Shown here: positions 1-64,000 of the stretch, one piece after another
How the letters are laid out: the number at the start of each line of letters is the position of its first letter
Numbering within the stretch: position 1 is the first letter of the stretch
Sequence record: NC_014662.1
Direction: 5' to 3' (one strand)
Source of the DNA: Enterobacter phage CC31
Length of the DNA stretch: 64,000 bases
Position numbers and translations under genes: made by a program
Notes under the pieces: model-generated
Databases searched by the model: none
Told to the model about the DNA's origin: nothing
The model's input: the letters and a program-made list of their open reading frames with translations, nothing else

Positions 1-392
1 TGTTTATACCACTTAGGCCGTTGAGCAATTTTTTCGTCCAGACGTGCTTGAGAAATTTTAAGAGCGTCAGAAGTTGGAATGTAATCATTACGCCACTCGA
101 CCGGAATATCACTAATGTCCTGGGCAGTTGTGTCCTGGATTTTAAAACCTCGTTTTAAACATTCAGCAATAATGTTGATTTGGCGTTTATGCAAGAACTC
201 AAGTTTATCATAAAAGAAAGTAACATGACCTGTACCTAAAATGAAAACCGAAGAGATTTTAAAATCCTTAAGCTTTTTACCATTTTGAACATGCTTACGA
301 ACGGCACCAAAAACACGTGGCAATTCACGATACTCAGCCATAAGATGTTGGTCGGCCAGTTCAGATACTAAAGTTAAGTTAATGCGTGTCAT
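1..392 (-). CDS. denV: Endonuclease V (pyrimidine-dimer DNA glycosylase), C-terminus off-window
   Basis: Manual minus-strand translation begins [34 protein letters not shown]..., near-identical to remembered T4 DenV; ATG at 392..390. Confidence 0.85.
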
Positions 393-451
393 TTTTAATC
401 TCCGTTTGTTTGGTATGAGAGTATCATAACATGGACAAACGGAGATGTAAA

Positions 452-742
452 CTACTTTCTAGTCAAAGATTTGATTTTTCCTACAAGTTTATCTTTCTTA
501 ATGCCTTTATGATAGTCTTTACCTACCATCATGAAATAAGTTCCAGTAGTAGGGTCAAAGTTAACAGACACACGAGTACCATTAACATCGATATCACGTT
601 GATTTATAACACGACTTACTTTACCGAATTCAGCGGCTAGAATAGTTTCAATTTCTTCTGCGCCTTTAGTAGCGGCCGCATAAAGTTCTTTGCCAGACAT
701 TTCACGTTTAGCTTCAAACATAAATTCATTATAGGTTTTCAT
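452..742 (-). CDS. Internal protein (IPII/IPIII-like) with capsid-targeting N-terminus
   Basis: In-frame start [11 protein letters not shown] matches T4 internal-protein capsid targeting sequence; lies between denV and e as in T4. Confidence 0.65.
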
Positions 743-1223
743 ATGCTTTCCAAGTACCTGTTTTAAATGTTGCAATCACGCGTTTAGCACGATTTGGTGT
801 CTGACGATACCACTTGGAATTAGCAAGCTCTTTTGCAGCTGCTTCCCATTGTTTTGATTTAAGCAGACGCATTGACGCTGGGAAACTAGCTACACCTGCT
901 ACACCCATCTGAAACACCATATTAATAAGTGCAGCACGACGAACTCCATCAAGTACATCATATACTGGTTTTAATACAGCATTTCCGAGAATCCCTCGAG
1001 TTGCTTTATCGACGTCTTTCGCAAAAATAGCTTCTGCTTCAGCTTTTGTGATTTGACCATTACATGGGCGTCCCACAAGCTTATCAAGTTCTCGTTTAGC
1101 AACATCAAGAGAAGGGTCACGTGTCAAAAGGTGACCGATACCGATTGTCCAAAAACCTTCGGTATCTTTATAGATTTTAGAATCGTATCCTTCATCGATA
1201 CGAAGCATGCCAAAAATGTCCAT
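729..1223 (-). CDS. e: Lysozyme (endolysin), T4 e-like
   Basis: 164 aa; [14 protein letters not shown] and C-terminal [20 protein letters not shown] match T4 lysozyme. Confidence 0.95.
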
Positions 1224-1256
1224 GAGGACCTCCTATCAGTTGATAGGAGTATTTAT

Positions 1257-1736
1257 TTAGCATTCCCAAAGAGCATCTTGAATGACCTTTGGATAAAGTT
1301 TCTGCATAACTGAGAAAAGACTTGGACCCATTACTACATTCCACATGCGCGGATGAATCAAAGCAAAAGCATCAATCTCCGGGAATTCATTTCCGTCTTC
1401 ATCTGTATGATATGCCGTGCAAATACAATCTCTGAATTGAGAGTGTTCCACTGGATGCATGTATTGGAAAAGATGTATATCTTTATTGCTAGCATAATCA
1501 TGACGACCTAGGTCAACCAGTAAACTCTGGTCGTAATCGACAAAGCCGGTTTCTTCACGGCATTCGCGAATAGCAGCTTCAATAGGTGTTTCACCTTCTT
1601 CAATATGGCCCTTTGGAATATCCCAGCGTGATGGCCCACCGCCTAATCCAGAATTAGTCACTCTTCCCATGAATAGTTCGTAGTCTTCGGTAAAGAAGAT
1701 AATTCCTGCAGATACTTCTTTAATTTTCTTACTCAA
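1257..1736 (-). CDS. nudE: Nudix hydrolase NudE
   Basis: 159 aa; Nudix box GHIEEGETPIEAAIRECREETG; follows e as in T4. Confidence 0.85.
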   Translation of the reverse strand: MSKKIKEVSAGIIFFTEDYELFMGRVTNSGLGGGPSRWDIPKGHIEEGETPIEAAIRECREETGFVDYDQSLLVDLGRHDYASNKDIHLFQYMHPVEHSQFRDCICTAYHTDEDGNEFPEIDAFALIHPRMWNVVMGPSLFSVMQKLYPKVIQDALWEC

Positions 1737-1963
1737 ATTTCACCCCAACTAATTTCACGAAGTCTTTGCATAATTGACTCAACTTCTTCAATCATATCTT
1801 CGTCAGAATCAAACGAACCTTCAACCATCCAATCAGAAATTGGAGTGAACATTTCCAGGCCCGTGGACAGACGATTACGAATATCATCAACTGATTCATT
1901 GTCGTTGAAGGAGTACAGGTAAGAATCAGCCGATTCAGATTTAACAAATACCGCAATACTCAT
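1733..1963 (-). CDS. Hypothetical acidic protein
   Basis: 76 aa ORF, start overlaps stop of upstream gene. Confidence 0.5.
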   Translation of the reverse strand: MSIAVFVKSESADSYLYSFNDNESVDDIRNRLSTGLEMFTPISDWMVEGSFDSDEDMIEEVESIMQRLREISWGEI

Positions 1964-2271
1964 ACCTTTTCCTCTAAGAAGTCAGACAGTTTAAAATCTT
2001 TACGGTCCATCAGACCATAGTGAATGTTCTTCAGCGTATCGTACATGTCCCAGTACTTTTCTTTTAGCATATTACCAAATGGTGGAATGTAAAGCTTATC
2101 CCATTTGGCAGCTAACTCACCGTTGCGCAGTTCTCCTGGAACATTTTCAACGATACGTAAAACTTTAGTTGCAACCTCATAATCGGATGGCGGAATCCAT
2201 CCCCAATTATGATGTACTGAACCGTTAATTTCGCCATTCAGCGAAGTAAAAATTGTAGCTGGACAACTCAT
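1960..2271 (-). CDS. Hypothetical protein
   Basis: 103 aa ORF in same-strand overlapping gene chain. Confidence 0.5.
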   Translation of the reverse strand: MSCPATIFTSLNGEINGSVHHNWGWIPPSDYEVATKVLRIVENVPGELRNGELAAKWDKLYIPPFGNMLKEKYWDMYDTLKNIHYGLMDRKDFKLSDFLEEKV

Positions 2272-2630
2272 CGTGTACCTCTAATACCTTGAATAAAGTT
2301 TAAAGCATCTTCACCTGAAGGAACTTCTTTAGACTTAGATTTTCGTTTAAAGAGTTTCCACTCTTTCTTTTGGTCGAAGGTTCCACGTTGAACCTGCCCA
2401 AGATAAAATAACCACTTTCCAATCCAGTAGAATGGAGTTAAAATGCCAGCCATCCAGCCAACAAAAAGTAATTGTTCTCCATAAAGAGGACTAAAGAAGT
2501 ACAATCCCCAATATAATCCAAACCCATTAAGCATTGTGAACATAAAGCAAATAATAATAGTGCCAATAGTCCATCCGAAATTATCATATGAACCAGCATC
2601 TTTGAATCCGCGAAATAATGTTTTAATCAT
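2268..2630 (-). CDS. Small membrane protein, paralog 1 of tandem family
   Basis: 120 aa; two hydrophobic helices; C-terminal NFIQGIRGTR tail. Confidence 0.55.
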   Translation of the reverse strand: MIKTLFRGFKDAGSYDNFGWTIGTIIICFMFTMLNGFGLYWGLYFFSPLYGEQLLFVGWMAGILTPFYWIGKWLFYLGQVQRGTFDQKKEWKLFKRKSKSKEVPSGEDALNFIQGIRGTR

Positions 2631-2965
2631 CGTTTAATCCTGCATCTGGAGATAAAGTTCTCTAAATTTTGTTTGTCGTCGTAAATGGCCTTGGCTTTAG
2701 TAAACAGTTTAACATGAATTTTACAATAGCACCATTTGATAAAAGAAGCTAAAACTATTACCACGAATAATGAGCATAAAGCACTTAGTGGTACAGTGAT
2801 AATCATTTCAGCTACAAAACCGTTGAACCACCAAACTGCGAAATTTGATAAGAAAACAGTAAGTATAATAATTGTCCAACAAACGTTGTCCTCATATTTC
2901 GACTTGAATCTGTCAGCAATTTCTCGTTCAAAATGTCTGATATTCATTTTAGGATTGTATTTCAT
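2627..2965 (-). CDS. Small membrane protein, paralog 2
   Basis: 112 aa; CWTIIILTVF and second hydrophobic helix; C-terminal ENFISRCRIKR. Confidence 0.55.
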   Translation of the reverse strand: MKYNPKMNIRHFEREIADRFKSKYEDNVCWTIIILTVFLSNFAVWWFNGFVAEMIITVPLSALCSLFVVIVLASFIKWCYCKIHVKLFTKAKAIYDDKQNLENFISRCRIKR

Positions 2966-3302
2966 TTTTACCTCGGCATTCCGTAATGAATTCTTCTGAT
3001 TCTCTGATTATTCTATTATGAAGAACTTTAGCATTCTGTTCAGCTAAGCGTTTATTTTCTGGTCGCATCACCCACCAAATAGCAATTTCTTGTGATTTTC
3101 CGTGAGACCAAAGTAGAACTGGAATAGAAAGAAACATTGATACTACAACCCAAATTGGAGCATATACTCCGTCATTAAGTATTAAAGCAGGAACAAAAAT
3201 TAAAAGCACCGCCACTGAACTAAAAGCCAAAAATATTATCATATGTAAAAATTCTGCTTTTGCTGCAAGCTCTCTTAATTCACTTTTTGGTTGATACCCC
3301 AT
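2949..3302 (-). CDS. Small membrane protein, paralog 3
   Basis: 117 aa; two hydrophobic helices; C-terminal EEFITECRGKN. Confidence 0.55.
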   Translation of the reverse strand: MGYQPKSELRELAAKAEFLHMIIFLAFSSVAVLLIFVPALILNDGVYAPIWVVVSMFLSIPVLLWSHGKSQEIAIWWVMRPENKRLAEQNAKVLHNRIIRESEEFITECRGKNEIQS

Positions 3303-3304
3303 GA

Positions 3305-3679
3305 TTATTTCCTCGCTTTACGACAGTCGTTAATGAAGCATTCAAACCGTTCAGCTTTGCTGAGCTTTGATATTATTCTATTTCTTCGCATGCCAATTAA
3401 AATTTGTGCAATAAAATTAACAAATTCACCAATCAGCATAACAATGATACCAAACATTCCCCAACCAAAGCATGTGAATGCAGCCATTGCTCCAGCAGAG
3501 TCAGCTCTTTCTTCTTTTGGAAGATTTGTGATATCAGACCAACCCCAAAATACAATAATTCCGTATAGTGTCAATGCAACGCACCAGCAGAGCTTTTCAT
3601 TTCTGGTCAAAATATATCTGACTTTGGTTGAAAGAGAATCCGTTTTAGCAATTTTAGCTTTAAGTTCAGTTGAATTCAT
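3305..3679 (-). CDS. Small membrane protein, paralog 4
   Basis: 124 aa; CWCVALTLYGIIVFWGW and second helix; C-terminal FECFINDCRKARK. Confidence 0.55.
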   Translation of the reverse strand: MNSTELKAKIAKTDSLSTKVRYILTRNEKLCWCVALTLYGIIVFWGWSDITNLPKEERADSAGAMAAFTCFGWGMFGIIVMLIGEFVNFIAQILIGMRRNRIISKLSKAERFECFINDCRKARK

Positions 3680-3712
3680 TTTATTTTCCTCATAGGGCCC
3701 GAAGGCCCTTTA

Positions 3713-4630
3713 TCATTTGAACGGACGAATCATATCAAAGTTTTGTTTAAAGCGTTTGACATAATCTGTCTTTCCAAGTTTCTTATGCATTGCAACTATC
3801 TTATGGTAGTTTTCCCATGCATATTCACGAAACCAGCCAGATGTAATGCTAGTACAAACTTTTTCCAAAGCGTACATAAATGAACCCGTAGGGTCTGGGT
3901 TGAAATTATTTGGAATTTGATGGCGTTCTAAAGCAAGTACACAAGTTTCTTCATATACACCTGCAAGCTTAAGTTCTTCAGGAAGAGAATCGAACTTCTC
4001 TTTTGAAGTCATTACTTCAGAGCCATCTTTCATGTAGAAAGTATAAGCAGGACGACCAGCTAAAGCCACTGCTTCATGAATTGAATCGTGGTCATAGATG
4101 TAAAAATCATCTTTAAAGAAAGAATCTTTATCTACATCCAGATTAGGATGAGAATATGCTAATGTTTCTTTCTGGCGCAGTTCAGAAATCTTTTTCAGTT
4201 TACTGTCTAAAACAATTCCTTTATTACGCAAGAAACGAATATGATGCATAGTCTTTTGAAAGAAACGAGTGTTCTTCTTGAAACGATGAGACATCTTAAT
4301 TGCTAAGCACATCTCAGGAGTTGCCCAATACATCTGTGAAAGCGCATCATAGCACCCATTAAATACTGCGTAGTGAGCAAGCAGTTCAGATGAACTCTCG
4401 TCGTTATATTCAAAAATGTATGCTTCAAAATAGGTCTCACGACCATTATGCATGCATTTAAAGGCTTGTACATTAGGAGATTGAACTTCGACCTCTGTAC
4501 CATTCATACGGTTTTTGAAATGGAGCCATTCGCCCGGAGACGCGATGAAGTCCCAATCAGAATTCTTAACATCACTGTACTCAATGAGTCCATGGTGATG
4601 TAGAGCTCTAGAACCAATAACCAGCAACAT
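3713..4630 (-). CDS. Hypothetical protein, 305 aa
   Basis: Long ORF; N-terminal VIGSRALHHHG...SDWD loosely resembles a nucleotidyltransferase motif but spacing is non-canonical; C-terminal NFDMIRPFK tail. Confidence 0.5.
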   Translation of the reverse strand: MLLVIGSRALHHHGLIEYSDVKNSDWDFIASPGEWLHFKNRMNGTEVEVQSPNVQAFKCMHNGRETYFEAYIFEYNDESSSELLAHYAVFNGCYDALSQMYWATPEMCLAIKMSHRFKKNTRFFQKTMHHIRFLRNKGIVLDSKLKKISELRQKETLAYSHPNLDVDKDSFFKDDFYIYDHDSIHEAVALAGRPAYTFYMKDGSEVMTSKEKFDSLPEELKLAGVYEETCVLALERHQIPNNFNPDPTGSFMYALEKVCTSITSGWFREYAWENYHKIVAMHKKLGKTDYVKRFKQNFDMIRPFK

Positions 4631-4659
4631 AATATTTTCCTCTTTAGAATGTAGAACTA

Positions 4660-5001
4660 CTATAACACACTTGACTGATGTTGTAAACGGTTCTTTCTAC
4701 ACATTCTGATGAAGTTTTCAATAGGCTCTTCTGGTCTATTGGCTGGATAGCATTTCTTCCAGTTCCACCCTCCCAGCAAGTCAAAGATTTGGTCAGGAAG
4801 AGAATCCCATGGATGTTCTCTTTCGCGGAGTTGAAGCACAATATCACCGGCTGCTTCTCTAATTCCAGTATCAAGTTTTCCATTACAAATCACGACATCC
4901 ATGAGTACTGCAAGACAACAACTATCATGGCTTCCGTATTTGTTCGGATAGTAGAAATAATGGTCAATAATGTAGCAGCAATTACGGTCTAAACCTTTCA
5001 T
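4660..5001 (-). CDS. Hypothetical Cys-rich protein
   Basis: Start chosen at MKGLDRN (ATG 5001..4999 after AGGA); C-terminal ENFIRMCRKNR tail shared with downstream genes. Confidence 0.45.
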   Translation of the reverse strand: MKGLDRNCCYIIDHYFYYPNKYGSHDSCCLAVLMDVVICNGKLDTGIREAAGDIVLQLREREHPWDSLPDQIFDLLGGWNWKKCYPANRPEEPIENFIRMCRKNRLQHQSSVL

Positions 5002-5064
5002 AGTGTTCCTCCAGTGATTCTGGGGAAACTTTTCAGTTTCCCCATATATTACCATTAACAGCTG

Positions 5065-5137
5065 CTAGTGTACCTGGACTCGAACCAGGGAATCGTAGAA
5101 TCAAAATCTACTGCCTTACCAACTTGGCTATACCCCA
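5065..5137 (-). tRNA. tRNA-Gln (UUG), no encoded CCA, acceptor mismatch
   Basis: Manual fold: anticodon arm GTAGA-TTTTGAT-TCTAC, T-arm CCTGG-TTCGAGT-CCAGG; body close to remembered E. coli tRNA-Gln. Confidence 0.7.
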
Positions 5138-5143
5138 ACTGTT

Positions 5144-5220
5144 TGGAGGCGGGTGATGGACTCGAACCATCGCGTAACGGGATATGAACCCGTCATTCTA
5201 CCAACTGAAGTTAACCCGCA
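5144..5220 (-). tRNA. tRNA-Met/Ile2 (CAU)
   Basis: Anticodon arm ACGGG-TTCATAT-CCCGT, T-arm GATGG-TTCGAGT-CCATC, encoded CCA; position 1:72 unpaired. Confidence 0.65.
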
Positions 5221-5230
5221 CTTATCCGGA

Positions 5231-5318
5231 TTCCTGAAGTACAACGGCTGCTTTATGTAGAACTCACCTATTGTGAGGGAACAAAATCACTGGTCCTGGC
5301 ATTAATTATGGACCACCA
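5231..5318 (-). ncRNA. Candidate structured small RNA within tRNA island (not a tRNA)
   Basis: Outer 9-bp stem ttcctgaag/cttcaggaa enclosing two hairpins (GGTCC..GGACC and CTCAC..GTGAG); no T-loop motif. Confidence 0.35.
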
Positions 5319-5340
5319 TCTTCAGGAACTGCCTCGTATT

Positions 5341-5416
5341 TGGCGGACCTAACGGGATTCGAACCCGTGACTCTCACGTGACAGGCGAGTATTTTCACCG
5401 CTGAAACTATAGGTCC
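5341..5416 (-). tRNA. tRNA-Asp (GUC)
   Basis: Perfect cloverleaf: acceptor GGACCTA/TAGGTCC, anticodon arm CTCGC-CTGTCAC-GTGAG, T-arm ACGGG-TTCGAAT-CCCGT, CCA encoded. Confidence 0.8.
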
Positions 5417-5658
5417 AAATTATCTTTCGTGATTATGTGAATCCCTCAGGTTTTCCGGAAAACCGAATAGGCGACAAAAGCTCTCATATACCCGTGCACA
5501 GATATAATCTTTGTTAACTAGTGTCTGAATCAGTATAATCCGAAAGATAACTTTCGGCGCCGTATTTAATTTGAGATATGTAGTTATCGTTGAGGGAACT
5601 CATATTCAGGGATTAACATGCCGACGACTTTGTCAGAACGTCTTCCAACTTCTATATT

Positions 5659-5743
5659 TGGCGGGTCGTGCAGGTATCGAACCTGCCTAGTCATTTCTGA
5701 CACGGATTAACAGTCCGCCGCTTACCCTCTCAGCCAACGACCC
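5659..5743 (-). tRNA. Type-II (long variable arm) tRNA with Asn anticodon GUU
   Basis: 85 nt; acceptor GGGTCGT/ACGACCC, 3-bp D-stem, anticodon arm GCGGA-CTGTTAA-TCCGT, 15-nt variable hairpin GTCA-GAAA-TGAC, T-arm GCAGG-TTCGATA-CCTGC, G73, CCA. Confidence 0.6.
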
Positions 5744-5748
5744 AAATT

Positions 5749-5823
5749 TGGTTCTCCGTAAGAGAATTGAACTCTTCTTTCCGACGTGAAAGGCCGGCGT
5801 CCTAACCGATAGACGAACGGAGA
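5749..5823 (-). tRNA. tRNA-Glu (UUC)
   Basis: Acceptor TCTCCGT/ACGGAGA, anticodon arm CCGGC-CTTTCAC-GTCGG, T-arm AAGAG-TTCAATT-CTCTT, CCA encoded. Confidence 0.7.
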
Positions 5824-5824
5824 T

Positions 5825-5902
5825 TGGTAGGACGTGAGGGAGTTGAACCCATCGACATTCCGATTAAAAGTCGGATGCTCTAACCAACTGAGCTAACGTC
5901 CT
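5825..5902 (-). tRNA. tRNA-Lys (UUU), weak T-stem
   Basis: Acceptor AGGACGT/ACGTCCT, D-arm GCTC-AGTTGGTTA-GAGC, anticodon arm TCCGA-CTTTTAA-TCGGA; T-stem only 3 bp. Confidence 0.65.
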
Positions 5903-5940
5903 GTAGATATTTATAATAACAAAAATATCTTTAAGCAAAT

Positions 5941-6016
5941 TGGTGGGAATAACTGGACTCGAACCAGTGACCTAACGATTATCGGTCGTTTGCTCTACCA
6001 ACTGAGCTATATTCCC
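5941..6016 (-). tRNA. tRNA-Ile (GAU), C at position 33
   Basis: Acceptor GGGAATA/TATTCCC, D-arm GCTC-AGTTGGTA-GAGC, anticodon arm AACGA-CCGATAA-TCGTT, T-arm CACTG-GTTCGAG-TCCAG, CCA. Confidence 0.7.
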
Positions 6017-6022
6017 TGAATT

Positions 6023-6110
6023 TGGTGGGGAGTGATGGAGTCGAACCACCCGAGTCGCAATGACAACAGATTTACAGTCTGCACCGCTACCTCTACGGAA
6101 TTAACTCCCC
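6023..6110 (-). tRNA. tRNA-Tyr (GUA), type II
   Basis: 88 nt; acceptor GGGGAGT/ACTCCCC; anticodon arm GCAGA-CTGTAAA-TCTGT as in remembered E. coli tRNA-Tyr; long variable arm; CCA. Confidence 0.8.
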
Positions 6111-6115
6111 GAAAT

Positions 6116-6475
6116 TTATTTAAGAACTGTTGAGTTCATCGATTTAACCAAGAAAACTTGGTGTGGTGAACGAAGTGAACCTTCAATAGTGCGATGTTCT
6201 GGAAAATTGGTTGAAGTCTGAAAACCAGCTACACGGTAACCTTGCTCAGTCCATCCTAAAAGGATACCAACCATACAGCCAGAATATTTTCCGCTTTTAT
6301 CCAAAGCTACAATATCACCAGGAGCAATTTCATTACCCATTGAATCAGGCTTAATCCATTGTGGAGTAACCAGTTCTATAGGTATATTTATACCGCTTGA
6401 AAAGCTGTAATATTCGTCTGAACGTAAGCCCTGAATGCTTTTAAAGACTTTATGCCAAGTTTTACTGATGCTCAT
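6116..6475 (-). CDS. Hypothetical protein
   Basis: 119 aa ORF directly upstream of tRNA island. Confidence 0.5.
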   Translation of the reverse strand: MSISKTWHKVFKSIQGLRSDEYYSFSSGINIPIELVTPQWIKPDSMGNEIAPGDIVALDKSGKYSGCMVGILLGWTEQGYRVAGFQTSTNFPEHRTIEGSLRSPHQVFLVKSMNSTVLK

Positions 6476-6701
6476 AATGTTCTCTCGCAGTGTTTTGGTG
6501 AATCAACGATAATTCATCGAAGATTGACTTCATTGCATTTTTCACAAAAATTTTTTCAGAAGGCTCCATCGACGTATTGTTGATGATTCTCGCCATTCGT
6601 TCTTTAAGCTTCTTTTTCCGATTCCGGACCGTCTCCTTGGAAGCGGTCCTCATGTGAGCAAGATTAGTCATCATGTTCCGTCGATAGATTAATAATAACA
6701 A
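6462..6701 (-). CDS. Hypothetical basic protein
   Basis: 79 aa ORF, Lys/Arg-rich. Confidence 0.45.
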   Translation of the reverse strand: MLLLIYRRNMMTNLAHMRTASKETVRNRKKKLKERMARIINNTSMEPSEKIFVKNAMKSIFDELSLIHQNTAREHYEHQ

Positions 6702-6717
6702 GTAGCTCTTTAAGCAT

Positions 6718-6954
6718 TTAACCGCGTTTATACGCGTGATGAATCAAAATACCAAGTACACCACAAGAAACTATAACGCTTTTAATAAAAGTTAAAACAA
6801 CGCCAGTAGCAACGCCGATAAGAATCCAGTCAAACTTATTCATCGGAGAATCGACATCATAAGTTTTCTTAACCCATGCTTTAGCTTTGGTGTACAGTTC
6901 TTTAATTTGGTTCATTTGCAATTTTATCCATAACGAATGAAATGATACCAGCAA
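6718..6954 (-). CDS. Hypothetical small membrane protein
   Basis: 78 aa; one hydrophobic helix (WILIGVATGVVLTFIKSVIVSCGVLGILI). Confidence 0.45.
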   Translation of the reverse strand: MLVSFHSLWIKLQMNQIKELYTKAKAWVKKTYDVDSPMNKFDWILIGVATGVVLTFIKSVIVSCGVLGILIHHAYKRG

Positions 6955-7146
6955 CGAGTGTAAGTACTACGCTACTGATGAGTTCAGAATTTGAAAGGAA
7001 CGGCCATCCGAAGATTGAAGTTCCAAGTGCTCCCAGGGTTACTACAGTAAAGATGTTTCCGATGATTTCGCAACGTTTCATTTTTAATCTCCTTGTGTTG
7101 ATAGGGCTATAGTATCATAGCCCTCAAGGAAAGTAAACGGCTAAAA

Positions 7147-8157
<1,011 letters not shown>

Positions 8158-8161
<4 letters not shown>

Positions 8162-8886
8162 TTAATTACCTTTTCAATTTTAGAATAGAGGTCCTCTAAA
8201 GAACCATCGTTTGTTATTACAATATCACCGTCTCTGATTGGTAAACCAGCTTCAGTGATGTGAGTATCTTGTGAACTTTCACTATCTGGACGAACTACAT
8301 GAATTACTGTAGCACCCATCGCCCGAGCAGCATCGAGTTCATGGTCCTGACGAGTATCTGGAACAATGTAAAAATCCAGGTCGTCATGGAAGCTATCGAC
8401 ATAATCAATAGCGAATAACTTCAACCAATACATGCGGTCAACCATGTTGCAGAAAATATCAGTCCCAAGGGTCTGCATGAGACGACGTACTGTCCATGGT
8501 TTGGTATTTTTATTTATTAGGGCTTCAATCTTGGTATTTCCACTGAATGAAAAATCACCATTGTCATGAATGAAGAACCCGTTTTCTCTTTTTCCAGCTT
8601 TTAATTTGCGGTCCAAAAGACGATAAACACACCGTTTCATGTAATCGATGACGTCTTTGTTATTCAGCAACAGAATCTGTTCGCGGTCATAACCTTTACC
8701 TTCAAAATCAAGGCGGTTCAAAGATACACCAGTTTTTTGGGTCAAATCTGGATTCCAGCAATCAGCTAATGTATCTTTAATTGGACCAGCAAGCTGGAAC
8801 TTTTTAGTTTTGTAGTTATTCGCAAGATAGTCAGCGGTGGTATCTTTACCTGACCGTTTCTTACCTATGATGAAAATAAGTTTCAT
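8158..8886 (-). CDS. 1: Deoxynucleoside monophosphate kinase gp1
   Basis: 242 aa; P-loop GKKRSGKDT; matches T4 gp1 size and position. Confidence 0.85.
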
Positions 8887-8887
8887 A

Positions 8888-9478
8888 TTACCTCATAGAA
8901 GGATGCATTCCAACAGATGAACGAGACTGAGCAGCCTGTTCGATATTTTGTTTACCTACTATGATTTTACCATCTTTTTCTATTTGCAAATACTTGAATG
9001 GGAACATTGCAGTGCAAATAACCGCTGGGTCAGTATCTTCAGTATAGCTGAATTCTACTTCGCCTAAATCAGAACACCAAGCTCCATAATAATGAAAACT
9101 CATTACAATTTTCTTCTTGGAGTTATCAAGCATATGCACAGAAACATGTGGTGGAGTGAAGCCAGGTTTCCACGCTTGAGAGTTAAAATCAATGTAGTTA
9201 TTGATTGAAAGCATCCATTGATACATCTGAAGCCAAGAGTTTAAGTCTTCATCGACTAAAAAGCGTATGACCAGTGGGTCATGCTCAAAAGTTGAACCTG
9301 GCAGTTGAGAACGTGCCAGACCACCTTGTCCAGATGGAGTTTCAGTAATAGGGATGCGTATACCTGGTATTGTAGCTGATTGTACGTTAAGCGTAAAAGC
9401 TTTTGTCAATCCAGCATCAGGAATATCTACTATAAAGTTAGTAATATTCGTTTGGTTAAAAAGTTGATTAGCGTCCAA
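8888..9478 (-). CDS. 3: gp3 tail completion / sheath stabiliser
   Basis: Synteny 1-3-2-4; ORF of expected size class. Confidence 0.7.
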   Translation of the reverse strand: MDANQLFNQTNITNFIVDIPDAGLTKAFTLNVQSATIPGIRIPITETPSGQGGLARSQLPGSTFEHDPLVIRFLVDEDLNSWLQMYQWMLSINNYIDFNSQAWKPGFTPPHVSVHMLDNSKKKIVMSFHYYGAWCSDLGEVEFSYTEDTDPAVICTAMFPFKYLQIEKDGKIIVGKQNIEQAAQSRSSVGMHPSMR

Positions 9479-9559
9479 TTCGCTTTCCTTCTGGAGTAGT
9501 TATAATGGTTTTGAGTTCTTCCGGAGCAATCAATATCAATCAATCCGGAAGAAGATGGA

Positions 9560-10390
9560 TTAAGATTTCCAAACAGCAGTAGCAGAATAACGCTTGCCTT
9601 TTGACATGAACTGTTGAGTTGGTAACATAACAACGTTAGCCCAGTCTGCTGGCTTAATCTCTACTAAACTTCCTTTGATATGACCAGGAAGATAAGCTTT
9701 AATCATCTTATCCGCGCCAGCGAAACCCTTAACTTGACTCCAATTAATCTTCAACTTAGTTTTGTTAGTAATAGTCGGAGTGTTAGCATATTGCTTTAGC
9801 AACTCTTCGAGAAACTGTTGTCGTGCTTTTGGTGGAATATAGTGCAAGTTCAAACCATACATCAACGTAGTTGAGCCTTGCTTACCCAATCCCAAATAAA
9901 TAATCAATGGAAATCTATCCCAGAATGGAAGTGTGTCTTTATGTTTAGCATCATACATATAAGCATAAAGTTTTCCTGGAGTAGGTTTTGATACCTGATG
10001 GCCACGAATATTTTTCTTCATAGTCTCGTTGAACCAACGAGCTGACTTATTGTTAACAGCTGCGCCTTCATTAGCAATCTTTTGACGAATGCTCTGACGG
10101 AAACTGTTAATCATCACGAGTTGTCTTTCTTGACGAGTAAGTTTCTTTGGACTCTTTCCTTCAAGTTTAGCAACTTGCACAGCCGTCTTAATTCTCGAAG
10201 CATATCTGCTCATCGCCTTTGTAAATGTAGCATATTTTATGCCTTTTTCTTCGGCAAAAGATTTGGCGGTGGCACCTTTCTTTTTCGCTTCAGCATATTC
10301 TACACCTATCTCTACCCATTTTCTTTCGTCTTTAGGGACTGTTCGAGCTATCGGTTGAGCACCTTCATTAAGCAATTCAAATATAGCCAT
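9560..10390 (-). CDS. 2: gp2 DNA end protector
   Basis: Synteny; start set at MAIFELL where ATG overlaps gene 4 stop (TAATG). Confidence 0.75.
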
Positions 10391-10839
10391 TAGCCTTTCC
10401 ACCCTAATCTCTTCAGACCATCTTCTGTAAGCAATCTGAATTTTATGTTATTCTTTTCAGCAACTTTTTGAGCAGCTGACCATTTATCCTGGTTCACACT
10501 CCATGTGTATATCTCATCGATATATCTTTTCTTTGCTGCTGTAGTAAGTTTAGCAGGCTTTGGAGGTGGTTGAGTCTCTTTCTTTGGCTTAACTTCAACA
10601 AAGAATTCTTGTCCGTTTACATCTCTGAACCAGAAGTCCATGAAGTATCTACGTTTTTTACCTTCTGCGTTGCAGAAATAAGGAATAACAACTTCTTCAC
10701 TGTTCCATTTAACTATTTCTGGATTTGCATCAAGCCATTTCATGAACCATGACTCCCAGGACGAGCGATATGTAATTTTACGAATATCACCCCTGTACTT
10801 TTCATGGTTCTTAGGCATAAATTTGCCAGAGTACGCCAT
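10390..10839 (-). CDS. 4: gp4 head completion protein
   Basis: 149 aa (T4 150); synteny. Confidence 0.8.
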
Positions 10840-10867
10840 TTCATTTTCCTCTAATAAATAATATTAC

Positions 10868-10875
10868 TATTTATA
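10868..10875 (-). promoter_or_regulatory. T4-type late promoter box TATAAATA for gene 4
   Basis: Exact TATAAATA on minus strand about 29 nt upstream of gene 4 ATG. Confidence 0.6.
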
Positions 10876-10888
10876 AAGTGGAGGCTTT

Positions 10889-11464
10889 ATGTTATTCAGC
10901 TTTTTTGACCCTATTACATACACCGCTAAAACGGTTGATGAAAACGCTAAGCCTATTTCCATGACAGACATTTTCAGAAACTATAAAGCATACTTCAAAA
11001 GAGTTGCTGCTAACTATCGTCTGCGCACATACTATATCCAAGGTTCTCCACGACCTGAAGAGTTGTCTAACATCATTTATGGTAACCCTCAATTGTATTG
11101 GGTGCTTCTGATGTGTAATGATAACTATGACCCTTACTATGGTTGGATTACGAGTCAAGAAGCAGCTTATAGAGCTTCTGAACAGAGATATGAAAATGCT
11201 GGTGGAAATCAGGTGTTGTACCACGTGGACGCTAAAGGAGAAAGATACTACAACTTAGTAGAATCTGAAACTAATCCTGGTACATGGTATGACAAAGGAG
11301 ATACTCTTCAAGAACATCCTCAATATCAAGGTGCTTTAGCAGCTGTTGATGTTTATGAAGCAGCTATTCTTGAAAATGAAAAGAAACGTCAAATCAAAAT
11401 TATTTCTCCTGCTGATATTGACACTTTTATTGCAGACTTAATCCGTGAGATGGAGATTGCATAA
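10889..11464 (+). CDS. 53: gp53 baseplate wedge
   Basis: Starts MLFSFFDPI; PMTDIFRNYK..YRLRTYYI matches remembered T4 gp53. Confidence 0.9.
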   Translation: MLFSFFDPITYTAKTVDENAKPISMTDIFRNYKAYFKRVAANYRLRTYYIQGSPRPEELSNIIYGNPQLYWVLLMCNDNYDPYYGWITSQEAAYRASEQRYENAGGNQVLYHVDAKGERYYNLVESETNPGTWYDKGDTLQEHPQYQGALAAVDVYEAAILENEKKRQIKIISPADIDTFIADLIREMEIA

Positions 11465-13197
11465 TGGAAATGATTAGTAACTCTCTTCAATGGTTCACAG
11501 GAGTTGTTGAAGATAGAATGGACCCGCTTAAGCGTGGTCGTGTGCGCGTGCGCGTGCATGGATTGCATCCGTTCCAAAAGACTCAAGGCCCTGTGATGGG
11601 TGTTCCGACTGAAGACCTTCCGTGGATGAGTCCAATATTTCCTGTGACATCTGCGGCTATTTCTGGCGTTGGTGGTTCAGTTACCGGTCCTGTTGAAGGG
11701 ACTCACGTATATGGTCATTTTTTAGACAAGTATAGACAGAATGGAATTATACTTGGAACTTATGCTGCTAATGCAACTGCTCGTCCAAATAGAACTGAAG
11801 GATTCTCTGACCCGACTGGACAGTATCCTCGATATCTTGGTAATGACACTAACGCATTGAACCAAGGCGGAGTTGAAGGTGACGATTATACCGCTAACAT
11901 AGTTCAAGATAACAACCTTGACACTGGTATTAATCCAGATGATACTGACCTTGCAAATATTCCTGAAGACAATAATCCGAATTACACAATAGAAGCAATG
12001 CTTCGTCGCGATGAAGGTCTTCGTCTTAAGGTGTATTGGGACACCGAAGGATACCCTACAATCGGTATTGGTCACCTTATTATCGCTCAACAAGTCCGTG
12101 ATATGACTCAGATTAATAAGGTGCTGAGTAAACAAGTTGGACGAGAAGTAACTGGTAATCCTGGCTCTATCTCAATGGACGAAGCTTCAAAATTATTTGA
12201 AGAAGACCTTGCTGATATGCAGCGTGATATTAAAACTAACTCTGCTGTTGGTCCAGTTTATGCTAAGATGAATAAGTCTCGCCAAATGGCTCTTGAAAAC
12301 ATGAGCTTCCAAATGGGAGTTGGCGGTGTAGCTAAATTCACTAACATGCTCGCTGCGATGTTTATTGGTGATTGGAAAACTGCATATAACGAAGCAAGAA
12401 ACTCTCGTTGGTTCCAGCAAACTAAAGGACGAGCATCTCGTGTTTCAATGATTATCTTGACAGGTAACTTGGAATCATACGGTGTTCCAGTTTCTCCACC
12501 AAGCCCAAAAAGTCTTTCAGCTGCCGCAGTTGCAATGGCGGTTGGTTCTGATGACCCATGGGGGCCGCCAATTCCTCAAACTGGACGAATCTTATTCAAA
12601 GAACCTGAATCTTCATATAATGGGCAATATCCTTATGTTCATACAATGGAAACTGAGTCTGGTCATATTCAAGAATTTGATGATACTCCAGGATATGAGC
12701 GTTATCGTATTGTTCATCCAACTGGAACATATGAAGAAGTTGCTCCTGACGGGCGAAGAACAAGAAAAACTGTCGGTGACCTTTATGATATGACTGGTGG
12801 TGACGGCAATATTTTAATTTCAGGCGATAAGAAAGTTAACGTCGGTGGTGATGAAACTTATTACAACATGGCTAATAAGACCACTCAAATCGATGGAAGC
12901 AACACTCTCTTTATTCGTGGTGATGAAACTAAAACTATTGAAGGCGATGGAACTCTTTATGTGAAGGGTAATATCAAAATTGTAGTTGATGGAAATGCTG
13001 ATATTCTTGTGAAAGGTGATGCCAAAACACAGGTTGAAGGAAACCATGATTATACCGTCAACGGTAACGTCACATGGTCTGTTAAGGGTAATGTGTCAAT
13101 GAACGTCACCGGAAACTGGGCTGAAACTATGCAGACGATGAGTTCTAAAGCATCTGGTCAGTACACCGTCGACGGTTCACGTATCGATATCGGTTGA
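11464..13197 (+). CDS. 5: gp5 baseplate hub with lysozyme domain
   Basis: 577 aa; MEMISN..DPLKRGRVRVRVHGLHP; internal lysozyme DTEGYPTIGIGHLI; C-terminal beta-helix. Confidence 0.95.
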   Translation: MEMISNSLQWFTGVVEDRMDPLKRGRVRVRVHGLHPFQKTQGPVMGVPTEDLPWMSPIFPVTSAAISGVGGSVTGPVEGTHVYGHFLDKYRQNGIILGTYAANATARPNRTEGFSDPTGQYPRYLGNDTNALNQGGVEGDDYTANIVQDNNLDTGINPDDTDLANIPEDNNPNYTIEAMLRRDEGLRLKVYWDTEGYPTIGIGHLIIAQQVRDMTQINKVLSKQVGREVTGNPGSISMDEASKLFEEDLADMQRDIKTNSAVGPVYAKMNKSRQMALENMSFQMGVGGVAKFTNMLAAMFIGDWKTAYNEARNSRWFQQTKGRASRVSMIILTGNLESYGVPVSPPSPKSLSAAAVAMAVGSDDPWGPPIPQTGRILFKEPESSYNGQYPYVHTMETESGHIQEFDDTPGYERYRIVHPTGTYEEVAPDGRRTRKTVGDLYDMTGGDGNILISGDKKVNVGGDETYYNMANKTTQIDGSNTLFIRGDETKTIEGDGTLYVKGNIKIVVDGNADILVKGDAKTQVEGNHDYTVNGNVTWSVKGNVSMNVTGNWAETMQTMSSKASGQYTVDGSRIDIG

Positions 13198-13204
13198 GGT
13201 AATA

Positions 13205-13708
13205 ATGGTTGACATACTTCCAGTAAGCACTGAGTTGCCTGATATTCAAGAAGGTGGTTCAGTTAATCAAACATTCACTGCTCAATTAGAAGCAACAGAC
13301 ACATTAGAGTCTATAAATATAATTGATTTTCAACCTACTCCTGGGATTACAGTCTCAGGAGCTAATTACACAGGCGTTTATGAGAGTGTCTTTTCTTTCG
13401 GAGGAGATGCTCTTAAATACCGAGAAGGTAATGAATTTAAAGTAGCCCAATCATGGGAATCTTTACCACCTCCTGGTACAGCCGATTTATACCTCTGGAA
13501 AGCCCCCTCTAAACTTGAGAGGACCTTTACATACACAGTTAAGGTTACATATTGGAGACAAGGTGAAGACACTACAGGACCATCTGGTGAACCTGTCACA
13601 CCTCCTCCAGTTAAAATGGAAATGACCAAAACTTATTCTCAGTTAGTGTATGGTAATTGGAGCAAATGGGCTGAACAACTTCGCTCATACGTATATGCGA
13701 GACCATAA
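13205..13708 (+). CDS. gp5.1-like protein
   Basis: 167 aa ORF between gene 5 and 5.4. Confidence 0.55.
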   Translation: MVDILPVSTELPDIQEGGSVNQTFTAQLEATDTLESINIIDFQPTPGITVSGANYTGVYESVFSFGGDALKYREGNEFKVAQSWESLPPPGTADLYLWKAPSKLERTFTYTVKVTYWRQGEDTTGPSGEPVTPPPVKMEMTKTYSQLVYGNWSKWAEQLRSYVYARP

Positions 13709-14005
13709 ATGGCCGGATTAAGTTATGACAAAGCTTTAACTGCAGGCCACTCAGCTTATCCTCCTACGCAAGTAAATGCGACTCAAGGAAAAGTATTTGT
13801 TGGTGGAATTGCAGTTCTAGTAGATGGAGACCAAATAACTCCTCATACTAAAACAGTTAAACCCTACGACACTCACGGGGGTTCTGTTCAACCTCGTACA
13901 AGTAAAGTGTTCGTTACAGGAAAGAAAGCCGTTCAAATGGCTGACCCTATTTCTTGCGGTGACACTGTAGCCGAATCGAGTAACAAAGTATTCATTCACG
14001 GATAA
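13709..14005 (+). CDS. 5.4: gp5.4 PAAR-repeat spike tip
   Basis: 98 aa (T4 97), Gly-rich, between gene 5 and gene 6. Confidence 0.75.
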
Positions 14006-14009
14006 AACA

Positions 14010-15956
14010 ATGGCAACTACTGAACCCTTTAACTATCAATTAAAAAGAACCGCGAATGCGATTCCTGAAGTTTTCATCGGCGGCACGTTCCAAGAAATTA
14101 AAAAGAACTTCGTTGATTGGCTGCGTGGCCAAAATGAGTTTTTAGATTATGATTTCGAAGGCTCCCGCATGAACGTATTGCTGGACCTCTTAGCATATAA
14201 CACTCTATACATTCAGCAATTCGGTAACAGCGCAGTTTATGAATCATTCATGCGTACTGCTAACTTGAGAAGTTCTGTTGTTCAAGCAGCTCAAGACAAT
14301 GGATATCTTCCATCTTCTCGTTCAGCAGCTAAAACTGAAATTATGCTTGAGTGTACACATGCACTGAATGAAAACAGTTTAAGAATTCCTCGCGGAACAA
14401 GATTCCTTGCATACGCTCGAGACACAAGTGCTGACCCATATCCATTCGTAACTACTGAAGACGTAATTGCATTAAAAGACCAAAATAGCTTGTACTTCCC
14501 TAGAGTAAAATTAGCTCAAGGACGTATTGTTCGTACTGAATTGAAGTACAATAAGTTGAAGCCGATTATCATCAGAGATGAAAATATCGACCGTTCAGAA
14601 GTTCGTTTATTTGTAGATGGAGCTGAATGGACTAACTGGACTTATAAATCAATGGTGCATGCTGGTTCTACATCAACGATTTATTACATGCGAGAAACTG
14701 TTGATGGTCACACTGAATTCTTCTTCGGTGAAGGCGAGCAATCTGTTTCAGTTGCTGGTGCAGCATTAGAAGCTAACTACATTGGTGGTTTAAAACCAAT
14801 TCAAGACCAGACTATTGTAATTGAGTATATCCGAACTGACGGTGAACGAGCAAATGGCGCTACTGAATTTTCATATGCTGATACCTTACAATACATCAGT
14901 GTTCAGAAAATTTATGAGAACCCAGATGATTCTCCAGATTACGTAGGTGCTGATGGTGGTGGTGACCCCGAAGATATTGAACGTATTCGTGAACTTGGAA
15001 CTATTAAACGCGAGGCTCAAGCCCGTTGTGTAACTGCAACTGACTATGATACTTTCGTTTCTGAACGTTTTGGTTCAATTGTTCAAGCTGTTCAGACATT
15101 TACTGACCAGTATAAACCAGGATACGCATTCATTGCAATTAAACCAAAATCTGGACTGTATCTTACTTCTGTTCAAAGAGAAGATATTCAGAACTATCTG
15201 AAGCCATTTAACTTGGCTCCGATTACTCCTTCTGTTATTTCTCCGAACTATCTGTTCTTGAAGCATAACATTAAAGTTACATATGCTTTAAATAAACTGC
15301 AAGAATCAGAGCAGTGGCTTCACGGTCAAATCATTGATAAAATCGATGAATATTACACCAATGAAGTAGAGATTTTCAATGCTCAATTTGCTAAGTCCAG
15401 AATGTTAACTTATGTTGACAGAGCAGACCACTCTATTATTGGTTCTTCTGCTGAAATTGAAATGGTTCGTGAAGTTCAAAACTTCTTTGAGACTCCATCT
15501 GCTGGTATTAAATACTATAACCAGATTACTCCGCGCAGTTTAAAATCGAGCGAATTCAAATTCACTAAAGGCACATCGTCTTACATGGTACGTTTAGCTG
15601 GTACTGTTGGTGATAGTAAAAAAGGTAAAGTTGTTCTTGGGCCATTTAAAGCCGGAGATTTAGTAGCTACACCTGCTGCTCCAATTTATACCGGAAGCGA
15701 TTTTGAAAAGCTCCCAGTGACTGACGGAAGAAATACATATTTCGTTGTTGGTGAAGTAGATTATCCATCAGATTACATCTATTGGAATATTGCAGCTCTT
15801 AATATTAACTCAAGTTTATTTGATGTTCAATCTATTGAGCTATACGCTTTACCAAAAGAAAACAACATTTTCACTAAAGATGGTTCACTGATTGTATTTG
15901 AGAATGACCTTCGTCCTCAATACACGACCATCACATTGGAGCCTATTGCACAATGA
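14010..15956 (+). CDS. 6: gp6 baseplate wedge
   Basis: 648 aa; synteny and size. Confidence 0.85.
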   Translation: MATTEPFNYQLKRTANAIPEVFIGGTFQEIKKNFVDWLRGQNEFLDYDFEGSRMNVLLDLLAYNTLYIQQFGNSAVYESFMRTANLRSSVVQAAQDNGYLPSSRSAAKTEIMLECTHALNENSLRIPRGTRFLAYARDTSADPYPFVTTEDVIALKDQNSLYFPRVKLAQGRIVRTELKYNKLKPIIIRDENIDRSEVRLFVDGAEWTNWTYKSMVHAGSTSTIYYMRETVDGHTEFFFGEGEQSVSVAGAALEANYIGGLKPIQDQTIVIEYIRTDGERANGATEFSYADTLQYISVQKIYENPDDSPDYVGADGGGDPEDIERIRELGTIKREAQARCVTATDYDTFVSERFGSIVQAVQTFTDQYKPGYAFIAIKPKSGLYLTSVQREDIQNYLKPFNLAPITPSVISPNYLFLKHNIKVTYALNKLQESEQWLHGQIIDKIDEYYTNEVEIFNAQFAKSRMLTYVDRADHSIIGSSAEIEMVREVQNFFETPSAGIKYYNQITPRSLKSSEFKFTKGTSSYMVRLAGTVGDSKKGKVVLGPFKAGDLVATPAAPIYTGSDFEKLPVTDGRNTYFVVGEVDYPSDYIYWNIAALNINSSLFDVQSIELYALPKENNIFTKDGSLIVFENDLRPQYTTITLEPIAQ

Positions 15957-18900
15957 CTGTAAAAGCACCTTCTGTTACAAGTCTCAGAATAACAAAACTA
16001 TCTGCAAACCAAGTTCAAATTAAGTGGGATGACGTTGGTGCTAACTTCTTCTATTTCGTTGAACTTGCAGAGACTCGTAACTCAAACGGGGAGATTATAC
16101 TCCCCGAAAATTATCAGTGGCGTAACTTAGGCTACACTGCTGAAAATGAATTTTTCGAGGACAACTACATTCGCCCTCTGAGCTATTATGTTATGCGTGT
16201 AGCTGTAGCAGCTGAAGGGTTTGAACAATCAAACTGGAAAATGACTGAAGAATTTCAATCATTCGAAACAAACGTTTATACGTTTGAAATGATGAGAGAA
16301 ATGACATTGTCTAAGCAATTCATTGAAGAAAAATTTACTAAAAATAACCAAGATTTTGTCAATTTTAACCGTGACACTATCATGGCTTCTTTAATGGATG
16401 AAACTTTCCAGTTCTCTCCTGATTATCGCACATCATCTTCTGTTGATAACTTCATTCTCAAAGAAGATGAGTATCATGAAATTCAAGGCGATATTACTAA
16501 GATTTGTAAAGATAAAGAACGAGTAATGCTAATGGAGTCAGAAGGGATTTTATATCTTTTTGAACGATTCCAGAACATCGTTAAGGTGTCAAACGATAAA
16601 GGACAGACTTGGAAGGCCGTACGATTACTCAATGACCGCGTAGGGAACCCAGTGTCCAAAAATGTATATTACCAAACGCGGAACACTACGTATCTCCTGG
16701 GATACGACAGGGTCTTCTATGGACGTAAGAGTAATGACATTCGTTGGTCAGCTGACGACGTAAAATTCAGCTCACAGGACGTTACATTTGCAAAAATTGG
16801 TGACCAGCTGAAATTAGGATTTGATGTTGAGATTTTCGGTACATATGCTCGTCTTCCGTTAGCTGTTCAGAAATATGCTGAAGCTATCACGGCAACTGAT
16901 GACATGATTTATGTTGCTGGTCGTGATGTTGTTTACAGAGCTCAAACACGAAATGCTCCGATTGACCAAGACCCATTATCACCAACCTTCGGTGAAAAGC
17001 TGTTTGATACTTGGACATCAAGAATAACTGGTAATTCAAAAGCAGTTTGTCATAACTTAGTTTCAGTTGAAGGCAAAACTTTAGCTCTTATTACTGGCGA
17101 AGTTAAAAACGATTTAGATGACAGAACAGTAGCAGATAACGTTGTTGATTCCGATTCGAAAGGTGTTTACATTCTCGAAGGAGATACTTGGACTCGAGTA
17201 TTTGGTAATACAGCCGAAGAACGCCGCCGAATTGAGCATGGATATACTTCACTTTCTACAAATGGAACTGAAATATTCTTTAGCTCAAGTAACTTCAAAT
17301 TTCTTGATTCAAACGTCGTTCCTGACCCAGACACTGCTGCTAAATATGGTCTTTTAGGTGCAGTAAAATATGAATACACCAGAGAATGGCTTTCTGATAA
17401 GCATTATCATATGATGAGCTTCAGAACTAACTCGAAGAGCGGATTTAAAACATTCGTTCCAGGAGCAATGAACTATTACGCTGAGCCGTTTTTCAATTGG
17501 TCACGTAAATCTAAGTCAAGATGCTGGATTGATACTTCATATCGAGTAGTAGTTGTTTACTCTGATATTGTTCACTCTAAAGTGATTGATGCTAATGGTT
17601 CTGGTTCTCCTGACCGTGTACTTCATGAATATTGGGATAAAGGGGTTTGCACTGTAACTAGCCCTAACATTCAATTTGATAACTTTACGAAATATGCTTC
17701 TGGAATTTTATTCCATAAAATGTCAGGTGAAATTATTTCATACTACGAGTTCAACTATCGAGTTCGTGATGAAGTATCAATAATTTGGAAACCATCTGAA
17801 ATTTTCTTAAAAGCGTATCTTCAGAATCAAGAAAGAGAAACTCCTTGGACACCTGATAATCGTGATGGACTGAAGGACCCTGATTTACGTCCATTGCTGA
17901 ATACTATGATGCCCGACAGTTATCTTCTTGAAGAAAGTAATTTTGAAGCGTTTTGCGAAGCTTATATTCAATATCTGTCAGATGGATACGGAACTCAGTA
18001 CAACAATCTGTTGAATCTCATTCGTAACAAATACCCTCGTGAAAAAGACGCTTGGGAATATTTGTGGTCTGAAGTTTACAAGCGCAATATCTATTTGAAT
18101 CCTGATAAACGAGATGCTGTTTCAAGATTCTTTGAAGCTCGTAAATCTGATTTTTATTCAACAAAAGGTATTGAAGCTTCTTATCAGTTCTTGTTCAAAT
18201 TGTTATACAATGAGAACGTTGAAATTGAAATAGAATCAAACTCTGGTACTGAGTACGATATCATTGTTGAATCTGATTCAGTAAATGACGATTTGGTTGG
18301 TCAGACAATTTACACCGCAACTGGTCGTACAAACGTTACTTACGTTGAACGCCACTATAATGAAGGCCGTTTGCAATGGCGAATTACAATTCACAACCTT
18401 TTAGGTCGTTTAATTGTAGGACAAGAGCTTAAAGCAGAACGTATGCCTGGATTTAGTGGTATTATTGTTCAGGGTGTACGTGGTAAAGAGTTAGTTGAAA
18501 ATACCATCGAGTATATCAACCGAAACCGCTCTTACTATGTGATGAAAATCAAATCTAATCTGCCTACTAGTAGATATCGTAATGACGTTTTAAGATTTGT
18601 TCATCCTGTAGGATTTGGTTTTATTGGCATTACGTTGTTGACTATGTTCATTAACGTAGGTTTGACTTTGAAACACGTTCAGACTATAATCAATAAATAC
18701 AAAAACTACAAATGGGATGCGGGACTTCCAAGTATTTGGGCTGACCGTGTTGCTCAATTGGATTCAAATGGTGATATAGAGCATGACCCTGTCACAGGAG
18801 AAGCATTATATTTACCTCACCCTAGAGCAGGTGAAGACTTTGACATTCCAGCCGATTATGATGCAGAGAATAATAACTCTGTAATTGCTGGCCAATTGCC

Positions 18901-19051
18901 GTCAGAAAGACGTAAACCAATGAGCCCTACATTTGACCAGAGCGCAGTAACATTCTCTAATTGGAGAGATTTGGTTGATGCTAGACTTATTGATAAAGTC
19001 AATATCCCTCGTGACCCGGCTAATCCAACACAGGTTAAGATTAATGAATGA
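15953..19051 (+). CDS. 7: gp7 baseplate wedge
   Basis: 1032 aa, identical length to T4 gp7. Confidence 0.9.
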   Translation: MTVKAPSVTSLRITKLSANQVQIKWDDVGANFFYFVELAETRNSNGEIILPENYQWRNLGYTAENEFFEDNYIRPLSYYVMRVAVAAEGFEQSNWKMTEEFQSFETNVYTFEMMREMTLSKQFIEEKFTKNNQDFVNFNRDTIMASLMDETFQFSPDYRTSSSVDNFILKEDEYHEIQGDITKICKDKERVMLMESEGILYLFERFQNIVKVSNDKGQTWKAVRLLNDRVGNPVSKNVYYQTRNTTYLLGYDRVFYGRKSNDIRWSADDVKFSSQDVTFAKIGDQLKLGFDVEIFGTYARLPLAVQKYAEAITATDDMIYVAGRDVVYRAQTRNAPIDQDPLSPTFGEKLFDTWTSRITGNSKAVCHNLVSVEGKTLALITGEVKNDLDDRTVADNVVDSDSKGVYILEGDTWTRVFGNTAEERRRIEHGYTSLSTNGTEIFFSSSNFKFLDSNVVPDPDTAAKYGLLGAVKYEYTREWLSDKHYHMMSFRTNSKSGFKTFVPGAMNYYAEPFFNWSRKSKSRCWIDTSYRVVVVYSDIVHSKVIDANGSGSPDRVLHEYWDKGVCTVTSPNIQFDNFTKYASGILFHKMSGEIISYYEFNYRVRDEVSIIWKPSEIFLKAYLQNQERETPWTPDNRDGLKDPDLRPLLNTMMPDSYLLEESNFEAFCEAYIQYLSDGYGTQYNNLLNLIRNKYPREKDAWEYLWSEVYKRNIYLNPDKRDAVSRFFEARKSDFYSTKGIEASYQFLFKLLYNENVEIEIESNSGTEYDIIVESDSVNDDLVGQTIYTATGRTNVTYVERHYNEGRLQWRITIHNLLGRLIVGQELKAERMPGFSGIIVQGVRGKELVENTIEYINRNRSYYVMKIKSNLPTSRYRNDVLRFVHPVGFGFIGITLLTMFINVGLTLKHVQTIINKYKNYKWDAGLPSIWADRVAQLDSNGDIEHDPVTGEALYLPHPRAGEDFDIPADYDAENNNSVIAGQLPSERRKPMSPTFDQSAVTFSNWRDLVDARLIDKVNIPRDPANPTQVKINE

Positions 19052-20054
19052 TTCAAGCGTAATCTATCGTTCCATAGTGACTTCAAAATTCCGTACTGAA
19101 AAGATGCTGAATTTTTATGAGTCAATTGGTGATGGCGATAATCAAAATACAATTTACATCACATTCGGACGAAGTGAACCTTGGTCAGATAACGAATCGG
19201 AGGTGGGGTTCGCCCCACCATATCCAGTAGATAATACACAAGGTGTTGAAGATATGTGGACTCACATGATGGGTTCAGTAAAAGTAATGCCTTCTATGCT
19301 GGATGCAATTATTCCCCGTAAAGACTGGGGAGATATTCGTTATCCAAATCCAAGAAACTTTGCAATTGGCGAAATTGTTGTGGTGAACAGTGCTCCATAT
19401 AATGCTACTGAAGTAGGTAGTGGATGGATGGTTTATCGTTGTATTGATATTCCAGATGCTGGTACTTGTTCAATTAACACTATCAAAAATAAAGAAGAGT
19501 GTATTAAGCTAGGCGGAAAATGGACTTCTTCAGTTCAATCAGCATTCCCTCCTCGTGGACGTGGTGATGCCACCAATGACAACAAAATTGATATGAAAGA
19601 TGGATATCTATGGGAATATCTGTATGAGATTCCACCTGATGTTTCTATCAACCGTTGTACAAACGAATATATTGTTGTTCCTTGGCCAGATGAAGTTAAA
19701 GAAGACCCAGAACGTTGGGGCTATAACAATAACTTAGAATGGGAACACGACGCATATGGAATTATCTATCGTGTAAAAGCATATACCATTAGATTTAAAG
19801 CATATTTCGATTCAGTGTATTTCCCAGAAGCTGCTTTGCCTGGCAATAAAGGCTTCCGTCAGATTTCAGTTATTACAAACCCGTTGGAAGCTAAAAAGAT
19901 ACCTTCTGAGCCAAATAAAAAGGCTAAGAATTTGTGGTACAACCCTATTGATTTAAGCCGTCATTCCGGTGAAATGATTTACATGGAAAACAGGCCTCCT
20001 ATCATTATGGCTATGGACCAAACCGAAGAAATTAACATCATCTTCGAATTCTAA
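19044..20054 (+). CDS. 8: gp8 baseplate wedge
   Basis: Start at MNDSSVIYR overlapping gp7 stop; C-terminal NRPPIIMAMDQTEEINI matches T4 gp8. Confidence 0.9.
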   Translation: MNDSSVIYRSIVTSKFRTEKMLNFYESIGDGDNQNTIYITFGRSEPWSDNESEVGFAPPYPVDNTQGVEDMWTHMMGSVKVMPSMLDAIIPRKDWGDIRYPNPRNFAIGEIVVVNSAPYNATEVGSGWMVYRCIDIPDAGTCSINTIKNKEECIKLGGKWTSSVQSAFPPRGRGDATNDNKIDMKDGYLWEYLYEIPPDVSINRCTNEYIVVPWPDEVKEDPERWGYNNNLEWEHDAYGIIYRVKAYTIRFKAYFDSVYFPEAALPGNKGFRQISVITNPLEAKKIPSEPNKKAKNLWYNPIDLSRHSGEMIYMENRPPIIMAMDQTEEINIIFEF

Positions 20055-20057
20055 TGC

Positions 20058-20081
20058 GGGAGCCTTCGGGCTCCCATTTTT
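20058..20081 (+). terminator. UUCG-tetraloop hairpin plus T-run after gene 8
   Basis: gggagccTTCGggctccc followed by tttt. Confidence 0.6.
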
Positions 20082-20082
20082 G

Positions 20083-20090
20083 TATAAATA
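20083..20090 (+). promoter_or_regulatory. Late promoter box TATAAATA for gene 9
   Basis: Exact TATAAATA about 25 nt upstream of gene 9 ATG. Confidence 0.65.
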
Positions 20091-20114
20091 GCATATATCA
20101 ATAGAGGACTCATT

Positions 20115-21023
20115 ATGTTCGAACAAGAAGCTAAACAACTAATTGACGTCGGTGAAATTGGTAACGCATCGACTGGTGATATTTTGTTCGATGGCGGTAA
20201 CAAAATTAACGACAACTTCAATGGCATTTATAATGCTTTTGGAGACCAACGCAAAATGGCACTTGATAATGGTCAAGGACAGGGCGTAGGACAGGTAATT
20301 CATGCTACCGGTTATTGGCAGAAATCAAATGACCCGCTGGAATTTACTACTCCAGTACCAAACGGCTCACAATATGACATTGACACCTCGGGCGGAGCTG
20401 TTCAAGTTACTTTAAGTAAAGGTGTTCGTGGAGAAGCAGTATTTTTCTGTAACAGCAATGGCTCATTCTCTCCAACCAATCCACTGACAATTGATGCAAA
20501 CGATACATTTGCAACAGTCACCGGCTCATTGAGAATTACATCTCCTTATGTATTTGTAAAATGCTGGTGTATTTCTGATGAAGGCGGTCGTTCAGTCTGG
20601 GATTATTCAGTAGAAAGTATGTTTGGTGAAAAACATATTCCAACTGACGGAACTTGGCAGTTAGGTGCAGCTGGAACTTCTACTAATATTCCGCTGTTCC
20701 ATAACACTGAATTTACAGTAGCTAAATATCTCATTACAGCTGAAACTAGTAATGGTTCAAAAGCCAAGAGCTGCGAAATAAATATTCACATAGACAGGGT
20801 TAAACGTGAAGTTAATAGCGTAGAGTATGCAGTAATTCGTATTGGTGCAGTTGATACTCCAGCTACTTCAACAACTCCAGAAGTGATTGACAAAATTTTT
20901 GTCCCATCATTTTCAATTAACCCTACCACAGGATATGTAGTCCTGACTTTAACGCCAGGAGTCGCTGGTTTGAAAGCGGCAGTTAAAGCTATCGCTACAC
21001 AGAAAATTGGGAATCCAAGATGA
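20115..21023 (+). CDS. 9: gp9 baseplate long-tail-fibre socket
   Basis: 302 aa; synteny. Confidence 0.85.
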   Translation: MFEQEAKQLIDVGEIGNASTGDILFDGGNKINDNFNGIYNAFGDQRKMALDNGQGQGVGQVIHATGYWQKSNDPLEFTTPVPNGSQYDIDTSGGAVQVTLSKGVRGEAVFFCNSNGSFSPTNPLTIDANDTFATVTGSLRITSPYVFVKCWCISDEGGRSVWDYSVESMFGEKHIPTDGTWQLGAAGTSTNIPLFHNTEFTVAKYLITAETSNGSKAKSCEINIHIDRVKREVNSVEYAVIRIGAVDTPATSTTPEVIDKIFVPSFSINPTTGYVVLTLTPGVAGLKAAVKAIATQKIGNPR

Positions 21024-22828
21024 AGCAAGATATTAAAATTGGTCAAGCTGTTGATGACGGCTCCGGCGACTACCTCCGTAAGGGCGGTCAAAAAATTAAT
21101 GAAAACTTTGATGAGCTTTATTATGAGCTTGGTGATGGAGACGTTCCATATGCTGCTGGCGCTTGGAAGAACCATAAAACTTCTAGTGGAGCTACATTAA
21201 CAGCTGAATGGGGTAAAGCATACGTTCTTGATACATCAACTGGTCGTATGAATGTTCGTCTTCCAAAGGGAACTGCCAACGATTACAATAAAGTAATTCG
21301 TTTCCGTGATGTTTATGCAACATGGCAGGTTAACCCAGTTACTATTATTCCAGGGTCTGGCGATACGTTGAAGGGTGATTCTCGTCCTCGAGAAATTCGC
21401 ACTCAATTCGCTGACTTGGAAATGGTTTACTGCCCTCCAGGACGTTGGGAATATGTTGAAAATAAACAAATCAACAGAATTTCCAATAGTGAATTAAGTA
21501 CCGTAGTTCGTAAAGAATTCTTGGTTAAAACTGCAGGCCAAACAGATTTTCCTGACGTCTTTAATGGTACAGAATATAACATCGGCAATACACAAGTATT
21601 CCATCGTGGTAACATTCTGTACTACGGAGAGAAATTTAGTGCAACTGATTCTGATTTTGGTTCTATTGGACCTAATGGAACTATGGTTGCTCTTGATGGT
21701 AAAAGCATTAAATTAAAAAATGCTGCCAACGTAGGTGATACTGTAATTGTTGTTTCTTACCTTGATGGTATTTCACAATTCCGTAGCTCATATAATCGTC
21801 GCACTATAACTCTAAGAGATTCTTCAAAGACTAACGAAACTTCAATTGAAGGTTCACTGTTAGTCACTGATTTAAGCACTCTAACTTATTTACCATTAGA
21901 TGTATTTGGTATTGATAGTTTCTCTCCTGTCAACCATCAATCAATGGAAGTTCGCTTTAATGGAATTCTTCAAAACGAAGCTGGCACAGCTGGTCTTCCA
22001 ACTGAACGTTGTATTAATGCGATTGCTGATGATGCATTTACATGTCAAGCTCTTGGTGGAACTTGGCAAAACAGCAAGTTAGATTACGTTCTCGATATCG
22101 ATGACAACAACAAATTGGTCGGTATTGAAACAGACCGCAAAATGGAAGATGGAGACGTTATTACACTGACTTGGTATAATAACCAAATCGGTACTGTAAT
22201 GGAGCTTGAAGACATTATCGCTGAAACCGATGCAAAATATGTATCTAAAGGCGAAATTCTTAATATTACTGGCCAAGTGCGTATTACTGACCAAAACAAA
22301 CCCGGTTGGCCTAATGTTGTTCCTGAACCAGCTCAATCGATAGAAGTAAATAACGTTCAAAACTTATTTGATTTGGTTTATCCAATTGGAACGATTTATG
22401 AAAACGCAGTGAACCCAAATAACCCAGCAACATATATGGGATTTGGTACTTGGGTGTTGTGGGGACAAGGTAAAGTTATAGCTGGTTGGAATAATGATAC
22501 TACAGACCCATATTTCGCCATGAACAATAATGATTTGGATGTTAACGGAAATCCAAGTCATACTGCGGGCGGAACTGGCGGTACTACATCAAATGAGTTA
22601 GAAAATGCTCAAATTCCAGCTGCTCAGACTACCGAAAAAGTTTTAGTAGTAGACCCTAATGGTCCTATTGTAGTTGGCGGGTGCCAATTTGACCCAGATG
22701 AACAAGGCCCAGCTTATACAAAATATCGTGAAGCTGTGGCAAATATAAATCCAACACATACGCCACCAAAATCGGTAAATAACGTTCAACCGTATATTAC
22801 TGCATATCGCTGGTTAAGGGTTTCTTAA
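21020..22828 (+). CDS. 10: gp10 baseplate wedge
   Basis: 602 aa (T4 602); MKQ..I.IG..VDDG.GDYLRKGG.KINENFDELYYELGDGDVPY. Confidence 0.95.
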   Translation: MKQDIKIGQAVDDGSGDYLRKGGQKINENFDELYYELGDGDVPYAAGAWKNHKTSSGATLTAEWGKAYVLDTSTGRMNVRLPKGTANDYNKVIRFRDVYATWQVNPVTIIPGSGDTLKGDSRPREIRTQFADLEMVYCPPGRWEYVENKQINRISNSELSTVVRKEFLVKTAGQTDFPDVFNGTEYNIGNTQVFHRGNILYYGEKFSATDSDFGSIGPNGTMVALDGKSIKLKNAANVGDTVIVVSYLDGISQFRSSYNRRTITLRDSSKTNETSIEGSLLVTDLSTLTYLPLDVFGIDSFSPVNHQSMEVRFNGILQNEAGTAGLPTERCINAIADDAFTCQALGGTWQNSKLDYVLDIDDNNKLVGIETDRKMEDGDVITLTWYNNQIGTVMELEDIIAETDAKYVSKGEILNITGQVRITDQNKPGWPNVVPEPAQSIEVNNVQNLFDLVYPIGTIYENAVNPNNPATYMGFGTWVLWGQGKVIAGWNNDTTDPYFAMNNNDLDVNGNPSHTAGGTGGTTSNELENAQIPAAQTTEKVLVVDPNGPIVVGGCQFDPDEQGPAYTKYREAVANINPTHTPPKSVNNVQPYITAYRWLRVS

Positions 22829-23490
22829 TGATTAGTGTATCTTCTTCAAAGGCGGGACTTAAGTCCCGCTCTGCAGCATTCCTGCAATATGAACTGGCTT
22901 CTGGAAGTATTGATGTAATGAATACTCAGCCGCTCGGTTCAAATACAATTTCTCAAAAATATCAAGGTGTTGATTTTCCTAACGTCCAATCCGCTATAGA
23001 AGATGTCCGTGGATTCGCTATTCTTCCTATTGGCTCAATTGTTATAAACGATACTGGTACCTCACCAGAGGGTATTCAGCAAATAGATGATTGGACTTTT
23101 ACTGGAACAGTTGAATTTGAAGGAAAAACTACAGGAGATTCAGTTCTTGTAGATGTTTATGGATTCATGGTACCTGCGCTAGTAGGTGATACTGATACTG
23201 AGTTTACTGCAAAAGTTAAAACCACTCTTGAGAATGCTATAACTGCAGGAGAAATTATTTCTTCTGTTGAAGTATCTTCATCCGCTGGTAATATTTTGAA
23301 TGTTAAATACATAGACAACCAAGAACATGTACTTCCTTCGTATTCATCATGCGGAATTTCTATTTCAGCGTCAATTCAATCTCCTTCTAAAGTAGGTTAT
23401 GGGTCTTGGGAATTAATTGGTCGTCAATCACTAACGTTTGACGGTGCTTCGGCTCCTACCGTCTTACAATACTTTAAGAGAATGGGTTAA
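22828..23490 (+). CDS. 11: gp11 baseplate wedge / short-fibre attachment
   Basis: 220 aa (T4 219); synteny. Confidence 0.85.
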   Translation: MISVSSSKAGLKSRSAAFLQYELASGSIDVMNTQPLGSNTISQKYQGVDFPNVQSAIEDVRGFAILPIGSIVINDTGTSPEGIQQIDDWTFTGTVEFEGKTTGDSVLVDVYGFMVPALVGDTDTEFTAKVKTTLENAITAGEIISSVEVSSSAGNILNVKYIDNQEHVLPSYSSCGISISASIQSPSKVGYGSWELIGRQSLTFDGASAPTVLQYFKRMG

Positions 23491-25040
23491 TGGCTACTAA
23501 TACTCTAAATCACATCAGTGATGAATCAAAATATAAAACGTTTAACCCGGCGGGAACAAGTTTCCCGTCAAATATAACAAACGTTCAAGCTGCTCTTGCA
23601 GCTTTAAAACCAATTGCTGTGAATGGTGTTCCTGACGCTACTGAAACTGTAAAGGGCATTATTCGTATTGCTACCCAACAAGAAGTAAATGATGGCGATT
23701 CGGCGAATACTGTGGTCACTCCGAAAACGTTAAAAGAGCGTTTAGGTAATCCTCAGGCTACAGAAACTACAATTGGTCTTACACGATACGCAACTACTCC
23801 AGAAGCTATCGCTGGAACAGTTTCTACTGCAGCTGTAGTTCCGACCGGTTTAAAAGGCGCAATTGATAATGCCTTCACAACTCGTACAGCAAAAGAATCT
23901 GTTTTGGGTGTAATTAAATTAGCTACTATTGCAATGGCTGAAGCCGGCACTGACGATACTTCAGCAATGACTCCACTTAAAACTCAGCGTGCAATTGCTA
24001 AAGCTACTGCAGTTCTTCCAGTGTATGGTCCAGCAACTGAAGCTGTCAGCGGTACAGTTCGTATTGCTACTAATGGTCAAGTTGCTCAAGGAACATTACG
24101 CGATGGTTATGCTGTATCTCCTAGCGGATTAGCTTCTTTAACTGCAACCTCTTCTCGTCGCGGAATTGCTCGTTCAGCTACAATAGCTGAGGTTAATGCA
24201 AACACCGCTGGAGATATTTTCGTTACTCCTAACGGATTGAACCAAAGAGTCGGCACTACTTCAACAAAAGGTCTTGTTAAATTAACAACTACCGTAGGTT
24301 CTGGCGATGCTAATACAGCTTTAGCTTATAACGCTGATGTTGTTCATACCAGAGGCGGACAAACAATTAATGGAAACACAACATTCGGTACTGCTCGAGT
24401 AAACGGTCGTTTAGATATGGGGTCTGGCTTTATTAACAACCAGCAAATTGCTACAGTTAATATGTTAGTTGATTCTGTTCCTATTGGAACAATTATCATG
24501 TGGCCTGGTCAAAACCCTCCAAGTTCAGATTGGATGCATTGTAATGGAGCTTTACTAAACAGAAGCGACCCACAATTCTCTACGTTGTTCAGTATTATCG
24601 GTATTCTGTACGGTGGTGATGCTACACGATTTGCTTTACCTGATATGCGTGGTATGTTCCCTCGTGGTGTAGGTAAATCAAATATCATGAACCAATATTC
24701 AGGAAACGACTCTAAAGGTAAACCTGGTCTTGGCGCTGGATGCGGCGGTGCGTCGCTTGGTCAATCTATGCCGCAATCTGTTCGTAAACACAAACACGAA
24801 TCTGGATGGGGTGAACATTATAAGCGTTCAGATGCAAGAAATGGTTGTACTGTTCGCAACGGTTATTTAGGTTCTAATCGTTCAGATTATGATAACTACA
24901 AGTATTTTACCAATGATGGCGATGAAGTTGAACCAGCCAATATTCGTGATTCATTCGGTACAATGAATACAGAAGGTCTAATGGGCGATGAAAACCGTCC
25001 TTGGTCAATTGCTCTAAACTTTGTAATAAAAGTAAGATAA
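23490..25040 (+). CDS. 12: gp12 short tail fibre
   Basis: 516 aa; synteny between 11 and wac. Confidence 0.85.
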   Translation: MATNTLNHISDESKYKTFNPAGTSFPSNITNVQAALAALKPIAVNGVPDATETVKGIIRIATQQEVNDGDSANTVVTPKTLKERLGNPQATETTIGLTRYATTPEAIAGTVSTAAVVPTGLKGAIDNAFTTRTAKESVLGVIKLATIAMAEAGTDDTSAMTPLKTQRAIAKATAVLPVYGPATEAVSGTVRIATNGQVAQGTLRDGYAVSPSGLASLTATSSRRGIARSATIAEVNANTAGDIFVTPNGLNQRVGTTSTKGLVKLTTTVGSGDANTALAYNADVVHTRGGQTINGNTTFGTARVNGRLDMGSGFINNQQIATVNMLVDSVPIGTIIMWPGQNPPSSDWMHCNGALLNRSDPQFSTLFSIIGILYGGDATRFALPDMRGMFPRGVGKSNIMNQYSGNDSKGKPGLGAGCGGASLGQSMPQSVRKHKHESGWGEHYKRSDARNGCTVRNGYLGSNRSDYDNYKYFTNDGDEVEPANIRDSFGTMNTEGLMGDENRPWSIALNFVIKVR

Positions 25041-25048
25041 GGAAAAAT

Positions 25049-26461
25049 ATGTCAACTATTGATTTAACTCCCCTTCCTTACGTCAACGGCCTTCCGGATG
25101 AAGGCCAATCTCGTGTAAACTGGATTAAAAATGGCGAGGAATTAACAGGAGCATCCACCAAGAATGGTGTAGACGGTAATTTGAACCGTGGACCTGTGCA
25201 GGTTCAACAAAACGTGGAAGTGCTCGACGGGAATATCGTAGTTGTCCGTGATTCTCTTGAGCAATCAAACGTAAGAATTAAGAATGTCGAGGATGCCCTA
25301 GGGGTCATTGGGGATGTAGATGTTGTCAAACAAATAGGTATTAACACAGCCGCAATTAAAGTTCTCCAGACTGACACAGGGGAACTTAAAACTACATCCG
25401 AGGACCACGGCTTACGTATTACTCACATTGAAGAAGATGTCGGTGAGTACGACCCATCTCGTGATTCGGTTTATCGTCCAGTTCGTGAAGATTTGCTTTG
25501 GATTAAAACTGAATTAGGTGCTTATCCAGGACAAGACATTAATGGTATGTCAGTACCAATGGCTCCTGGCCGCGGCTTAAAGAAAAGAGTCATTGATACC
25601 GCAAAAGCAACCAATGATAACTCAGTAAGAATCACAGAACTTGAAAAACAATTCAGCGATTCTGATGTTGGCGCTCTTACTATTGAAGTTCAGCGTCTTC
25701 GTGAAGAAATGGGTCCAAGAGCTTCAGCCGGGATTGATAGCGTTTATATCCGTTTGAACAAAATGGGTAATTCTATTGGAAGCTTAGCTTCTGATATGGA
25801 AAACGTTCTTGATTCTATCGGTTATACAAATGGCGTTACAAACCTTTATCAAAAGGTAGTAATTAACGAAAACGGTATCACTGAAATAAACCGTAAGCTG
25901 AGTGACCAGACTGTTGGTTTAATTCCTCGTGTAGATTTAATCGAATCTGCAATTGGTAAAGATTCTCAACCATCGACCATCAATGGTAGAATTAAAATCA
26001 ACTCAAATGAAATCACTGCTCTTAAATCTATCGTTGGTGCTGATACTTCATCAGGTCTTCGTGGACAAGTAGCTTGGATTAATCAGGTCGTTGGTATTAC
26101 CGAAAGTGGTCAGCCAGCTCCAACGAATTCTTTAATTGGCCAAATCAATACCTTAACTACTATGCAAAATCAGATGGCGAATACCATCCAAGATATTCAG
26201 GTAGATATTGGTAACAATAACGAAGGTTTGAAAGGGCAAGTAATTCGTTTAAATAGTATTGTTATGGGTACAAACCCTAATGGCTCTACTGTTGAAGAAA
26301 GAGGGTTGTTATCAACTGTTAAAACTCATGACACTGATATCGCATCTATTAAATTAGCTCAAAATAATTTCATCTCAGAAGCACCAAAAGATGGAAAAGC
26401 ATACGTTCGTAAAGACGGAGCTTGGGTTGATTTAGACACCATTCTTAATCCTACTCCATAA
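25049..26461 (+). CDS. wac: Fibritin (whisker, neck collar)
   Basis: Start at MSTIDLTPLPYV; C-terminus GSTVEERGL..EAPKDGKAYVRKDGAWV matches T4 foldon region. Confidence 0.9.
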   Translation: MSTIDLTPLPYVNGLPDEGQSRVNWIKNGEELTGASTKNGVDGNLNRGPVQVQQNVEVLDGNIVVVRDSLEQSNVRIKNVEDALGVIGDVDVVKQIGINTAAIKVLQTDTGELKTTSEDHGLRITHIEEDVGEYDPSRDSVYRPVREDLLWIKTELGAYPGQDINGMSVPMAPGRGLKKRVIDTAKATNDNSVRITELEKQFSDSDVGALTIEVQRLREEMGPRASAGIDSVYIRLNKMGNSIGSLASDMENVLDSIGYTNGVTNLYQKVVINENGITEINRKLSDQTVGLIPRVDLIESAIGKDSQPSTINGRIKINSNEITALKSIVGADTSSGLRGQVAWINQVVGITESGQPAPTNSLIGQINTLTTMQNQMANTIQDIQVDIGNNNEGLKGQVIRLNSIVMGTNPNGSTVEERGLLSTVKTHDTDIASIKLAQNNFISEAPKDGKAYVRKDGAWVDLDTILNPTP

Positions 26462-26491
26462 TAAAGGGCCTTCGGGCCCTTAGAGGTTTAT

Positions 26492-27430
26492 ATGGCCGCA
26501 AATACCGCACGAAATCCAAAAGAACTTAAAGACGTTATTCTGCGTCGCCTTGGTGCACCAATCATTAACGTCGAATTAACCGAAGATATGATTTATGATT
26601 GTATCCAACGAGCTTTAGAGCTATTCGGTGAATATCATTATGACGGCTTAAATAAAGGCTATCAAGTAATTCATATTGGCGATGACGAAATTGGTTGTGG
26701 TCAATTCAAAAACGGTGTGTTTGATTTTTCAGACCGTAACATTTTCGCAGTAACACAGATTGTTCGTACTAACGTTGGTTCATTAACGAGTATGGACGGT
26801 AATGCTACCTATCCATGGTTCACCGACTTCCTTTTGGGAATGGCTGGAATTAATGGTGGTATGGGTAGCTCTTGTAATAAAGCTTATGGACCAAATGCAT
26901 TTGGTGCTGACCTTGGCTATTTTACTCAGCTAACAACTTATTGGTCAATGATGCAAGATATGCTTGCTCCGTTGCCTGATTTCTGGTTCAACGACGCTAC
27001 TGGCCAACTCAAAATAATGGGTAACTTCCAGTTAGGTGACGTAATTGTAGTTGAATGCTGGACTAAATCTTATATTGATGTGGATAAAATGGTTGGAAAC
27101 ACTGCAGGATATGGAACAGCAGGCCCAGAAACATCTTGGACTCTTCCTGATGTGTATGATAATCCAGATAAACGCTTAACTGGTTACAGAGCTGGTGAAG
27201 AACTTTCAATTGTTCAAGGCTCTTATAACAACCGTTGGGTGAAAGATTATGCTCATATTCTGGCCAAAGAATTACTTGGCCAAGTATTAGCTCGTCACCA
27301 AGGTATGCAGCTTCCAGGCGGAGTCACATTAAATGGTGAACGTTTAATTGAAGAAGCTCGATTAGAAAAAGAATATGCTTTAGAACAGCTTTATTTACTT
27401 GACCCTCCAACAGGAGTACTTGTAGGATGA
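26492..27430 (+). CDS. 13: gp13 neck protein
   Basis: 312 aa; synteny. Confidence 0.85.
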
Positions 27431-28227
27431 TGAATAAAAATTTGTTCGCGAAGCTCGAGAACAAATCAGGTTATTCACGCACTAATGAAGAGGAAGTTCT
27501 TAATCCATATGTGAACTTCCACAATCATTTTAACACCCAAGCTCTGTTTGATACTCTTGTGGCTGAAAGTATTCAAATGCGTGGGGTTAAATGTTATTAC
27601 GTTCCCCGTGAATATGTAAAACCTGATTATGTCTTTGGTGAAGACCTTCAGTCCAAGTTCACTAAAGCTTGGCAATTTGCAGCTTACATTAACTCATTTG
27701 AGGGTTATGAAGGAGCAAATACATTTTATAGTAAGTTCGGAATGCAAGTTAATGATGAAGTTACTTTGTCAATTAACCCGGGCCTCTTTAAGCATCAAGT
27801 AAATGGACAAGAACCAAAGGAAGGAGACTTAATTTACTTCCCGATGGACAATAGCTTGTTTGAAATTTCTTGGGTAGAGCCGTATGACCCGTTCTATCAA
27901 GCTGGACGAAATGCTATTCGTAAGATTACAGCAGAGAAATTCATTTATTCTGGTGAGCAGCTTAAACCTGAGCTTCAGCGTAATGATGGAATTAACATTC
28001 CTGAATTCAGTGAGCTTGATTTAGACCCTATTCATGAATTAGATGGTCTTTCTGATATCAATGAAGTTCCGTATCAGGAAGTAGACCAAATGAATGATGA
28101 AGCTGATAAAGACGTTAAGCAATATGAAGTCGTTAATGGTACCGGTTCACCTAAGGTAGAACCACCAAGAAACAGACCACCAGCTAATCATGTAGCATCT
28201 CCGTTTGATGATGGTTTTATGCTATAA
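27427..28227 (+). CDS. 14: gp14 neck protein
   Basis: 266 aa; synteny. Confidence 0.85.
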
Positions 28228-28230
28228 ATA
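28223..28230 (+). promoter_or_regulatory. Late promoter box TATAAATA for gene 15
   Basis: Exact TATAAATA about 43 nt upstream of gene 15 ATG. Confidence 0.6.
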
Positions 28231-28272
28231 GTTAAAAGCATATACGGCTCTTCGGAGCCGTTAGGAGAAACA

Positions 28273-29102
28273 ATGTTCGGATATTTTTATAACTCGTCTT
28301 TGCGCAGATACATCCTAATGCTGGGTGACTTGTTCTCCAATATTCAAGTTCAAAGAGTGCGCGAAGACATAGGCAAGACATACATCAGAGTTCCAATTAC
28401 TTACGCTTCCAAAGAACATTTTATGATGAAGCTGAATAAATGGACTTCTGTTAATAATGAAGATGGTCCTGCGAAAGTAGAGACAATTCTTCCACGTATC
28501 AACCTCCATTTAGTTGATATGATGTACAACCCAACTTATAAGACTGGGCAACTTAATCGTTCAGCAATGAGCAATCCTAATTCGAAGACTGGGACTATTT
28601 CTCAATACAACCCAACTCCGATTAAAATGATTTTTGAGCTTGGAATTTTTACTCGTCACCAGGACGATATGTTTCAAATTGTAGAGCAAATTATGCCCTA
28701 CTTCCAACCTCATTTTAACACCACAATGACTGAACTATTCGAAAACGAAATTACATTTGAAAGAGATATAAGAATAACTTTCCAATCAATTTCAATTGAT
28801 GAACAAATTGAAGGCGAGAAACAATCTCGCAGACGTTTAGAATGGGCTATAATGTTTGAAGTAAATGGATGGCTTTATCCTCCAGCTTTCGATTTAAGTG
28901 GTGAAATCCGTACAATTTATCTTGATTTCCATGCTAATAGTCGTGAATTGGTAAATGAAGGTGTATTTGAATCTGTAGATTCTGAAGTAGACCCACGCGA
29001 TGTTGAAATTCAAGATTGGGACGGAAAATCTATTCAGAAATATGATAGCGATTCAACTCCAATTCCAAAAGAGCCTGAACCGCCTGGACCACGAGGTGTA
29101 TA

Positions 29103-29103
<1 letters not shown>
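28273..29103 (+). CDS. 15: gp15 tail sheath terminator
   Basis: 276 aa; synteny. Confidence 0.85.
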
Positions 29104-31419
<2,316 letters not shown>

Positions 31420-31449
31420 TACTAAAGCACACATGTAGAGGAATTCTTA

Positions 31450-33432
31450 ATGGCTTTATTATCTCCGGGCGTTGAGCTCAAAGAAACTAGTGTACAAAGC
31501 ACTATTGTTAATAATGCTACTGGGCGTGCGGCTCTTGCTGGTAAATTCCAGTGGGGCCCGGTTGGTCAAGTTGTTCAGGTGACTAACGAAGTCGAATTAG
31601 TCGATATTTTCGGCACTCCAGATAGCCAAACTGCTGACTACTTTATGTCCGCAATGAACTTCCTGCAATATGGTAATGACCTTCGTATTTCACGTGCAGT
31701 AAACCGTGAAGTTGCGAAAAACTCATCTCCTATCGCAGGAAACGTTCAAATCACTATTTCAGCAGCTGGTTCAAACTATGCTGTAGGTGATACTGTTCGC
31801 GTAAAATACAACGTTAATATCATCGAATCTGCTGGTAAAGTAACTCAGGTTGATGGTAATGGCGGTATTTTAGCTGTTTCAGTACCAAGCGCAAAAATTA
31901 TTGCATACGCGAAATCAATTAATCAATATCCAGATTTAGGTTCAAACTGGACTGCTGAAGTTACTTCCGCATCTTCTGGTGTAGCAGCAACTCTGGCTGT
32001 TGGTAAAATTGTAACTGATTCTGGTGTTCTGTTAACTGAACCAGAAACTGCTACCGAGCAAATGACTTCAGTTGCGTTCCAAACTGCGTTAAAAACTTAT
32101 GGAATGCCAGGTGTCGCTGCTCTTTATCCAGGTGAGCTTGGTTCTCAGTTAGAACTTGAAATTGTCTCTAAAGCTGGATTTGAACAGGGCGCTGCTACAC
32201 AGCTTCCAATTTATCCTGCTGGTGGTACTCGAGTATCAACTGCTCGTGCTGTATTCGGTTATGGACCACAATCTGACGACCAATATTGCATTATCGTTCG
32301 CCGCGATGGAGCTATTGTAGAAAGCTTCGTTCTGTCTACTGAAAAAGGCTCTAAGGACGTTTACGGAAATAACATCTATATTGATGATTTCTTCTCTAAA
32401 GGTTCAAGCAATTACATCTTTGCTACTGCTCAAGGCTGGCCTGCTGGATTCTCCGGTATTGTTCAGTTATCTGGCGGTGTATCAGCTAACGAATCTGTTA
32501 CTGCTGGCGATGTAATGCAAGCATGGGATTTATTCGCTGACCGTGAAGCTCTGCATGTTAACCTCTTAATTGCTGGTGCATGTGCTGGTGAAGACCAAGA
32601 ATTCGCATCTACCGTTCAGAAACACGTAGTATCAATTGCCGATGAACGTCAAGATTGTCTGGCTCTTATTTCTCCTCCACGTAGTGTGCTGGTTAATATT
32701 CCACTGACTCGTGCGATTGATAATCTGGTCGATTGGCGTACAGGTCAAGGTACCTACACTGATGCAAACATGAATATTAGTTCAACTTATGCATCTATTG
32801 ATGGTAACTACAAATATCAGTATGACAAATATAACGATGTTAACCGTTGGGTTCCGTTAGCTGCTGATATGGCTGGTCTGTGTGCTCGTACTGATAATAT
32901 CAGTCAGCCTTGGATGTCTCCAGCTGGTTATAACCGTGGACAGATTCTGAACGTCATTAAATTGGCAATCGAACCTCGTCAGAGCCAACGTGACCGTCTG
33001 TATCAGGAAGCAATTAACCCTGTTACTGGCACCGGTGGTGACGGATTCGTTCTGTTTGGCGATAAGACTGCAACCAAAGTTCCTACTCCGTTTGACCGCA
33101 TCAACGTACGTCGTCTGTTCAACATGCTGAAAACGAATATTGGAAACGCTTCTAAATATCGTCTGTTCGAGATGAACGATAACTTCACTCGTTCAAGCTT
33201 CCGTATGGAAACCTCTCAGTACTTGTCTGGAATTAAATCTCTGGGCGGTGTATATGAATTCCGTGTGGTATGTGATACTACGAACAACACGCCTGCTGTA
33301 ATCGACCGCAATGAGTTTGTTGCATCGTTCTACATCAAGCCAGCTCGTTCTATCAACTACATCACTCTGAACTTCGTTGCTACTGCTACGGGTGCTGATT
33401 TCGATGAACTGATTGGACCACAAGCTCAATAA
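31450..33432 (+). CDS. 18: gp18 tail sheath
   Basis: 660 aa (T4 659); MALLSPGVELKE start. Confidence 0.95.
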   Translation: MALLSPGVELKETSVQSTIVNNATGRAALAGKFQWGPVGQVVQVTNEVELVDIFGTPDSQTADYFMSAMNFLQYGNDLRISRAVNREVAKNSSPIAGNVQITISAAGSNYAVGDTVRVKYNVNIIESAGKVTQVDGNGGILAVSVPSAKIIAYAKSINQYPDLGSNWTAEVTSASSGVAATLAVGKIVTDSGVLLTEPETATEQMTSVAFQTALKTYGMPGVAALYPGELGSQLELEIVSKAGFEQGAATQLPIYPAGGTRVSTARAVFGYGPQSDDQYCIIVRRDGAIVESFVLSTEKGSKDVYGNNIYIDDFFSKGSSNYIFATAQGWPAGFSGIVQLSGGVSANESVTAGDVMQAWDLFADREALHVNLLIAGACAGEDQEFASTVQKHVVSIADERQDCLALISPPRSVLVNIPLTRAIDNLVDWRTGQGTYTDANMNISSTYASIDGNYKYQYDKYNDVNRWVPLAADMAGLCARTDNISQPWMSPAGYNRGQILNVIKLAIEPRQSQRDRLYQEAINPVTGTGGDGFVLFGDKTATKVPTPFDRINVRRLFNMLKTNIGNASKYRLFEMNDNFTRSSFRMETSQYLSGIKSLGGVYEFRVVCDTTNNTPAVIDRNEFVASFYIKPARSINYITLNFVATATGADFDELIGPQAQ

Positions 33433-33527
33433 TTCTAAGACATTTAGGGACCTTCGAGAGGAGGTCCATAAATACAATCATCTTAGGAAAACTAATTCAT
33501 CTCGGCCGCTCTGGCGAATCAGAGCGG

Positions 33528-33535
33528 TATAAATA
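33528..33535 (+). promoter_or_regulatory. Late promoter box TATAAATA for gene 19
   Basis: Exact TATAAATA 15 nt upstream of gene 19 ATG; preceded by hairpin ccgctctggcgaatcagagcgg. Confidence 0.65.
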
Positions 33536-33549
33536 TAACAGGAACTCAC

Positions 33550-34041
33550 ATGGAACTTACAGATTTAACTCGTGCATTTGAATCCGGTGATTTCGCGCGT
33601 CCTAACCTGTTTGAGGTAGAAATTCCTTATCTCGGTAAGAACTTCAGCTTCAAATGTAAAGCAGCTCCACTGCCTGCTGGTATTGTTGAAAAAATTCCGG
33701 TCGGTTATATGAACCGTAAGCTTAACGTTGCCGGTGACCGTACATTCGACGATTGGACCGTGACTATCTACAATGACGATGCTCATAATACTCGTCAAGC
33801 TATTGTTGAATGGCAGGGTATCGCAGCAGGTCAAGGTAATGAAATTACTGGTGGCTCACCTGCAGAGTATAAGAAAAAAGCAATTGTCCGTCAATTCGCA
33901 CGTGATAGTAAAACAATCACTCGTGAAATTGAAATTACGGGCGTTTGGCCAACTAACGTTGGTGAAGTCCAGCTCGACTGGGATTCAAACAACGAAGTTG
34001 AGACCTTTGAAGTAACATTCTGTCTCGACTGGTGGTTGTAA
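33550..34041 (+). CDS. 19: gp19 tail tube
   Basis: 163 aa (T4 163); synteny. Confidence 0.95.
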   Translation: MELTDLTRAFESGDFARPNLFEVEIPYLGKNFSFKCKAAPLPAGIVEKIPVGYMNRKLNVAGDRTFDDWTVTIYNDDAHNTRQAIVEWQGIAAGQGNEITGGSPAEYKKKAIVRQFARDSKTITREIEITGVWPTNVGEVQLDWDSNNEVETFEVTFCLDWWL

Positions 34042-34061
34042 AATGTGGGCCTTCGGGCCCA

Positions 34062-34069
34062 TATAAATA
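34062..34069 (+). promoter_or_regulatory. Late promoter box TATAAATA for gene 20
   Basis: Exact TATAAATA after gggccTTCGggccc hairpin, about 33 nt upstream of gene 20 ATG. Confidence 0.65.
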
Positions 34070-34101
34070 TTAGTATGCTTTAACCCTTATTGGAGACTCT
34101 A

Positions 34102-35670
34102 ATGAAATTTGACGTCTTAAGTTTGTTCGCGCCGTGGGCCAAAGTCGACGAACAGGAATACGACCAGCAGCTAAATAATAATTTAGAGTCTATCACGGCC
34201 CCTAAATTTGATGACGGCGCGACAGAGATTGAATCGGAACGTGGAGACATTGCAGGCGCTGGATTATTCCAGAGAATGTACGGTCAAAATGAACCGGGAA
34301 TGAAAAACACCAGGGAGCTTATCGATACTTACCGTCAGTTAATGAATAACTACGAAGTAGATAATGCTGTCCAAGAAATCGTCTTAGATGCAATCGTATA
34401 TGAAGACGAACATCCAGTAGTTGCACTGGATTTAGATAAAACAAATTTTAGCCCAGCGATTAAAGACCGACTGCAAGAAGAATTTAATGAAGTTCTTACT
34501 TGTCTGAATTTCGAAAGAAAAGGTCTCGACCATTTCCGTCGCTGGTACGTCGATTCTCGTATCTTCTTCCATAAAATTATTAACCCTAAAAACCCGAAAG
34601 AAGGTATTCAAGAGCTTCGTCGTTTAGACCCTCGCAATATTCAGTTCGTTCGTGAAGTTATCACTGACACTGAAGCGGGCGTGAAAATCGTTAAAGGCTA
34701 CAAAGAATATTTCGTTTATAACACCGGTCACGAATCTTATCAATGTGACGGTCGAATTTACGACGCTGGAACAAAAATTAAAATTCCAAAGGCTGCAGTT
34801 GTTTATGCACACTCTGGATTAGTTGATTGCTCAGGAAGAAACATCATCGGTTATTTGCACCGAGCTGTTAAACCTGCAAACCAGCTTAAACTGCTTGAAG
34901 ACGCAATGGTGATTTATCGTATTACACGTGCACCAGACCGTCGAGTATTTTACATTGACACAGGGAATATGCCTTCCCGTAAAGCTGCTGCTCATATGCA
35001 ACACATCATGAACACCATGAAAAACCGTGTGGTATATGATGCATCTACTGGTAAGATTAAAAACCAGCAGCATAATATGTCAATGACAGAAGATTATTGG
35101 TTACAGCGTCGTGACGGTAAAGCTGTTACTGAAATCGATAATATGCCTGGTGCTACTGGTATGAACGAAATGGACGATGTCCGTTGGTTCAAGAACAACC
35201 TTTACCAAGCATTACGTGTTCCACTGTCTCGTATTCCGAACGACCAGCAAGGCGGAGTTCAATTCGATGCGGGTACAGGTATTACGCGTGACGAGTTACA
35301 GTTTGCTAAATTCATTCGTGAATTGCAGCATAAGTTCGAAGAAATTTTCCTCGACCCTCTTAGAACGAATCTTGTTTTAAAAGGCGTAATGAGCGAAGAT
35401 GATTGGAAAGATGAAATAAATAACATTAAGATAGTATTTCATCGTGACAGTTACTTCACTGAACTTAAAGATGCTGAAGTTACCGAACGCAGATTCAATA
35501 TGCTTCAAATGGCCGAACCGTTTATCGGTAAGTATATTTCTCACCAGACAGCTATGAAGACTATTCTTCAAATGACTGATGAACAAATTGAACAAGAGGC
35601 TAAGCAAATTGAGCTAGAGTCTAAAGAGGCTCGTTTCCAAGACCCAGACCAAGAACAAGAGGATTTCTAA
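34102..35670 (+). CDS. 20: gp20 portal vertex
   Basis: Start at [14 protein letters not shown] (ATG 34102 after GGAGA); track start at 34090 is a TTG. Confidence 0.95.
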
Positions 35671-35912
35671 TGGAAGATTTCATCTCCGCACTCAAATCCA
35701 ACGACCTCGTTAAAGCAAAGAAAGCCTTTGGTGCTATTATGCTTGAACAGACCGCTGATTTGATTAGCCAACGTCGTGTTGAGATTGCCCAATCTATTAT
35801 GATTGAAGGCGAAGAAAAAGAAGACGACGAAGACGAGAATGATGATTCTGAAGATGAAGGTAAAGAAAAACCTGAATCTAAAGATGAAAAAGATTCTGAA
35901 GACGAAGACTAA
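35670..35912 (+). CDS. 67: gp67 prohead core protein
   Basis: 80 aa, highly acidic C-terminus; between 20 and 68. Confidence 0.85.
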   Translation: MEDFISALKSNDLVKAKKAFGAIMLEQTADLISQRRVEIAQSIMIEGEEKEDDEDENDDSEDEGKEKPESKDEKDSEDED

Positions 35913-35927
35913 GAATAAGGAGTCGCA

Positions 35928-36353
35928 ATGCTGATTGTTCCTGATGAGTACGAAGTCGTACTTGAAAACATCGAAGCAGCTATTCCTGAAGCCGAATCTC
36001 GTTTTAAGCAGTTGTCAGAAGCTCTCGATAAAGCAGACATAAATACAATTGTAGAAAACATGTTGCCAATTGAACCTGAAGTAGCAATTGCTATGGGTTC
36101 ACTGAATGAAGAAATGCAGCTCAATGAATTTATCGTTAAGCATGTTTCTTCTCGTGGAGAAATTACGCGTACTAAAGACCGTAAAACCCGCGAGCGTCAA
36201 GCATTCCAAACAACTGGTTTATCTAAAGCTAAACGTCGCGCTATCGCTCGAAAAGTCGTTAAGTCCAAACGCGCTAATCCGTCTGGTACTGTACGAGGCA
36301 ACCGCAAACGTAAGAAAGCTATGAAACGTCGTCAGGCGTTAGGATTAAGCTAA
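35928..36353 (+). CDS. 68: gp68 prohead core protein
   Basis: 141 aa; synteny. Confidence 0.85.
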
Positions 36354-36994
36354 TGAATGAACCCCAATTACTCATTGAGCATTGGGGTCAACCCGGCGAA
36401 ATTTTGAATGGCGTACCGATGCTTGAGTCATACGATGGCTCAGATGCTGGGCTAAAACCTGGATTATACATCGAAGGCGTGTTCATGCAAGCCGAAGTAG
36501 TTAACCGAAATAAGCGTCTTTATCCAAAGAGAGTGTTGGAAAAAGCCGTAGCTAATTATATTAAAGAGCAGGTTTCTACTAAACAAGCACTTGGAGAATT
36601 AAATCACCCACCACGTGCTAACGTTGACCCGATGCAAGCCGCAATCATCATCGAAGATATGTGGTGGAAAGGAAACGATGTTTATGGACGAGCTCGTATT
36701 ATTGAAGGTGACCACGGTCCTGGAGATAAACTCGCTGCAAACATTCGTGCTGGCTGGATTCCTGGAGTATCTAGTCGTGGACTAGGCTCATTAACGGAAA
36801 CCAATAAAGGCTACCGTATCGTAAACGAAGGATTTAAACTCACCGTTGGCGTTGATGCTGTGTGGGGACCTTCTGCACCAGATGCTTGGGTAACTCCGAA
36901 GCAGATTTCGGAATCCGCTGAGGCGCAAGTCGCCAAAAAGAATGACGATGAGTCATTTAAAGCTCTCGTAGAGAGTCTCGAAAAAGCATTATAA
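36353..36994 (+). CDS. 21: gp21 prohead core protease
   Basis: 213 aa (T4 212); synteny. Confidence 0.9.
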   Translation: MNEPQLLIEHWGQPGEILNGVPMLESYDGSDAGLKPGLYIEGVFMQAEVVNRNKRLYPKRVLEKAVANYIKEQVSTKQALGELNHPPRANVDPMQAAIIIEDMWWKGNDVYGRARIIEGDHGPGDKLAANIRAGWIPGVSSRGLGSLTETNKGYRIVNEGFKLTVGVDAVWGPSAPDAWVTPKQISESAEAQVAKKNDDESFKALVESLEKAL

Positions 36995-36997
36995 ATA
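36990..36997 (+). promoter_or_regulatory. Late promoter box TATAAATA for gene 22
   Basis: Exact TATAAATA overlapping gene 21 stop, 31 nt upstream of gene 22. Confidence 0.65.
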
Positions 36998-37027
36998 ATA
37001 ATGTAACTTAACAACAGGACTAACAAA

Positions 37028-37843
37028 ATGCTGAAAGACATCCTGCTCCAGGAAGCTCAGAATATTGAAGCTACCGTAGCTGTGGACAGTATTTTCGAAT
37101 CGGTCGAGCTTTCTCCGGAAGTAAAAGCGAAGTTCGAAACTGTATTCGAAGCAACTGTAAAGAAACATGCCGTTGAACTGGCTGAATCCCACATTACCAA
37201 AATTGCTGAAATGGCTGACGAAAAGCTGAAAGATGCTAAAGACGAAGCCGAAGAAAAAGCTGAAAAGAAACTGACTGAACATGCTTCTCGTTTCTTCAAT
37301 CACATCGCTCAAGAATGGATGAATGAAAACAAACTGGCTGTTGATAAAGGCATCAAAGCTGAACTGTTTGAATCCATGTTCGCTGGTATGAAAGAACTGT
37401 TCGTTGAACACAACGTTGTTCTGCCAGAAGAATCAGTTGATGTAGTTGCTGAAATGGAAGAAGAACTGGCTGAAGCTCGTGAAGAAATCAGCAATCTGTT
37501 CGAAGGTATTTCTGCTCGCGACGAAAAAATTAATACCATGCTGCGTGAAAGCGCTGTAATGGAATCAACTAAAGACTTGACCGACGTTCAGAAAGAGAAA
37601 GTAGCTTCTCTGACCGAAGGTATGGAATATTCCGACGAATTCTCAAGTAAGCTGTCTGCCATCGTCGAAATGGTTAAAGGCTCCGTCGAGAAAGAGGTAG
37701 TAAATGAAAGCATAAATACTACCGACAATGATGCTGACGGTCTCAACTTCATTACTGAAGAACATATTGAGCCAGAAGAAAAAGTATCAAAACAGCCATC
37801 GATGATGGACGCATACGTAGCCTCTGCGGCACGTCTTTCTTAA
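37028..37843 (+). CDS. 22: gp22 prohead scaffold
   Basis: 271 aa acidic coiled-coil; synteny. Confidence 0.9.
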   Translation: MLKDILLQEAQNIEATVAVDSIFESVELSPEVKAKFETVFEATVKKHAVELAESHITKIAEMADEKLKDAKDEAEEKAEKKLTEHASRFFNHIAQEWMNENKLAVDKGIKAELFESMFAGMKELFVEHNVVLPEESVDVVAEMEEELAEAREEISNLFEGISARDEKINTMLRESAVMESTKDLTDVQKEKVASLTEGMEYSDEFSSKLSAIVEMVKGSVEKEVVNESINTTDNDADGLNFITEEHIEPEEKVSKQPSMMDAYVASAARLS

Positions 37844-37865
37844 TTTTTAAAAGGTTATAAAACAC

Positions 37866-39428
37866 ATGAAAAAGATTAATCCGTTAGTAGAAAAATGGAC
37901 TCCGCTGCTTGAGAACGAAGCACTGCCTGAAATCGTTGGTGCTGGTAAAAAAGCTCTGATTGCAAAAATCATGGAAAACCAGGAATCAGCTATTAAAACT
38001 GAACCTGCATTCCGTGATGAAAAAATCGCTGAAGCATTTGGTTCGTTCCTGACTGAAGCAGAAATTGGTGGTGACCACGGTTATGATGCTCAGAACATCG
38101 CTGCTGGCCAAACCTCTGGTGCAGTAACTCAGATTGGACCAGCTGTTATGGGCATGGTACGTCGTGCAATTCCTAACCTGATTGCTTTCGACATCTGTGG
38201 TGTTCAGCCAATGAGTTCTCCTACCGGTCAGGTATTCGCTCTGCGTGCCGTTTACGGTAAAGACCCTCTGGCTGCTGGTGCTAAAGAAGCATTCCACCCA
38301 ATGTACGCTCCAGATGCAATGTTCTCTGGTCAGGGTGCTGCTGAGAAATTCGCTGCTGTAAAAGCTGCTGACGTTCTGACTGTTGGTACTATCGTAGTTC
38401 ACGATTTCGCTGATGTTGGTCGCGCTTACTTCCAGGTTGCTGAAGGTTTCACAGTAGATGCTGGTGCTACCGATGCTGAAAAACTGGATAAAGCAGTTAA
38501 AGCTGCTGAAGAAGCTGGTCAGCTGGTAGAAATCGCTGAAGGTATGGCTACCTCCGTAGCTGAACTGCAGGAAAACTTCAACGGTTCTACTGATAACCCA
38601 TGGAATGAAATGGGCTTCCGTATCGATAAACAAGTTATCGAAGCTAAATCCCGTCAGCTGAAAGCTCAGTACTCTATTGAACTGGCTCAAGATTTACGTG
38701 CTGTTCACGGTATGGACGCGGATGCTGAACTGTCTGGTATCCTGGCTACCGAAATCATGCTGGAAATCAACCGCGAAGTTGTAGATTGGATTAACTACTC
38801 TGCTCAACTGGGTAAAACCGGTATGACTCAGACTGTTGGTTCTAAAGCTGGTGTATTTGACTTCCAGGACCCAGTAGATATTCGTGGCGCTCGTTGGGCA
38901 GGTGAAAGCTTCAAAGCTCTGCTGTTCCAAATCGACAAAGAAGCTGCTGAAATCGCACGTCAGACTGGTCGTGGTGCTGGTAACTTCATCATCGCTTCTC
39001 GTAACGTAGTTAACGCTCTGGCAGCTGTTGATACTGGCGTTACTCCTGCTGCTCAGGGTCTGGGTCAAGGCTTCAATGCTGATACCACTAAGACTGTGTT
39101 CGCAGGTATTCTGGGCGGTCGTTATAAAGTATACATCGACCAGTACGCTCGTCAGGACTACTTCACCATTGGTTACAAAGGTGCTAACGAGATGGATGCT
39201 GGTATCTACTACGCTCCATACGTTGCTCTGACTCCACTGCGTGGTTCCGACCCTAAAAACTTCCAGCCAGTCATGGGCTTCAAAACCCGTTACGGTATTG
39301 GTATCAACCCGTTTGCTGATAGTGCATCACAGCAGCCGAATGCTCGCATTCAGTCTGGTATGCCTTCTATCGTCAACTCTGTTGGTAAGAACGCGTACTT
39401 CCGTCGCATCTGGGTTAAAGGTCTGTAA
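37866..39428 (+). CDS. 23: gp23 major capsid protein
   Basis: 520 aa; long stretches identical to remembered T4 gp23 (GAVTQIGPAVMGMVRRAIPNLIAFDICGVQPM). Confidence 0.97.
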   Translation: MKKINPLVEKWTPLLENEALPEIVGAGKKALIAKIMENQESAIKTEPAFRDEKIAEAFGSFLTEAEIGGDHGYDAQNIAAGQTSGAVTQIGPAVMGMVRRAIPNLIAFDICGVQPMSSPTGQVFALRAVYGKDPLAAGAKEAFHPMYAPDAMFSGQGAAEKFAAVKAADVLTVGTIVVHDFADVGRAYFQVAEGFTVDAGATDAEKLDKAVKAAEEAGQLVEIAEGMATSVAELQENFNGSTDNPWNEMGFRIDKQVIEAKSRQLKAQYSIELAQDLRAVHGMDADAELSGILATEIMLEINREVVDWINYSAQLGKTGMTQTVGSKAGVFDFQDPVDIRGARWAGESFKALLFQIDKEAAEIARQTGRGAGNFIIASRNVVNALAAVDTGVTPAAQGLGQGFNADTTKTVFAGILGGRYKVYIDQYARQDYFTIGYKGANEMDAGIYYAPYVALTPLRGSDPKNFQPVMGFKTRYGIGINPFADSASQQPNARIQSGMPSIVNSVGKNAYFRRIWVKGL

Positions 39429-39439
39429 TCCAATTAAAT

Positions 39440-39468
39440 GGGAGCCGCAAGGCTCCCATTGTTGTTTC
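39440..39468 (+). terminator. GCAA-tetraloop hairpin plus T-rich tail after gene 23
   Basis: gggagccGCAAggctccc followed by attgttgtttct. Confidence 0.6.
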
Positions 39469-39513
39469 TACGGATGATAAATAAAAGTATAATCCACTAG
39501 AGGAAAAGCGACG

Positions 39514-40797
39514 ATGGCTAACATCCATGACCTTCTGCGCGAATCAACTACAACGACGAGTTCAATTTCTGCCCGTCCTAGCCTCGTTGCATTGACTCGC
39601 GCTACTACTAAATTAATTTACTCTGATATTGTAGCTACTCAGCGTACTACTCAACCTACTGCTGCTTTCTACGGTATCAAATATTTGAACCCTAACAAAG
39701 AATTAACGTTCCTTACTGGTGCTACCTACGCAGGTCAAACTGGTACTGAGGACCGTAAATCTATTGAAACATTAACTGCTTCAAATAAAGATTCATTTGG
39801 CAAGGGTGATTTGTTCAAATACGATGACATTGTTTACAAAGTACTTGTAGATAATCCATTTGACCAGATTACTGAAACTGATTTAGAAGTTGTAATTCAG
39901 ATTTCTCTGGTTAAACTCACTACTCGTTTAATGTCTGACGCTGCTATCACTTCCAAGTTTGAAACTGCTGGAGCTGATATCGCTGAAGCTAAATTCCAAA
40001 TTGATAAATGGCAGACTCAAGTTAAATCTCGTAAACTTAAAACGAGCTTGACTGTTGAATTGGCCCAGGACCTTGAAGCTAATGGCTTTGATGCTTCCAA
40101 TTTTATCGATGATTTACTGGCTACTGAAATGGCCGATGAAATTAACAAAGACATTTTACAAAGTCTTGTGACAGTTTCAAAACGATATAAAGTTGAAGGT
40201 ATCACAGATACTGGATTCATCGATTTATCTTATGCATCTGCTCCAGAAGCTGGTCGTTCTCTGTATCGCATGGTATGCGAAATGGTTTCTCATATTCAGC
40301 GCTCAACATCCTTTACGGCAACATTCGCTGTAGCATCTACTCGTGCTGCTGCTGTTCTTGCTGCATCAGGTTGGTTGAAGCATAAACCTGAAGATGATGA
40401 TTATCTGTCACAGAACGCTTATGGTTTCCTGGCAAACGGTTTGCCTCTGTATTGCGATACTAACACTCCACTCGATTATGTAATCGTCGGTGTAGTAGAA
40501 GATATTGGTGATAAAGAAGTTGTATCGAGTATTTTCTATGCTCCATACACTGAAGGTATCGACCTTGATGACCCGGAACACGTTGGTGCATTTAAAGTAA
40601 TTGTTGACCCAGAAAGCTTACAGCCTTCTGTAGCTTTATTCGTTCGTTATGCATTGTCTGCTAACCCGTATACTGTAGCTAAAGATGAAAAGGAAGCTCG
40701 AATCATTGATGGCGGGGATATGGATAAGATGGCAGGACGTTCTGATTTATCAGTTCTTCTTGGTGTTAAGTTACCAAAAATCATCATTGAAGACTAA
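39514..40797 (+). CDS. 24: gp24 capsid vertex protein
   Basis: 427 aa (T4 427); gp23-like fold motifs. Confidence 0.92.
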   Translation: MANIHDLLRESTTTTSSISARPSLVALTRATTKLIYSDIVATQRTTQPTAAFYGIKYLNPNKELTFLTGATYAGQTGTEDRKSIETLTASNKDSFGKGDLFKYDDIVYKVLVDNPFDQITETDLEVVIQISLVKLTTRLMSDAAITSKFETAGADIAEAKFQIDKWQTQVKSRKLKTSLTVELAQDLEANGFDASNFIDDLLATEMADEINKDILQSLVTVSKRYKVEGITDTGFIDLSYASAPEAGRSLYRMVCEMVSHIQRSTSFTATFAVASTRAAAVLAASGWLKHKPEDDDYLSQNAYGFLANGLPLYCDTNTPLDYVIVGVVEDIGDKEVVSSIFYAPYTEGIDLDDPEHVGAFKVIVDPESLQPSVALFVRYALSANPYTVAKDEKEARIIDGGDMDKMAGRSDLSVLLGVKLPKIIIED

Positions 40798-40803
40798 AAG
40801 AAA

Positions 40804-40826
40804 GGGAACCTCACGGTTCCCTTTTG
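40804..40826. terminator. Bidirectional hairpin terminator between gene 24 and convergent minus-strand gene
   Basis: gggaaccTCACggttccc followed by tttt on plus and T-rich run on minus. Confidence 0.6.
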
Positions 40827-40829
40827 TAG

Positions 40830-41375
40830 TTATAAAGCAAATATATCGAATGTTGGTGCGTATTTTTCTTTAAATCTCTGATAGATTTCTTTCTCGTACA
40901 GATTGTAGCAAGGTATACCATGACGCTTGGCTATATCAACGGCCACTCGTGTCCCTCCAGTAACGCTAGAGAGTTTTATTGGAGCATAGAATAGTACCAT
41001 ATCCACAGGTGACTGGCAATCCTCTCCGAGCACCTGAAGTGCATTGCGGGCAAATAGAGTCTTCACTATATCCCGGCACTCATCCCAGTAGCTTGTCACT
41101 TCTCTTGCTTTAATTACACTCCTGATTCTCACTTCATTTGGAAAGTCTTTCCACACCTTTACTCCAACTCCAGTTTTAAGACCATTGAAGCCTTCGTATG
41201 GTATGATACGTAATGAACGTTCACGGTCGTATCTACTGAGCCATGATTCATCTGCACCAGGAGCACCTCCCGAATACGAAAAATGGCCTGACTCCGAAAG
41301 AGCCTGACCAGTTAATGACATGACATCTAAAACACGACGTGGCGTCTCTCGAGAACCGATTAACGCCAAACGCAT
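40830..41375 (-). CDS. DprA/Smf-like Rossmann (SLOG-type) protein
   Basis: 181 aa; LALIGSRETP and SGGAPGADESW resemble DprA motifs (GSR; SGxARGxD); no T4 counterpart recalled at this position. Confidence 0.5.
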   Translation of the reverse strand: MRLALIGSRETPRRVLDVMSLTGQALSESGHFSYSGGAPGADESWLSRYDRERSLRIIPYEGFNGLKTGVGVKVWKDFPNEVRIRSVIKAREVTSYWDECRDIVKTLFARNALQVLGEDCQSPVDMVLFYAPIKLSSVTGGTRVAVDIAKRHGIPCYNLYEKEIYQRFKEKYAPTFDIFAL

Positions 41376-42379
41376 TAGTTACTTACCAGTTCAATCCAAA
41401 CTGGACGAATTACGCCTTGCACGTAATTGACAAGTTCTTTCTTGACTACATCAGGATTATCAGCGTCAGTAATGAAGATTTCTTCACGGCCAGCTTCTTC
41501 CAGAATATCCTGGACAGTAAGACCCATAACTTTACCAAAGTCCTTTGGACCAACTTGGCCAATCTTACTGATAACGTTATTGACTCGGTTCAGAGTAGCA
41601 TAAGCTGCCAGCGTAGAGAAAGCAACCTTATCAACATCAGTTAATTCAACCTTAGCTTTAATAGGCTTATCGGATTTAGCTTTCTCAGAGAACTTGGAGT
41701 TCTTGCATTTAATAGCTACGCGAGAACCATTAGGGAAAAATTTAGGGTAGCATGGTTTCAGAACGTAGCCTTCGGCGATATTACTTTCTGATACAACCGC
41801 TTGGAATGGCATAGTATTAGCTTCTTCAAGACCATGAGCTTCAATAGCTTGATTATAGCGATTAACTACAACATCCAGCATATTAGGAATTTGAATCAGG
41901 TCATCGAATTTACCACGGCCCAGAAGTGGAGCCATTTTAAACCCAAAGACGTTACACATACGTTCCATCATAAAATCATCAACGTAAGACGATTCACCTG
42001 ATTCGGTAGTCACTTTAATATCAAAGACGTAGAAGTCTTTTTCACCGTAATCAACACCCTTCTGAATTCCGCCGCCAGCAAATTCACCAAAGATTTGATA
42101 AGCTACTGTAGCACCAGTCAGTGCAGCTTGAACAGCTTTAAAGGACTCGTTATAACGACCCATGATAACCATATAGCCAAAGAAGTCTTCTGCTGGCAGA
42201 ATAGGACCAGTACGCTTGGCAGGTTGGATGCTATCTTTAGTTACGATAACAGAGAAGTTAGTGCCGTGAATTTTCTCACGCGCTACCCAAGTTTCAGAGA
42301 CATCAAAACCAGCATTACGAATACGCTCAATGAATTTACCGTTGTAGTGGTTCTCGAGCGTTGAATATTTCTCAAACAT
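41375..42379 (-). CDS. rnlB: RNA ligase 2 (Rnl2)
   Basis: 334 aa (T4 334); adenylylation site [13 protein letters not shown]; [25 protein letters not shown] match T4 Rnl2. Confidence 0.95.
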
Positions 42380-42387
42380 ATTTCACC

Positions 42388-42648
42388 TTAGAATTTAATT
42401 TTGAAAGATTTGCCCTGGTAGTCAGAATTGAACTCATAAGAGAACTTTTCTTTATTCAGGAATCCTTTTATAGCGGTTTCATGAGAATACCACTCACTTG
42501 GAATAATATAAAGGGCTTCAAACTTGCCGCGGGCGGCAGCGTCGCGAAGATGGTCTTCAATATGGGTTTGAACTTCTTTTGGTAAATTTGTATTAGCTGA
42601 CTCAGCCATATTCCTGTAGAAATTAGCAAGACTCATTATAATCACCAT
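42388..42648 (-). CDS. Hypothetical protein (T4 24.2 position)
   Basis: 86 aa ORF. Confidence 0.5.
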   Translation of the reverse strand: MVIIMSLANFYRNMAESANTNLPKEVQTHIEDHLRDAAARGKFEALYIIPSEWYSHETAIKGFLNKEKFSYEFNSDYQGKSFKIKF

Positions 42649-42750
42649 ATAAATATCAATAATTAGGGAGGGTTCTATCCTTCTATCGTCAAGCGTATGT
42701 ACTAGAAAGAATCCGTGAAACCATTATACCACGCGGATTCTTTAAGCATA

Positions 42751-43332
42751 TTATAGAGGGATTACTTTATACTTCTTATTGCCACGAGCATCACGCTTAC
42801 AAACTAATTTGCACTTCATGCCGCTTGTGATAGTGTAATCTTCATCAACCTTCATCCGCATCCAGTCTAATACCATTCCAGATGGGTTCAAAGATTTTTC
42901 AACTTCAACCATAATTTTAGTGCCAGACTTATAAAACTTAGATTCTTGTTGCTCATAGTCAGATAGTGCGCGAGCAAACGCAGATGGGCTTAAGAATTTA
43001 TTATAACCGTGAGCAGCAGCCACAAATGTATTATCTAAAGCATGTTTGATATTTTTGATTACGACTGTTGCGTAACCGATGTGTTTTTCTGGATAGTGAG
43101 TCATTACAAAGTCCTCATGAACTGCGAAAGTTTTTTGATGACGAGATTTTACATCAACATTTGATAAGCGTTTACGATAAACCACTTTCTCTTTTCGTTT
43201 AGATTTAGCTTTTGCCGATTCAACTTTAGCATAATATAAAGCTGCTTCTTCGGGTTTAATACCCGCTTCTCTCGCAATTTCAATAAAACTCAATCCGCAC
43301 TCATGCTTAAAATGAATCTCAATCGGTGTCAT
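42751..43332 (-). CDS. Hypothetical protein (T4 24.3 position), possible N-terminal HTH
   Basis: 193 aa ORF; basic. Confidence 0.5.
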   Translation of the reverse strand: MTPIEIHFKHECGLSFIEIAREAGIKPEEAALYYAKVESAKAKSKRKEKVVYRKRLSNVDVKSRHQKTFAVHEDFVMTHYPEKHIGYATVVIKNIKHALDNTFVAAAHGYNKFLSPSAFARALSDYEQQESKFYKSGTKIMVEVEKSLNPSGMVLDWMRMKVDEDYTITSGMKCKLVCKRDARGNKKYKVIPL

Positions 43333-43385
43333 GGTAATATCCTACAGTAAAAGATGTTGATATAATACCACTCTCCAGAAAAAGC

Positions 43386-43412
43386 AAAAGGAGCCTTCGG
43401 GCTCCTTTTAAT
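43386..43412 (-). terminator. UUCG hairpin terminator downstream of hoc
   Basis: ggagccTTCGggctcc flanked by T-runs on both strands. Confidence 0.55.
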
Positions 43413-44218
43413 AGATGATACCAGCTTCTAAAGCTGAACGATGAACAATACGTCCATTACGTGATTCTTGAACATCAACTTCAGGGTAGTCTTCAATCAT
43501 TTTAGCTAACGTAGCCAAATGACAGTAATAAGGAGTATCAGAAGCGGTTGCAGTTTTCCAGTCTTTACCTTCTTCAGTAAGTTTCTGAATTGCATCCATA
43601 ACCCACCAACCAGCCCAGATATAAGCACTAGAGCGATGCGGAAGTGGATGAACATAGAGAATTGGGCATTCGTCTGGAACAACTGGCTCGGCAGCTTCAA
43701 CTGTAATATTCAGCACATTTGAAGTTTTAACAGTGTCTTCGTATCCAGTTGCTTTAGCAGTTACTTCACATGTTAAAGCAACATTTCCTTCCGTTTGAGC
43801 TACTGCACTAATATCAGCCGTAGTTTCTCCGGTTGACCATTTGTAAGCAAGAGTTGCTCCTGATGGTTGACCTGTTACTCCACAGGTTGCACTATAGCTT
43901 TCACCAACTTTAACAGTTTGAGACTGAGCTGAAATAGTAACAGTAAGATTCATAACGTCATTTACTGTTAAGTTAGTAGTTGCGGTTTGAATATCGTCTG
44001 GGTCTTCACCAGCTTTAGTGGTTGAAGTAACTTTAACTACTTTAGTTCCAGCCGAGTCAGCGGTGTAATCCAAAGTATCAGTCACAGATGATTGTACTAC
44101 AACCATTCATAAGTTATAGTTGCTCCTTCTGGCGCTCCGTTAACAGTTGCTGTAAACTGTTGTGAATCTCCAACTTTGATAGTGGGATTTAGAGGAGTTA
44201 AATCTACTGTAGTAGCCA
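43408..44218 (-). pseudogene. hoc: hoc (Ig-like outer capsid protein) interrupted by frameshift
   Basis: N-terminal frame MATTVDLTPLNP..ITYEWL stops at 44099..44097; remainder runs in the other frame from ATG 44106; C-terminal ECPILYVHPLPHRSSAYIWAGWWVMD..DYPEVDVQESRNG matches T4 Hoc capsid-binding domain. Confidence 0.7.
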
Positions 44219-44252
44219 TATAATTTCCATTATTTAAGAGGGACAAGCCCTC

Positions 44253-45008
44253 TTATGATAAAGTTACAAATGAAGAGTTTCGGGTTTCTCTTACTTGAAC
44301 TGAACCATTACGTTTGATGTAATAAATCAAGCTCAAAAGAGTTTGATGAGCAGTAGGATGCTCAAATGACAGTGGTCTAGATTTCCAATCTGGATTTTCA
44401 AGAATCCACTGATAAATCCACCAAGGAAGAGTAGCATAACCTGGATTACGCCCAATTAAATGCAGAGATGGACTGAAATCAGCCGGAAGCTCGAATGTGT
44501 CAGTTTCAATAACTTTGACAACTTTATCCATAGCTTCATTAAATTCATCTTGGGTCATATTCCCTACTGGAATTTTATGAACTTCGCCGTCATCTGAAAC
44601 TGCAATAACAGAATCACCAATCGGAGCTTCAAGGATTACACCTTTAACTGAGTCCATTGGCTTACCAAAATGAGGGTCGATATCAGTTACTTTCACTTGT
44701 GGTGCGTCAGCAGATACAGAATCAATCAATAGACGAGCTTCTTCTTTAGCTTCATCTTTAAAAATAGCAGTGCCTTTGGCTTCATCATCAGCTTGAATGA
44801 GGTCATAAATTGAAAGACCGTCATTATCTTCTGGCATAGGTTCTTCTGCTAGTTTAGCCAATTCGACTTCAAGGTCAGCGACCATATTGTCGAAGGCTTT
44901 AGTTTTCTTCAGCTTAATACCGAAGGTTTCAGCGTACTCGGCAAGCTTCTCTTTGGCTTCTTTTTTCTCAAGTGCACCGATTTCAGCAATATAATCTTTA
45001 TCTAACAT
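44253..45008 (-). CDS. inh: Inh-like protein (prohead protease inhibitor position)
   Basis: Start set at MLDKDYIAEIGAL; position between hoc and uvsW as T4 inh; identity not verified by motif. Confidence 0.6.
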   Translation of the reverse strand: MLDKDYIAEIGALEKKEAKEKLAEYAETFGIKLKKTKAFDNMVADLEVELAKLAEEPMPEDNDGLSIYDLIQADDEAKGTAIFKDEAKEEARLLIDSVSADAPQVKVTDIDPHFGKPMDSVKGVILEAPIGDSVIAVSDDGEVHKIPVGNMTQDEFNEAMDKVVKVIETDTFELPADFSPSLHLIGRNPGYATLPWWIYQWILENPDWKSRPLSFEHPTAHQTLLSLIYYIKRNGSVQVRETRNSSFVTLS

Positions 45009-45023
45009 AGTAGCCTCGTTGTG

Positions 45024-45045
45024 TATAAATATAAATGTATTTATA
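45024..45045. promoter_or_regulatory. Divergent late promoter boxes (TATAAATA on plus for uvsW; on minus for inh/hoc)
   Basis: tataaata at 45024..45031 and tatttata at 45038..45045. Confidence 0.55.
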
Positions 45046-45060
45046 ACTAAGGAATCGGCA

Positions 45061-46563
45061 ATGCACGATATCAATGTAAAATTTCATGATTTTAGTCATG
45101 TGTTTATTGAATGTGATGAATCCACATTTCATGAACTAAGAGACTATTTTAGTTTTGAAGCTGATGGCTACAAATTCAATCCAAAATACCGTTATGGGCA
45201 TTGGGATGGACGTATTCGTCTTCTGAACTACGATCGTCTGCTTCCGTTTGGCCTCGTCGGACAAATCCGCAAATTCGCTAATAGTATGGGTTATTCAGTT
45301 TACTTCGAACCGAAGATTTTTGAGACTGAAGAAATTACTCGTGAAGCGTTTGATGATTGGCTGGGCAATCTCAATATTTACTCTGGGAGTAAAAAGATTG
45401 AGCCTCACTGGTATCAGAAAGATGCAGTGTTTGAAGGATTAGTTAATCGCCGTCGAATTTTGAACCTTCCAACGTCTGCTGGTAAATCTTTAATTCAATG
45501 CTTACTTGCTCGTTATTATGTTGAGAATTATGAAGGTAAAATTTTAATCATCGTTCCAACAACAGCATTAGTAGACCAGATGATTAACGACTTCTGTGAT
45601 TATCGTCTATTTGGTAAACAACATTGTCTTGGTATTCGTTCAGGTACAAAGCGTGATTCTGATGCAATGATTTATGTTGCCACCTGGCAAACAGCAGTAA
45701 AACAGCCAAAAGAGTGGTTCCATCAATTCGGCATGATGATGAACGATGAATGCCACCTGGCTACCGGTAAGTCTATTTCTACTATCGTTGCTGGTCTAAA
45801 TAACTGCATGTTTAAGTTCGGCTTATCCGGTTCATTAAAAGACGGAAAAGCTAATATCATGCAATATGTTGGAATGTTTGGTGAAATTTTCAAACCAGTT
45901 TCAACATCACAGCTTATGGAAGATGGACAAGTAACTGACTTAAAAATTAACTCTATTTTCCTTCGGTACCCGGATGAGTTTACCGTCAAAATGAAAGGTA
46001 AAACTTATCAAGAAGAAATTAAAGTTATTACAAATGCAAAACGTCGCAATAAATGGATAGCTAATCTTGCAGTAAAATTGGCTAAGCGAGACGAAAATGC
46101 ATTTCTGATGTTTAAACACGTGGCTCACGGTAAAGAGCTATTTGAAATGATTAAAGAACTTGGGTATGAGAAAGTGTATTATGTTTCAGGGGAAGTTTCT
46201 ACTGAAGTTCGTAATGCTCTGAAGGTGATGGCTGAAAATGGAACAGGAATTATCGTAGTTGCGTCTTATGGCGTTTTTTCTACTGGCATTTCTGTAAAGA
46301 ATCTCCATCATGTTATTTTAGCTCACCCAGTTAAATCAAAAATTATCGTTCTGCAAACAATCGGTCGCGTACTTCGTAAACATGATTCTAAATCAGTTGC
46401 TACAGTATGGGATATCATCGATGATATGGGTGTTAAACCAAAATCAGCAAATGCTAAGAAAAAATATGTTCATTTGAACTATGCTTTAAAGCACGCGCTG
46501 GAGCGCATTCAAAGATATGCAGACGAAAAATTCAATTACGTAATGAAACAAATCGATATTTGA
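45061..46563 (+). CDS. uvsW: UvsW DNA/RNA helicase
   Basis: Start at MHDINVKFHDFSHV; Walker A PTSAGKS, DECH box MMNDECHLATGKS match T4 UvsW. Confidence 0.95.
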   Translation: MHDINVKFHDFSHVFIECDESTFHELRDYFSFEADGYKFNPKYRYGHWDGRIRLLNYDRLLPFGLVGQIRKFANSMGYSVYFEPKIFETEEITREAFDDWLGNLNIYSGSKKIEPHWYQKDAVFEGLVNRRRILNLPTSAGKSLIQCLLARYYVENYEGKILIIVPTTALVDQMINDFCDYRLFGKQHCLGIRSGTKRDSDAMIYVATWQTAVKQPKEWFHQFGMMMNDECHLATGKSISTIVAGLNNCMFKFGLSGSLKDGKANIMQYVGMFGEIFKPVSTSQLMEDGQVTDLKINSIFLRYPDEFTVKMKGKTYQEEIKVITNAKRRNKWIANLAVKLAKRDENAFLMFKHVAHGKELFEMIKELGYEKVYYVSGEVSTEVRNALKVMAENGTGIIVVASYGVFSTGISVKNLHHVILAHPVKSKIIVLQTIGRVLRKHDSKSVATVWDIIDDMGVKPKSANAKKKYVHLNYALKHALERIQRYADEKFNYVMKQIDI

Positions 46564-46570
46564 GGAAGTT

Positions 46571-46801
46571 ATGAAAACATTCGAAGAAGTCATTTACGAA
46601 GCTACTATCGACACGTTTATGAGTAAGATTGCTCAGTGCCAAACTTTAGAAGGTTTAGAAGAACTGGAAGCTTATTACAAAAAGCGTGTTAAAGAAGCTG
46701 ACCTGAAAGATACTGATGATATCTCTATTCGAGATGCATTGGCAGGAAAAAGAATGGAATTTGAATCTGAAGATGAGTCAGAATCAGAAGAAGAATTCTA
46801 A
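46571..46801 (+). CDS. uvsW.1: UvsW.1
   Basis: 76 aa acidic ORF directly after uvsW. Confidence 0.7.
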   Translation: MKTFEEVIYEATIDTFMSKIAQCQTLEGLEELEAYYKKRVKEADLKDTDDISIRDALAGKRMEFESEDESESEEEF

Positions 46802-46808
46802 TAAAAAA

Positions 46809-46835
46809 GGCCCCTCAAAAGAGGGGCAAACCACA
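46809..46835 (-). terminator. Hairpin terminator downstream of uvsY operon
   Basis: gcccctcAAAAgaggggc with T-run on minus strand. Confidence 0.5.
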
Positions 46836-46854
46836 AGTGGCATAAAACACTAGG

Positions 46855-47046
46855 CTACATTAAAAGTTGCGTTTCGTTTAATTGCTCTTCTGCGCTTTCG
46901 CTTACCGGCAATTCAATCGCATAATTATAACAAGCACCTGGATGAACAGGGCCTTTATCTGTTTCAACAACCAACGCCGAATCAATCGGTTGCTTACAGA
47001 CAGCACAAATCTTTTCAGACATGATTGTCTCCTCAGTTATTAACAA
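46855..47046 (-). CDS. UvsY.-2-like small Cys protein
   Basis: 63 aa ORF with CxxC pair, downstream of uvsY. Confidence 0.55.
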   Translation of the reverse strand: MLITEETIMSEKICAVCKQPIDSALVVETDKGPVHPGACYNYAIELPVSESAEEQLNETQLLM

Positions 47047-47055
47047 TTCTATTTA

Positions 47056-47475
47056 TTAGTCGCCTGCTTCAAACCTACGCATATCAATAATGTGCTTGAT
47101 TGAAAATCCGCGAGACTTAATAGCATCCATCGCATCGCGACAGAACTCTAACAAAATTCCCCAGTATTGCAAACTTGTATCAATACGAAGAACTTCTTTA
47201 TCGGCAGACAGAACAGTCTTCATCTCAGACTTTTCATAACGGTCCATGCTGAACTCGTCACCATCACCTCTACCTGTATAGTAATCCAACTTCTGCTTTA
47301 ACGCGGACTTCTTCGAAGCCTCGATGCGAAGCATTTCTTTACGAATAGCAGACAATTTTGTCAACCACTTACCATAAAGAACTGGATTATTAGCTGCTTC
47401 ATACTGCAATTTAGTTGAATCAATAATCAAATCTTGTTTCAACTCTTCCTGTAAATCTTCAAGCTTCATAATCAC
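47056..47475 (-). CDS. uvsY: UvsY recombination mediator
   Basis: LEDLQEELK..DSTKLQYEAANN..GRGDGDEFSMDRYEKSEMKTVLSADK matches T4 UvsY. Confidence 0.95.
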   Translation of the reverse strand: MIMKLEDLQEELKQDLIIDSTKLQYEAANNPVLYGKWLTKLSAIRKEMLRIEASKKSALKQKLDYYTGRGDGDEFSMDRYEKSEMKTVLSADKEVLRIDTSLQYWGILLEFCRDAMDAIKSRGFSIKHIIDMRRFEAGD

Positions 47476-47545
47476 CTTTCTTTGTTCAATTTGTTACTCT
47501 AGCAAGGAACTCAAAACCATTATAACCATCTTGAAATAAAAGCGA

Positions 47546-47944
47546 TTAGTTACGGCTTGAGCTTGCCAATTGAAGCTTAATCTGTTCAAGGTCGTCCGGG
47601 TTGTCAATGACGGAGAACTGAACTTCAACGATAAGCGTGTAATCATCGTAAACCGGAGTGACGTTCACCTGAAGACGACGAATGCGTGGTTCATAGTTTC
47701 TTATAGCAGATGTGATGTTTCGTTCTACTGTGTCAGCCGTAAGAGGAGTCATGTTCTCGAAAAGCTGGTCTTGTAAATCACACCCAAAGTTAGGGTCAAA
47801 TGGACGGCTTCCCTTTCTTGTTGTTATAATACCTAAAAGAGAGTTTTTAATTGCTCGTAACCCACGAGCACGTGCAACGTCTTTGGACCAGTTCATTTTA
47901 AGTTCAGGGTCCAAATCCGAATAAAGGTCGTTTATATTTGCCAT
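47546..47944 (-). CDS. 25: gp25 baseplate wedge
   Basis: 132 aa (T4 132); synteny. Confidence 0.9.
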   Translation of the reverse strand: MANINDLYSDLDPELKMNWSKDVARARGLRAIKNSLLGIITTRKGSRPFDPNFGCDLQDQLFENMTPLTADTVERNITSAIRNYEPRIRRLQVNVTPVYDDYTLIVEVQFSVIDNPDDLEQIKLQLASSSRN

Positions 47945-48573
47945 TACAGATACCTGAAGAATTCTTTAAGGCCTTTAATCACTTCAACGTGAGTTGCTCC
48001 GCATTTCTGACATTTCACAGGAACTGCTAGATAAACGGTAGGCTTTAAAAGCATATTTTTGATGCGGATAATATCCTCTTCAGTGATAGCTGAGTAAAGG
48101 TCATCGATTTCTTTGTCATTCAAATCTTCGATTGAAATGGTTTCACCATTCACATAGATGTACTCGATACACGTAGCAATCATCTGTGCGATGTTTTTAT
48201 CATCGAATAATTTTGGATAACGAAGCTTAAGTTTAAAATTCGCTAGAGGATACCAGAGTTCCTCTGGTTCATCGATTTGTGCAGATGTAAAGTTAATCGG
48301 CGTTAATGTTTCGTGACCTTCTGGACATATCCAGATGTTCTCATGATTAACCTCACCTAATGAGTGAGACCATAACTGAATCAGCAGAAGTTCTGACTCT
48401 TGCTTGTTAAGGTTTCGTGCTGATGTACAATTATTAATCAGCCGTTTTACTACTTCACCAATGTTTCCATTGATTTTGCCATCGATGAGCTCTTTGTATT
48501 CTTCTAACGTAAAAGCTCTGCATTGGATATCAGAGCCATTAATCTGGACTTCAAATTTGTAATCGTAGTTCAT
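47944..48573 (-). CDS. 26: gp26 baseplate hub
   Basis: 209 aa (T4 208); synteny. Confidence 0.85.
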   Translation of the reverse strand: MNYDYKFEVQINGSDIQCRAFTLEEYKELIDGKINGNIGEVVKRLINNCTSARNLNKQESELLLIQLWSHSLGEVNHENIWICPEGHETLTPINFTSAQIDEPEELWYPLANFKLKLRYPKLFDDKNIAQMIATCIEYIYVNGETISIEDLNDKEIDDLYSAITEEDIIRIKNMLLKPTVYLAVPVKCQKCGATHVEVIKGLKEFFRYL

Positions 48574-48590
48574 ATTAGCTCCTTACGGAC

Positions 48591-48602
48591 TATTTATAAA
48601 TA
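48591..48602. promoter_or_regulatory. Overlapping divergent late promoter boxes (gene 26 on minus, gene 51 on plus)
   Basis: Palindromic tatttataaata: tatttata 48591..48598 and tataaata 48595..48602. Confidence 0.6.
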
Positions 48603-48622
48603 TTTCAATAAAGGAGACCTCT

Positions 48623-49375
48623 ATGGCCAATATAATTCGTTGTGTACTACCGGACGGGGTCCATCGTTTTAAACCCTTCACGGTAGCTGATTACAGAGAT
48701 TTCCTTCTGGTTCGTAATGATATGCAACATAAAACTTACGAAGAGCAGAAGGTGATTATAAAAGAACTTTTAGCTGATTACTTTGGTGAATATCCTGAGA
48801 CTTTACGTCCATACATGTTCATGAAGGTATTCACTGGCTCAATCGGTAAAACAAAAATTCCAGTAGCTTTCACCTGTCCGACTTGCGAAAAACAAAAGCA
48901 AGTTCTGTTTGACATCAGCCAAGAAGATTTGGTTGAGCCTACTATTGAAGTTGCCGGAATCACAATAGCTTTTAAATTCCCTGAGAAGGAATACGAAGAT
49001 AAAGCTGCAATGATTTACGATTGCATTAAAGCAATTAAATACAACAATCAATGGTATCCTTGGAAAGAGATGTCAGAAGACAACCAAATCCAAGTGATAG
49101 AAGCAATTGACTTTACAACGTTTGAAAAGATTTACACTCAACTAACTCCAATGAGATTTGAACTTAAAATGAAATGTTGCGAGTTAAGAACAAACGTGTA
49201 TGAAGACATTTTATCAGTCTTTAAGCTTCTTATAAACCCAGATGAAATTTTTAGCTTCTATCAAATCAATCACACTCTGGTTAAAAGTTCATATGATTTG
49301 AACAGCATAATGGGTATGATTCCAATCGAGCGAAGCATCGCCCTTTCGTTAGTAGAGAAGGACAATAAGAAATGA
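48623..49375 (+). CDS. 51: gp51 baseplate hub assembly catalyst
   Basis: 250 aa (T4 249); synteny. Confidence 0.85.
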
Positions 49376-50556
49376 CAGTACTACAACGTCCAGGTTTTCC
49401 TAACTTAAGCATAAAGCTCTATGAAAATTACGATGCTTGGTTAGATAACCGTTTCCTTGAATTAGCAGCAACTGTAACGACACTCACTATGCGTGATGGT
49501 CTTTATGGCAGAAATGAAGGGATGCTGCAATTTTATGATAACAAAAATATGCATACCAGAATGAATGGTGACCAAATCATTCAGATTTCTGTGGCCAATG
49601 CAAACAGTAAAAGAACATTGAACCGCATTTACGGTTGTAAGCATTTTTCAGTTTCAGTTGACTCTAAAGGCGATAACATCATCGCAATTCAACTTGGATT
49701 GGTGCACGAGATTATCAACCTCAAGTTTAGTCGTTGTTTCTTCAACGATGCTGGTGAGTCAATTAAAGAGATGATTGGTGTAATTTACCAAGAAACTCCT
49801 CATATTGCTCCAGCTATAAACTCGATTAACACCTACGTTCCACGGGTTCCATGGACGAGTACGTTAAAGGACTATTTAGCTTGGGTTAGAGAAATTTCAC
49901 TTGCCGTTGAAAGTGACCAATTCGTATTTGTGTGGGAAGACATCTATGGCATTAACATGATGGACTATGCATTTATGATTGCACAAGAGCCTATCCCGGT
50001 TGTGGTCGGTGAACCAAGACAAATCGGTCAAATGGTTAATGAGTTGAATACGGACTTGGCATATGACTTTGAATGGCTCACTAAAGCTAACCAATTTACC
50101 CGAAACCCAATGGCTAACGCTACATTTTATGCTCACAGCTTCTTGGATAATCAATTCCCTCGAATTGTTACGGGCGATGGTTATAACTCGGTGTTAGTGT
50201 CTCGTTCAGGTTCATATTCTGAAATGACTTATCGTAACGCATACGAAGAAGCTCTGCGATTAGGAACGATGGCACAATATGATGGTTATGCTAAGTGCAC
50301 GATGGTTGGTAATTTTGAATATACTCCAGGTCAAAAGATAAACTTCTTTGACCCTAAAAACCAATTCCGCACAAACTTTTACGTAGATGAAGTTATTCAT
50401 GAAGTTTCTAATAACGAATCAATAACTACATTGTATATGTTTACTAACGGACAGAACTTAAGTCCAGTAGAACCAATTAAGGTGAAAAATGAATTTAAAC
50501 CTAATACTTCCAATGAAAACAATTCAAGTGAACCAGAAGGAAATAAAAATTCCTAA
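49372..50556 (+). CDS. 27: gp27 baseplate hub
   Basis: 394 aa (T4 391); synteny. Confidence 0.9.
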
Positions 50557-51016
50557 GCTTGGATTGAAGCATCACAACATGCTGAAAGAAGTTAAATCTC
50601 CGGAAGAGAATTTATCTCTGCTGATTAATTCAATTCATCCGGGTTTAACACCAGCCGAAATCGATTACGTTTCAATTCATTTACTTGAGTTCAACGGTAA
50701 GATTAAAAGTAAGGTAGTCAAAGACGATTTTGAATATGACCTTTCAACTTTAAGAATTGTTCAACGATTAGAATTTCAATTCGCTGGTCATACTTTCAAA
50801 TTCAGAGCTCCTGAGCAGTTTGAAGGATTTGGCGGTGTTGATAAGATGCTTTCAAAATGCCTTGAAACGGTAGACGGTAAAAAAGAAGATGTCGACTTCA
50901 TGAAGATGCCAGCATTTGTGACCAAATGGGCAGATGACATTTCAAGTACCGTAGCAGTAAGCGGCCCTAATGGCGACATCAGAGGAGTTGCCAAAATCAT
51001 AGGAATTTTTGAATGA
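50489..51016 (+). CDS. 28: gp28 baseplate distal hub
   Basis: 175 aa (T4 177); ATG preceded by AAGGTG; overlaps gp27 end by 68 nt. Confidence 0.8.
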
Positions 51017-52773
51017 AAACCGAAAACATGAAGACTATGCGTCGGAAGGTTATTGAAGAGGGTCGTAGTGAAAGAGATGCAGCGAAAGCTGCATCAACTC
51101 AAGCCGAATCTTTATCAGTTCTTTCTTCACAGCTTGATGATTTACAAACTCAAGCTGAGCTTACGTCTGAAGTAATTGAGGATAAAGGTAATCAAGTTAT
51201 TGATGCCTTGAATCGAGTTGACCAAAGCATAATTGATACTACTGCCGGGGCTGAATTAACTGCCGAAGCATCTGAAAGAACCACGGAAGCTGTTAAGCAA
51301 CAGACCGAAGTGTCAAACAAGATTTCAGATAAGCTCAGTAAGCTGACTGAACTTTTAAATGAACGTCTTTCAGCTATCACTCCGAATCTTCCGCAGATAT
51401 CTGTTCCCGATACATCTCTGTCTGTAGTTGAAGATGCAGTACCTGTTGATATAGTGACACCAGGGTTACCAGAGTTACTTCAGGAGTTAATTCCTGACCC
51501 TGTCAATAATACCAATAACCCTAACGATGCGTTCTTCCCTACCGTTCCAGAGAACCCAGAGAGTGATTCTAAAAAGGGAGCTGACGAGGAACGTAAGAAG
51601 AAAGACTCTGACACTCTGAGTAATCTGCTTAAAGCTACAAAAAGTGGATTTAAGGCTTCAATGAGTATCACGGATAGAATAGCTGGAATGCTTTTCAAGT
51701 ACACGGTAACTGCTGTGATTGAAGCTGCTAAAACAGCCGCATTGCTGTTCTCTATTGTGCTCGGTATCGATGTCATAATGAAGCACTTCAAATATTGGTC
51801 AGACAAATTCACTTCAGACTTTGATAAGTTCTCTGCTGAAGCTGGCGAATGGGGAAGCACATTATCATCTATATTCGGAACACTTGAAAACATTCAGAAG
51901 TTCTGGGAAGCTGGAGACTGGTCTGGATTGACTGTTGCTATTGTAAAAGGCGTAACTGAAATCATTTACAACCTCAGTGAACTCATTTCTTTAGGAATGT
52001 CAAAAGTAGCTGCCGCTATTCTTTCACTTATTCCTGGCTTAGGAGATGCTGCATTATCTGTTGAAGGAGCTGCATTAGAAGGTTTCCAAGAAAGAACCGG
52101 TAACTCTCTTTCTAAAGAAGACCAAGATACATTAGCTAAGTATCAATCATCTAAGATTGAAAAAGGCGAAAACTTCTTCGATAAAGTATCTCAAGGTAAA
52201 ACTTGGATTGTTAACAAAATAACTGGAGATGCTAACATTTCTGATTTTGTTACAGACGAAGAAAGAACAGCTCAGAACGAAAAACTCCGTCAGATGAAAC
52301 CTGAAGAAAGGGAACAAGTTCTGAAGAAAGGTAATGAAGCTCGTGCTGCTATTGTCAGATTTGAAAAATACATGGAACAAATCAATCCTGACGATAAACG
52401 TTCAGTTCAATCAGCTGATAAAGCATACGCTAATCTTCAGACACAGTTAAATGACACTGACCTGAATAATTCTCCTATTACCAAAAAAGAATTAAATGCT
52501 CGTATGAATATTGTTACTGCTAAGTATGATAAGCTCAAAGGCAAAGAACCACAGCCTGCTCCATCATCTCAATCTGAAGATGTTAAAAAAGTCGAAAGTA
52601 TCGAGAAGAATAAAGCAGCTGAAAAAGCTTCATTAGGAACTGGCGCAGGAGCTGCAGCAGCTAACTTGTTCAATACAAACAACGTCATTAACAACAGTAG
52701 AACTATAAATACTGTTAGTCCTGTAACGAGCACTAATGCTCCAGGCGTATTTGGTGCAACTGGTGTTAACTAA
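51013..52773 (+). CDS. 29: gp29 tail tape measure
   Basis: 586 aa (T4 590); synteny. Confidence 0.9.
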   Translation: MKTENMKTMRRKVIEEGRSERDAAKAASTQAESLSVLSSQLDDLQTQAELTSEVIEDKGNQVIDALNRVDQSIIDTTAGAELTAEASERTTEAVKQQTEVSNKISDKLSKLTELLNERLSAITPNLPQISVPDTSLSVVEDAVPVDIVTPGLPELLQELIPDPVNNTNNPNDAFFPTVPENPESDSKKGADEERKKKDSDTLSNLLKATKSGFKASMSITDRIAGMLFKYTVTAVIEAAKTAALLFSIVLGIDVIMKHFKYWSDKFTSDFDKFSAEAGEWGSTLSSIFGTLENIQKFWEAGDWSGLTVAIVKGVTEIIYNLSELISLGMSKVAAAILSLIPGLGDAALSVEGAALEGFQERTGNSLSKEDQDTLAKYQSSKIEKGENFFDKVSQGKTWIVNKITGDANISDFVTDEERTAQNEKLRQMKPEEREQVLKKGNEARAAIVRFEKYMEQINPDDKRSVQSADKAYANLQTQLNDTDLNNSPITKKELNARMNIVTAKYDKLKGKEPQPAPSSQSEDVKKVESIEKNKAAEKASLGTGAGAAAANLFNTNNVINNSRTINTVSPVTSTNAPGVFGATGVN

Positions 52774-52782
52774 GGAATAATC

Positions 52783-53832
52783 ATGGCTATAAGAGCTACA
52801 GAAATTCTAGATAAAGCTTTCGGCAGTGGAGAAAAGACCTCTGCCGGCCAAAGCTCTATTTCATCAACTCGAAGAAGTACTGTAACAGCTCAATATCCGG
52901 CAGAACGTTCTGCCGGTAACGACGCTGCAGGAGACCTTCGTGTTCATGACCTTTATAAGAACGGATTGCTGTTTACTGCATACGATATGAGTTCAAGAAC
53001 GACTCCCGACCTTCGTAGTATGCGTCAATCACAATTGAGTAAATCAGCAAGTTCTATTCTCAATAGTCTTGGAATTAAAAACAACGGACAAGTCGATAAA
53101 TCTCCGATTGCGAATATTTTACTTCCACGTTCTAAATCAGACGTTGAATCAATATCACACAAGTTCAATGATGTTGGTGATTCATTAATGACTCGTGGTA
53201 ATAACTCAGCTACTGGAGTATTGAGTAACGTTGCATCTACAGCAGTATTTGGTGCATTAGATTCAATCACTCAAGGTCTGATGGCTGACAATAACGAGCA
53301 AATCTATAACACTGCACGAAGCATGTATGCGGGCGCAGATAACAGAACGAAAGTATTCACTTGGGATTTGACTCCTCGTTCAGTGGCGGATTTGGTTTCA
53401 ATTATTCAAATATACGAGTACTTTAACTATTTCAGCTACGGTGAAACCGGTAATTCAACTTATGCTAAAGAGTTGAAAGGACAATTAGATGAGTGGTACA
53501 AAACAACTCTGTTATCTCCATTGACTCCAGATGGAGCTGATTTGAATAACACAATGTTTGAAAATATCACTTCATTCTTAAGTAATGTTATTGTTGTGAC
53601 TAACCCAACGGTATGGTTCATCAGAAACTTTGGTAAGACATCTAAATTCGATGGAAGAGCTGAAGTGTTTGGCCCATGCCAGATTCAGAGTATTCGCTTC
53701 GATAAAACTCCGAATGGTCAATTCAATGGTTTAGCAATTGCTCCTAATATGCCAAGCACATTCACTCTGGAAATTACTTTCCGTGAAATCTTGACACTGA
53801 ACAGAGCATCACTTTATGCAGAAGGTTTCTAA
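52783..53832 (+). CDS. 48: gp48 baseplate tail-tube cap
   Basis: 349 aa; synteny. Confidence 0.85.
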   Translation: MAIRATEILDKAFGSGEKTSAGQSSISSTRRSTVTAQYPAERSAGNDAAGDLRVHDLYKNGLLFTAYDMSSRTTPDLRSMRQSQLSKSASSILNSLGIKNNGQVDKSPIANILLPRSKSDVESISHKFNDVGDSLMTRGNNSATGVLSNVASTAVFGALDSITQGLMADNNEQIYNTARSMYAGADNRTKVFTWDLTPRSVADLVSIIQIYEYFNYFSYGETGNSTYAKELKGQLDEWYKTTLLSPLTPDGADLNNTMFENITSFLSNVIVVTNPTVWFIRNFGKTSKFDGRAEVFGPCQIQSIRFDKTPNGQFNGLAIAPNMPSTFTLEITFREILTLNRASLYAEGF

Positions 53833-54794
53833 TGCTTAATTTAGATGAATTCAACAACCAAGTAATGAACGTTGATTTCCAACGTACAAATATGTTTAGT
53901 TGTGTATTCGCAACGTCTCCATCTGCAAAGTCTCAATTACTGTTGGACCAATTCGGTGGAATGCTTTATAATAACTTGCCAGTCTCAGGAGACTGGCTTG
54001 GATTATCTCAAGGCGAATTTACACAAGGACTTACATCAATTATCACCGCAGGTACTCAGGAACTTGTTCGTAAATCGGGCGTATCTAAGTACCTTATTGG
54101 AGCAATGACTAATCGTGTTGTTCAGTCTTTATTGGGAGAATTTGAAGTCGGTACTTATTTACTTGACTTCTTCAATATGGCTTTCCCAACATCAGGATTG
54201 ATGATTTATTCAGCTAAAATTCCTGATAATAGACTGTCTCATGAAACAGACTGGCTTCATAACTCTCCGAATATTCGTATCACCGGAAGAGAATTAGAGC
54301 CGCTTACTTTAAGTTTCCGAATGGATTCTGAAGCAAGTAACTGGAGAGCAATGCAAGACTGGGTTAACTCTGTACAAGACCCTGTCACTGGATTAAGAGC
54401 TCTTCCTGTTGACGTTGAAGCTGATATTCAAGTTAACTTGCATGCACGCAATGGACTACCTCATACAGTGTGTATGTTCACAGGTTGTGTTCCAGTTTCA
54501 TGTGGTTCACCTGAATTTACTTGGGATGGTGACAACCAAATTGCTGTATTTGACGTTCAGTTTGCTTATCGTGTTATGCAGGTAGGTGCTGTTGGTCGTC
54601 AAGCTGCTGCTGACTGGGTTGAAGATAGACTTGTTCATGCTATTGGAAATATTTCTGATGACATGGGTCTGGACTCATCACTGTCAAGACTTAGTAGATT
54701 AGGAGGCGCTGCTGGAGGTATTACTCAGATGGGTAATGCGATAGGGCGTAAGACTGGAATGTGGAATAGTACTTCCAAGATACTTGGACTATAG
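53832..54794 (+). CDS. 54: gp54 baseplate tail-tube initiator
   Basis: 320 aa (T4 320); synteny. Confidence 0.9.
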   Translation: MLNLDEFNNQVMNVDFQRTNMFSCVFATSPSAKSQLLLDQFGGMLYNNLPVSGDWLGLSQGEFTQGLTSIITAGTQELVRKSGVSKYLIGAMTNRVVQSLLGEFEVGTYLLDFFNMAFPTSGLMIYSAKIPDNRLSHETDWLHNSPNIRITGRELEPLTLSFRMDSEASNWRAMQDWVNSVQDPVTGLRALPVDVEADIQVNLHARNGLPHTVCMFTGCVPVSCGSPEFTWDGDNQIAVFDVQFAYRVMQVGAVGRQAAADWVEDRLVHAIGNISDDMGLDSSLSRLSRLGGAAGGITQMGNAIGRKTGMWNSTSKILGL

Positions 54795-54799
54795 AAAAA

Positions 54800-54830
54800 G
54801 GGAGCCGCAAGGCTCCCTTTGTTTTATTTG
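54800..54830. terminator. GCAA-tetraloop hairpin terminator after gene 54
   Basis: gggagccGCAAggctccc followed by tttgttttatttg; A-run on other side. Confidence 0.6.
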
Positions 54831-55114
54831 CGGAACACCACGAAAGCATTCAGAACAACTTCCGAAGATTGCTCAATGTTAGTTACAGTGATTTTAAACG
54901 GAACTTCACCATTGAACTTACCGTTCAGAGTGTAAGCGATATACCCCTCACATTTGTCTTCTGGAATTCCGAAAGGTGCCAGTGGAACCATTTCAACCAT
55001 TCCTTTAGCAATCTTTTGAATCTCGTTAAAGACCATGTTATTGAATTCGTCAGATACTGGAACTACACCTTCAACAACAGTTTCTTGGCCATTCATACGC
55101 AGAATCGATTTCAT
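54824..55114 (-). CDS. Hypothetical protein downstream of alt
   Basis: Start set at MKSILRMNGQ after GAGGAG. Confidence 0.5.
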   Translation of the reverse strand: MKSILRMNGQETVVEGVVPVSDEFNNMVFNEIQKIAKGMVEMVPLAPFGIPEDKCEGYIAYTLNGKFNGEVPFKITVTNIEQSSEVVLNAFVVFRK

Positions 55115-55173
55115 GATGTTCTCCTCAGTTAGTGTAAGTCTATAGTAACACACTTCCATGTGCGTGTAAACGG

Positions 55174-57309
55174 TTAAAGAACGAACTTCTCTGGAGTGTC
55201 TTCAACATCAATCATTGAAGCCAACAGAGCAAGAATCTTGTTGCTTTCTGATGCCTTTGTGGACTTAACAAATCCTTCAAAATCATATGGACTTGGTTCA
55301 GGCTGAGGCTCGTCACTGTATTCTACTACTTCACCGGTTTCCATAAGAACGTCACCATCATAAACAACAGCTTCGTCTAACTGGTCAGCTGTCATTACTT
55401 CGCCTTGGATGAATTTCTGATTGTCATACACTAGACCATCACTATAAGAAGCATCTACAATGCTGTTGACTTTCAGCATAGTACCGCGAGGCAGAATAAC
55501 TTCCATTTCACCAGACATGTTGCTCAGGTCACCAGGATAAACAACGTTAACTTTCTCACCACCAGTAATAGCCCAACCAATCATGACTCTCGTGCTTTCC
55601 GCCTGCTGAACGTCTTTAGCTGCATGAACCTCATCAGTAAGACCTAATTCAGCATAAGTCATAGAAGCTAACTTGACAGTTTCTGCACTGTTATCTGGCT
55701 GATTCAATACTGCACGAGTATTATCAGAAGCCATTGCAACCGCTTGGTTACCTTTCCAACCACCAAAAATAATTGGAGACAGAGAAGTTGAAACATAGTT
55801 TCTGAAATAGAATACTCTGTTCTTAACCATTGCTTCAAAAATTGGTTTACGGACTGACTGCGAACGCCATAAGGTAAGTCCTTCTGGAATTCTGTCACCG
55901 CGTTTAAAAGCATCATCCAGATTTTTGATAGCAGTAGTAACTTCTTTATAAGACAGCGTATCGTAATTGTCAGCTCTATAACGGCCTAAAAGCATATTGT
56001 TGATGTCTGAATAGCCGGAACCAACATACTCTTTGATGCCGCGTTTTTCTGCATTTGTATATTGAAGAGGTGTACGAGTACGAGTAATATCTTCGATAGT
56101 AGCAGAAACGTTTTTAGCATAACCTTGAAGAGCAGCTTTAATCATTTTGGTACGTTCAATGTTCCAAAGATTGTTAGCCATTTGCTCTTTATCTTTTGGT
56201 TCAAGGTATTGTGGAACTTTAGTCATGATATGTTCCATTGCTTCATATTTACGCTCTTCTAATGTGTCTAAAAGAGTTTGAGTATATGCTTGCATACTCT
56301 GAACTGAAGTTAATGGAGCATTACCAATTCTTGATTCAAGTTCTTTTACGAATCTCTGCTCAAATTTTTCTGACTGACTTAATTTAATTGTAGTCAGTGA
56401 TTTCAAATGGAATATAGCTCCAGTGGCTGCCAATTGAGCAGAACGAGCTTTAGCCGCTTTAGATTCTACCGCGTCCTTTAACTGCTGAGCTTCCGGAATA
56501 GGATTTGCTGTAGCTGGTTTACTGAATTCAGCAGCAGTGGCTTCATACTTTTCAAATTCTTCCGGGTCATGAATGATATCAGAAGTTAATGATTGACTTG
56601 CCGCAACTTGACGACGAGATACCTTAGCACGAGCAATAACAGATTGGTCAGTACGTTTGTCATTCTCTTGAGCAATAGTAGCTGCTAACGCTTCCGATTT
56701 AGAAACTTGCTTACCTGACTTATTGTTGATGTAAACATCACCGACCGCAGTGTCAACCTTAGTGAACTCTTCTGTTGATATCTCTGGGATGCCAGGGATG
56801 GTCGAGAGGTCAACATTCTTACGATGAATAAGAACATATACGTACTTCTTATCGTAATCATAGAGTTCTTTCAGGATAACAAAACGACCACCCAGACGAC
56901 TCATCACCAAACGGTTGATAATCATCTGCACTGCTCGAGCTTGTCCACCCATCTTAGACTTATTGATGCGGAACATTACAGCATCCATTTTGTATTTCTT
57001 CACAGTTTGAGATACTAAGTCAAACATGGTAGAAATAACACCCAATGGATTGCCACCAAGATTTTTCAGCTTAACCAAAGTACCTTTTTCAGATACACCG
57101 AGCACAATAGCATGCATCATTTTATCACCAGGCTTAACGTTCTTGTTAACGTCTCCGCCGCCAGTGTAAGAACACATACGAAGAGCTACTGAACCTTCTG
57201 GAGCAGCAATAGCAAAAATCTGTGGAATTTTAGTTTTCGGATAAAGATTAGTGACCGGAAGCATTTCTGAATCCGCGTCAAAAATCTCATTTAATTGAAA
57301 TTCGGTCAT
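55174..57309 (-). CDS. alt: Alt ADP-ribosyltransferase
   Basis: Start at MTEFQLNEIF; LPVTNLYPKTKIPQIF, RIPEGLTLWRSQSVRKPI, EVILPRGT.LKVN match T4 Alt. Confidence 0.9.
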   Translation of the reverse strand: MTEFQLNEIFDADSEMLPVTNLYPKTKIPQIFAIAAPEGSVALRMCSYTGGGDVNKNVKPGDKMMHAIVLGVSEKGTLVKLKNLGGNPLGVISTMFDLVSQTVKKYKMDAVMFRINKSKMGGQARAVQMIINRLVMSRLGGRFVILKELYDYDKKYVYVLIHRKNVDLSTIPGIPEISTEEFTKVDTAVGDVYINNKSGKQVSKSEALAATIAQENDKRTDQSVIARAKVSRRQVAASQSLTSDIIHDPEEFEKYEATAAEFSKPATANPIPEAQQLKDAVESKAAKARSAQLAATGAIFHLKSLTTIKLSQSEKFEQRFVKELESRIGNAPLTSVQSMQAYTQTLLDTLEERKYEAMEHIMTKVPQYLEPKDKEQMANNLWNIERTKMIKAALQGYAKNVSATIEDITRTRTPLQYTNAEKRGIKEYVGSGYSDINNMLLGRYRADNYDTLSYKEVTTAIKNLDDAFKRGDRIPEGLTLWRSQSVRKPIFEAMVKNRVFYFRNYVSTSLSPIIFGGWKGNQAVAMASDNTRAVLNQPDNSAETVKLASMTYAELGLTDEVHAAKDVQQAESTRVMIGWAITGGEKVNVVYPGDLSNMSGEMEVILPRGTMLKVNSIVDASYSDGLVYDNQKFIQGEVMTADQLDEAVVYDGDVLMETGEVVEYSDEPQPEPSPYDFEGFVKSTKASESNKILALLASMIDVEDTPEKFVL

Positions 57310-57332
57310 GACAAGTCCTCTATTGTTTCTTA

Positions 57333-57340
57333 TATTTATA
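57333..57340 (-). promoter_or_regulatory. Late promoter box TATAAATA for alt
   Basis: Exact TATAAATA on minus about 24 nt upstream of alt ATG. Confidence 0.6.
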
Positions 57341-57363
57341 GACAACAAAAGCCCCGAAGGGCT

Positions 57364-57582
57364 TTAGACTGCAATAATATTCCTGAAGATTTCAACCTTT
57401 CCACCGCCACGGGTAGCAATGACCTCATGCTTGTTAATTCCGGAAACTCGACCATCTGTAAATGATTCCACTTCACCCTGTGGACGGAATGGTAATTCGA
57501 CCAAACTCTGTGTTACATTAGCGGCTCGTCCTGAGCCTTCACCTGGATGAGCAATTGTGATAATTTCTAAATAGAATTTCAT
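57364..57582 (-). CDS. Hypothetical protein
   Basis: 72 aa ORF overlapping stop of ligase gene. Confidence 0.45.
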   Translation of the reverse strand: MKFYLEIITIAHPGEGSGRAANVTQSLVELPFRPQGEVESFTDGRVSGINKHEVIATRGGGKVEIFRNIIAV

Positions 57583-59063
57583 AGACCAGTTACCTCATGG
57601 AAATCACCCCAGATATCAGCAAACGTATTTGCTACATCTTTATCACGACGCATTTTAATCGCAATAGGCAAGAACAGCTTGACATAATCAGTTCGCCCTT
57701 CAGCAGCTAACCAACCATTACATTCGGATTCAAGAACACCACCGATGTAGTCATTCTTGTTTTCCCAAATTCGAGTTCGGTCTAACTCATGAGCATCTTT
57801 ACCTGGTTTGTCTTTAAGACCTGAACCAGCTTTAACTTTAATCAGACCACATTCGGATTCAAGATAAAAACCACCGGCTTTACCTGGCTGCTTGCTATGC
57901 TCATAGATATCAACAATACGAAGGTCAATCGTAATAACTTCTTTGAACTTATAAAGGTTTTTAGAACGGGTGTTTTCCCAGAAAGCCCCAATGTTCTTCA
58001 GGATAATACCTTCAAGACCTTCATCAACGTATTTGCGATAAATGACCTTAGCTTCATCAAGATTATGAACGATGTGGTTCTCAATCAGAATCATCTGAGA
58101 GTAACCTTGAACCATCAGTTCTAATGCACGGAAGCGAACATCATAAGCAAATCCAGATTGCTTACCTTCGGAATAAACAACATCCAACGGAACGTAATCC
58201 CATACTTGGAATTTCATACCAGCAGCTTCTTTAGCTGAGATAGTTCCTTTCAGAGATTTGTTAGCCAACCCGTTTGACATTGTACGGGATTCTTCTTTGA
58301 ATTCCTTAGCTTTACTCAGCTCGGGTAAATCACCGAAGATATCGTCCAATGGACCAGCTGGGAGAGTGCTTGCATGATAGACGAGTTCACCATCAATCAT
58401 TACACCGCCAGGATGACGTTCACGAGCTTCTTTGGTCATTTCAATGAGTTGTTGTTTTAACAAATCAAGACCAAGATACTCGTTACCCGCTCGGGACAGA
58501 ATTTTTACATCATCTAATTCATCACCACGAACTTCAGCAAATGCTCTGGCACCATCGGCTTTAAGCTGTGCAAATGCAGGGAACTTGATGTTCTTTTCAA
58601 TACCTTTTTCATCATAAGATGAAGCAAGCATCTGTGGCTGTTCGGGAATTAGATTTTTCCATACTTTATTCGCAATACTACGGGATGCGCCACAGCGCAA
58701 ATCACGAAGCAGAACTTTCTTAACAACTTCTGCATCTGCATCAGATGTTTGAGATAAAGCAATTTCAAGTTTTTCCTTTGCGGCATTACCGGTCACAACT
58801 CGCTTAGCTAATTTTTCTTCTAACAAATAAAGCATGTCTTCAAGAGTAAGATGAATATCACCTTTAGGTCTCGTATCCCACTTCTTGATGTAATACTGGA
58901 GCTTGCCATCATAAGTCATTCTGAATACTCGCTTCAGAAGCTCATTATCTTTATGACGACGGATGATAGCTTCTTTTTCTTTGGTAGAGCCAATTGAAGC
59001 AATTTCATTGATAATATCTAAAATCATATTCACCTCGTTTATTGTCCCGAGCGGGTATGACAA
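57579..59063 (-). CDS. 30: ATP-dependent DNA ligase gp30
   Basis: 494 aa (T4 487); adenylylation motif LKADGAR. Confidence 0.95.
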   Translation of the reverse strand: MSYPLGTINEVNMILDIINEIASIGSTKEKEAIIRRHKDNELLKRVFRMTYDGKLQYYIKKWDTRPKGDIHLTLEDMLYLLEEKLAKRVVTGNAAKEKLEIALSQTSDADAEVVKKVLLRDLRCGASRSIANKVWKNLIPEQPQMLASSYDEKGIEKNIKFPAFAQLKADGARAFAEVRGDELDDVKILSRAGNEYLGLDLLKQQLIEMTKEARERHPGGVMIDGELVYHASTLPAGPLDDIFGDLPELSKAKEFKEESRTMSNGLANKSLKGTISAKEAAGMKFQVWDYVPLDVVYSEGKQSGFAYDVRFRALELMVQGYSQMILIENHIVHNLDEAKVIYRKYVDEGLEGIILKNIGAFWENTRSKNLYKFKEVITIDLRIVDIYEHSKQPGKAGGFYLESECGLIKVKAGSGLKDKPGKDAHELDRTRIWENKNDYIGGVLESECNGWLAAEGRTDYVKLFLPIAIKMRRDKDVANTFADIWGDFHEVTGL

Positions 59064-59085
59064 TTATATCATACCCTTTATAAAG

Positions 59086-59316
59086 CTATTGCCCGCGATA
59101 CTCACGAATGAGTTCAGCCAGAGTTCGGTGGTAAAGTACTCCACCATTTTTACGAGTAATGTAGATTGCGCCATTGAACATCGCATCAATCATTTCACGT
59201 TGTTTTTGATTATCAGCATGAATGTTACGCGCCTTGAAGAACTCTTCTTTGTTTGCGAAACTTTCTAAACGCTTAGTTTTGTCAGTTTGCGGGAACCATT
59301 CAATTACGTTAATCAT
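59086..59316 (-). CDS. Hypothetical protein (30.1 position)
   Basis: 76 aa ORF. Confidence 0.5.
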   Translation of the reverse strand: MINVIEWFPQTDKTKRLESFANKEEFFKARNIHADNQKQREMIDAMFNGAIYITRKNGGVLYHRTLAELIREYRGQ

Positions 59317-60182
59317 GCTTTACCTATAGTAGTTTTAGCTGTAGGCTGACGATTCAGATATTCGATACCTGTCCCAATTCCGTATCCTACACCTGGATTG
59401 TAAACAGGAAGATTACCTGGATGCTCATACCACGGCTTATAATCAGAAGGACCTGGATTTACCCATTTCTTTGGAAATTCTGGAAACTTATCAAATGGCC
59501 AATTCGGAGTAGTCTTTTCAACCTTTTTGAATAAGTCGCTCAGCTTATCACCGAGGCTTTCCTGGAATTCGCGCTGATTCATCAGACGCTGAACATGTTC
59601 CCAGTTATGCACCTTTTCTCCATATTTAGAGGAGGTGTCTCGCTGACCACGAGGCATAAACATGCAATTGACTTCACCGCCAAAGACTTCATAAGCTGAA
59701 TCTACATGATGAGGAAGGTCATCAATATAAGCAACAACTCTGTCGCCATATTTTTCTTTGATTTTCTCAAAGAGTTTAGTCTTTGGCTCAGCATGGTCAC
59801 AGATGAAAGTTTCAAGGAAAGCACCTGGGAACAAAGCATTCAAGTTGAATTGACGATTCAGTTTAGCATCTACAGAAGTACCAAGTGCCGTTACTGCAAC
59901 GAAGTCATACTTATCTTTCAGAGCATTGACAACCTTCAAAGCATCGTCATACGCAGCCAGATAGCGAATGAAATCTGAGCAATTATATTTGACCATCAGT
60001 TGTTGAGCAAATTCTTCGTCTACACCAAACAAATCTTTTGGAGCAACGAATTGGTCGTCAATAATCATTTCAAGAATGTGATGAACAGGCAGATTGTACT
60101 TCTGAGCGAAGTAAGGCAAGCCTGATTGCCACTTTACTAATACACCGTCTACATCAGTAGAGATAATTGGTTTATTTGACAT
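59313..60182 (-). CDS. HAD-superfamily hydrolase-like protein (30.2 position)
   Basis: 289 aa; N-terminal DVDGVL resembles HAD motif I. Confidence 0.55.
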   Translation of the reverse strand: MSNKPIISTDVDGVLVKWQSGLPYFAQKYNLPVHHILEMIIDDQFVAPKDLFGVDEEFAQQLMVKYNCSDFIRYLAAYDDALKVVNALKDKYDFVAVTALGTSVDAKLNRQFNLNALFPGAFLETFICDHAEPKTKLFEKIKEKYGDRVVAYIDDLPHHVDSAYEVFGGEVNCMFMPRGQRDTSSKYGEKVHNWEHVQRLMNQREFQESLGDKLSDLFKKVEKTTPNWPFDKFPEFPKKWVNPGPSDYKPWYEHPGNLPVYNPGVGYGIGTGIEYLNRQPTAKTTIGKA

Positions 60183-60326
60183 TTTTAGCCTTCATTTTAG
60201 CAATCATGTAAGCCGCGATACAAGATTTACCCGGCAGCGATGGTTGTCCAACTCCACTTAATAGAGTAGTTAACTCTCCTACTTTAATACCGCCTTGATT
60301 TAAGCGTTTTAAAACATCAAGACCTT

Positions 60327-60509
60327 TCATATCATATTTGACTTGCATAACATTTTCTCAAAGGTTGCGATACTGTTAGCTGGGCCACTTAGAGTTATCT
60401 CTATGAACCCAGGCTGACTTGAAGGACCAATTCTGTATATACATATGGCTAATGTTCTTGCGTATTCCAGAAGGTCCTTCGTTAACCCTCTTACATTAAA
60501 CTGTTTCAT
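60327..60509 (-). CDS. Hypothetical small protein
   Basis: Start chosen at in-frame ATG 60509. Confidence 0.35.
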   Translation of the reverse strand: MKQFNVRGLTKDLLEYARTLAICIYRIGPSSQPGFIEITLSGPANSIATFEKMLCKSNMI

Positions 60510-60699
60510 AAATTTCGTCATTAGCAGCTTTAAGAGGTTCGATTTCACATTCTAAACGAATATCAGTATTCCCATCAACCCATTGTACTTCATAAGCAGG
60601 TTGAACACCATATTCTGGGATTGCTTCAGCAGTATCACAGATGACTCCCGGAATACCGCCTTTTCGCAGCTGTACGGCTTGTAAAATGTGGTATTTCAT
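60496..60699 (-). CDS. Hypothetical small protein
   Basis: 67 aa ORF. Confidence 0.45.
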   Translation of the reverse strand: MKYHILQAVQLRKGGIPGVICDTAEAIPEYGVQPAYEVQWVDGNTDIRLECEIEPLKAANDEIYETV

Positions 60700-60862
60700 T
60701 CTGCCACCGCATAAGTTGGAATTTGACGAAAGAAATCAGGGCATTCAAGCTGATACTTAACTTCTGTATCAGAGACAGTTACACCCAGCACTTCAATCAT
60801 TGGATTGCTCAACATGCCGCGTTCAAATTCAGGTGCTTTATTACGAGGAATAGTGATAATCA

Positions 60863-61330
60863 TTACAGAGTCTCCAATACAGTTTTTACTTTAGCTTCAG
60901 CAACTTGTTTAACAATCAGAACACGAACACCTTCAATCGCGTTGCGAATTTGCTTTTGAGCTTTTTCTGTAGCTTCATCTTCAGTGTAAGGACCAACACA
61001 GAAGGGCGATTGAGAACGACTGGCCGGGATGGTCATCATCCAGAAATCTTTATCTACAGAAGCTTGCTTAACTTCTTCAAGATACTTATGAATATCAGTA
61101 GCCAAGAAGAAGCACCATACTACATTGAATACACCAACATTAGCATGATGAAGTTTACCATCAACATCAATTGCAATAATGTTTCCACCGCCGTCTATCT
61201 TTTTGACTGTAAATGAAGTTAGTCCGTTATTCAACAGCTTAAGAAGTTCATCAGAATAAGAACTTCCACGATTCTTAAGACAAGTAACACCGGATTCAGT
61301 CAGTTTAAACTCTTTATCAATAATGCTCAT
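60863..61330 (-). CDS. Hypothetical protein
   Basis: 155 aa ORF. Confidence 0.5.
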   Translation of the reverse strand: MSIIDKEFKLTESGVTCLKNRGSSYSDELLKLLNNGLTSFTVKKIDGGGNIIAIDVDGKLHHANVGVFNVVWCFFLATDIHKYLEEVKQASVDKDFWMMTIPASRSQSPFCVGPYTEDEATEKAQKQIRNAIEGVRVLIVKQVAEAKVKTVLETL

Positions 61331-61369
61331 AACTATTTCCTCAAGTAGAGGGGCCGAAGCCCCTAATTT

Positions 61370-61732
61370 TTAGATTACGAATTCGTTTGAAACGATATCC
61401 CAAATTGCTTCACGTTGTTCTTCAGTAGTTTTGAGGCTGAGAACATGACGCAGATAAAGTTTAACCAGAATTTTACGATTATCACCGTTCCAAGAAGGAT
61501 GAGTTCCTAAATCGCGAGTACGATGATCATCGTGGAAACCAATTGAAATGACTGAACCTTTGAGTTTGACGTCTAAGGTTGGGCCATTTTCAAAACTGAT
61601 GAAGACGTAGTTATCTTCCCAGTACATATCGATTTGAGCAACTGTGCCATTTTTATGTTCCCAGAGTAAAGTTGTTGAAACGTCCCATGCATTATCTTGA
61701 ACGTATTTTCTGTTAAAGTTTGTGAAGTTCAT
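61370..61732 (-). CDS. Hypothetical protein
   Basis: 120 aa ORF. Confidence 0.5.
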   Translation of the reverse strand: MNFTNFNRKYVQDNAWDVSTTLLWEHKNGTVAQIDMYWEDNYVFISFENGPTLDVKLKGSVISIGFHDDHRTRDLGTHPSWNGDNRKILVKLYLRHVLSLKTTEEQREAIWDIVSNEFVI

Positions 61733-61802
61733 TTTGTTCTCCGTTGTATCTGTTTGTTTTTGAGTTTATATACTAACACATACAACGGAGGATGTAAACG
61801 GT

Positions 61803-62324
61803 TTAGTTCACTTCTGTGAAAATTGTTTGAGGAACTTGCTCGGTTTTGGCAGTTGCAATCATCTTCATAATGGCAGCTTTTCCTTCAATGTTTTTACGCA
61901 AGAACGACTTGCATGCATCATGAGCTTCTTCGGACGTCATAAGCGTAGCTATTGAACGCGCTTCCCCTACTTGGTCCAGATTCAACCAAACGTTTTCTTT
62001 CTTAGTCTGGCCAAAAGCCGCATACATCACTTCAACGGTCTTTTCTTCAGTTTCAATCAGAAAATTTTTAATTTCATTTGAAGTAAACCAAGGACACGAA
62101 TCGCCATTCATACCATCAATATCAGCACCCTTTGGACTTATCCAGCCTTCATTTTCAAATCGGATAAGACCAATAGAACCTGAAGCAATTGCTTCACCCT
62201 TTGCAATGTAAAAAGGTCTGTCACCGATATAATCGGCAATCAATTGATTTACTCGCTGATTGCATCCTTCAGCGAACTTTAAAAAACCTTCTTTGTCTAA
62301 GCGGTACAGAACATCACTTTTCAT
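61803..62324 (-). CDS. Hypothetical protein
   Basis: 173 aa ORF. Confidence 0.5.
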   Translation of the reverse strand: MKSDVLYRLDKEGFLKFAEGCNQRVNQLIADYIGDRPFYIAKGEAIASGSIGLIRFENEGWISPKGADIDGMNGDSCPWFTSNEIKNFLIETEEKTVEVMYAAFGQTKKENVWLNLDQVGEARSIATLMTSEEAHDACKSFLRKNIEGKAAIMKMIATAKTEQVPQTIFTEVN

Positions 62325-62348
62325 AGTTTCCTCATAAGGCCCGAAGGC

Positions 62349-62771
62349 CTAGAACATTTTACGTTCGGTCCAGTTATCAAGATTAACTGTGCCAGTTTTC
62401 TTCATTTTCTCAATCAAGTTATCTGCGCGAGTGCGTCCATTTTCATACCACACTACATCTTCAGAATAACCATCTTCGTCTTCATAAGTTTCTGAACGAA
62501 TGTGACCGTGAATGCTTGTTTTCAAAACGTATTCAGAGCCAGTGAACCAGTTAGTCAAAACGATGTACCAGCAGAAATCAGTAGATGGACCATCAGGAGT
62601 CATACAGTGAACTACATCTCCTTGCCATGAAGACAGATGCCACATTGGCTCTTCTACTTCAATTGCTTTATATCCGTCATGGTCTTTCGTTTTGATTTTA
62701 GCGTTCAGATTAATTGTGTTCATTTTATTCTCCGTTACCATATTGGTTATTGAGATTCTATCATAACACAA
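62349..62771 (-). CDS. Hypothetical protein
   Basis: 140 aa ORF. Confidence 0.5.
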   Translation of the reverse strand: MCYDRISITNMVTENKMNTINLNAKIKTKDHDGYKAIEVEEPMWHLSSWQGDVVHCMTPDGPSTDFCWYIVLTNWFTGSEYVLKTSIHGHIRSETYEDEDGYSEDVVWYENGRTRADNLIEKMKKTGTVNLDNWTERKMF

Positions 62772-62791
62772 CTTTCAACAGATGTAAACGG

Positions 62792-62995
62792 TTAGAGTTT
62801 TTCGCAACTATGATATTCAGTATCTGTCCAAATACCAAATGACGGCAATGATTCTAGCATTGAGTTTCCGACTTTAACTGCGTCTTCCCATGGCCAAAGC
62901 GTAGCAACCTTTTCATAGAAAAAGATTGAATCCATGTGTGAATATTCTGCTGGGTATTCTGATGTAACTTTGAAAATAAATTTACGCTTAAACAT
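62792..62995 (-). CDS. Hypothetical small protein
   Basis: 67 aa ORF. Confidence 0.4.
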   Translation of the reverse strand: MFKRKFIFKVTSEYPAEYSHMDSIFFYEKVATLWPWEDAVKVGNSMLESLPSFGIWTDTEYHSCEKL

Positions 62996-63050
62996 ATGAA
63001 CCTCTTAAACAAAAAAGGGACTCCCGAAGGAGTCCCGAACTTATGCTTTA

Positions 63051-63230
63051 TGCTTTCTTACGTGGATTACCAAAAGCCGTGTCGTGAGCAATAACTTTAC
63101 GAGCACGAGATGCTAACTTATCTGTTAGCTGATTGATACGCTTGTTCGAACCACGCTTGTAGCCAGCGCGTTTAGAGGTACCAACAACTTCTTTTACTGC
63201 AGTTTTTGCTTTAGCTTGTTTAGCCATTTT
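63051..63230 (-). CDS. Hypothetical small basic protein (not in ORF track)
   Basis: Manual translation MAKQAKAKTAVKEVVGTSKRAGYKRGSNKRINQLTDKLASRARKVIAHDTAFGNPRKKA, 59 aa. Confidence 0.4.
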
Positions 63231-63375
63231 TAGTCTTCCATATAAGGAGGTAATAAAAGAGCTCTAAGTCTTAGACAGCTAACCTTTTGCTGACGCATAG
63301 AGCCGTTGTTAATGGAAGTTTTGGATATTTAACGTCTGGATAACTACCAACCACGACCAAGTCCTCGAAGGGTAC

Positions 63376-63624
63376 TTATTTCAAAGTCACTACGAAGTGA
63401 CGAACCGCTTTACGAGCTGCTGAACACAGAGGTTTAGCAAACTTCAACTCATCTTTCAGAGCAAGTGCATCGCGGAGGTCTGCCTGAACAGGATTCAGAT
63501 GTTTGAAACCTTTCAGAACTTCCAGTGCTTCGGCGTAAACGTCGATAGATGCACCGTAGTTTTCGTGACCTGCGTTCCAGGAGTTGCGCTGCAGATGCAG
63601 AGCGTGTTCAAGTTGTTTGTTCAT
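63376..63624 (-). CDS. rIII: rIII-like lysis-inhibition accessory protein
   Basis: About 82 aa from MNKQLEHALHL; sits just before gene 31 as T4 rIII; recalled from memory. Confidence 0.55.
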   Translation of the reverse strand: MNKQLEHALHLQRNSWNAGHENYGASIDVYAEALEVLKGFKHLNPVQADLRDALALKDELKFAKPLCSAARKAVRHFVVTLK

Positions 63625-63755
63625 TGACATTATGTCATTCCTCAATACGAGGTTAATAAAAGGTAGACGGTATCAGAGTTTAATCTATGCGTCTACCACC
63701 TTGTAATTTCTCCGGGTAACTTTTGTCCGGCAGCCAAATTACAATAATATTTATA

Positions 63756-64000
63756 TCACCCGTAGATACACGGAATTGATTTCCAATGACAAGTCACAAA
63801 TTTTTGTGCAATTTCTTTTGGTTTTTTCATACCAGCAGCGACAAGCGGATGAGGTACATTACGAATCTGACCAGTTGGCAGCGGCACTAACATACCGACT
63901 TCGAAAATACCTTCAGGAACATCCGCGCCGATTGAATATATTTCACACATATCGGGGATTTGTCCGGTTTCTTGTTTGCCGATAACAATACCGCCAGAAG
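63756..64000 (-). CDS. 31: gp31 co-chaperonin (GroES-like), N-terminus off-window
   Basis: C-terminus [33 protein letters not shown] matches T4 gp31; frame stays open to window edge. Confidence 0.85.

Follow-up and report, generated by a model that had tools for sequence, protein, structure and literature searches.

CC31p131 of Enterobacter phage CC31: an internal-protein gene between e and denV with a T4-type capsid-targeting sequence and a probable cassette-like body

The stretch of the Enterobacter phage CC31 genome analysed here (64,000 nucleotides of NC_014662.1; hereafter, the window) begins within the endonuclease V gene, denV, of which the first 130 codons lie on the minus strand at 1–392 before being cut by the window edge (assigned from the translation and from PF03013 on orthologues). 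Upstream on the same strand is CC31p131 (452–742; ATG at 742–740, TAG stop at 454–452), an open reading frame of 96 codons identified from the ORF list and its translation, the product of which exactly matches YP_004009989.1, "hypothetical protein CC31p131 [Enterobacter phage CC31]"; the initial annotation was, thus, right to place a reading frame between denV and e. The lysozyme gene, e, is also on the minus strand at 729–1223, as judged from its reading frame, from database matches annotated as lysozyme or endolysin, and from PF00959 on the orthologue. Its last 14 nt overlap the start of CC31p131, such that its TAA stop falls within codons 4–5 of the latter. The CC31p131 reading frame divides into a capsid-targeting sequence, or tag, of ten codons (713–742, minus), with a predicted gp21 cleavage site after Glu10, and a mature body of 86 aa (455–712, minus; computed mass 9.55 kDa, computed pI 9.7), which behaves as an exchangeable cassette. 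denV starts 59 nt downstream, and the spacer between the two genes (393–451, minus), in which a promoter scan and RNA folding delineate a sigma-70-like promoter and a 12-bp hairpin, has no space for a second gene. CC31p131 is a real and conserved internal-protein (ip) gene, the body family of which is called hypothetical or left unannotated in public records, and it is under purifying selection (dN/dS about 0.16), with values of 0.15–0.17 against homologues at dS 0.8–1.1. We consider it highly likely that the product is a packaged and processed internal protein, and probable that it is an internal head protein of the T4 type with a cassette-like body.

Seven of the first ten residues of CC31p131 are identical to those of the T4 capsid-targeting sequence. 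Tyr4, Phe7 and Glu10 are as in T4, and residue 8 is Met where T4 has Ile. The first ten residues of T4 IpIII are enough for packaging; residues 4 and 7 of the tag matter for targeting, residues 8 and 10 for processing, and even tags in which cleavage is blocked (Asp10) are still packaged (PMC9026906). When a loose tag pattern was run against the six-frame translation of the window, two matches were obtained, where composition predicts 0.0017 and 200 shuffles gave none, and both of these begin open reading frames at two loci where T4 keeps ip genes. The capsid-targeting sequence that had been proposed from the start of the reading frame is, therefore, well founded, both in its identity to the T4 tag and in a pattern far above chance. 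In ip genes that overlap e, the fifth tag codon is without exception AAT, AAC or AAA, encoding Asn or Lys (window 729–742; junctions in L002, L005, L007 and L015–L019), since tAT-AAn supplies the TAA at which e terminates; Gln (CAA) at this codon, as in the MKTYQEF of T4, would abolish the e stop. Asn5 tags elsewhere, as in PEi20 gp126 and CC31p129, may be a sign of an earlier stay in the e-adjacent slot. Two further sets of tagged proteins, both with no obvious relatives among those examined, were also seen: two proteins, of 132 and 76 aa, encoded on either side of denV in a single metagenomic contig (L018 2785–3183 and 3668–3898), and, in the environmental contigs L021–L035, a family of ~175-aa proteins that are very basic, rich in Lys, Arg and Gly, and tagged MKTYKEFMLE/C (the slash marks the cut).

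The interval between e and denV is a canonical ip hotspot, as it is for ipII and ipIII in T4, another being the interval between 57B and the tRNA genes. The T4 order is denV-ipII-ipIII-e, so that the initial annotation placed both T4 genes here correctly; the accompanying claim, that CC31 has a single internal protein where T4 has two, survives only in part. There is indeed one gene between e and denV, but a second, CC31p129, sits just past denV, at 34–330 nt to the left of window position 1 (L036 760–1056); the CC31 sequence to the left of the window was provided by IMG/VR contig UViG_650627040, 1,587 nt of which are 100% identical to window 280–1866. CC31p129 encodes 98 aa of the phrog_3966 type beginning MKTYNEFITE/AAEQ, is annotated as hypothetical, and starts 9 nt after the denV stop; vs.8 comes next. 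The "single" ip gene is, therefore, an effect of the window edge, and a plain loss by CC31 of one of the two T4 genes was rejected, as the second gene lies beyond denV. The CC31p129 allele is the only ip gene beside e in PG7-type phages.

The order e-IP-denV-IP is common to CC31 and L007, and variations on it are found in relatives: e-IP-denV-IP-IP in L015 and CIP9, e-IP-denV-IpIII in L017, e-IP-IP-denV-IP in L018, e-IP-IP-denV in PEi20, e-IpIII-denV-IP-IP in Entb_45 (the two genes after denV being inferred from CIP9) and e-IP-vs.8, with no denV here, in KaAlpha. One gene in the e-denV slot is the usual state for the family (seven of the nine distinct loci examined). The second match in the tag-pattern scan is a gene of the Ip7 type at the ipI locus (7147–7455, minus), directly after 57B; it is named "Ip7 protein" and matches phrog_2667 with E=1.8e-42. 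Its reading frame, of 102 aa, begins 4 nt before 57B ends and is followed by seven tRNA genes (5064–6016).

The window also encodes the proteins of the prohead core. The genes for gp67, gp21, gp22, gp23 and gp24 span 35670–40797: gp21 (36353–36994, plus; Pfam Peptidase_S77, E=4.6e-104) is the core protease and the predicted tag-removing enzyme, and gp22 (37028–37843, plus; Pfam T4_CASP, E=1e-89) is the scaffold protein, making up the core that the tag would bind. Pfam matches were likewise obtained for gp67, gp23 and gp24; the reading frame in the gp68 position (35928–36353) has no Pfam match.

CC31p131 is matched over its full length by phrog_27873 (residues 1–95 to 1–95 of 95, E=3.8e-59), and a Pfam search with it gave nothing above threshold. 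The family is rare. Among 50,697 phage records, matches were confined to gp126 of the Edwardsiella phages PEi20/PEi26 (75% amino acid identity) and to a reading frame after 57B in JS98, JS10 and MN04 (31–33% identity), all with the same tag and length as CC31p131, and among 5.8 billion proteins it makes up only seven clusters. These proteins are true homologues of the CC31p131 body, and they are annotated as hypothetical or not at all. The JS98 frame, a tagged ORF of 97 aa (L003 3001–3294; JS98 72263–72553), is also present in JS10 and has no annotation in either record; sequence comparison assigns the JS98/JS10 protein to the CC31p131 family as a distant member. The body is confidently predicted to adopt a small α+β fold: the AlphaFold2 model (pLDDT 87.5) has a helix at 4–39, five strands and a Lys-rich C-terminal helix at 83–93. 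Non-synonymous changes (dN) accumulate up to ~5 times faster in the N-terminal helix than in the sheet and C-terminal helix.

The initial annotation had called the body divergent, and comparison with T4 IpII and IpIII agrees (body-only BLASTP E>0.9): against IpII there was no match at E<=10, and against IpIII the best E was 5.0. With the tag removed, the body has no similarity to T4 IpI, IpII, IpIII, Ip7 or the other ip alleles at the locus, and PHROG matches to other ip families cover the tag only. A sequence profile searched against the PDB returned chance matches only (E>0.6), Foldseek against the PDB gave no informative structural match (best E 0.11), and a BFVD search found only family members and a weak match to a protein of Aeromonas phage phiAS5. 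Neither sequence nor fold similarity to IpI*, IpII or IpIII was found and, therefore, the target cannot be inferred by homology.

Several apparent relationships were discarded. Orthology with T4 IpII (phrog_7857) or IpIII (phrog_5341/PF26861) is not borne out by any mature-body similarity in BLASTP or Pfam, and kinship with the Ip7 family, suggested by a weak phrog_2667 match over residues 1–84, is driven by the tag, the body-only profile–profile probability being 2.7%. A gapped-global "identity" of 74% between the body and Entb_45 is an artefact, as BLASTP finds no similarity between the body and the Entb_45 protein, an orthologue of IpIII; true IpIII orthologues are present in relatives, namely in Entb_45 (88% identity) and L017 (PF26861). 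Two large repetitive proteins from the exhaustive profile search were also set aside, P0009, with ~20 repeats of a "QKIDIDVNG" motif, as spurious, and P0010, which was taken as such.

At the nucleotide level, different parts of the locus have different closest relatives. The e gene is closest to that of Karamvirus pg7 (KaAlpha), with 95% identity, and the tag is 83–100% identical in all relatives. The body is about 80% identical to that of PEi20 (also L005) and has no homology to the other alleles in the slot (KaAlpha, CIP9 and Kosakonia 305), the 53–59% given by a forced global alignment being at chance level. Beyond it, the spacer is 100% identical to that of Kosakonia phage 305 (Kanagawavirus), and denV is 88% identical to that of Kanagawavirus (CIP9 and Kosakonia 305). 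Megablast homology to all PG7-type genomes, from which CC31p131 is missing despite flanks that are about 95% identical, ends inside the tag, at 722 or 739. The comparison of KaAlpha with L007, the closest relative of CC31, resolves the event at base level: the two align in two blocks, the overlap of which is the 32-nt tag, and KaAlpha corresponds to L007 without the 775 bp (body, spacer and denV) that lie between two 32-nt tag repeats (L007 4001–4807 against L001, that is KaAlpha, 2490–2521; window 711–742). A difference bounded in this way implies that the UV-repair gene denV was lost (or gained) by tag-to-tag recombination in PG7-type phages. At the e-ip locus, to which the observation applies, PG7-type Karamvirus genomes are without denV.

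In PEi20, too, the two tags are direct repeats, 33 nt long and differing at one position, and the arrangement seen in CC31 would result if they recombined. The same body follows e in CC31-like contigs, is the second of two ip genes in PEi20 and occupies the ipI locus in JS98. Taken together, these sequence comparisons show the conserved tag DNA to be the homology that allows bodies to be exchanged, lost and transferred from one slot to another. The locus, therefore, offers a base-level case of the tag as portable homology, encompassing a body swap, moves between two ip loci and the collateral loss of denV in PG7-type phages. According to PMC12373910 and PMC9026906, both citing Repoila et al. 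1994, T-even phages have a similar, hyperplastic ip locus, in that unrelated bodies stand behind one conserved tag and their presence or absence varies among close relatives; what the present locus would add to the picture these papers give is that the exchange points are mapped, at e-denV of Karamvirus and Kanagawavirus, and that one tag-to-tag event takes denV out as well.

When only the body was used as query, an exhaustive profile search recovered two distant homologues that have no tag (hhalign probability 96–97%). One of these belongs to Yersinia phage MHG19, where its gene sits in the early region, between gene 52, a SprT-like gene and motA, and it independently matches the JS98 protein by tblastn (E=6e-7). 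Its annotated TTG start (L010 1791–2090) is probably wrong, an ATG at 1830 being likelier. This ATG has GGAG 8 nt upstream and a strong sigma-70-like promoter of early type, TTTACA-17-TAGAAT, at 1755–1783; the reading frame that starts from it encodes 86 aa, that is, the body alone. By its sequence context, the MHG19 homologue argues that the body works early in the cytoplasm and not as a component of the head. A speculative extension would be that the body constitutes a stand-alone anti-defence effector domain with two delivery routes, via the tag and the capsid in CC31, PEi20 and JS98, and through tag-less immediate-early transcription in MHG19, and with a target other than the GmrSD variants blocked by Ip1–3; we regard this as unlikely, albeit worth stating. 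If it is true, gain or loss of the tag would be a general way to retime an effector, and the body family would supply a matched pair for asking whether pre-loading matters.

CC31p131 shares its locus and ten-residue tag with T4 IpII and IpIII, and its mature product is, like IpII (90 aa, pI 9.6), small and basic; by analogy, the route of packaging, gp21 cleavage and injection is presumably the same. It differs from them in its body, which has no detectable similarity to theirs, in Met at residue 8 of the tag, in the placement of the second CC31 gene on the far side of denV, where T4 has both of its genes between e and denV, and in its expression, the T4 genes having their own intergenic promoter region, whereas CC31p131 overlaps e instead. 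No canonical late promoter, TATAAATA, was found near CC31p131; given this and the overlap, it is probably transcribed late, together with e. The N-terminal ten residues would then direct the protein into the gp22 scaffolding core of the prohead, as indicated by the T4 experiments with the same tag, and gp21 is expected to cut after Glu10 (M-F-E/A), releasing the 86-aa, 9.55-kDa basic protein to be kept in the head with the DNA. It would be ejected along with the DNA and act in the first moments of infection.

The most likely target, by analogy with T4 Ip1, Ip2 and Ip3, would be a type IV restriction enzyme of the GmrSD family, a host nuclease directed against DNA with glucosyl-hmC, which the protein would bind and block. 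The injected anti-defence cargo suggested in the initial annotation is the accepted paradigm for such proteins: each of these three T4 proteins inhibits a distinct GmrSD enzyme, with no cross-protection, and Ip4–10 gave no reproducible inhibition of other GmrSD variants, so that not every internal protein need inhibit GmrSD (PMC12373910). CC31 encodes gene 42, beta-gt, beta-alpha-gt and arn (PMC2993671), all outside the window, and so its DNA is expected to contain glucosyl-hmC (PMC2993671, PMC6024577). The prototype for the mechanism proposed here is T4 IPI*, the inhibitor of GmrSD (CT596), for which there is an NMR structure with β sheets flanked by N- and C-terminal helices (PMC3012670); CC31p131 is of comparable size, and the secondary-structure layout of its model resembles this published description. 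The T4 precedent and the expected glucosyl-hmC together make an injected, subtype-specific inhibitor of a type IV restriction enzyme from the hosts of CC31 the best guess. On these analogies, an anti-defence function of some kind is somewhat favoured; that CC31p131 is specifically an inhibitor of a GmrSD-type enzyme can be put forward only tentatively. GmrSD inhibition is known for three T4 internal proteins, and many other tagged bodies are without a target; CC31p131 represents a rare, conserved and confidently folded body family and is, thus, well suited to being screened for anti-defence activity in hosts such as Enterobacter and E. coli.

A packaged internal protein could also be aimed at something other than GmrSD, either another defence system or a host-takeover target at the onset of infection. 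The apparent early-expression set-up of the tag-less MHG19 homologue would fit such a role, as does the apparent lack of kinship between the body and Ip1–3 in sequence and fold, and T4 provides a precedent in Alt and ModA/ModB, packaged and early paralogues, respectively, with a non-restriction target. The absence of a reproducible GmrSD target for Ip4–10 is also in its favour, but every T4 internal protein with a known target acts on GmrSD (PMC12373910), and the predicted glucosyl-hmC DNA makes type IV enzymes the obvious threat to CC31; we, therefore, rate a non-GmrSD target as rather unlikely. A mainly structural role for the packaged protein, in charge neutralization, DNA organization or, as for T4 IpIII, assistance with head assembly, would be compatible with the basic character of the mature protein (pI 9.7) and its Lys-rich C-terminal helix, and T4 IpIII mutants are slower in head assembly (PMC9026906). 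Against this, the gene is dispensable at the level of the lineage, as its absence between ~95% identical flanks in PG7-type phages illustrates, unrelated bodies replace that of CC31p131 in the same slot, and the early-expression set-up of the tag-less homologue would be senseless for a head component. A structural role is, thus, improbable.

The remaining alternative concerns the tag itself. The gp21 motif is (L/I)-x-E at residues 8–10, and CC31p131 has Glu10 but Met at residue 8; had the tag decayed, such that Met8 blocks gp21 cleavage, the protein would be made but remain unprocessed or unpackaged. The status of residue 8 as a processing determinant in T4 IpIII lends some weight to this, and Met is absent at this position from the variants tried in T4 suppressor experiments (PMC9026906); moreover, all other members of the CC31p131 body family have Ile or Leu here. 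However, a scan of IMG/VR for MKTYxEFMxE found F-M-x-E, likewise placed, in no fewer than five further families of tagged bodies, one of them from Karamvirus Pet-CM3-4, and its recurrence suggests that Met8 is probably tolerated for processing. The L007 copy, which is 98% identical to CC31p131, also retains Met8, the gene is under purifying selection, and the packaging of the Asp10 tags in T4 further detracts from a decayed tag, which we consider very improbable. The preferred reading remains that of a packaged and processed protein, most plausibly with an anti-defence function.

Elements that may control expression were also noted on either side of the gene. The region upstream of e has a late promoter close to consensus, TAAATAAATA, and an 8-bp hairpin (CTCCTATC/GATAGGAG; window 1230–1259) that contains the e Shine-Dalgarno sequence. 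In T4, e is under translational control by a Shine-Dalgarno hairpin, and the layout of hairpin and late promoter upstream of e in CC31 resembles this arrangement. In the ip-denV spacer, the sigma-70-like promoter (451–423) matches at 10/12 positions and has the additional TG, and its −10 element lies in the loop of the spacer hairpin, the arms of which (446–435 and 409–398) pair the denV Shine-Dalgarno sequence (403–400). The RNA fold of this hairpin has a predicted energy of −21.9 kcal/mol (z=−5.2). According to the model, therefore, read-through transcripts from e and the ip gene would mask the denV ribosome site, whereas transcripts from the internal promoter would not. The same design is seen in T4, CC31 and PEi20 with different arm sequences, that is, with compensatory changes, and with z-scores of −3.0 to −6.4; the hairpins compared were window 398–446, L004 1848–1920, L002 3283–3356 and L005 4286–4360.

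Follow-up and report, generated by a model that had tools for sequence, protein, structure and literature searches.

An accessory gene cluster between nudE and the tRNA genes

We analysed a 64-kb stretch of DNA from phage CC31 (hereafter, the window), in which a cluster of six genes, A to F, lies between nudE and the tRNA cluster (Table 1). A first-pass annotation had placed this region at the position of the T4 e.x genes, to which it indeed corresponds, and the ORF coordinates and translations given there are correct. It had also proposed that all six genes share one C-terminal tail, which was only partly borne out: A, C, D and E carry the tail in its strict form (4 of 6 genes), F has a variant only and B lacks it. 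Nor does A end with the motif, because 11 further residues (KNRLQHQSSVL) follow IENFIRMCR.

Table 1 Genes and tail cores of the CC31 cluster, with the evidence for each assignment
Feature	Position	Strand	Description
Gene A	4660..5001	-	113-aa soluble carrier; phrog_29231 (ORF, Shine-Dalgarno, PHROG match)
Tail core of A, I-E-N-F-I-R-M-C-R	4696..4722	-	Translation; tail HMM 21.2 bits
Gene B	3713..4630	-	305 aa, DUF7277 + DUF7275 (Pfam); inside the cluster, without tail
Gene C	3305..3679	-	124-aa two-helix membrane carrier; phrog_23997; predicted N-in/C-in
Tail core of C, F-E-C-F-I-N-D-C-R	3320..3346	-	Translation; tail HMM 18.4 bits
Gene D	2949..3302	-	117-aa two-helix membrane carrier; phrog_27909; starts M-G-Y-Q-P
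Tail core of D, S-E-E-F-I-T-E-C-R	2973..2999	-	Translation; tail HMM 16.5 bits
Gene E	2627..2965	-	112-aa two-helix membrane carrier; phrog_16360
Tail core of E, L-E-N-F-I-S-R-C-R	2639..2665	-	Translation; tail HMM 18.5 bits
Gene F	2268..2630	-	120-aa membrane protein; phrog_9350; variant tail
Variant tail of F, A-L-N-F-I-Q-G-I-R	2280..2306	-	Cys replaced by Ile; translation, family alignment

For A, a GGAGG Shine-Dalgarno sequence upstream of position 5001 makes this start preferable to the alternative at 5055, which would adjoin tRNA-Gln at 5064. Searches with PADLOC, NCBIfam and Pfam models gave no match for A, C, D, E or F, nor for T4 e.3 and e.5, and returned merely far-sub-threshold NCBIfam noise for T4 e.2 and e.4 (cardiolipin synthase, SA1362, HemY). 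B was the only gene to match a family in these searches (DUF7275/DUF7277).

The sequence NFDMIRPFK of B, previously read as an instance of the shared tail, is a chance resemblance. It contains no Cys-Arg, and its orthologs are without the motif, reading NEHMILPF, NQHLIKPF or similar. Because the 'NF' is not kept in eight ortholog tails, we rejected B as a tail carrier. Gene B was also found in two loci devoid of any tail genes; the tail set is therefore dispensable.

A conserved peptide at the C-termini of accessory proteins

We defined the strict motif as F-[IV]-x-x-C-R, and the tail set as proteins with [FW]-[IVL]-x-x-C-[RK] in the last ~28 residues, a hydrophobic residue at position -3 and conservation in orthologs. 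A, C, D and E were assigned to this set with 16.5-21.2 bits on a tail HMM, D deviating from the consensus with a Ser, not a hydrophobic residue, at -3. The motif is retained in every ortholog (5/5 for A, C and D, 8/8 for E). The overall consensus is a K/E-rich stretch, then [LFIV]-[END]-x-F-[IV]-x-[EQD]-C-R, then basic residues, and the motif is followed by 0 to 15 residues before the true C-terminus. In T4-like phages, carriers of the tail are encoded between the tRNA cluster and nudE.

The window contains 217 ORFs of at least 50 aa, and 5 of them have the strict motif, in each case within the last 30 residues. Four of these are A, C, D and E; the remaining one, a spurious ORF, runs antisense to the major capsid gene. 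Across 50 related loci, it was present in 151 of 5577 six-frame ORFs, and all matches were coding-strand and confined to the final 28 residues, with none interior and none antisense. Counted as distinct ORFs, 96 carried the strict motif, compared with a mean of 1.3 (maximum 6) in 200 shuffles. Likewise, each of the 162 tail-HMM matches of at least 8 bits was a coding-strand tail. No tail matches occurred in T4 1-50 kb, in T4 120-169 kb or, the spurious antisense-capsid ORF aside, in the rest of the window. The tail is a peptide-level module of ~9-17 residues at or near the C-terminus of several accessory proteins; we found no published description of the motif.

At least one soluble and one membrane carrier were present in about 45 of 48 tail-bearing loci, a co-occurrence that could reflect mere linkage within one hypervariable region. 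A trio of e.5-like, A-like and e.2-like carriers recurs in two very divergent metagenomic phages.

Selection on the peptide

The codons of the motif are diverse, with all six Arg, both Cys, both Phe and three Ile codons in use. Within families, the five motif codons differ by 64 synonymous and 3 non-synonymous changes, whereas the remainder of the same genes shows 1390 and 1117, giving non-synonymous to synonymous ratios of 0.05 and 0.80, respectively. Synonymous change is not reduced in the motif (0.18 per codon, compared with 0.13 elsewhere). The start codon that follows lies 7 to 83 nt from the Cys codon; measured from the Arg codon in the window, the spacing is 7-65 nt, roughly matching the 0 to ~60 nt described in the first-pass annotation. 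That annotation had favoured selection on the peptide over selection on the RNA alone, and had asked whether the similarity might be confined to ribosome-binding-site nucleotides. The opposite pattern was seen, with the residues constrained and the synonymous rate unreduced. Together, codon diversity, substitution counts and variable start distance indicate that selection acts on the tail peptide, not on the RNA, and keeps it constant while the rest of each protein drifts.

A nucleotide-level constraint, whether from the Shine-Dalgarno sequence and translational coupling of the next gene or from a cassette recombination junction, is accordingly very improbable. It would fit the next start lying 7-17 nt past the Cys codon in more than half of the contexts, as well as purine-rich codons (GAR for Glu; AGR or CGA-GGT for Arg-Gly) that double as Shine-Dalgarno sequences, as seen at the D-to-E, E-to-F and F-to-G junctions in the window. 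However, the Arg codons include CGT and CGC, TTY, ATH and TGY are incapable of forming a Shine-Dalgarno sequence, and the motif is equally intact where the next start is 28-83 nt away. With non-synonymous change near absent, synonymous change unreduced and no fixed start distance, we rejected constraint by ribosome binding or coupling.

Three classes of carrier in CC31 and T4

The tail was also found in T4, which the first-pass annotation had missed: e.3, e.5 and full-length e.2 carry it, and e.4 has a variant (e.2 NNFITECRKLK, e.3 EFVIDCRKIK, e.5 KFVKECREY, e.4 KFVKESRC). Genes e.2-e.5 (phrog_2203, 2330, 2604 and 2607) occupy the same slot between nudE and the tRNA genes as the CC31 set, and we know of no function for any of them. 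The hairpin-plus-tail architecture of e.2, e.3 and e.4 resembles that of the CC31 membrane carriers, whereas the CC31 genes belong to PHROG families distinct from those of e.2-e.5. CC31 has an A-type small soluble carrier and no e.5-like gene; T4 is without an A-type gene.

Carriers fall into three classes, a division likewise missed at first. Two-helix hairpins (T4 e.2, e.3 and e.4; CC31 C, D, E and F) are predicted to have both ends in the cytoplasm, and two soluble classes comprise an alpha/beta domain of ~100 aa (A) and a domain of ~200 aa (T4 e.5). The three kinds of body are mutually unrelated by PHROG assignment and hhalign, and family alignments show conservation in each carrier to be strongest in the tail. 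Among e.2 homologs (n = 19), the only positions conserved at 95% or more are one Cys and the F, C and R of the tail; among e.5 homologs (n = 20), they are P, N and F...C-R. The A superfamily, which includes small soluble tail carriers in other phages, is invariant at M1, one Trp and the tail F, C and R.

C, D, E and F had been described as four tandem paralogs with a common two-helix layout. Hydropathy and the positive-inside rule upheld the layout for C, D and E; the hairpin of D was judged by eye, as a crude 19-residue scan misplaced its segment boundaries. In F the scan gave one helix and the second was read only by eye. Counts of K+R at the N-terminus, loop and C-terminus are 7, 2 and 10 for C and 7, 0 and 10 for E.

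Paralogy received uneven support. E is, by profile comparison, a homolog of the T4 e.2 membrane module: it matches phrog_2203, the e.2 family, with an E value of 3.9e-5 over residues 25-109, which span both hydrophobic helices. In hhalign the probability is 96% over 94 columns, and trimming the tails leaves a colinear alignment of 54 columns (E 4e-4). C appears moderately linked to the same module, with a weak match to phrog_2203 (E 0.002, residues 21-121) and hhalign probabilities of 90% over 88 columns, or 86% over 22 columns with more sequences; with tails trimmed, the E value is 0.04. For D, the hhalign alignment with the e.2 family was limited to 14 columns of the tail and 7 columns at the N-terminal MGYQP (probability 62% for the latter), and D has in common with the other hairpins only this start, the overall architecture and the tail. 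As GYQP precedes the membrane module in e.2-family proteins as a boundary motif, the start of D suggests an unproven relatedness. F reached at most 18% against the e.2 family in hhalign, and showed no detectable homology to C, D or E beyond architecture and variant tail. Weak colinear hhalign links form a web joining the hairpin families, with most pairs falling below significance once tails are trimmed.

None of C, D, E and F contains the N-terminal soluble domain of e.2 (W..LDD..G....VDW..C; phrog_2203, Pfam PF26896 Phage_T4_Y06M by precomputed matches), because these proteins are just 112-124 aa long and start no earlier than the GYQP boundary. In a 14-member alignment, the F family tail reads F-[IA]-x-x-[ILV]-[RK], with Cys never present and the hydrophobic residue at -2, not -3, and F is not among the top eight matches to the strict tail HMM in the window, the lowest of which scored 4.4 bits.

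The tail as a probable tethered cytoplasmic helix

AlphaFold2 models of A show an alpha/beta domain (residues 1-81, pLDDT 75-89), a flexible linker (86-91, below 50) and a tail helix (93-109, ~60). T4 e.5 is modelled in the same way, with a domain, a low-confidence linker and then a motif-bearing helix. Confidence in the tail helices is modest (pLDDT 54-64). Tails lie between ~17 and 38 residues from the membrane. The positive-inside rule for C and E places their tails in the cytoplasm, and the soluble carriers are without signal peptides. We therefore infer that the tail is a short cytoplasmic helix behind a flexible or charged linker.

A hydrophobic residue occupies position -3 in 66 of 69 tails, and F at 0 and I/V at +1 are set by the construction of the motif. 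Among tails that match at the remaining motif positions, +4 is Cys in 90 of 96 and +5 is Arg in 90 of 104; positions -1, +2, +3 and +6 vary freely across tails. On a helix, the conserved positions -3, 0, +1, +4 and +5 would occupy one face, with the variable residues opposite. Cys is replaced by Val, Ile, Leu or Ser in whole families (F, e.4 and L8_131), and Arg by Lys in an e.3 subgroup. Some variation in the interface is therefore tolerated, and not every family depends on Cys chemistry.

A proposed docking helix and its alternatives

The reading that we tentatively favour, and rate a little below an even chance, is that the tail serves as a docking helix in the cytoplasm, binding either a common partner or the other carriers. 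Its helix would present one fixed face to a binding surface on a common host or phage partner; alternatively, this face may contact the tails or domains of other carriers. Soluble and membrane-anchored effector bodies would thereby be brought to one site on the cytoplasmic face of the inner membrane, where candidate roles include host takeover, exclusion and counter-defence. Weighing against this reading are the modest confidence of the modelled helices, the replacements of Cys and Arg in some families, the variable tail-to-membrane distance and the dispensability of the set. The family probably expanded as an e.2-like membrane module duplicated in tandem and the tail was fused to new N-terminal domains. 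A bolder proposal, which we consider doubtful, is that the tail serves as a viral address tag, one helix face docking changing effector bodies, membrane hairpins and both soluble folds alike, onto one conserved hub on the cytoplasmic side of the inner membrane. Candidates for such a hub include a divisome, protease or defence component of the host, with the tail then mimicking that component's own ligand.

We regard two alternatives as unlikely, to a similar degree. The tail could be an amphipathic helix lying flat on the cytoplasmic leaflet, where it would recruit A and e.5 to the inner membrane and hold down the hairpin C-termini. Like the MinD and FtsA helices, found on soluble proteins acting at the inner membrane, it is C-terminal and helical with basic flanks, and has a hydrophobic face; it also occurs on soluble and membrane proteins that co-occur, and some families tolerate Val, Ile or Leu in place of Cys. 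Unlike in MinD and FtsA, however, the 14-residue core is near neutral (net charge -2 to +1, compared with +3 to +4 in MinD and FtsA reference sequences), with acidic or amide residues conserved at -2, -1 and +3. It has about four hydrophobic positions only, and its near-invariant F, C and R are far stricter than lipid binding requires. As the net positive charge and low conservation of residue identity that mark MinD/FtsA-type helices are both lacking, we did not assign the tail to that type. The tail could instead be a degron or quality-control tag read by a protease or adaptor of host or phage (FtsH, ClpXP, Lon), by which these early proteins are removed, or compete for the protease, on a common schedule. 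In favour of this role, the tail is C-terminal and exposed, is set off by a flexible linker, often precedes a basic C-terminus and is common to co-transcribed early genes; membrane-anchored substrates suit FtsH, and phage peptides of the lambda CIII type act on FtsH via an amphipathic helix. Against it, the 0 to 15 residues that separate the motif from the true C-terminus are unusual for C-terminal degrons, the tail is not known to resemble any established degradation tag, and a degron alone leaves unexplained why the tail is the best-conserved feature of every carrier.

Less probable again is that Cys-Arg forms a reactive or ligand site, through metal binding or disulfide bridging between tails or through covalent modification, such as Arg ADP-ribosylation by the T4 Alt/Mod enzymes. 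The prevalence of Cys at +4 and Arg at +5 and the presence of several tails per genome fit this idea, but whole families exchange the Cys while keeping the rest of the tail, each tail has a single Cys and the cytoplasm is reducing. Marginally weaker still is the case for an inherited end-piece, the last helix of one old family passively kept after duplication and domain swaps. The homology of E and C to the e.2 module and the weak web among the hairpins would be expected, yet the tail is also carried by two soluble folds for which homology to a two-helix hairpin is impossible, and passive retention does not give a ratio of 0.05 beside 0.80 in the same genes.

One strongly selected 9-residue peptide now unites the e.2-e.5 genes of T4, the best-studied lytic phage, with many proteins annotated only as hypothetical across hundreds of T4-like genomes. 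What had been a dozen orphan families without mutual relation now poses one question, the binding partner of the tail. Should the docking helix have a common partner, these phages would combine a fixed address peptide with interchangeable effector domains, which would explain how the hypervariable region evolves fast without loss of function. Under the address-tag proposal, effector domains would be swapped freely within this region while the delivery address stayed fixed.

Relation to known peptides and repeats

C-terminal docking peptides are known from the gp45-clamp-binding C-termini of T4 gp43, gp33 and gp55, from the conserved C-terminal peptide of FtsZ and from SSB tails. Like the tail, these are short, conserved, helix-forming peptides behind flexible linkers, on otherwise unrelated proteins and with a hydrophobic i, i+3, i+4 face. 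The tail has no sequence match to them and differs in that many of its carriers are membrane anchored and all are encoded in one hypervariable cluster.

PeSL cassettes are described as non-coding DNA motifs, each a promoter plus a stem-loop, in the hyperplastic regions of T4-like phages, and are invoked for modular shuffling (PMC2839356, PMC4122927). On that description they resemble the tail in being conserved and in recurring at gene boundaries of a similarly hypervariable region; in contrast, the tail is coding and is conserved at the amino-acid rather than the nucleotide level. A term search of the 2014 PeSL paper returned no C-terminal peptide motif.

The profile also picked up a secreted bacterial protein, P0043, which has four repeats ending ...R-K-[DA]-F-I-T-E-C-R and a sub-threshold match to PsiF_repeat (Pfam PF07769). 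No window protein matched PF07769 at E values up to 1. Unlike the tail carriers, which have a single Cys per tail and no signal peptide, P0043 has a signal peptide and two Cys per repeat, as in PsiF repeats of ~34 aa; membership of the window proteins in the PsiF family was therefore rejected, and the likeness is most likely due to chance or convergence.

A C-terminal tail is shared by four of six adjacent CC31 genes

The six small minus-strand genes A–F, between the tRNA cluster and nudE of CC31, occupy the slot of T4 e.2 to e.8, in keeping with the earlier equation of this region with the T4 e.x region. The nearest GenBank phage records to the window are Karamvirus phages, at ≤94.6% identity. 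The ORFs and tails of A–F agree with the first-pass annotation, apart from three corrections. That annotation gave all six genes a common tail; by translation, A, C, D and E carry the strict motif F-[IV]-x-x-C-R near the C-terminus (the tail; Phe is position 0). B was dropped as a member, its NFDMIRPFK ending not being kept in orthologues, which read NEHMILPF or NQHLIKPF. F is a variant with Ile at the Cys position, where Ile, Leu or Val stands throughout its 14-member family. A had been said to end with the motif; instead, 11 residues continue past it. These overlap a putative sigma-70-like promoter (TTTACA, 17 nt, TG-n-TATAGT; by consensus match only), which falls within the codons for the A extension RLQHQSSVL, just upstream of B, and which may be why the frame of A runs beyond the tail.

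Features of the CC31 window, of T4 and of related T4-like loci (L numbers)
Feature	Sequence	Coordinates	Strand	Remarks
tRNAs, seven	CC31 window	5064-6016	-	first in minus-strand gene order
Gene A	CC31 window	4660-5001	-	after tRNAs
Gene B	CC31 window	3713-4630	-	after A; 305 aa, DUF7277 + DUF7275
Gene C	CC31 window	3305-3679	-	after B
Gene D	CC31 window	2949-3302	-	after C
Gene E	CC31 window	2627-2965	-	after D
Gene F	CC31 window	2268-2630	-	after E
G, H, nudE, lysozyme e	CC31 window			after F in minus-strand order
Promoter-like match	CC31 window	4659-4687	-
G-Y-Q-P start of short hairpin genes	CC31 window	2949-2965
Tetraloop hairpin	CC31 window	3694-3709
Spurious strict match	CC31 window	37986-38690	-
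57B homologue	CC31 window	7452-7910	-	upstream of tRNA cluster
57B counterpart	L053	343-801
e.2, T4 reference	L001	1973-2461		NC_000866 67472-67960
e.2, relatives	L016/L017	9519-10007
Second-signature genes	L008	5293-5613, 5607-5891
Second-signature genes	L041	7436-7696, 7730-7942
Second-signature genes	L002	5666-5899, 5908-6219

The tail is restricted to one region and extends to T4

In the window, 5 of 217 ORFs contain the strict motif, all C-terminally: A, C, D, E and one ORF that is antisense to the major capsid gene and therefore spurious. We collected 50 loci around nudE or B homologues. Among their 5,577 six-frame ORFs, 151 contain the motif, all on the coding strand and within the last 28 residues; neither interior coding-strand matches nor C-terminal opposite-strand matches were found in this set. 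The 96 distinct motif ORFs compare with 1.3 expected from residue shuffles. A profile of the tail peptide (tail HMM) gave 162 matches at ≥8 bits, every one a coding-strand tail, and nothing above 7 bits in T4 1–50 kb, T4 120–169 kb, the other parts of the 64-kb window or, for 18 loci, the 10 kb downstream of nudE. Within the stretches scanned, the tail is restricted to this region.

The sharing first described within the CC31 cluster extends beyond the window, to T4 e.2–e.5, a spread that the first-pass annotation had missed. T4 e.3 ends in EFVIDCRKIK and e.5 in KFVKECREYVKAITIPSK; a variant, KFVKESRCKSQS, stands in e.4. Between nudE and e.2, T4 has an unannotated 51-aa ORF that ends in NNFITECRKLK and is the 3′ portion of e.2. 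In close relatives e.2 is intact, at 162 aa, whereas the T4 reference e.2 (102 aa) is interrupted by a 1-nt deletion in an A-run, for which a 1-nt insertion 77 nt further on compensates; the tail is retained in the downstream ORF. At least 80% of the 162-aa e.2 is covered by 525 of 534 phage records. Either the T4 gene is split or its reference sequence carries an old error.

Selection acts on the peptide

The first-pass annotation had favoured selection on the peptide over selection on the RNA and made this distinction the test of its proposal. Codon diversity, substitution counts and variable distance to the next start all support the peptide. The invariant positions are encoded variously by TTT/TTC, ATT/ATC/ATA, GTT/GTG/GTA, TGT/TGC and each of the six Arg codons. 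Counted within families, differences at the five key codons (−3, 0, +1, +4 and +5) comprise 64 synonymous and 3 non-synonymous changes, against 1,390 and 1,117 in the remainder of the tail genes. Synonymous rates per codon are 0.18 in the motif and 0.13 elsewhere, and the non-synonymous/synonymous ratio is 0.05 in the motif next to 0.80 in the remainder of these genes, which also argues against passive inheritance of the tail. The motif is present in all members of the E, C, D and A families, which frees these families from ascertainment bias. The Cys codon lies 7–83 nt from the next start. Where that start is near (D-to-E, E-to-F and F-to-G), purine-rich motif codons double as Shine-Dalgarno sequences; this overlap may influence which residues follow Cys, but it cannot account for F, I/V or C. 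Selection acts on the peptide, and codon usage and the synonymous/non-synonymous counts rule out an RNA-level or ribosome-binding-site constraint.

The consensus of 69 distinct tails is a K/E-rich stretch followed by [LFIV]-[END]-x-F-[IV]-x-[EQD]-C-R-[KGR]. With the remaining motif positions fixed, Phe is found at position 0 in 90 of 97 tails (Trp in 6), Cys at +4 in 90 of 96, and Arg at +5 in 90 of 104 (Lys in 13). Across 19 e.2 and 20 e.5 homologues, positions conserved at ≥95% are almost solely the tail F, C and R; the tail appears to form the functional core of its carriers (the proteins bearing it). AlphaFold2 predicts for A an alpha/beta domain (pLDDT 75–89), a linker (<50) and a motif helix at residues 93–109, and for T4 e.5 the same domain-linker-helix plan, with the helix at 181–196. 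Positions −3, 0, +1, +4 and +5 share one helix face, and −1, +2, +3 and +6 are variable. Judged by eye, covariation of the variable positions within genomes showed no genome-specific pattern.

Three classes of protein carry the tail

PHROG assignments and profile-profile comparisons separated the carriers into three classes. The first comprises two-helix membrane proteins (hairpins): T4 e.2 (phrog_2203, annotated ‘membrane protein’), e.3 and e.4, CC31 C, D, E and F, and several others. From hydropathy and the distribution of K+R (for E, 7, 0 and 10 in N-terminus, loop and C-terminus), both ends are predicted to be cytoplasmic. The second is a soluble domain of ~95–115 aa, found in A and its relatives, whose invariant residues are one Trp and then F, C and R. 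The third is an e.5-like domain of ~200 aa (phrog_2607, 13418, 22749 and 8788).

The first-pass annotation's four tandem paralogues were borne out in part. E is homologous to the membrane module of e.2 (profile-profile probability 96%, 94 columns) and C, by sequence, probably so. D has in common with e.2 homologues the tail and an M-G-Y-Q-P start, which marks their domain boundary, and architecture and a variant tail are all that tie F to the other hairpins. Once tails were trimmed, most hairpin pairs fell below profile-profile significance. In full-length e.2 proteins, G-Y-Q-P marks the boundary between the N-terminal soluble domain and the membrane module; short hairpin genes open exactly there (D, MGYQPK; E, MKYNPK; metagenomic P0025 and P0033, MSGYQP), suggesting that module and soluble domain have been separated or joined repeatedly.

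A full HMMER search with a hairpin-plus-tail profile against 1.84 billion representative proteins returned only 27 clusters (P numbers). All 25 phage-like matches (P0018–P0041 and the fragment P0044) have the tail at the end; Escherichia phage EcS1 is the one named member examined, and two metagenomic members lie in T4-like gene contexts. The other two, P0042 (repetitive, 501 aa) and P0043 (PsiF-like repeats), are not hairpin relatives. P0043 (350 aa, metagenomic, JGI) is a secreted bacterial protein with four tandem repeats ending R-K-[DA]-F-I-T-E-C-R. We rejected a kinship of the tail with PsiF repeats (sub-threshold PsiF_repeat match, other compartment, other Cys count), and the likeness is probably chance.

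Soluble and membrane carriers are encoded together in ~45 of 48 tail-bearing loci, and e.5-like, A-like and e.2-like carriers recur together in two very divergent metagenomic phages. Pfam, NCBIfam and PADLOC models matched none of the carriers, PHROGs hold them as separate families with function unassigned, and fold searches returned nothing informative.

A putative docking helix

The tail is a peptide-level C-terminal module on three unrelated bodies, predicted to be helical and, by hydropathy, probably on the cytoplasmic side. We tentatively propose that it is a docking helix. Its fixed face would be presented to a common partner or to other carriers, and different effector bodies would be gathered via the tail at the cytoplasmic face of the inner membrane. 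A near-neutral core with acidic residues, together with strict residue identity, argues against a lipid-binding amphipathic helix. The variable distance between motif and true C-terminus argues against a degron, and families with Ile, Val, Leu or Ser in place of Cys argue against Cys-Arg chemistry with an essential thiol. T4 e.6 as a PspA-like hub was a by-eye impression without Pfam support and was set aside.

In kind, the tail is akin to short C-terminal peptides that serve docking or targeting in other modular proteins; its sequence, carriers and clustering are new. The PeSL described in two papers (PMC2839356, PMC4122927) are non-coding shuffling cassettes, whereas the element here is a peptide. 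A literature search of partial coverage returned no paper on the motif and nothing relevant on e.x gene functions. The tail is real and strongly selected, appears previously undescribed, and links T4 e.2 to e.5 with many orphan families.

Other features of the region

B is conserved at 55–100% identity, far above neighbouring genes, and a PDB sequence search with it gave no match. It occurs in two loci without any tail gene, so the tail set is accessory. Within the 33 nt that separate B from C lies a GGGCC-TTCG-GGCCC tetraloop hairpin; because a T-run is absent on the transcribed strand, it may be an RNA stabilizer or processing mark rather than a terminator.

In the same region, relatives have a second C-terminal signature, G-x-W-[VIL]-S-S-S-x-x-C or W-x-x-S-S-C, exactly at the end of 2–3 small paralogues per genome; these genes are missing from the CC31 window, where tRNA genes stand instead. 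The counterpart of the T4 57B homologue in a related contig has the Pfam label Acb1 and adjoins an IPI_T4 gene, which places the tail genes beside genes with counter-defence Pfam labels.

Follow-up and report, generated by a model that had tools for sequence, protein, structure and literature searches.

The locus raises the question of whether a conserved 305-aa protein of a T4-like phage is a nucleotidyltransferase (NTase) and, if so, on what it acts. Many of the conserved genes in large lytic phages have no assigned function. The machinery of translation (tRNA ends and anticodon loops) is a main battleground between phages and bacterial immunity. The gene lies in a 64,000-nucleotide stretch of DNA (the window) from a Karamvirus, a T4-like Enterobacter phage. 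A first-pass annotation had placed a 305-aa protein at 3713-4630 without giving its strand. An ATG-started ORF from the ORF list occupies 3713..4630 on the minus strand; its product was recovered by Pfam, PHROG, and tblastn searches, and the opposite (plus) strand over the same interval gives a translation riddled with stops.

Direct reading of the sequence shows a Shine-Dalgarno-like AAAGAGG at 4639..4645 (minus strand), with GAGG 8 nt before the ATG. A promoter scan gave a candidate sigma-70/T4-early-like promoter, TTTACA-17-TGnTATAGT, at 4659..4687 (minus strand), which is known from its consensus match alone (10/12 positions plus the TG) and sits within the 3' end of the upstream ORF. Downstream, sequence reading and a scan show a perfect hairpin, AGGGCC-UUCG-GGCCCU, at 3694..3709 (minus strand), with a 6-bp GC-rich stem and a UUCG tetraloop, between the TGA-TAA double stop and the ribosome binding site of the next gene. 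Since the coding strand lacks a U-tract, the hairpin is not an intrinsic terminator for the NTase gene; it is more likely an RNA-stability or processing element and, being palindromic, can form in transcripts of both strands. Small ORFs in tandem (112-131 aa, minus strand) flank the gene at 2268-3679 and 4660-5055. They share a C-terminal E-x-F-I-x-x-C-R-x-K-like motif (ERFECFINDCRKARK, EEFITECRGKNEIQS, LENFISRCRIKR, ALNFIQGIRGTR, IENFIRMCRKNR) and look like a paralogous family by sequence; the four ORFs downstream of the NTase gene have, by eye, hydrophobic, membrane-like stretches, and the member immediately upstream belongs to phrog_29231.

Over its first 14 kb, the window matches the IMG/VR contig UViG_650627040 (165,540 bp) at 100% identity. 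By tblastn, the 305-aa protein has a 100%-identical counterpart in Enterobacter phage PG7, PG7_136, whose annotation in the PG7 record is "hypothetical protein". Comparison of the two genes gave a dN of 0 and a dS of 0.23, and comparisons with two other relatives gave dN/dS values of 0.04-0.08. The gene is under strong purifying selection.

The protein is a full-length, high-scoring member of a catalogued family. It matches two Pfam domains well above their gathering cut-off of 27 bits, DUF7277 (aa 3-87; E 4e-27, 95 bits) and DUF7275 (aa 107-292; E 3e-77, 259 bits), and PHROG 2141 (E 2e-139). All three are uncharacterized, so membership conveys no function. The DUF7277-DUF7275 family is large and essentially phage-restricted: it is found in 731 phage genome records and comprises 2,303 long-form and 578 short-form clusters at 90% identity, or 1,655 clusters at 50% identity by exhaustive profile search. 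The architecture is uniform, ~285-377 aa, in the best 150 of the 1,655 clusters, and no informative domain fusion was found among the 1,655 representative clusters, of which these best 150 were examined for architecture. A DUF1190 fusion in one member, P0056, looks like an N-terminal replacement or an artefact. The short form, ~250 aa and found in actinophage-like contigs, clearly belongs to the same family by sequence (hhalign probability 100%, E 9e-40). Its N-lobe is pared down, yet a G-S, a D-x-D, and a conserved Glu are kept.

Searches beyond these families were uninformative. The 305-aa protein had no match in NCBIfam, PADLOC, or the PDB by phmmer, the PDB profile search returned only an RNase L match at E=0.39, and the other weak matches in Pfam searches over 37 family members were noise. 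A literature search on DUF7275, DUF7277, the PHROG identifiers, PG7_136, and phage NTase anti-defense found no characterization. Two GenBank annotators arrived independently at the same level of inference: Acinetobacter phage Berthold gp066 is a "putative nucleotidyltransferase" and Klebsiella phage VPA32 orf139 is a "putative antibiotic resistance protein". Klebsiella phage vB_KpnM-VAC36 has a homolog (P0033; 67% identity) that NCBI labels "prohead assembly scaffold protein", almost certainly a wrong label that could spread. The DUF pair is thus already catalogued without characterization. What is added here is i) the fold assignment and the conservation of the catalytic residues, with a DUF7275 lobe that has no structural relative; ii) exclusion from the MenT, RlaP, and CCA-adding families; iii) two conserved partner families; and iv) a suggestive RNA-repair context.

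The N-terminus carries the elements of a Pol-beta-type catalytic motif. The first-pass annotation had noted a G-S followed by acidic residues, loosely like the Pol-beta motif but with a spacing longer than canonical, and each part of this description holds. The peptide concerned, IGSRALHHHGLIEYSDVKNSDWD, corresponds to residues 5-27. The motif region, supported by residue conservation, spacing, and a shuffle test, is aa 5-28, IGSRALHHHGLIEYSDVKNSDWDF, encoded at 4547..4618 (minus strand): an hG[GS] element (G6, S7), a 17-residue loop, and a D-h-D-h element (D25, D27). In the structure model described below, I5-G6-S7 lies at a strand-helix junction, with the helix beginning at residue 6. The invariant D25-W-D27-F is at the start of strand 26-30 and agrees with the [DE]h[DE]h pattern, but the 17 residues from G-S to D-x-D exceed the canonical 9-13. 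A third acidic residue, E69 (codon at 4424..4426, minus strand), is in F-E-A within the modeled strand 64-72 (YFEAYIF) and, by the Pol-beta NTase consensus, would be the third metal ligand. G6, S7, D25, D27, and E69 are invariant in an alignment of 37 homologs with identities down to 45%. The long spacing is a variable loop, since it ranges from 10 to 26 residues (mode 17) across 118 family members, 13 of which fall within 10-13. When the 305-aa protein was shuffled, the relaxed pattern h-G-[GS]-x9-20-D-h-[DE]-h arose anywhere in 0.9% of the shuffles and inside the first 40 residues in 0.04%. The NTase motif is therefore above chance.

A two-lobed NTase fold was found by structure prediction. 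An AlphaFold2 model built from the 37-homolog alignment (pLDDT 92, pTM 0.85) consists of an alpha/beta lobe at the N-terminus and, after it, a helical lobe. The alpha/beta core superposes on known NTases, the nearest structures being the toxins MenT1, MenT3, and MenT4; the best two Foldseek matches, 5uvd and MenT1, have a probability of 1.00. The NTase lead is supported, as an NTase fold was found by both the model and Foldseek and the predicted active-site residues G6, S7, D25, D27, and E69 are invariant. The first-pass annotation had named the lack of such a fold in a structure search as what would refute it, and the search did not refute it. The N-terminal lobe, the Pol-beta-type NTase core (DUF7277, aa 1-~100; 4331..4630, minus strand), is acidic (pI 5.0). 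The C-terminal helical lobe (DUF7275, aa 107-292; 3755..4312, minus strand) is basic (pI 9.05) and has no structural relative in the PDB. K112, H115, K126, H181-D182, H185, E227-E228, E235-R236, S261, and G265 of this lobe are invariant both in the long-form alignment and in the mixed one. Two assignments of the C-lobe were considered and rejected. A HEPN/KEN domain was suggested by the PDB-profile match to RNase L (E=0.39), but the Rx4-6H motif and the four-helix fold were not found; an HD-domain phosphohydrolase was prompted by H115...H181-D182...E227, but the HD helical fold was not found in the lobe.

We consider it highly probable that the protein has a Pol-beta NTase fold and that its active site is intact. 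Conversely, it is extremely improbable that the motif arose by chance or that the protein is a catalytically dead scaffold, the relic of a fold kept for a non-enzymatic role. Such a relic would fit the non-canonical G-S to D-x-D spacing and the failure of sequence-profile methods to detect any NTase family. It fits poorly with a G-S and three acids that are invariant over divergence to ~45% identity and retained in the short form too, with dN/dS values of 0-0.08, and with the rarity of the motif among shuffles.

The protein was compared with characterized NTase families. Membership in the MenT/DUF1814, RlaP, or CCA-adding families was not detectable by profile. The DUF1814/AbiEii/MenT systems, represented by MenT1 (Rv0078A), MenT3 (Rv1045), and MenT4 (Rv2826c), combine Pol-beta motifs I and II with C-terminal motifs III and IV (K189/D211 in MenT3), and MenT1, MenT3, and MenT4 are tRNA-acceptor-end NTases (PMC7450476, PMC10435456). 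The DUF1814 profile (PF08843) gave no match at E<=10 to the query or the 37 homologs. No cognate antitoxin gene, either AbiEi/COG5340 or a MenA1-like short upstream ORF, is present in the window, and the phrog_899 proteins upstream of relatives (see below) are unrelated to such antitoxins.

RlaP, which adds one or two NMPs to the 3'-OH of damaged RNA (PMC12776372), has several features in common with the 305-aa protein. When the AlphaFold2 layout is compared with the published description (PMC12776372), both have an N-terminal NTase domain and a C-terminal helical domain that forms a cleft. Both have an acidic NTP pocket and a basic cleft, both have phage-encoded members, and short-form relatives adjoin RNA ligases and Pnkp. 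However, RNA ligases are missing from the vicinity of the gene in the window and in most long-form loci, and the small acidic partners conserved in this family (see below) have no described counterpart for RlaP. The RlaP family (PF10127) gave no Pfam match to the query or the 37 homologs. A divergent RlaP is ruled out at the sequence and profile level: BLASTP against the T4 RlaP, NrdC.11, gave E 3.9, and hhalign gave a probability of 0.1% with an RlaP alignment of low diversity. Moreover, NrdC.11 and a member of the DUF7277-DUF7275 family are both present in individual T4-like genomes, e.g., UPEC07.

Class II CCA-adding enzymes and poly(A) polymerases (PF01743) likewise gave no Pfam match to the query or the 37 homologs. 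The class II CCA enzymes have a GGxVRD motif where this protein has IGSRAL (G-S), their neck and body domains differ, and enzymes of this type gave weak fold matches alone (TM-score about 0.2). ANT(2'')-Ia (AadB), LnuA, JHP933, and TM1012 are far smaller (156-225 aa), lack the DUF7275 lobe, act on small molecules or on unknown substrates, and have no HMM-level relationship to the 305-aa protein. It is very unlikely that the protein is a small-molecule NTase resembling ANT(2'')-Ia or LnuA, one that inactivates an antibiotic-like anti-phage metabolite or a nucleotide- or NAD-derived immune signal. ANT(2'') and LnuA are single-lobe enzymes of 160-177 aa, and the extra 200-aa lobe here is large, basic, and densely conserved, as is more typical for macromolecular substrates. 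Resistance-family HMMs gave no match, and such an activity would leave the conserved protein partners unexplained.

Seven tRNA genes (Gln, Met, Asp, Asn, Glu, Lys, and Ile) form a block at 5064-6016 on the minus strand, and the NTase gene lies 434 nt downstream of it. Unannotated gaps inside the block (5221-5340 and 5417-5658) could hold small RNAs or degenerate tRNAs. A 3' CCA is encoded by six of the seven tRNAs, all but tRNA-Gln, so CCA maturation of the neighboring phage tRNAs is an unlikely role. Among 80 long-form loci, tRNA genes are nearby in 28/29 from Tevenvirinae but in only 4/51 others, and long-form proximity to tRNAs is therefore lineage synteny. Around the short form (n=74 loci), 50 loci have a tRNA gene within 10 kb and 26 have one within 1.5 kb, but tRNA density is even across +-10 kb; the short-form genes thus sit in regions rich in tRNAs and do not specifically adjoin them. 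On these two counts, tRNA adjacency was rejected as a family-wide property.

RNA-repair genes recur near family members. The phage RNA-repair toolkit includes RNA ligase, Pnkp, TROVE, and tRNA genes (PMC7824862). An RNA ligase, of one of three types, is found within 10 kb of the short form in 27/74 loci, which represent 13/37 lineages; six loci have it within 100 nt. Counted by lineage, the ligases are skewed toward the NTase gene, being within 2.5 kb in 8/15 lineages (p = 0.017 vs uniform). Pnkp-like genes are found in 15/74 short-form loci, where the skew is not significant, and TROVE/Ro60, RNase T, and LigT-like genes also occur near the short form. Compact RNA-repair neighborhoods are seen in actinophage-like contigs (L092, 5780-7324 and 10072-11966; L091, 2463-5586; L088, 2478-4672). 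They contain TROVE/Ro60, a PHA02142-type RNA ligase beside a DNA ligase, RNase T, a LigT-like 2H phosphoesterase, YqeY, and dense tRNA arrays. Among long-form loci, ten jumbo-phage contigs have a Pnkp-like gene 3.5-5 kb upstream, 2/83 loci have an RNA ligase nearby, and three have a RlaP/NrdC.11 homolog 8-9 kb upstream. No RNA-repair gene lies near the ORF within the window. These counts, drawn from the surveyed loci rather than from whole genomes, are no more than suggestive of an association of the NTase family with RNA-repair genes.

These observations led to a model in which the gene codes for a two-lobed Pol-beta-superfamily NTase that acts on RNA or tRNA 3' ends in the phage-host conflict over translation. 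We give this model a probability of about 0.4; its biochemical core, an NTase for RNA or tRNA 3' ends, is itself put forward tentatively, at somewhat under even odds. The RNA or tRNA 3'-OH is ranked first among acceptors because the nearest structures are MenT1, MenT3, and MenT4, because the architecture and the charge split match RlaP, and because the genes found repeatedly in the vicinity include RNA ligase, Pnkp, TROVE, and tRNAs. The G-S, D-x-D, and Glu of the acidic DUF7277 lobe would bind metal and NTP, and the basic DUF7275 lobe, which is specific to this family, would complete the active-site cleft as its opposite wall and bind the acceptor, by analogy with the MenT toxins and RlaP. 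One or a few NMPs would then be moved from NTP onto an RNA 3'-OH, most likely that of a tRNA. The enzyme would probably be expressed early and act in the conflict over the translation apparatus. Its role may be either to restore damaged RNA ends alongside phage RNA ligase and Pnkp, or to modify tRNA ends. In most relatives, the basic cleft is probably filled or gated by a small acidic partner that serves as an inhibitor or regulator (cf. MenA1 on MenT1) or as a co-substrate.

Linkage to these partners is the strongest context signal for the NTase family. A survey of +-8 ORFs around 85 long-form genes found 144 ORFs ending in W-x-S-S-x-x-C, of which 138 end exactly in Cys. They are members of phrog_899, a family of unknown function without a Pfam family. 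The consensus tail is G-G-W-V-S-S-S-x-x-C, with a near-invariant G-x-W-[VIL]-S-S-S-x-x-Cys-COOH. The proteins are of 60-160 aa, acidic (pI ~4.3), and often present in 2-3 paralogous copies per NTase. All but one (143 vs 1) are upstream on the same strand, and 67/85 long-form loci have at least one such ORF. Upstream copies occur in 13/20 lineage groups, whereas other neighbor clusters span three lineages at most. In unrelated phages the phrog_899 genes are 0.1-1.3 kb upstream of the NTase gene, often with several genes between. For example, among loci L009-L087, L027 (PG7) has them as the ORFs at -3 and -2; another is at 5641-5913 of L002. Counts by phage genus run in parallel for phrog_899 and the NTase (253 vs 260 in Escherichia, 57 vs 59 in Aeromonas, 34 vs 34 in Enterobacter, 34 vs 35 in Klebsiella, and 18 vs 18 in Shigella).

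The short form has a partner of its own, phrog_18295/8206 (~125 aa, pI 4.45), with the motif G-Y-Y-x-S-Y-D-G-x-x-W-D-G (variant form G-[YW]-Y-x-S-[YW]-D-G-x-x-W-D-G). It follows the NTase gene in 60/69 loci, representing 34/37 lineages, with 115 copies downstream vs 2 upstream. It typically starts 0-17 nt past the NTase stop, is usually translationally coupled, and is often duplicated. Examples from the short-form loci L088-L162 are the +1 genes of L094 and L104 and the ORF at 6373-6735 of L091. Between the two partner families, hhalign detects no homology (probability 0.5%).

In the window the partners are gone. No phrog_899 member was found in all 64 kb by tblastn or by unfiltered HMM search. 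Relative to PG7, the window phage has a deletion of ~8.4 kb (junction at ~5055-5064 in the window vs 68051-76457 in PG7, KJ101592.1) that removed both phrog_899 genes and joins the -1 gene to the second tRNA block of PG7. The deleted segment also held the first tRNA block of PG7 (Arg/Cys/Leu/Thr) and e.6/e.8-like ORFs. The junction is covered by no record in the phage collection. With these partners lost, the enzyme of the window phage would act unregulated or alone.

The partners bear on two further explanations. NTase-fold enzymes such as MntA, GlnE, and DrrA modify proteins. The 305-aa protein may likewise be a protein nucleotidylyltransferase (AMPylase or UMPylase), with a Ser or Tyr in the partner motifs or in a host protein as acceptor; this is possible but on balance unlikely. 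The acceptor sites would be in the W-x-S-S-S-x-x-C-COOH tail of phrog_899 or the G-Y-Y-x-S-Y-D-G of phrog_18295/8206. The partner linkage is the family's most lineage-independent as well as its strongest association, and a tail ending in Cys after a near-invariant W-x-SSS in 138/144 proteins is what would be expected of a modified or recognized tail. Two or three paralogous partners per NTase fit substrates better than an antitoxin, and their acidity (pI ~4.3-4.45) would complement the basic C-lobe. However, the window phage deleted both phrog_899 genes and kept the NTase with a dN of 0, the two partner families lack detectable homology, and no top structural neighbor modifies a protein substrate other than itself.

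Alternatively, the enzyme might be an offensive MenT/AbiEii-like toxin that extends the tRNA 3' ends of the host or of a competitor phage, causing host shut-off or superinfection exclusion. The small acidic protein upstream would then be its antitoxin and, like MenA1, plug the electropositive active site. The MenT structural neighbors agree with this. Furthermore, MenT1 has a short upstream helical antitoxin, MenA1, that blocks the active-site cavity (PMC10435456, PMC7450476), and the partners here are likewise small, acidic, and upstream or translationally coupled. We nevertheless regard a toxin as distinctly unlikely. The DUF1814 HMM gives no match. Several genes often lie between phrog_899 and the NTase, and the partners are multi-copy. 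The loss of the putative antitoxins in the window phage alongside a fully conserved "toxin" is hard to reconcile with this reading, unless the phage gains from the toxicity itself. A neighborhood with RNA ligase and Pnkp suggests repair, not damage.

A doubtful but broader proposal is that the NTase and its almost always adjacent acidic partners form a previously undescribed two-component phage system, in which the NTase either nucleotidylates the Ser/Tyr-rich motif of the partner or is gated by it. If true, this would be a new protein-modification or toxin-regulator module with convergent recruitment of two unrelated partner families, in contrast to a plain RNA-repair enzyme.

A Pfam DUF pair that hundreds of sequenced phages carry, among them T4-like candidates for therapy, now becomes a testable hypothesis: a Pol-beta-fold NTase family that is separate from the MenT toxins, the CCA-adding enzymes, and RlaP, has an intact active site and a novel basic lobe for the substrate, and is accompanied by conserved small acidic partners. 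For the window itself the meaning is modest, a single conserved accessory gene without its usual partners. For the family, if the enzymes act on RNA ends, they would be a third NTase type in the phage RNA-repair/tRNA toolkit; if they act on, or are controlled by, their partners, they would define a new phage two-component module.

Follow-up and report, generated by a model that had tools for sequence, protein, structure and literature searches.

In phage T4, 57A-57B-ipI is followed by a cluster of eight tRNAs and the stable RNAs rnaC and rnaD. tRNAs are also the targets of tRNA-cutting defence systems, which act on tRNA-Lys, tRNA-Asn and tRNA-Thr (PARIS), on tRNA-Tyr (PtuAB of retron-Eco7) and on tRNA-Lys (PrrC), and among enterobacterial toxins there is at least one that cleaves tRNA-Ile(GAU) at 32|33. 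Specifically, AriB, the nuclease of PARIS, cleaves the E. coli tRNAs Lys(UUU), Thr(UGU) and Asn(GUU) at 40|41, and the tRNA-Lys, tRNA-Thr and tRNA-Asn of phage T5 together neutralise PARIS (PMC12409363). Similarly, tRNA-Tyr from T5, SP15 and KpP_HS106 rescues phage from retron-Eco7 (PMC11555353). Phage tRNA clusters can also be lost: in T4-like Serratia phages, short direct repeats flank spontaneous losses of 6.5-10 kb that take with them 13-19 ORFs and 4-13 tRNAs, and the border of such a deletion often lies inside a tRNA gene (PMC5449768).

Enterobacter phage CC31 was isolated on E. coli B and published as a genome of 165,540 bp with 8 tRNA genes and without homing endonuclease (PMC2993671). 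We analysed a stretch of 64,000 nucleotides of this genome (NC_014662.1), referred to below as the window. A search with Infernal and the Rfam model RF00005 revealed eight minus-strand tRNAs at 5064-6110 and none elsewhere in the 64 kb (39.1-74 bits); all eight matches span the full-length model (1-71) and exceed its curated gathering threshold of 29 bits. ARAGORN returned seven of them (Gln UUG, Met CAU, Asp GUC, Asn GUU, Glu UUC, Lys UUU and Ile GAU) and did not see the Tyr gene at 6023-6110 even with a lowered threshold. The anticodons found, Tyr(GUA), Ile(GAU), Lys(UUU), Glu(UUC), Asn(GUU), Asp(GUC), CAU and Gln(UUG), are in every case those that the original prediction had assigned by manual folding, and the eight minus-strand genes that it described are all present. 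It had left the decision on the odd members to gene predictors, which gave the same anticodons; the odd members moreover proved to be conserved, while the failure of ARAGORN on Tyr and one record that labels this gene 'tRNA-Pseudo-GTA' point the other way. The coordinates of all features are collected in the table.

Table. Features of the CC31 tRNA island (positions in the 64,000-nt window)
Feature	Position	Strand	Evidence and remarks
tRNA-Gln(UUG)	5064..5137	-	ARAGORN and Infernal; native to position 68 only
Deletion junction, 5-nt microhomology GGTAC	5070..5074	-	Switch of homology in alignment
tRNA-Met(CAU), initiator-like	5144..5220	-	ARAGORN, 77 nt; Infernal, 44.1 bits
Structured spacer RNA, 120 nt (120-161 nt in relatives)	5221..5340	-	Covariation
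tRNA-Asp(GUC)	5341..5416	-	Infernal, 59.9 bits; ARAGORN
Second structured spacer RNA, ~138 nt, closing stem of ~19 bp	5417..5553	-	RNAalifold
Homolog of T4 rnaD ('species 2' stable RNA)	5554..5658	-	Covariance model
tRNA-Asn(GUU), class-II body	5659..5743	-	Infernal, 49.8 bits; ARAGORN, 85 nt
tRNA-Glu(UUC)	5749..5823	-	Infernal, 55.2 bits; ARAGORN
tRNA-Lys(UUU)	5825..5902	-	Infernal, 62.8 bits; ARAGORN
MotA-type middle-promoter-like motif (TGCTTAA, 12 nt, TATTAT)	5913..5937	-	Ile-Lys spacer
tRNA-Ile(GAU), loop CCGAUAA with C33	5941..6016	-	Infernal, 74 bits; ARAGORN
tRNA-Tyr(GUA), class II	6023..6110	-	Infernal, 39.1 bits; 88 nt including CCA

The island resembles the T4 cluster in its position and strand logic, with 57A-like, 57B-like and ipI-like genes upstream in both phages, as well as in its tightly packed tRNAs, co-transcribed small stable RNAs, rnaD homolog and location in a dispensable, deletion-prone region. 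The isoacceptors, however, are different: only Gln(UUG) is common to the two sets, and T4 retains rare-codon readers that CC31 has lost. That the set departs from that of T4, which had been given correctly as Gln, Leu, Gly, Pro, Ser, Thr, Ile and Arg, thus stands. As for rnaC, the CC31 counterpart lies in a block deleted from this phage, and an rnaC-like sequence is found in locus L028. With T5, the island shares the isoacceptors Lys(UUU), Asn(GUU) and Tyr(GUA), the last as a close relative, and the acceptor stem of the CAU tRNA, which also occurs in T5 tRNA-fMet. An enterobacterial host had been proposed, in keeping with the island belonging to a T4-type phage that infects enterobacteria. The accompanying statement that several tRNA bodies are close to those of E. 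coli holds only to a moderate degree, with 65-78% identity to the K-12 tRNA genes and a mosaic body in tRNA-Asn. A BLAST search of E. coli with the entire island yielded weak matches to multiple tRNAs and was uninformative.

Measured against the canonical bacterial combination of U33, an encoded CCA and a fully paired 7-bp acceptor stem, the Tyr, Lys, Glu, Asn and Asp tRNAs are regular, while three genes depart from it: Ile has C33, Gln lacks the CCA and has a G4·A69 mismatch, and the CAU tRNA has a U1·C72 mismatch. Further oddities outside these three properties are an insertion in Tyr, a bulged T-stem in Lys and the class-II body of Asn. Since the odd features are conserved across genomes, several of them with compensatory changes, we interpret the seven genes other than Gln as maintained, working tRNAs and not as pseudogenes.

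The closest relatives place these genes in a larger context. The Karamvirus phages PG7, CW742, Pet-CM3-4 and KaAlpha, whose clusters are annotated in GenBank, match CC31 in these eight genes, their order and their spacers, at 90-95% identity, but differ from it in having 11 further tRNAs downstream and an intact tRNA-Gln; some relatives possess alternative Lys, Asp or Gln alleles or inserted ORFs. This ancestral cluster of ~19 tRNAs is intact in at least 28 sequenced relatives. Positions 3000-5074 of the window align to CW742 112956-115030 and the window from 5064 onward aligns to CW742 from 123304, and in a three-way alignment the homology switches inside tRNA-Gln, at a GGTAC motif of which one copy forms positions 64-68 of tRNA-Gln and the other lies near the end of a small ORF. 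As judged from these alignments, the CC31 island is the promoter-proximal remnant of the Karamvirus cluster, cut by a deletion of ~8.3 kb. The eight genes foreseen by the original prediction are all there but do not form a self-contained island. Together with the ~8.3 kb, CC31 lost a homing endonuclease gene, about 20 small ORFs and 11 tRNAs (His, Ser, Trp, Gly, Pro, Phe, an Ile2-type CAU tRNA, Cys, Arg, Leu and Thr), and since the phage is viable without these tRNAs, none of them is essential for growth on the host used in the laboratory. CC31, a relative of T4, is the founding member of Karamvirus; its '8 tRNAs' have been quoted as a natural complement although they are what a deletion left behind.

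The missing CCA and the mismatched acceptor pair of tRNA-Gln, both correctly noted in the original prediction, find their cause in this event. The deletion between the two GGTAC copies fused tRNA-Gln to the end of an unrelated ORF, so that its positions 69-76 are foreign and derive from the 3' end of that ORF; the CC31 gene consequently ends ...G73-CAGC, with the G4·A69 mismatch and a G2·U71 wobble, while the intact gene of the relatives ends ...GGUACCCCAGCCA. The foreign strand restores positions 70, 72, 73 and 74 by chance. The gene is intact in every relative read, and relative to the intact form the Infernal score drops from 64.4 to 55.9 bits and the minimum free energy of the cloverleaf weakens from -25.4 to -16.0 kcal/mol. 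By this comparison, the Gln oddities are a deletion scar and not a designed feature. The scarred tRNA is probably impaired, and for Gln alone we lean towards calling it a pseudogene. If the deletion is read correctly, no Karamvirus would be expected to carry ...GGTACACTAGCAGC before the rest of the tRNA cluster. No record of the phage collection spans the CC31 junction; the IMG/VR locus L020, which is 100% identical to window 3139-5886, carries the identical junction.

The second unusual member is tRNA-Asn(GUU). Class-II architecture is normally treated as confined to tRNAs for Leu, Ser, Tyr and Sec. The Asn-anticodon tRNA, predicted to be of type II, indeed has a 15-nt variable region folding into a 4-bp stem (GUCA/UGAC) with a GAAA loop, a 3-bp D-stem with an unpaired G13·A22, as well as G9 and G73. 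Structurally, it is therefore a class-II tRNA by all of the usual features (variable region of more than 10 nt forming a stem-loop, 3-bp D-stem, unpaired 13·22), but its loop CUGUUAA holds an Asn anticodon, which lies outside the class-II isoacceptors (Leu, Ser, Tyr in bacteria, and Sec). The body is a mosaic, with the acceptor and T arm of E. coli tRNA-Lys and the anticodon arm of E. coli tRNA-Asn; positions 26-44 are identical to E. coli asnT, so that the exact cut-site sequence of AriB is kept. Members of this long-arm family were found in T4-like phages, T5-like phages and the tRNA arrays of several bacterial phyla. Among 12 distinct members, 99.6% of the cells are paired (31-47% in slid controls) and nine pairs show double changes, including three of the four pairs of the variable arm (V-arm). 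This covariation identifies the V-arm as a conserved trait kept by selection and not a product of decay, a class-II tRNA-Asn that breaks the usual confinement. The long-arm form is absent from enterobacterial chromosomes; BLAST of the Asn gene against 5,426 E. coli genomes returned nothing at E<1. The tRNA-Asn of T5 was considered as a homolog and ruled out, being class I. While the CC31 island itself has been published and annotated, the long-arm Asn family appears to be undescribed: no description of a long-arm phage tRNA-Asn was found in the literature, within a coverage that is incomplete and does not prove novelty.

Which amino acid does this tRNA carry? The E. coli AsnRS identity set consists of G34, U35, U36 and G73, and all four are present in the CC31 gene. 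It also contains elements of the SerRS type, namely G73, G2:C71, C11:G24 and G9, together with a V-arm whose stem measures 3-4 bp across the family and is thus nearer to Tyr and Leu arms than to the Ser type with 5 bp or more. G73 and the V-arm are elements used by SerRS (PMC5389517). It is tempting to speculate that the tRNA has a dual or altered identity, being charged by SerRS, or less likely TyrRS, beside or instead of AsnRS, or that it serves mainly as a nuclease decoy or inhibitor, although we consider this very improbable. If the tRNA were mischarged, infected cells would insert a second amino acid at AAY codons, and the idea of dual identity or of a decoy would apply equally to Cys, Lys, Glu, Gln and Ile tRNAs with a long arm, which occur in other mobile tRNA arrays. 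A long arm is likewise combined with a class-I anticodon in bacterial allo-tRNAs (PMC5389517) and in eukaryotic V-arm tRNAs, for which non-Leu/Ser anticodons are attributed to Hamashima 2016 as cited in PMC5389517. The allo-tRNAs also resemble the CC31 Asn family in occurring in phage or mobile tRNA clusters; they differ in having an 8/4 or 9/3 acceptor/T arrangement and a long V-arm, whereas CC31 Asn has 7/5 and a short V-arm of 3-4 bp of the Tyr/Leu type and, unlike them, keeps the full AsnRS anticodon set plus G73.

The CAU tRNA had been predicted as Met or Ile2, and only the Met side of this assignment is upheld. Its anticodon arm reads ACGGG-UUCAUAU-CCCGU and it carries the U1·C72 mismatch and U73, which had gone unmentioned. 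Position 1:72 lacks a Watson-Crick pair, as in the E. coli initiator (C1·A72), and all nine distinct members of the 'UGCG...' family have U·C or U·U there. The three G:C pairs 29-31:39-41 of initiators are likewise present (G29-31:C39-41), while the T5 member of the family lacks them; A11:U24 and A73 are absent, since the tRNA has U11:A24 or C11·A24, depending on the register, and U73. Acceptor positions 2-6 match those of E. coli metZ, and the T5 member is annotated as an initiator tRNA-fMet. By contrast, identity to ileX is 66%, which is no better than to unrelated tRNAs. The Ile2 reading can be ruled out, as the gene does not belong to the ileX family (GGCCC... acceptor, GCGACUCAUAAUCGC arm); in the relatives that family is represented by a different gene, a GGCCCU... 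CAU tRNA, which has gone with the CC31 deletion. Overall, the CAU tRNA looks like an initiator-like tRNA, whose initiator-type acceptor and anticodon stem are, by comparison of the family, conserved and not decaying.

Conservation also accounts for most of the remaining oddities. Class II is normal for bacterial tRNA-Tyr, and the CC31 gene has the loop CUGUAAA and, in the Infernal alignment, an AUU insertion of 3 nt, lying between nucleotides 9 and 10, that the original prediction did not list. The gene is identical in nine Karamvirus loci, variants in the loci L033 and L021 keep the insertion while the V-arm covaries, and V-arm and T-arm are identical to those of T5 tRNA-Tyr, a tRNA that, according to its annotation, can be turned into an effective amber suppressor. 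In tRNA-Ile, position 33, among the most invariant in tRNA, is C, as originally predicted. The same C33 occurs in eight of ten distinct Ile(GAU) sequences from T4-like loci, in combination with five different anticodon stems, while Ile(GAU) of T5 and Stubb has U33. Judging by their distribution, both the Tyr insertion and the C33 of Ile are conserved traits and not decay. For tRNA-Lys, the proposed 3-bp T-stem is one of two readings: ARAGORN draws three G:C pairs and two non-pairs, Infernal five base pairs with one bulged U (GA-u-GGG/CCCUC). This CC31 allele is identical in seven loci, and a second Karamvirus allele has a canonical T-stem. At the AriB site (U36AAUC|A41 in E. coli), CC31 Lys has U39 and G41; C41 is found in the second Karamvirus allele and in Roth68, and the T5-type PARIS-resistance substitutions U39A and A41C are not present. 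tRNA-Glu, identical in all Karamvirus loci read, has U1:A72, C2:G71 and A73, of which U1:A72 and A73 are likewise additions to the odd features listed before. Of tRNA-Asp, two alleles circulate in Karamvirus.

What, then, would the island be for? The kept tRNAs would read NAN and AUN codons, topping up or replacing host tRNAs during infection. The codons that they serve amount to 416 per 1000 in the ORFs of the window, 0.85-1.5x their frequency in E. coli. The most over-used codons are AGA, UCA, ACA, CCA and GGA (2.1-3.1x E. coli). These are read by deleted tRNAs, and compensation for rare codons therefore fits the lost half of the cluster better than the kept one. Replacement of host tRNAs under nuclease attack is likely to be a main selective force, and some of the structural variants likely make the phage tRNAs poor nuclease substrates. 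Candidate evasion variants would be the Asn V-arm, C33 of Ile, U32/U38 of the initiator-like tRNA and G41 of Lys. Since the anticodon loops of six of the eight tRNAs are identical to their E. coli counterparts, evasion by loop mutation is possible for Ile and the CAU tRNA at most. The comparison with T5 is instructive here: T5 Lys and Asn are altered at 39-41 of the AriB site, whereas CC31 Lys is altered only at 41 (G) and CC31 Asn is unaltered but has a long V-arm. With the AriB site of Asn unchanged, resistance of this tRNA could stem only from its V-arm, which we offer as a conjecture. The PARIS nuclease cuts the anticodon stem beside the point where the extra arm emerges, and host tRNA-Asn is a proven target; a tRNA-Asn with the host cut site plus an extra arm thus allows a clean test of protection by the arm only. 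One published hint against such protection is that Bas34, a T5 relative, depended on T5 tRNA-Asn for its escape from PARIS although it has an Asn(GUU) gene of its own, provided that the Bas34 gene is of the long-arm form. C33 of Ile, retained with changing stems, is a second candidate resistance mutation, and both are testable leads on how phage tRNAs relate to tRNA-targeting immunity.

Taken together, we consider it probable that the island is a deletion remnant with seven maintained tRNAs that serve codon supply and the replacement of nuclease-cut host tRNAs. Alternatively, the genes could reflect nothing but codon-usage tuning for an AT-rich phage (39.9% GC), with neutral drift behind the structural oddities. 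This would agree with the classical view of phage tRNAs (PMC10264068), and Tyr, Lys, Asn, Asp and Glu codons are indeed used 1.2-1.5x as often as in E. coli, the eight tRNAs reading about 40% of codons. However, such enrichment is modest, Gln and Met codons lie below host frequency, most of the isoacceptors are encoded more than once in E. coli (e.g., five lys genes in one locus), and the strongest enrichment falls on codons whose tRNAs CC31 has lost. Drift, in turn, leaves unexplained why C33 persists with five stems and why a compensated V-arm hairpin recurs across phage families, and we regard this explanation as unlikely.

Decay of the odd members (Tyr, Asn, Lys, Ile, CAU and Gln) into pseudogenes seems improbable to us. 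Although Tyr escapes ARAGORN, is called 'tRNA-Pseudo-GTA' in Pet-CM3-4 and is unannotated in KaAlpha, nine genomes share it at 100% identity and the functional T5 tRNA-Tyr belongs to its family. All eight genes lie above the Rfam gathering score and compensatory changes surround the odd features in the Asn, Ile and CAU families; the CC31 Lys allele is invariant, which places its bulged T-stem beyond covariation testing. Gln really is truncated, but it is the only gene with loss of sequence, and this loss has a specific cause. Finally, the 8.3 kb gap and the hybrid Gln might be artefacts introduced when the CC31 sequence was cloned or assembled, given that the junction occurs in one public genome only and at a short repeat, where assemblers can mis-join. 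This is scarcely credible, as CC31 with 165.5 kb is about 6-9 kb shorter than its relatives (171-175 kb), was described as having exactly 8 tRNAs and lacking a homing endonuclease (PMC2993671), that of the relatives lying in the missing block, and would have undergone the same kind of spontaneous event that is documented in related phages (PMC5449768).

Besides the tRNAs, the original island of 5065-6110 contains ~360 nt of non-tRNA sequence that had gone unremarked and harbours conserved structured RNAs. A covariance model built from Karamvirus and Roth68 spacers only, with T4 left out, matched the T4 locus L054 at 1552-1674(-) over its full length (23.7 bits, E 0.014, an approximate value from a shortened calibration), where rnaD is annotated at 1554-1672; conserved blocks of this spacer are common to T4 rnaD. 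Within the whole Asn-Asp spacer, RNAalifold predicted 81 pairs from seven sequences, 19 of them with compensatory double changes, and the part next to tRNA-Asp has a fold z-score of -2.68, no conserved ORF and no Rfam match. A 52-aa CDS that CW742 annotates in this spacer was rejected, as the window does not preserve the ORF and the sequence shows covariation at the RNA level. The spacer between the Asp and CAU genes is closed by a stem of 12 bp in which C:G is swapped for U:A; its inner hairpins covary, and its fold z-score is -1.85. Local alignment of the spacers with T4 rnaC and seven T5 stable RNAs gave nothing above shuffles, the sole spacer alignment to exceed them being that of gap B with rnaD, which the covariance model then confirmed. 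The island is probably transcribed together with upstream genes and from MotA-type middle promoters, and host RNase P and 3' processing enzymes would cut the transcript into tRNAs and stable RNAs, as in T4. A scan for sigma-70 promoters and terminators remained at chance level. The MotA-like motif of the Ile-Lys spacer, judged by a MotA-box consensus that we take from T4 biology, has a near-identical copy upstream of the island at 6692-6716, and the pattern TGCTTNA-N11-13-TANNNT occurs nine times in the window against 3.2 expected, a count reached by none of 100 shuffles.

Searching with Infernal against Rfam, we found eight RF00005-type tRNA matches, all of them within 5065-6110 and on the minus strand, scoring 39.1-74 bits (the Rfam tRNA gathering score being 29 bits), and zero further tRNA matches in the rest of the 64 kb window. 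ARAGORN calls seven of these genes (Gln UUG, Met CAU, Asp GUC, Asn GUU, Glu UUC, Lys UUU, and Ile GAU) and does not detect the eighth, at 6023-6110, relaxed threshold included; in the Infernal alignment this gene is a class-II tRNA with the loop CUGUAAA and therefore Tyr(GUA). The original prediction thus had all eight anticodons right, and the T4 tRNA set that it named is correct as well. As a gene set the island is already known, since public records annotate it and a 2010 paper includes it in its tRNA count; the cause of the Gln defect and of the low tRNA count of CC31 is, as far as we found, new and of local interest.

The region shares 88-95% identity with phages of Enterobacter, Klebsiella, and Cronobacter that belong to the genus Karamvirus (Straboviridae, Tevenvirinae), CW742 being the closest, and one IMG/VR locus is 100% identical to window 3139-5886. 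Coliphage CC31 (GU323318), isolated on E. coli B, was described as having 165,540 bp, 8 tRNA genes, and no homing endonucleases (PMC2993671). The same eight genes stand in identical order (Tyr, Ile, Lys, Glu, Asn, Asp, CAU, Gln) in CW742, PG7, Pet-CM3-4, and KaAlpha, where Gln is followed by His and a homing endonuclease gene, beyond it by Ser, Trp, Gly, Pro, Phe, and a second CAU tRNA of the Ile2 type, and further on by Cys, Arg, Leu, and Thr, with small ORFs interspersed. Window 3000-5074 aligns to CW742 112956-115030 and window 5064 onward to CW742 from 123304, and the block missing from the window measures ~8.3 kb in CW742 and PG7 and ~7.4 kb in KaAlpha. Judging from these alignments, the eight-gene island is the remnant of a larger tRNA cluster. 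Specifically, a three-way alignment shows homology switching exactly at GGTAC: the window tracks the Gln gene of CW742 (...GUCCAGGUAC) on the upstream side and, on the downstream side, a small CW742 ORF from its final five codons into its 3' flank (ACUAGCAGCUGUUAA...). The polarity of the deletion is clear, since Gln is intact in every relative and a truncated gene cannot be the ancestor of these copies; the junction-spanning sequence is in no other public phage record. A close precedent is provided by T4-like Serratia phages, which escape ToxIN abortive infection through spontaneous 6.5-10 kb deletions between short direct repeats, losing 13-19 ORFs and 4-13 tRNA genes, with borders often inside tRNA genes (PMC5449768). 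Just downstream of the junction, before the ribosome-binding site of the next ORF, lies a hairpin that is kept in CW742. The Karamvirus cluster evolves through cassette exchange; Lys, Asp, and Gln occur as alternative alleles among relatives, a lineage-specific insert of ~490 bp separates Lys from Ile within the eight-gene block of CW742 (locus L001, 3843-4336), and a 154-aa ORF takes the place of the Asp-CAU spacer in KMB20 (locus L006, 574-1038).

The predicted absence of CCA and the mismatched acceptor pair of Gln are borne out by its 3' end (...G73-CAGC) and by G4·A69, and the junction explains them fully, since the gene is native through C68 and positions 69-76 (tRNA numbering) are foreign. 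By chance, the foreign end restores C70, A72, G73, and C74; at A69, U71, A75, and G76 the native sequence is not restored, and G2·U71 is a wobble and G4·A69 a mismatch. The Infernal score falls from 64.4 bits in the intact CW742 gene to 55.9 bits, and the predicted cloverleaf is 9.4 kcal/mol weaker and still the minimum-energy fold. Because G2:C71 is an identity element for GlnRS, we expect the function of this tRNA to be impaired; since T4 matures CCA-less tRNAs with host enzymes, total loss is not certain.

As far as comparison with homologs can tell, the other non-canonical members are conserved and not decaying. Ile indeed has C at position 33 (loop CCGAUAA), as do eight of the 10 distinct Ile(GAU) sequences from T4-like loci, on five different anticodon stems (AACGA, GCCGC, CUCGA, GUCGC, and ACCGC), whereas T5 and Stubb have U33; that C33 is fixed while the adjoining stem covaries argues that it is under selection. 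Tyr carries three extra nucleotides in the position 9/10 interval (UA-AUU-CCGU) and is identical across nine Karamvirus loci, and variant copies on two IMG/VR contigs retain the insertion while their variable arm (V-arm) is altered by compensatory substitutions. The T5 tRNA-Tyr has a 2-nt insertion at the equivalent place, shares the V-arm and T-arm of the window gene, and is annotated as convertible to an effective amber suppressor. The "pseudo" label on Tyr in one record (Pet-CM3-4) reflects predictor limits. For the CAU tRNA, predicted as "Met/Ile2", the anticodon holds and the Ile2 identity does not, the Ile2-type CAU tRNA being a different gene that CC31 has lost. In the ARAGORN register it has U1·C72, U73, and CCA, and the 1:72 mismatch recurs in all nine distinct members of the "UGCG..." family, whose T5 member is annotated as initiator tRNA-fMet. 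It has G29-31:C39-41, matches E. coli metZ at acceptor positions 2-6, lacks A11:U24 and A73, and has the loop UUCAUAU in place of CUCAUAA in E. coli; we therefore file it as initiator-like, short of a proven initiator. The 3-bp T-stem predicted for Lys is right in that only three G:C pairs are contiguous, but Infernal forms five pairs via one bulged U. This stem is beyond judgement by covariation because the allele is invariant in seven loci; a second Lys allele in the genus has a canonical T-stem. Glu, which the original prediction did not list among the oddities, has U1:A72, C2:G71, and A73, in contrast to G1:C72, U2:A71, and G73 in E. coli, and retains the Glu-type D-arm (U11:A24, U13·G22) and a 4-nt variable loop.

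The 85-nt tRNA-Asn(GUU) combines a class-II D-arm (U8, G9, 3-bp stem, G13·A22) and G73 with a variable region of 15 nt, in which a GUCA/UGAC stem is capped by a GAAA loop. BLAST hits to this long-arm form come from 633 phage records, with Karamvirus, T4-like Klebsiella phages, Bragavirus, and T5-like Epseptimavirus and Novosibvirus among them, and 14 IMG/VR contigs also carry it; the Asn of T5 itself belongs to class I and is unrelated. Over 12 distinct sequences, 99.6% of the class-II cloverleaf is paired, with nine pairs changed on both sides, among them three of the four V-arm pairs (GUCA/UGAC, GUCG/CGAC, AUCC/GGAU, GUUC/GAAC), while sliding the structure by 1-3 columns leaves 31-47% paired. 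Positions 26-44, the anticodon arm, are identical to E. coli asnT, and the acceptor stem and T-arm equal those of E. coli lysT, which matches the report of a phage Asn-GTT whose best-scoring tRNAscan isotype model is Lys (PMC12482277). A scan of one genome per species in 100,044 bacterial and archaeal species, for this Asn anticodon arm with a long variable region behind it, returned 20 loci, none in Enterobacteriaceae; about eleven are real long-arm Asn(GUU) tRNAs. Most of these eleven lie in dense tRNA arrays (8-29 tRNAs on a contig) of Actinobacteria, Bacteroidota, and Proteobacteria, with Asn-type acceptors (UCC...GGAGCCA) and mostly GNRA-capped arms. Long-arm Cys, Lys, Glu, Gln, and Ile(UAU) occur in the same arrays and CW742, and long-arm forms of normally class-I tRNAs are not confined to Asn. 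Individual examples are an 85-nt Cys(GCA) in the block that CC31 lost (CW742 locus L002, 4914-4998), Lys(UUU), Glu(UUC), and Ile(UAU) of 90, 89, and 93 nt in one MAG array (L041), and an 85-nt Gln(CUG) in another (L050). In the literature, of which our coverage was incomplete, we found no description of a long-arm tRNA-Asn family and no account of class-II-like versions of class-I tRNAs recurring across mobile tRNA clusters; allo-tRNAs and eukaryotic V-arm tRNAs come closest among published cases.

What might the kept genes do? Host enzymes would process the transcript to yield stable RNAs and seven functional tRNAs, with perhaps an eighth of weak activity. The codons read by the eight tRNAs (UAY, AUY, AAR, GAR, AAY, GAY, AUG, and CAR) make up 416 per 1000 in 61 window ORFs, at only 0.85-1.5 times their E. 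coli frequency, whereas the most over-used codons, AGA, UCA, ACA, CCA, and GGA (2.1-3.1 times), are read by tRNAs that CC31 has lost, so that rare-codon compensation suits the lost half of the cluster better than the half that was kept. If His, the gene after Gln in relatives, is added, the kept tRNAs comprise all seven NAN-box isoacceptors, and the kept half further holds Ile(GAU) and the initiator-like tRNA. Colicin E5 cleaves Tyr, His, Asn, and Asp, and VapC cleaves the initiator (discussed in PMC10264068). PARIS AriB cleaves Lys(UUU), Thr(UGU), and Asn(GUU) at 40/41 (PMC12409363), retron-Eco7 PtuAB depletes Tyr and PrrC cleaves Lys (PMC11555353), and a CdiA toxin cleaves tRNA-Ile(GAU) between C32 and U33 (PMC11724271). 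Because known tRNA-cutting defenses and toxins target many of the kept isoacceptors, we favor a main role in replacing host tRNAs when nucleases attack them, with plain tRNA supplementation as the fallback. Candidates for structural evasion are Ile (C33), the initiator-like tRNA (U32, U38), Lys (G41), and Asn (long arm). Six of the eight anticodon loops equal those of E. coli, so most members could work only via abundance, the type of rescue seen with retron-Eco7, where tRNA-Tyr of T5, SP15, and a Klebsiella phage rescues infection in a promoter-dependent manner (PMC11555353). The chief value of the island lies in the experiment that it offers on tRNA-Asn, a PARIS target.

The Asn-Asp (242 nt) and Asp-CAU (120 nt) spacers are conserved and covary as RNA, with folding z scores against shuffles of -2.68 and -1.85, respectively. 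A covariance model trained on the opening 105 nt of the Asn-Asp spacer, from Karamvirus and Roth68 sequences only and with T4 left out, lands precisely on the annotated T4 rnaD ("species 2" stable RNA), with which the spacer shares a hairpin, AAGUCGUCGG, UCCCUG, and ACGGCGC. The two remaining spacer RNAs match neither Rfam nor T4 rnaC or other T4 and T5 stable RNAs; the motif GUUCCCUCA is present in both. A sigma-70 promoter scan stayed at chance level, and the T4-type middle-promoter pattern (MotA box, spacer, TAnnnT) occurs nine times in the window against 3.2 expected, a ~3-fold excess. Two such motifs near the island are suggestive, and only suggestive, of T4-type middle promoters serving it.

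Features within and around the tRNA island (window coordinates)
Feature	Position	Strand	Remarks
Middle-promoter-like motif (TGCTTAAAGA...TTGTTATTAT)	6692-6716	minus	upstream of island
Middle-promoter-like motif (TGCTTAAAGA...TTGTTATTAT)	5913-5937	minus	between Ile and Lys; near-identical to 6692-6716 copy
tRNA-Glu(UUC)	5749-5823	minus	
T4 rnaD homolog	5554-5658	minus	first 105 nt of Asn-Asp spacer; covariance model
Spacer RNA, ~138 nt	5417-5553	minus	~19-bp closing stem; compensatory base changes
Spacer RNA, 120 nt	5221-5340	minus	12-bp closing stem; compensatory base changes
CAU tRNA	5144-5220	minus	
Hairpin (GGGGAAAC-UGAAAA-GUUUCCCC)	5020-5045	minus	perfect 8-bp stem; no U-tract

A 96-nt ARAGORN "tRNA-Phe" in another compared locus (L028, 7816-7911) is really a homolog of T4 rnaC, the tRNA-like species 1 RNA, and sits in the part of the cluster that is deleted from the window.
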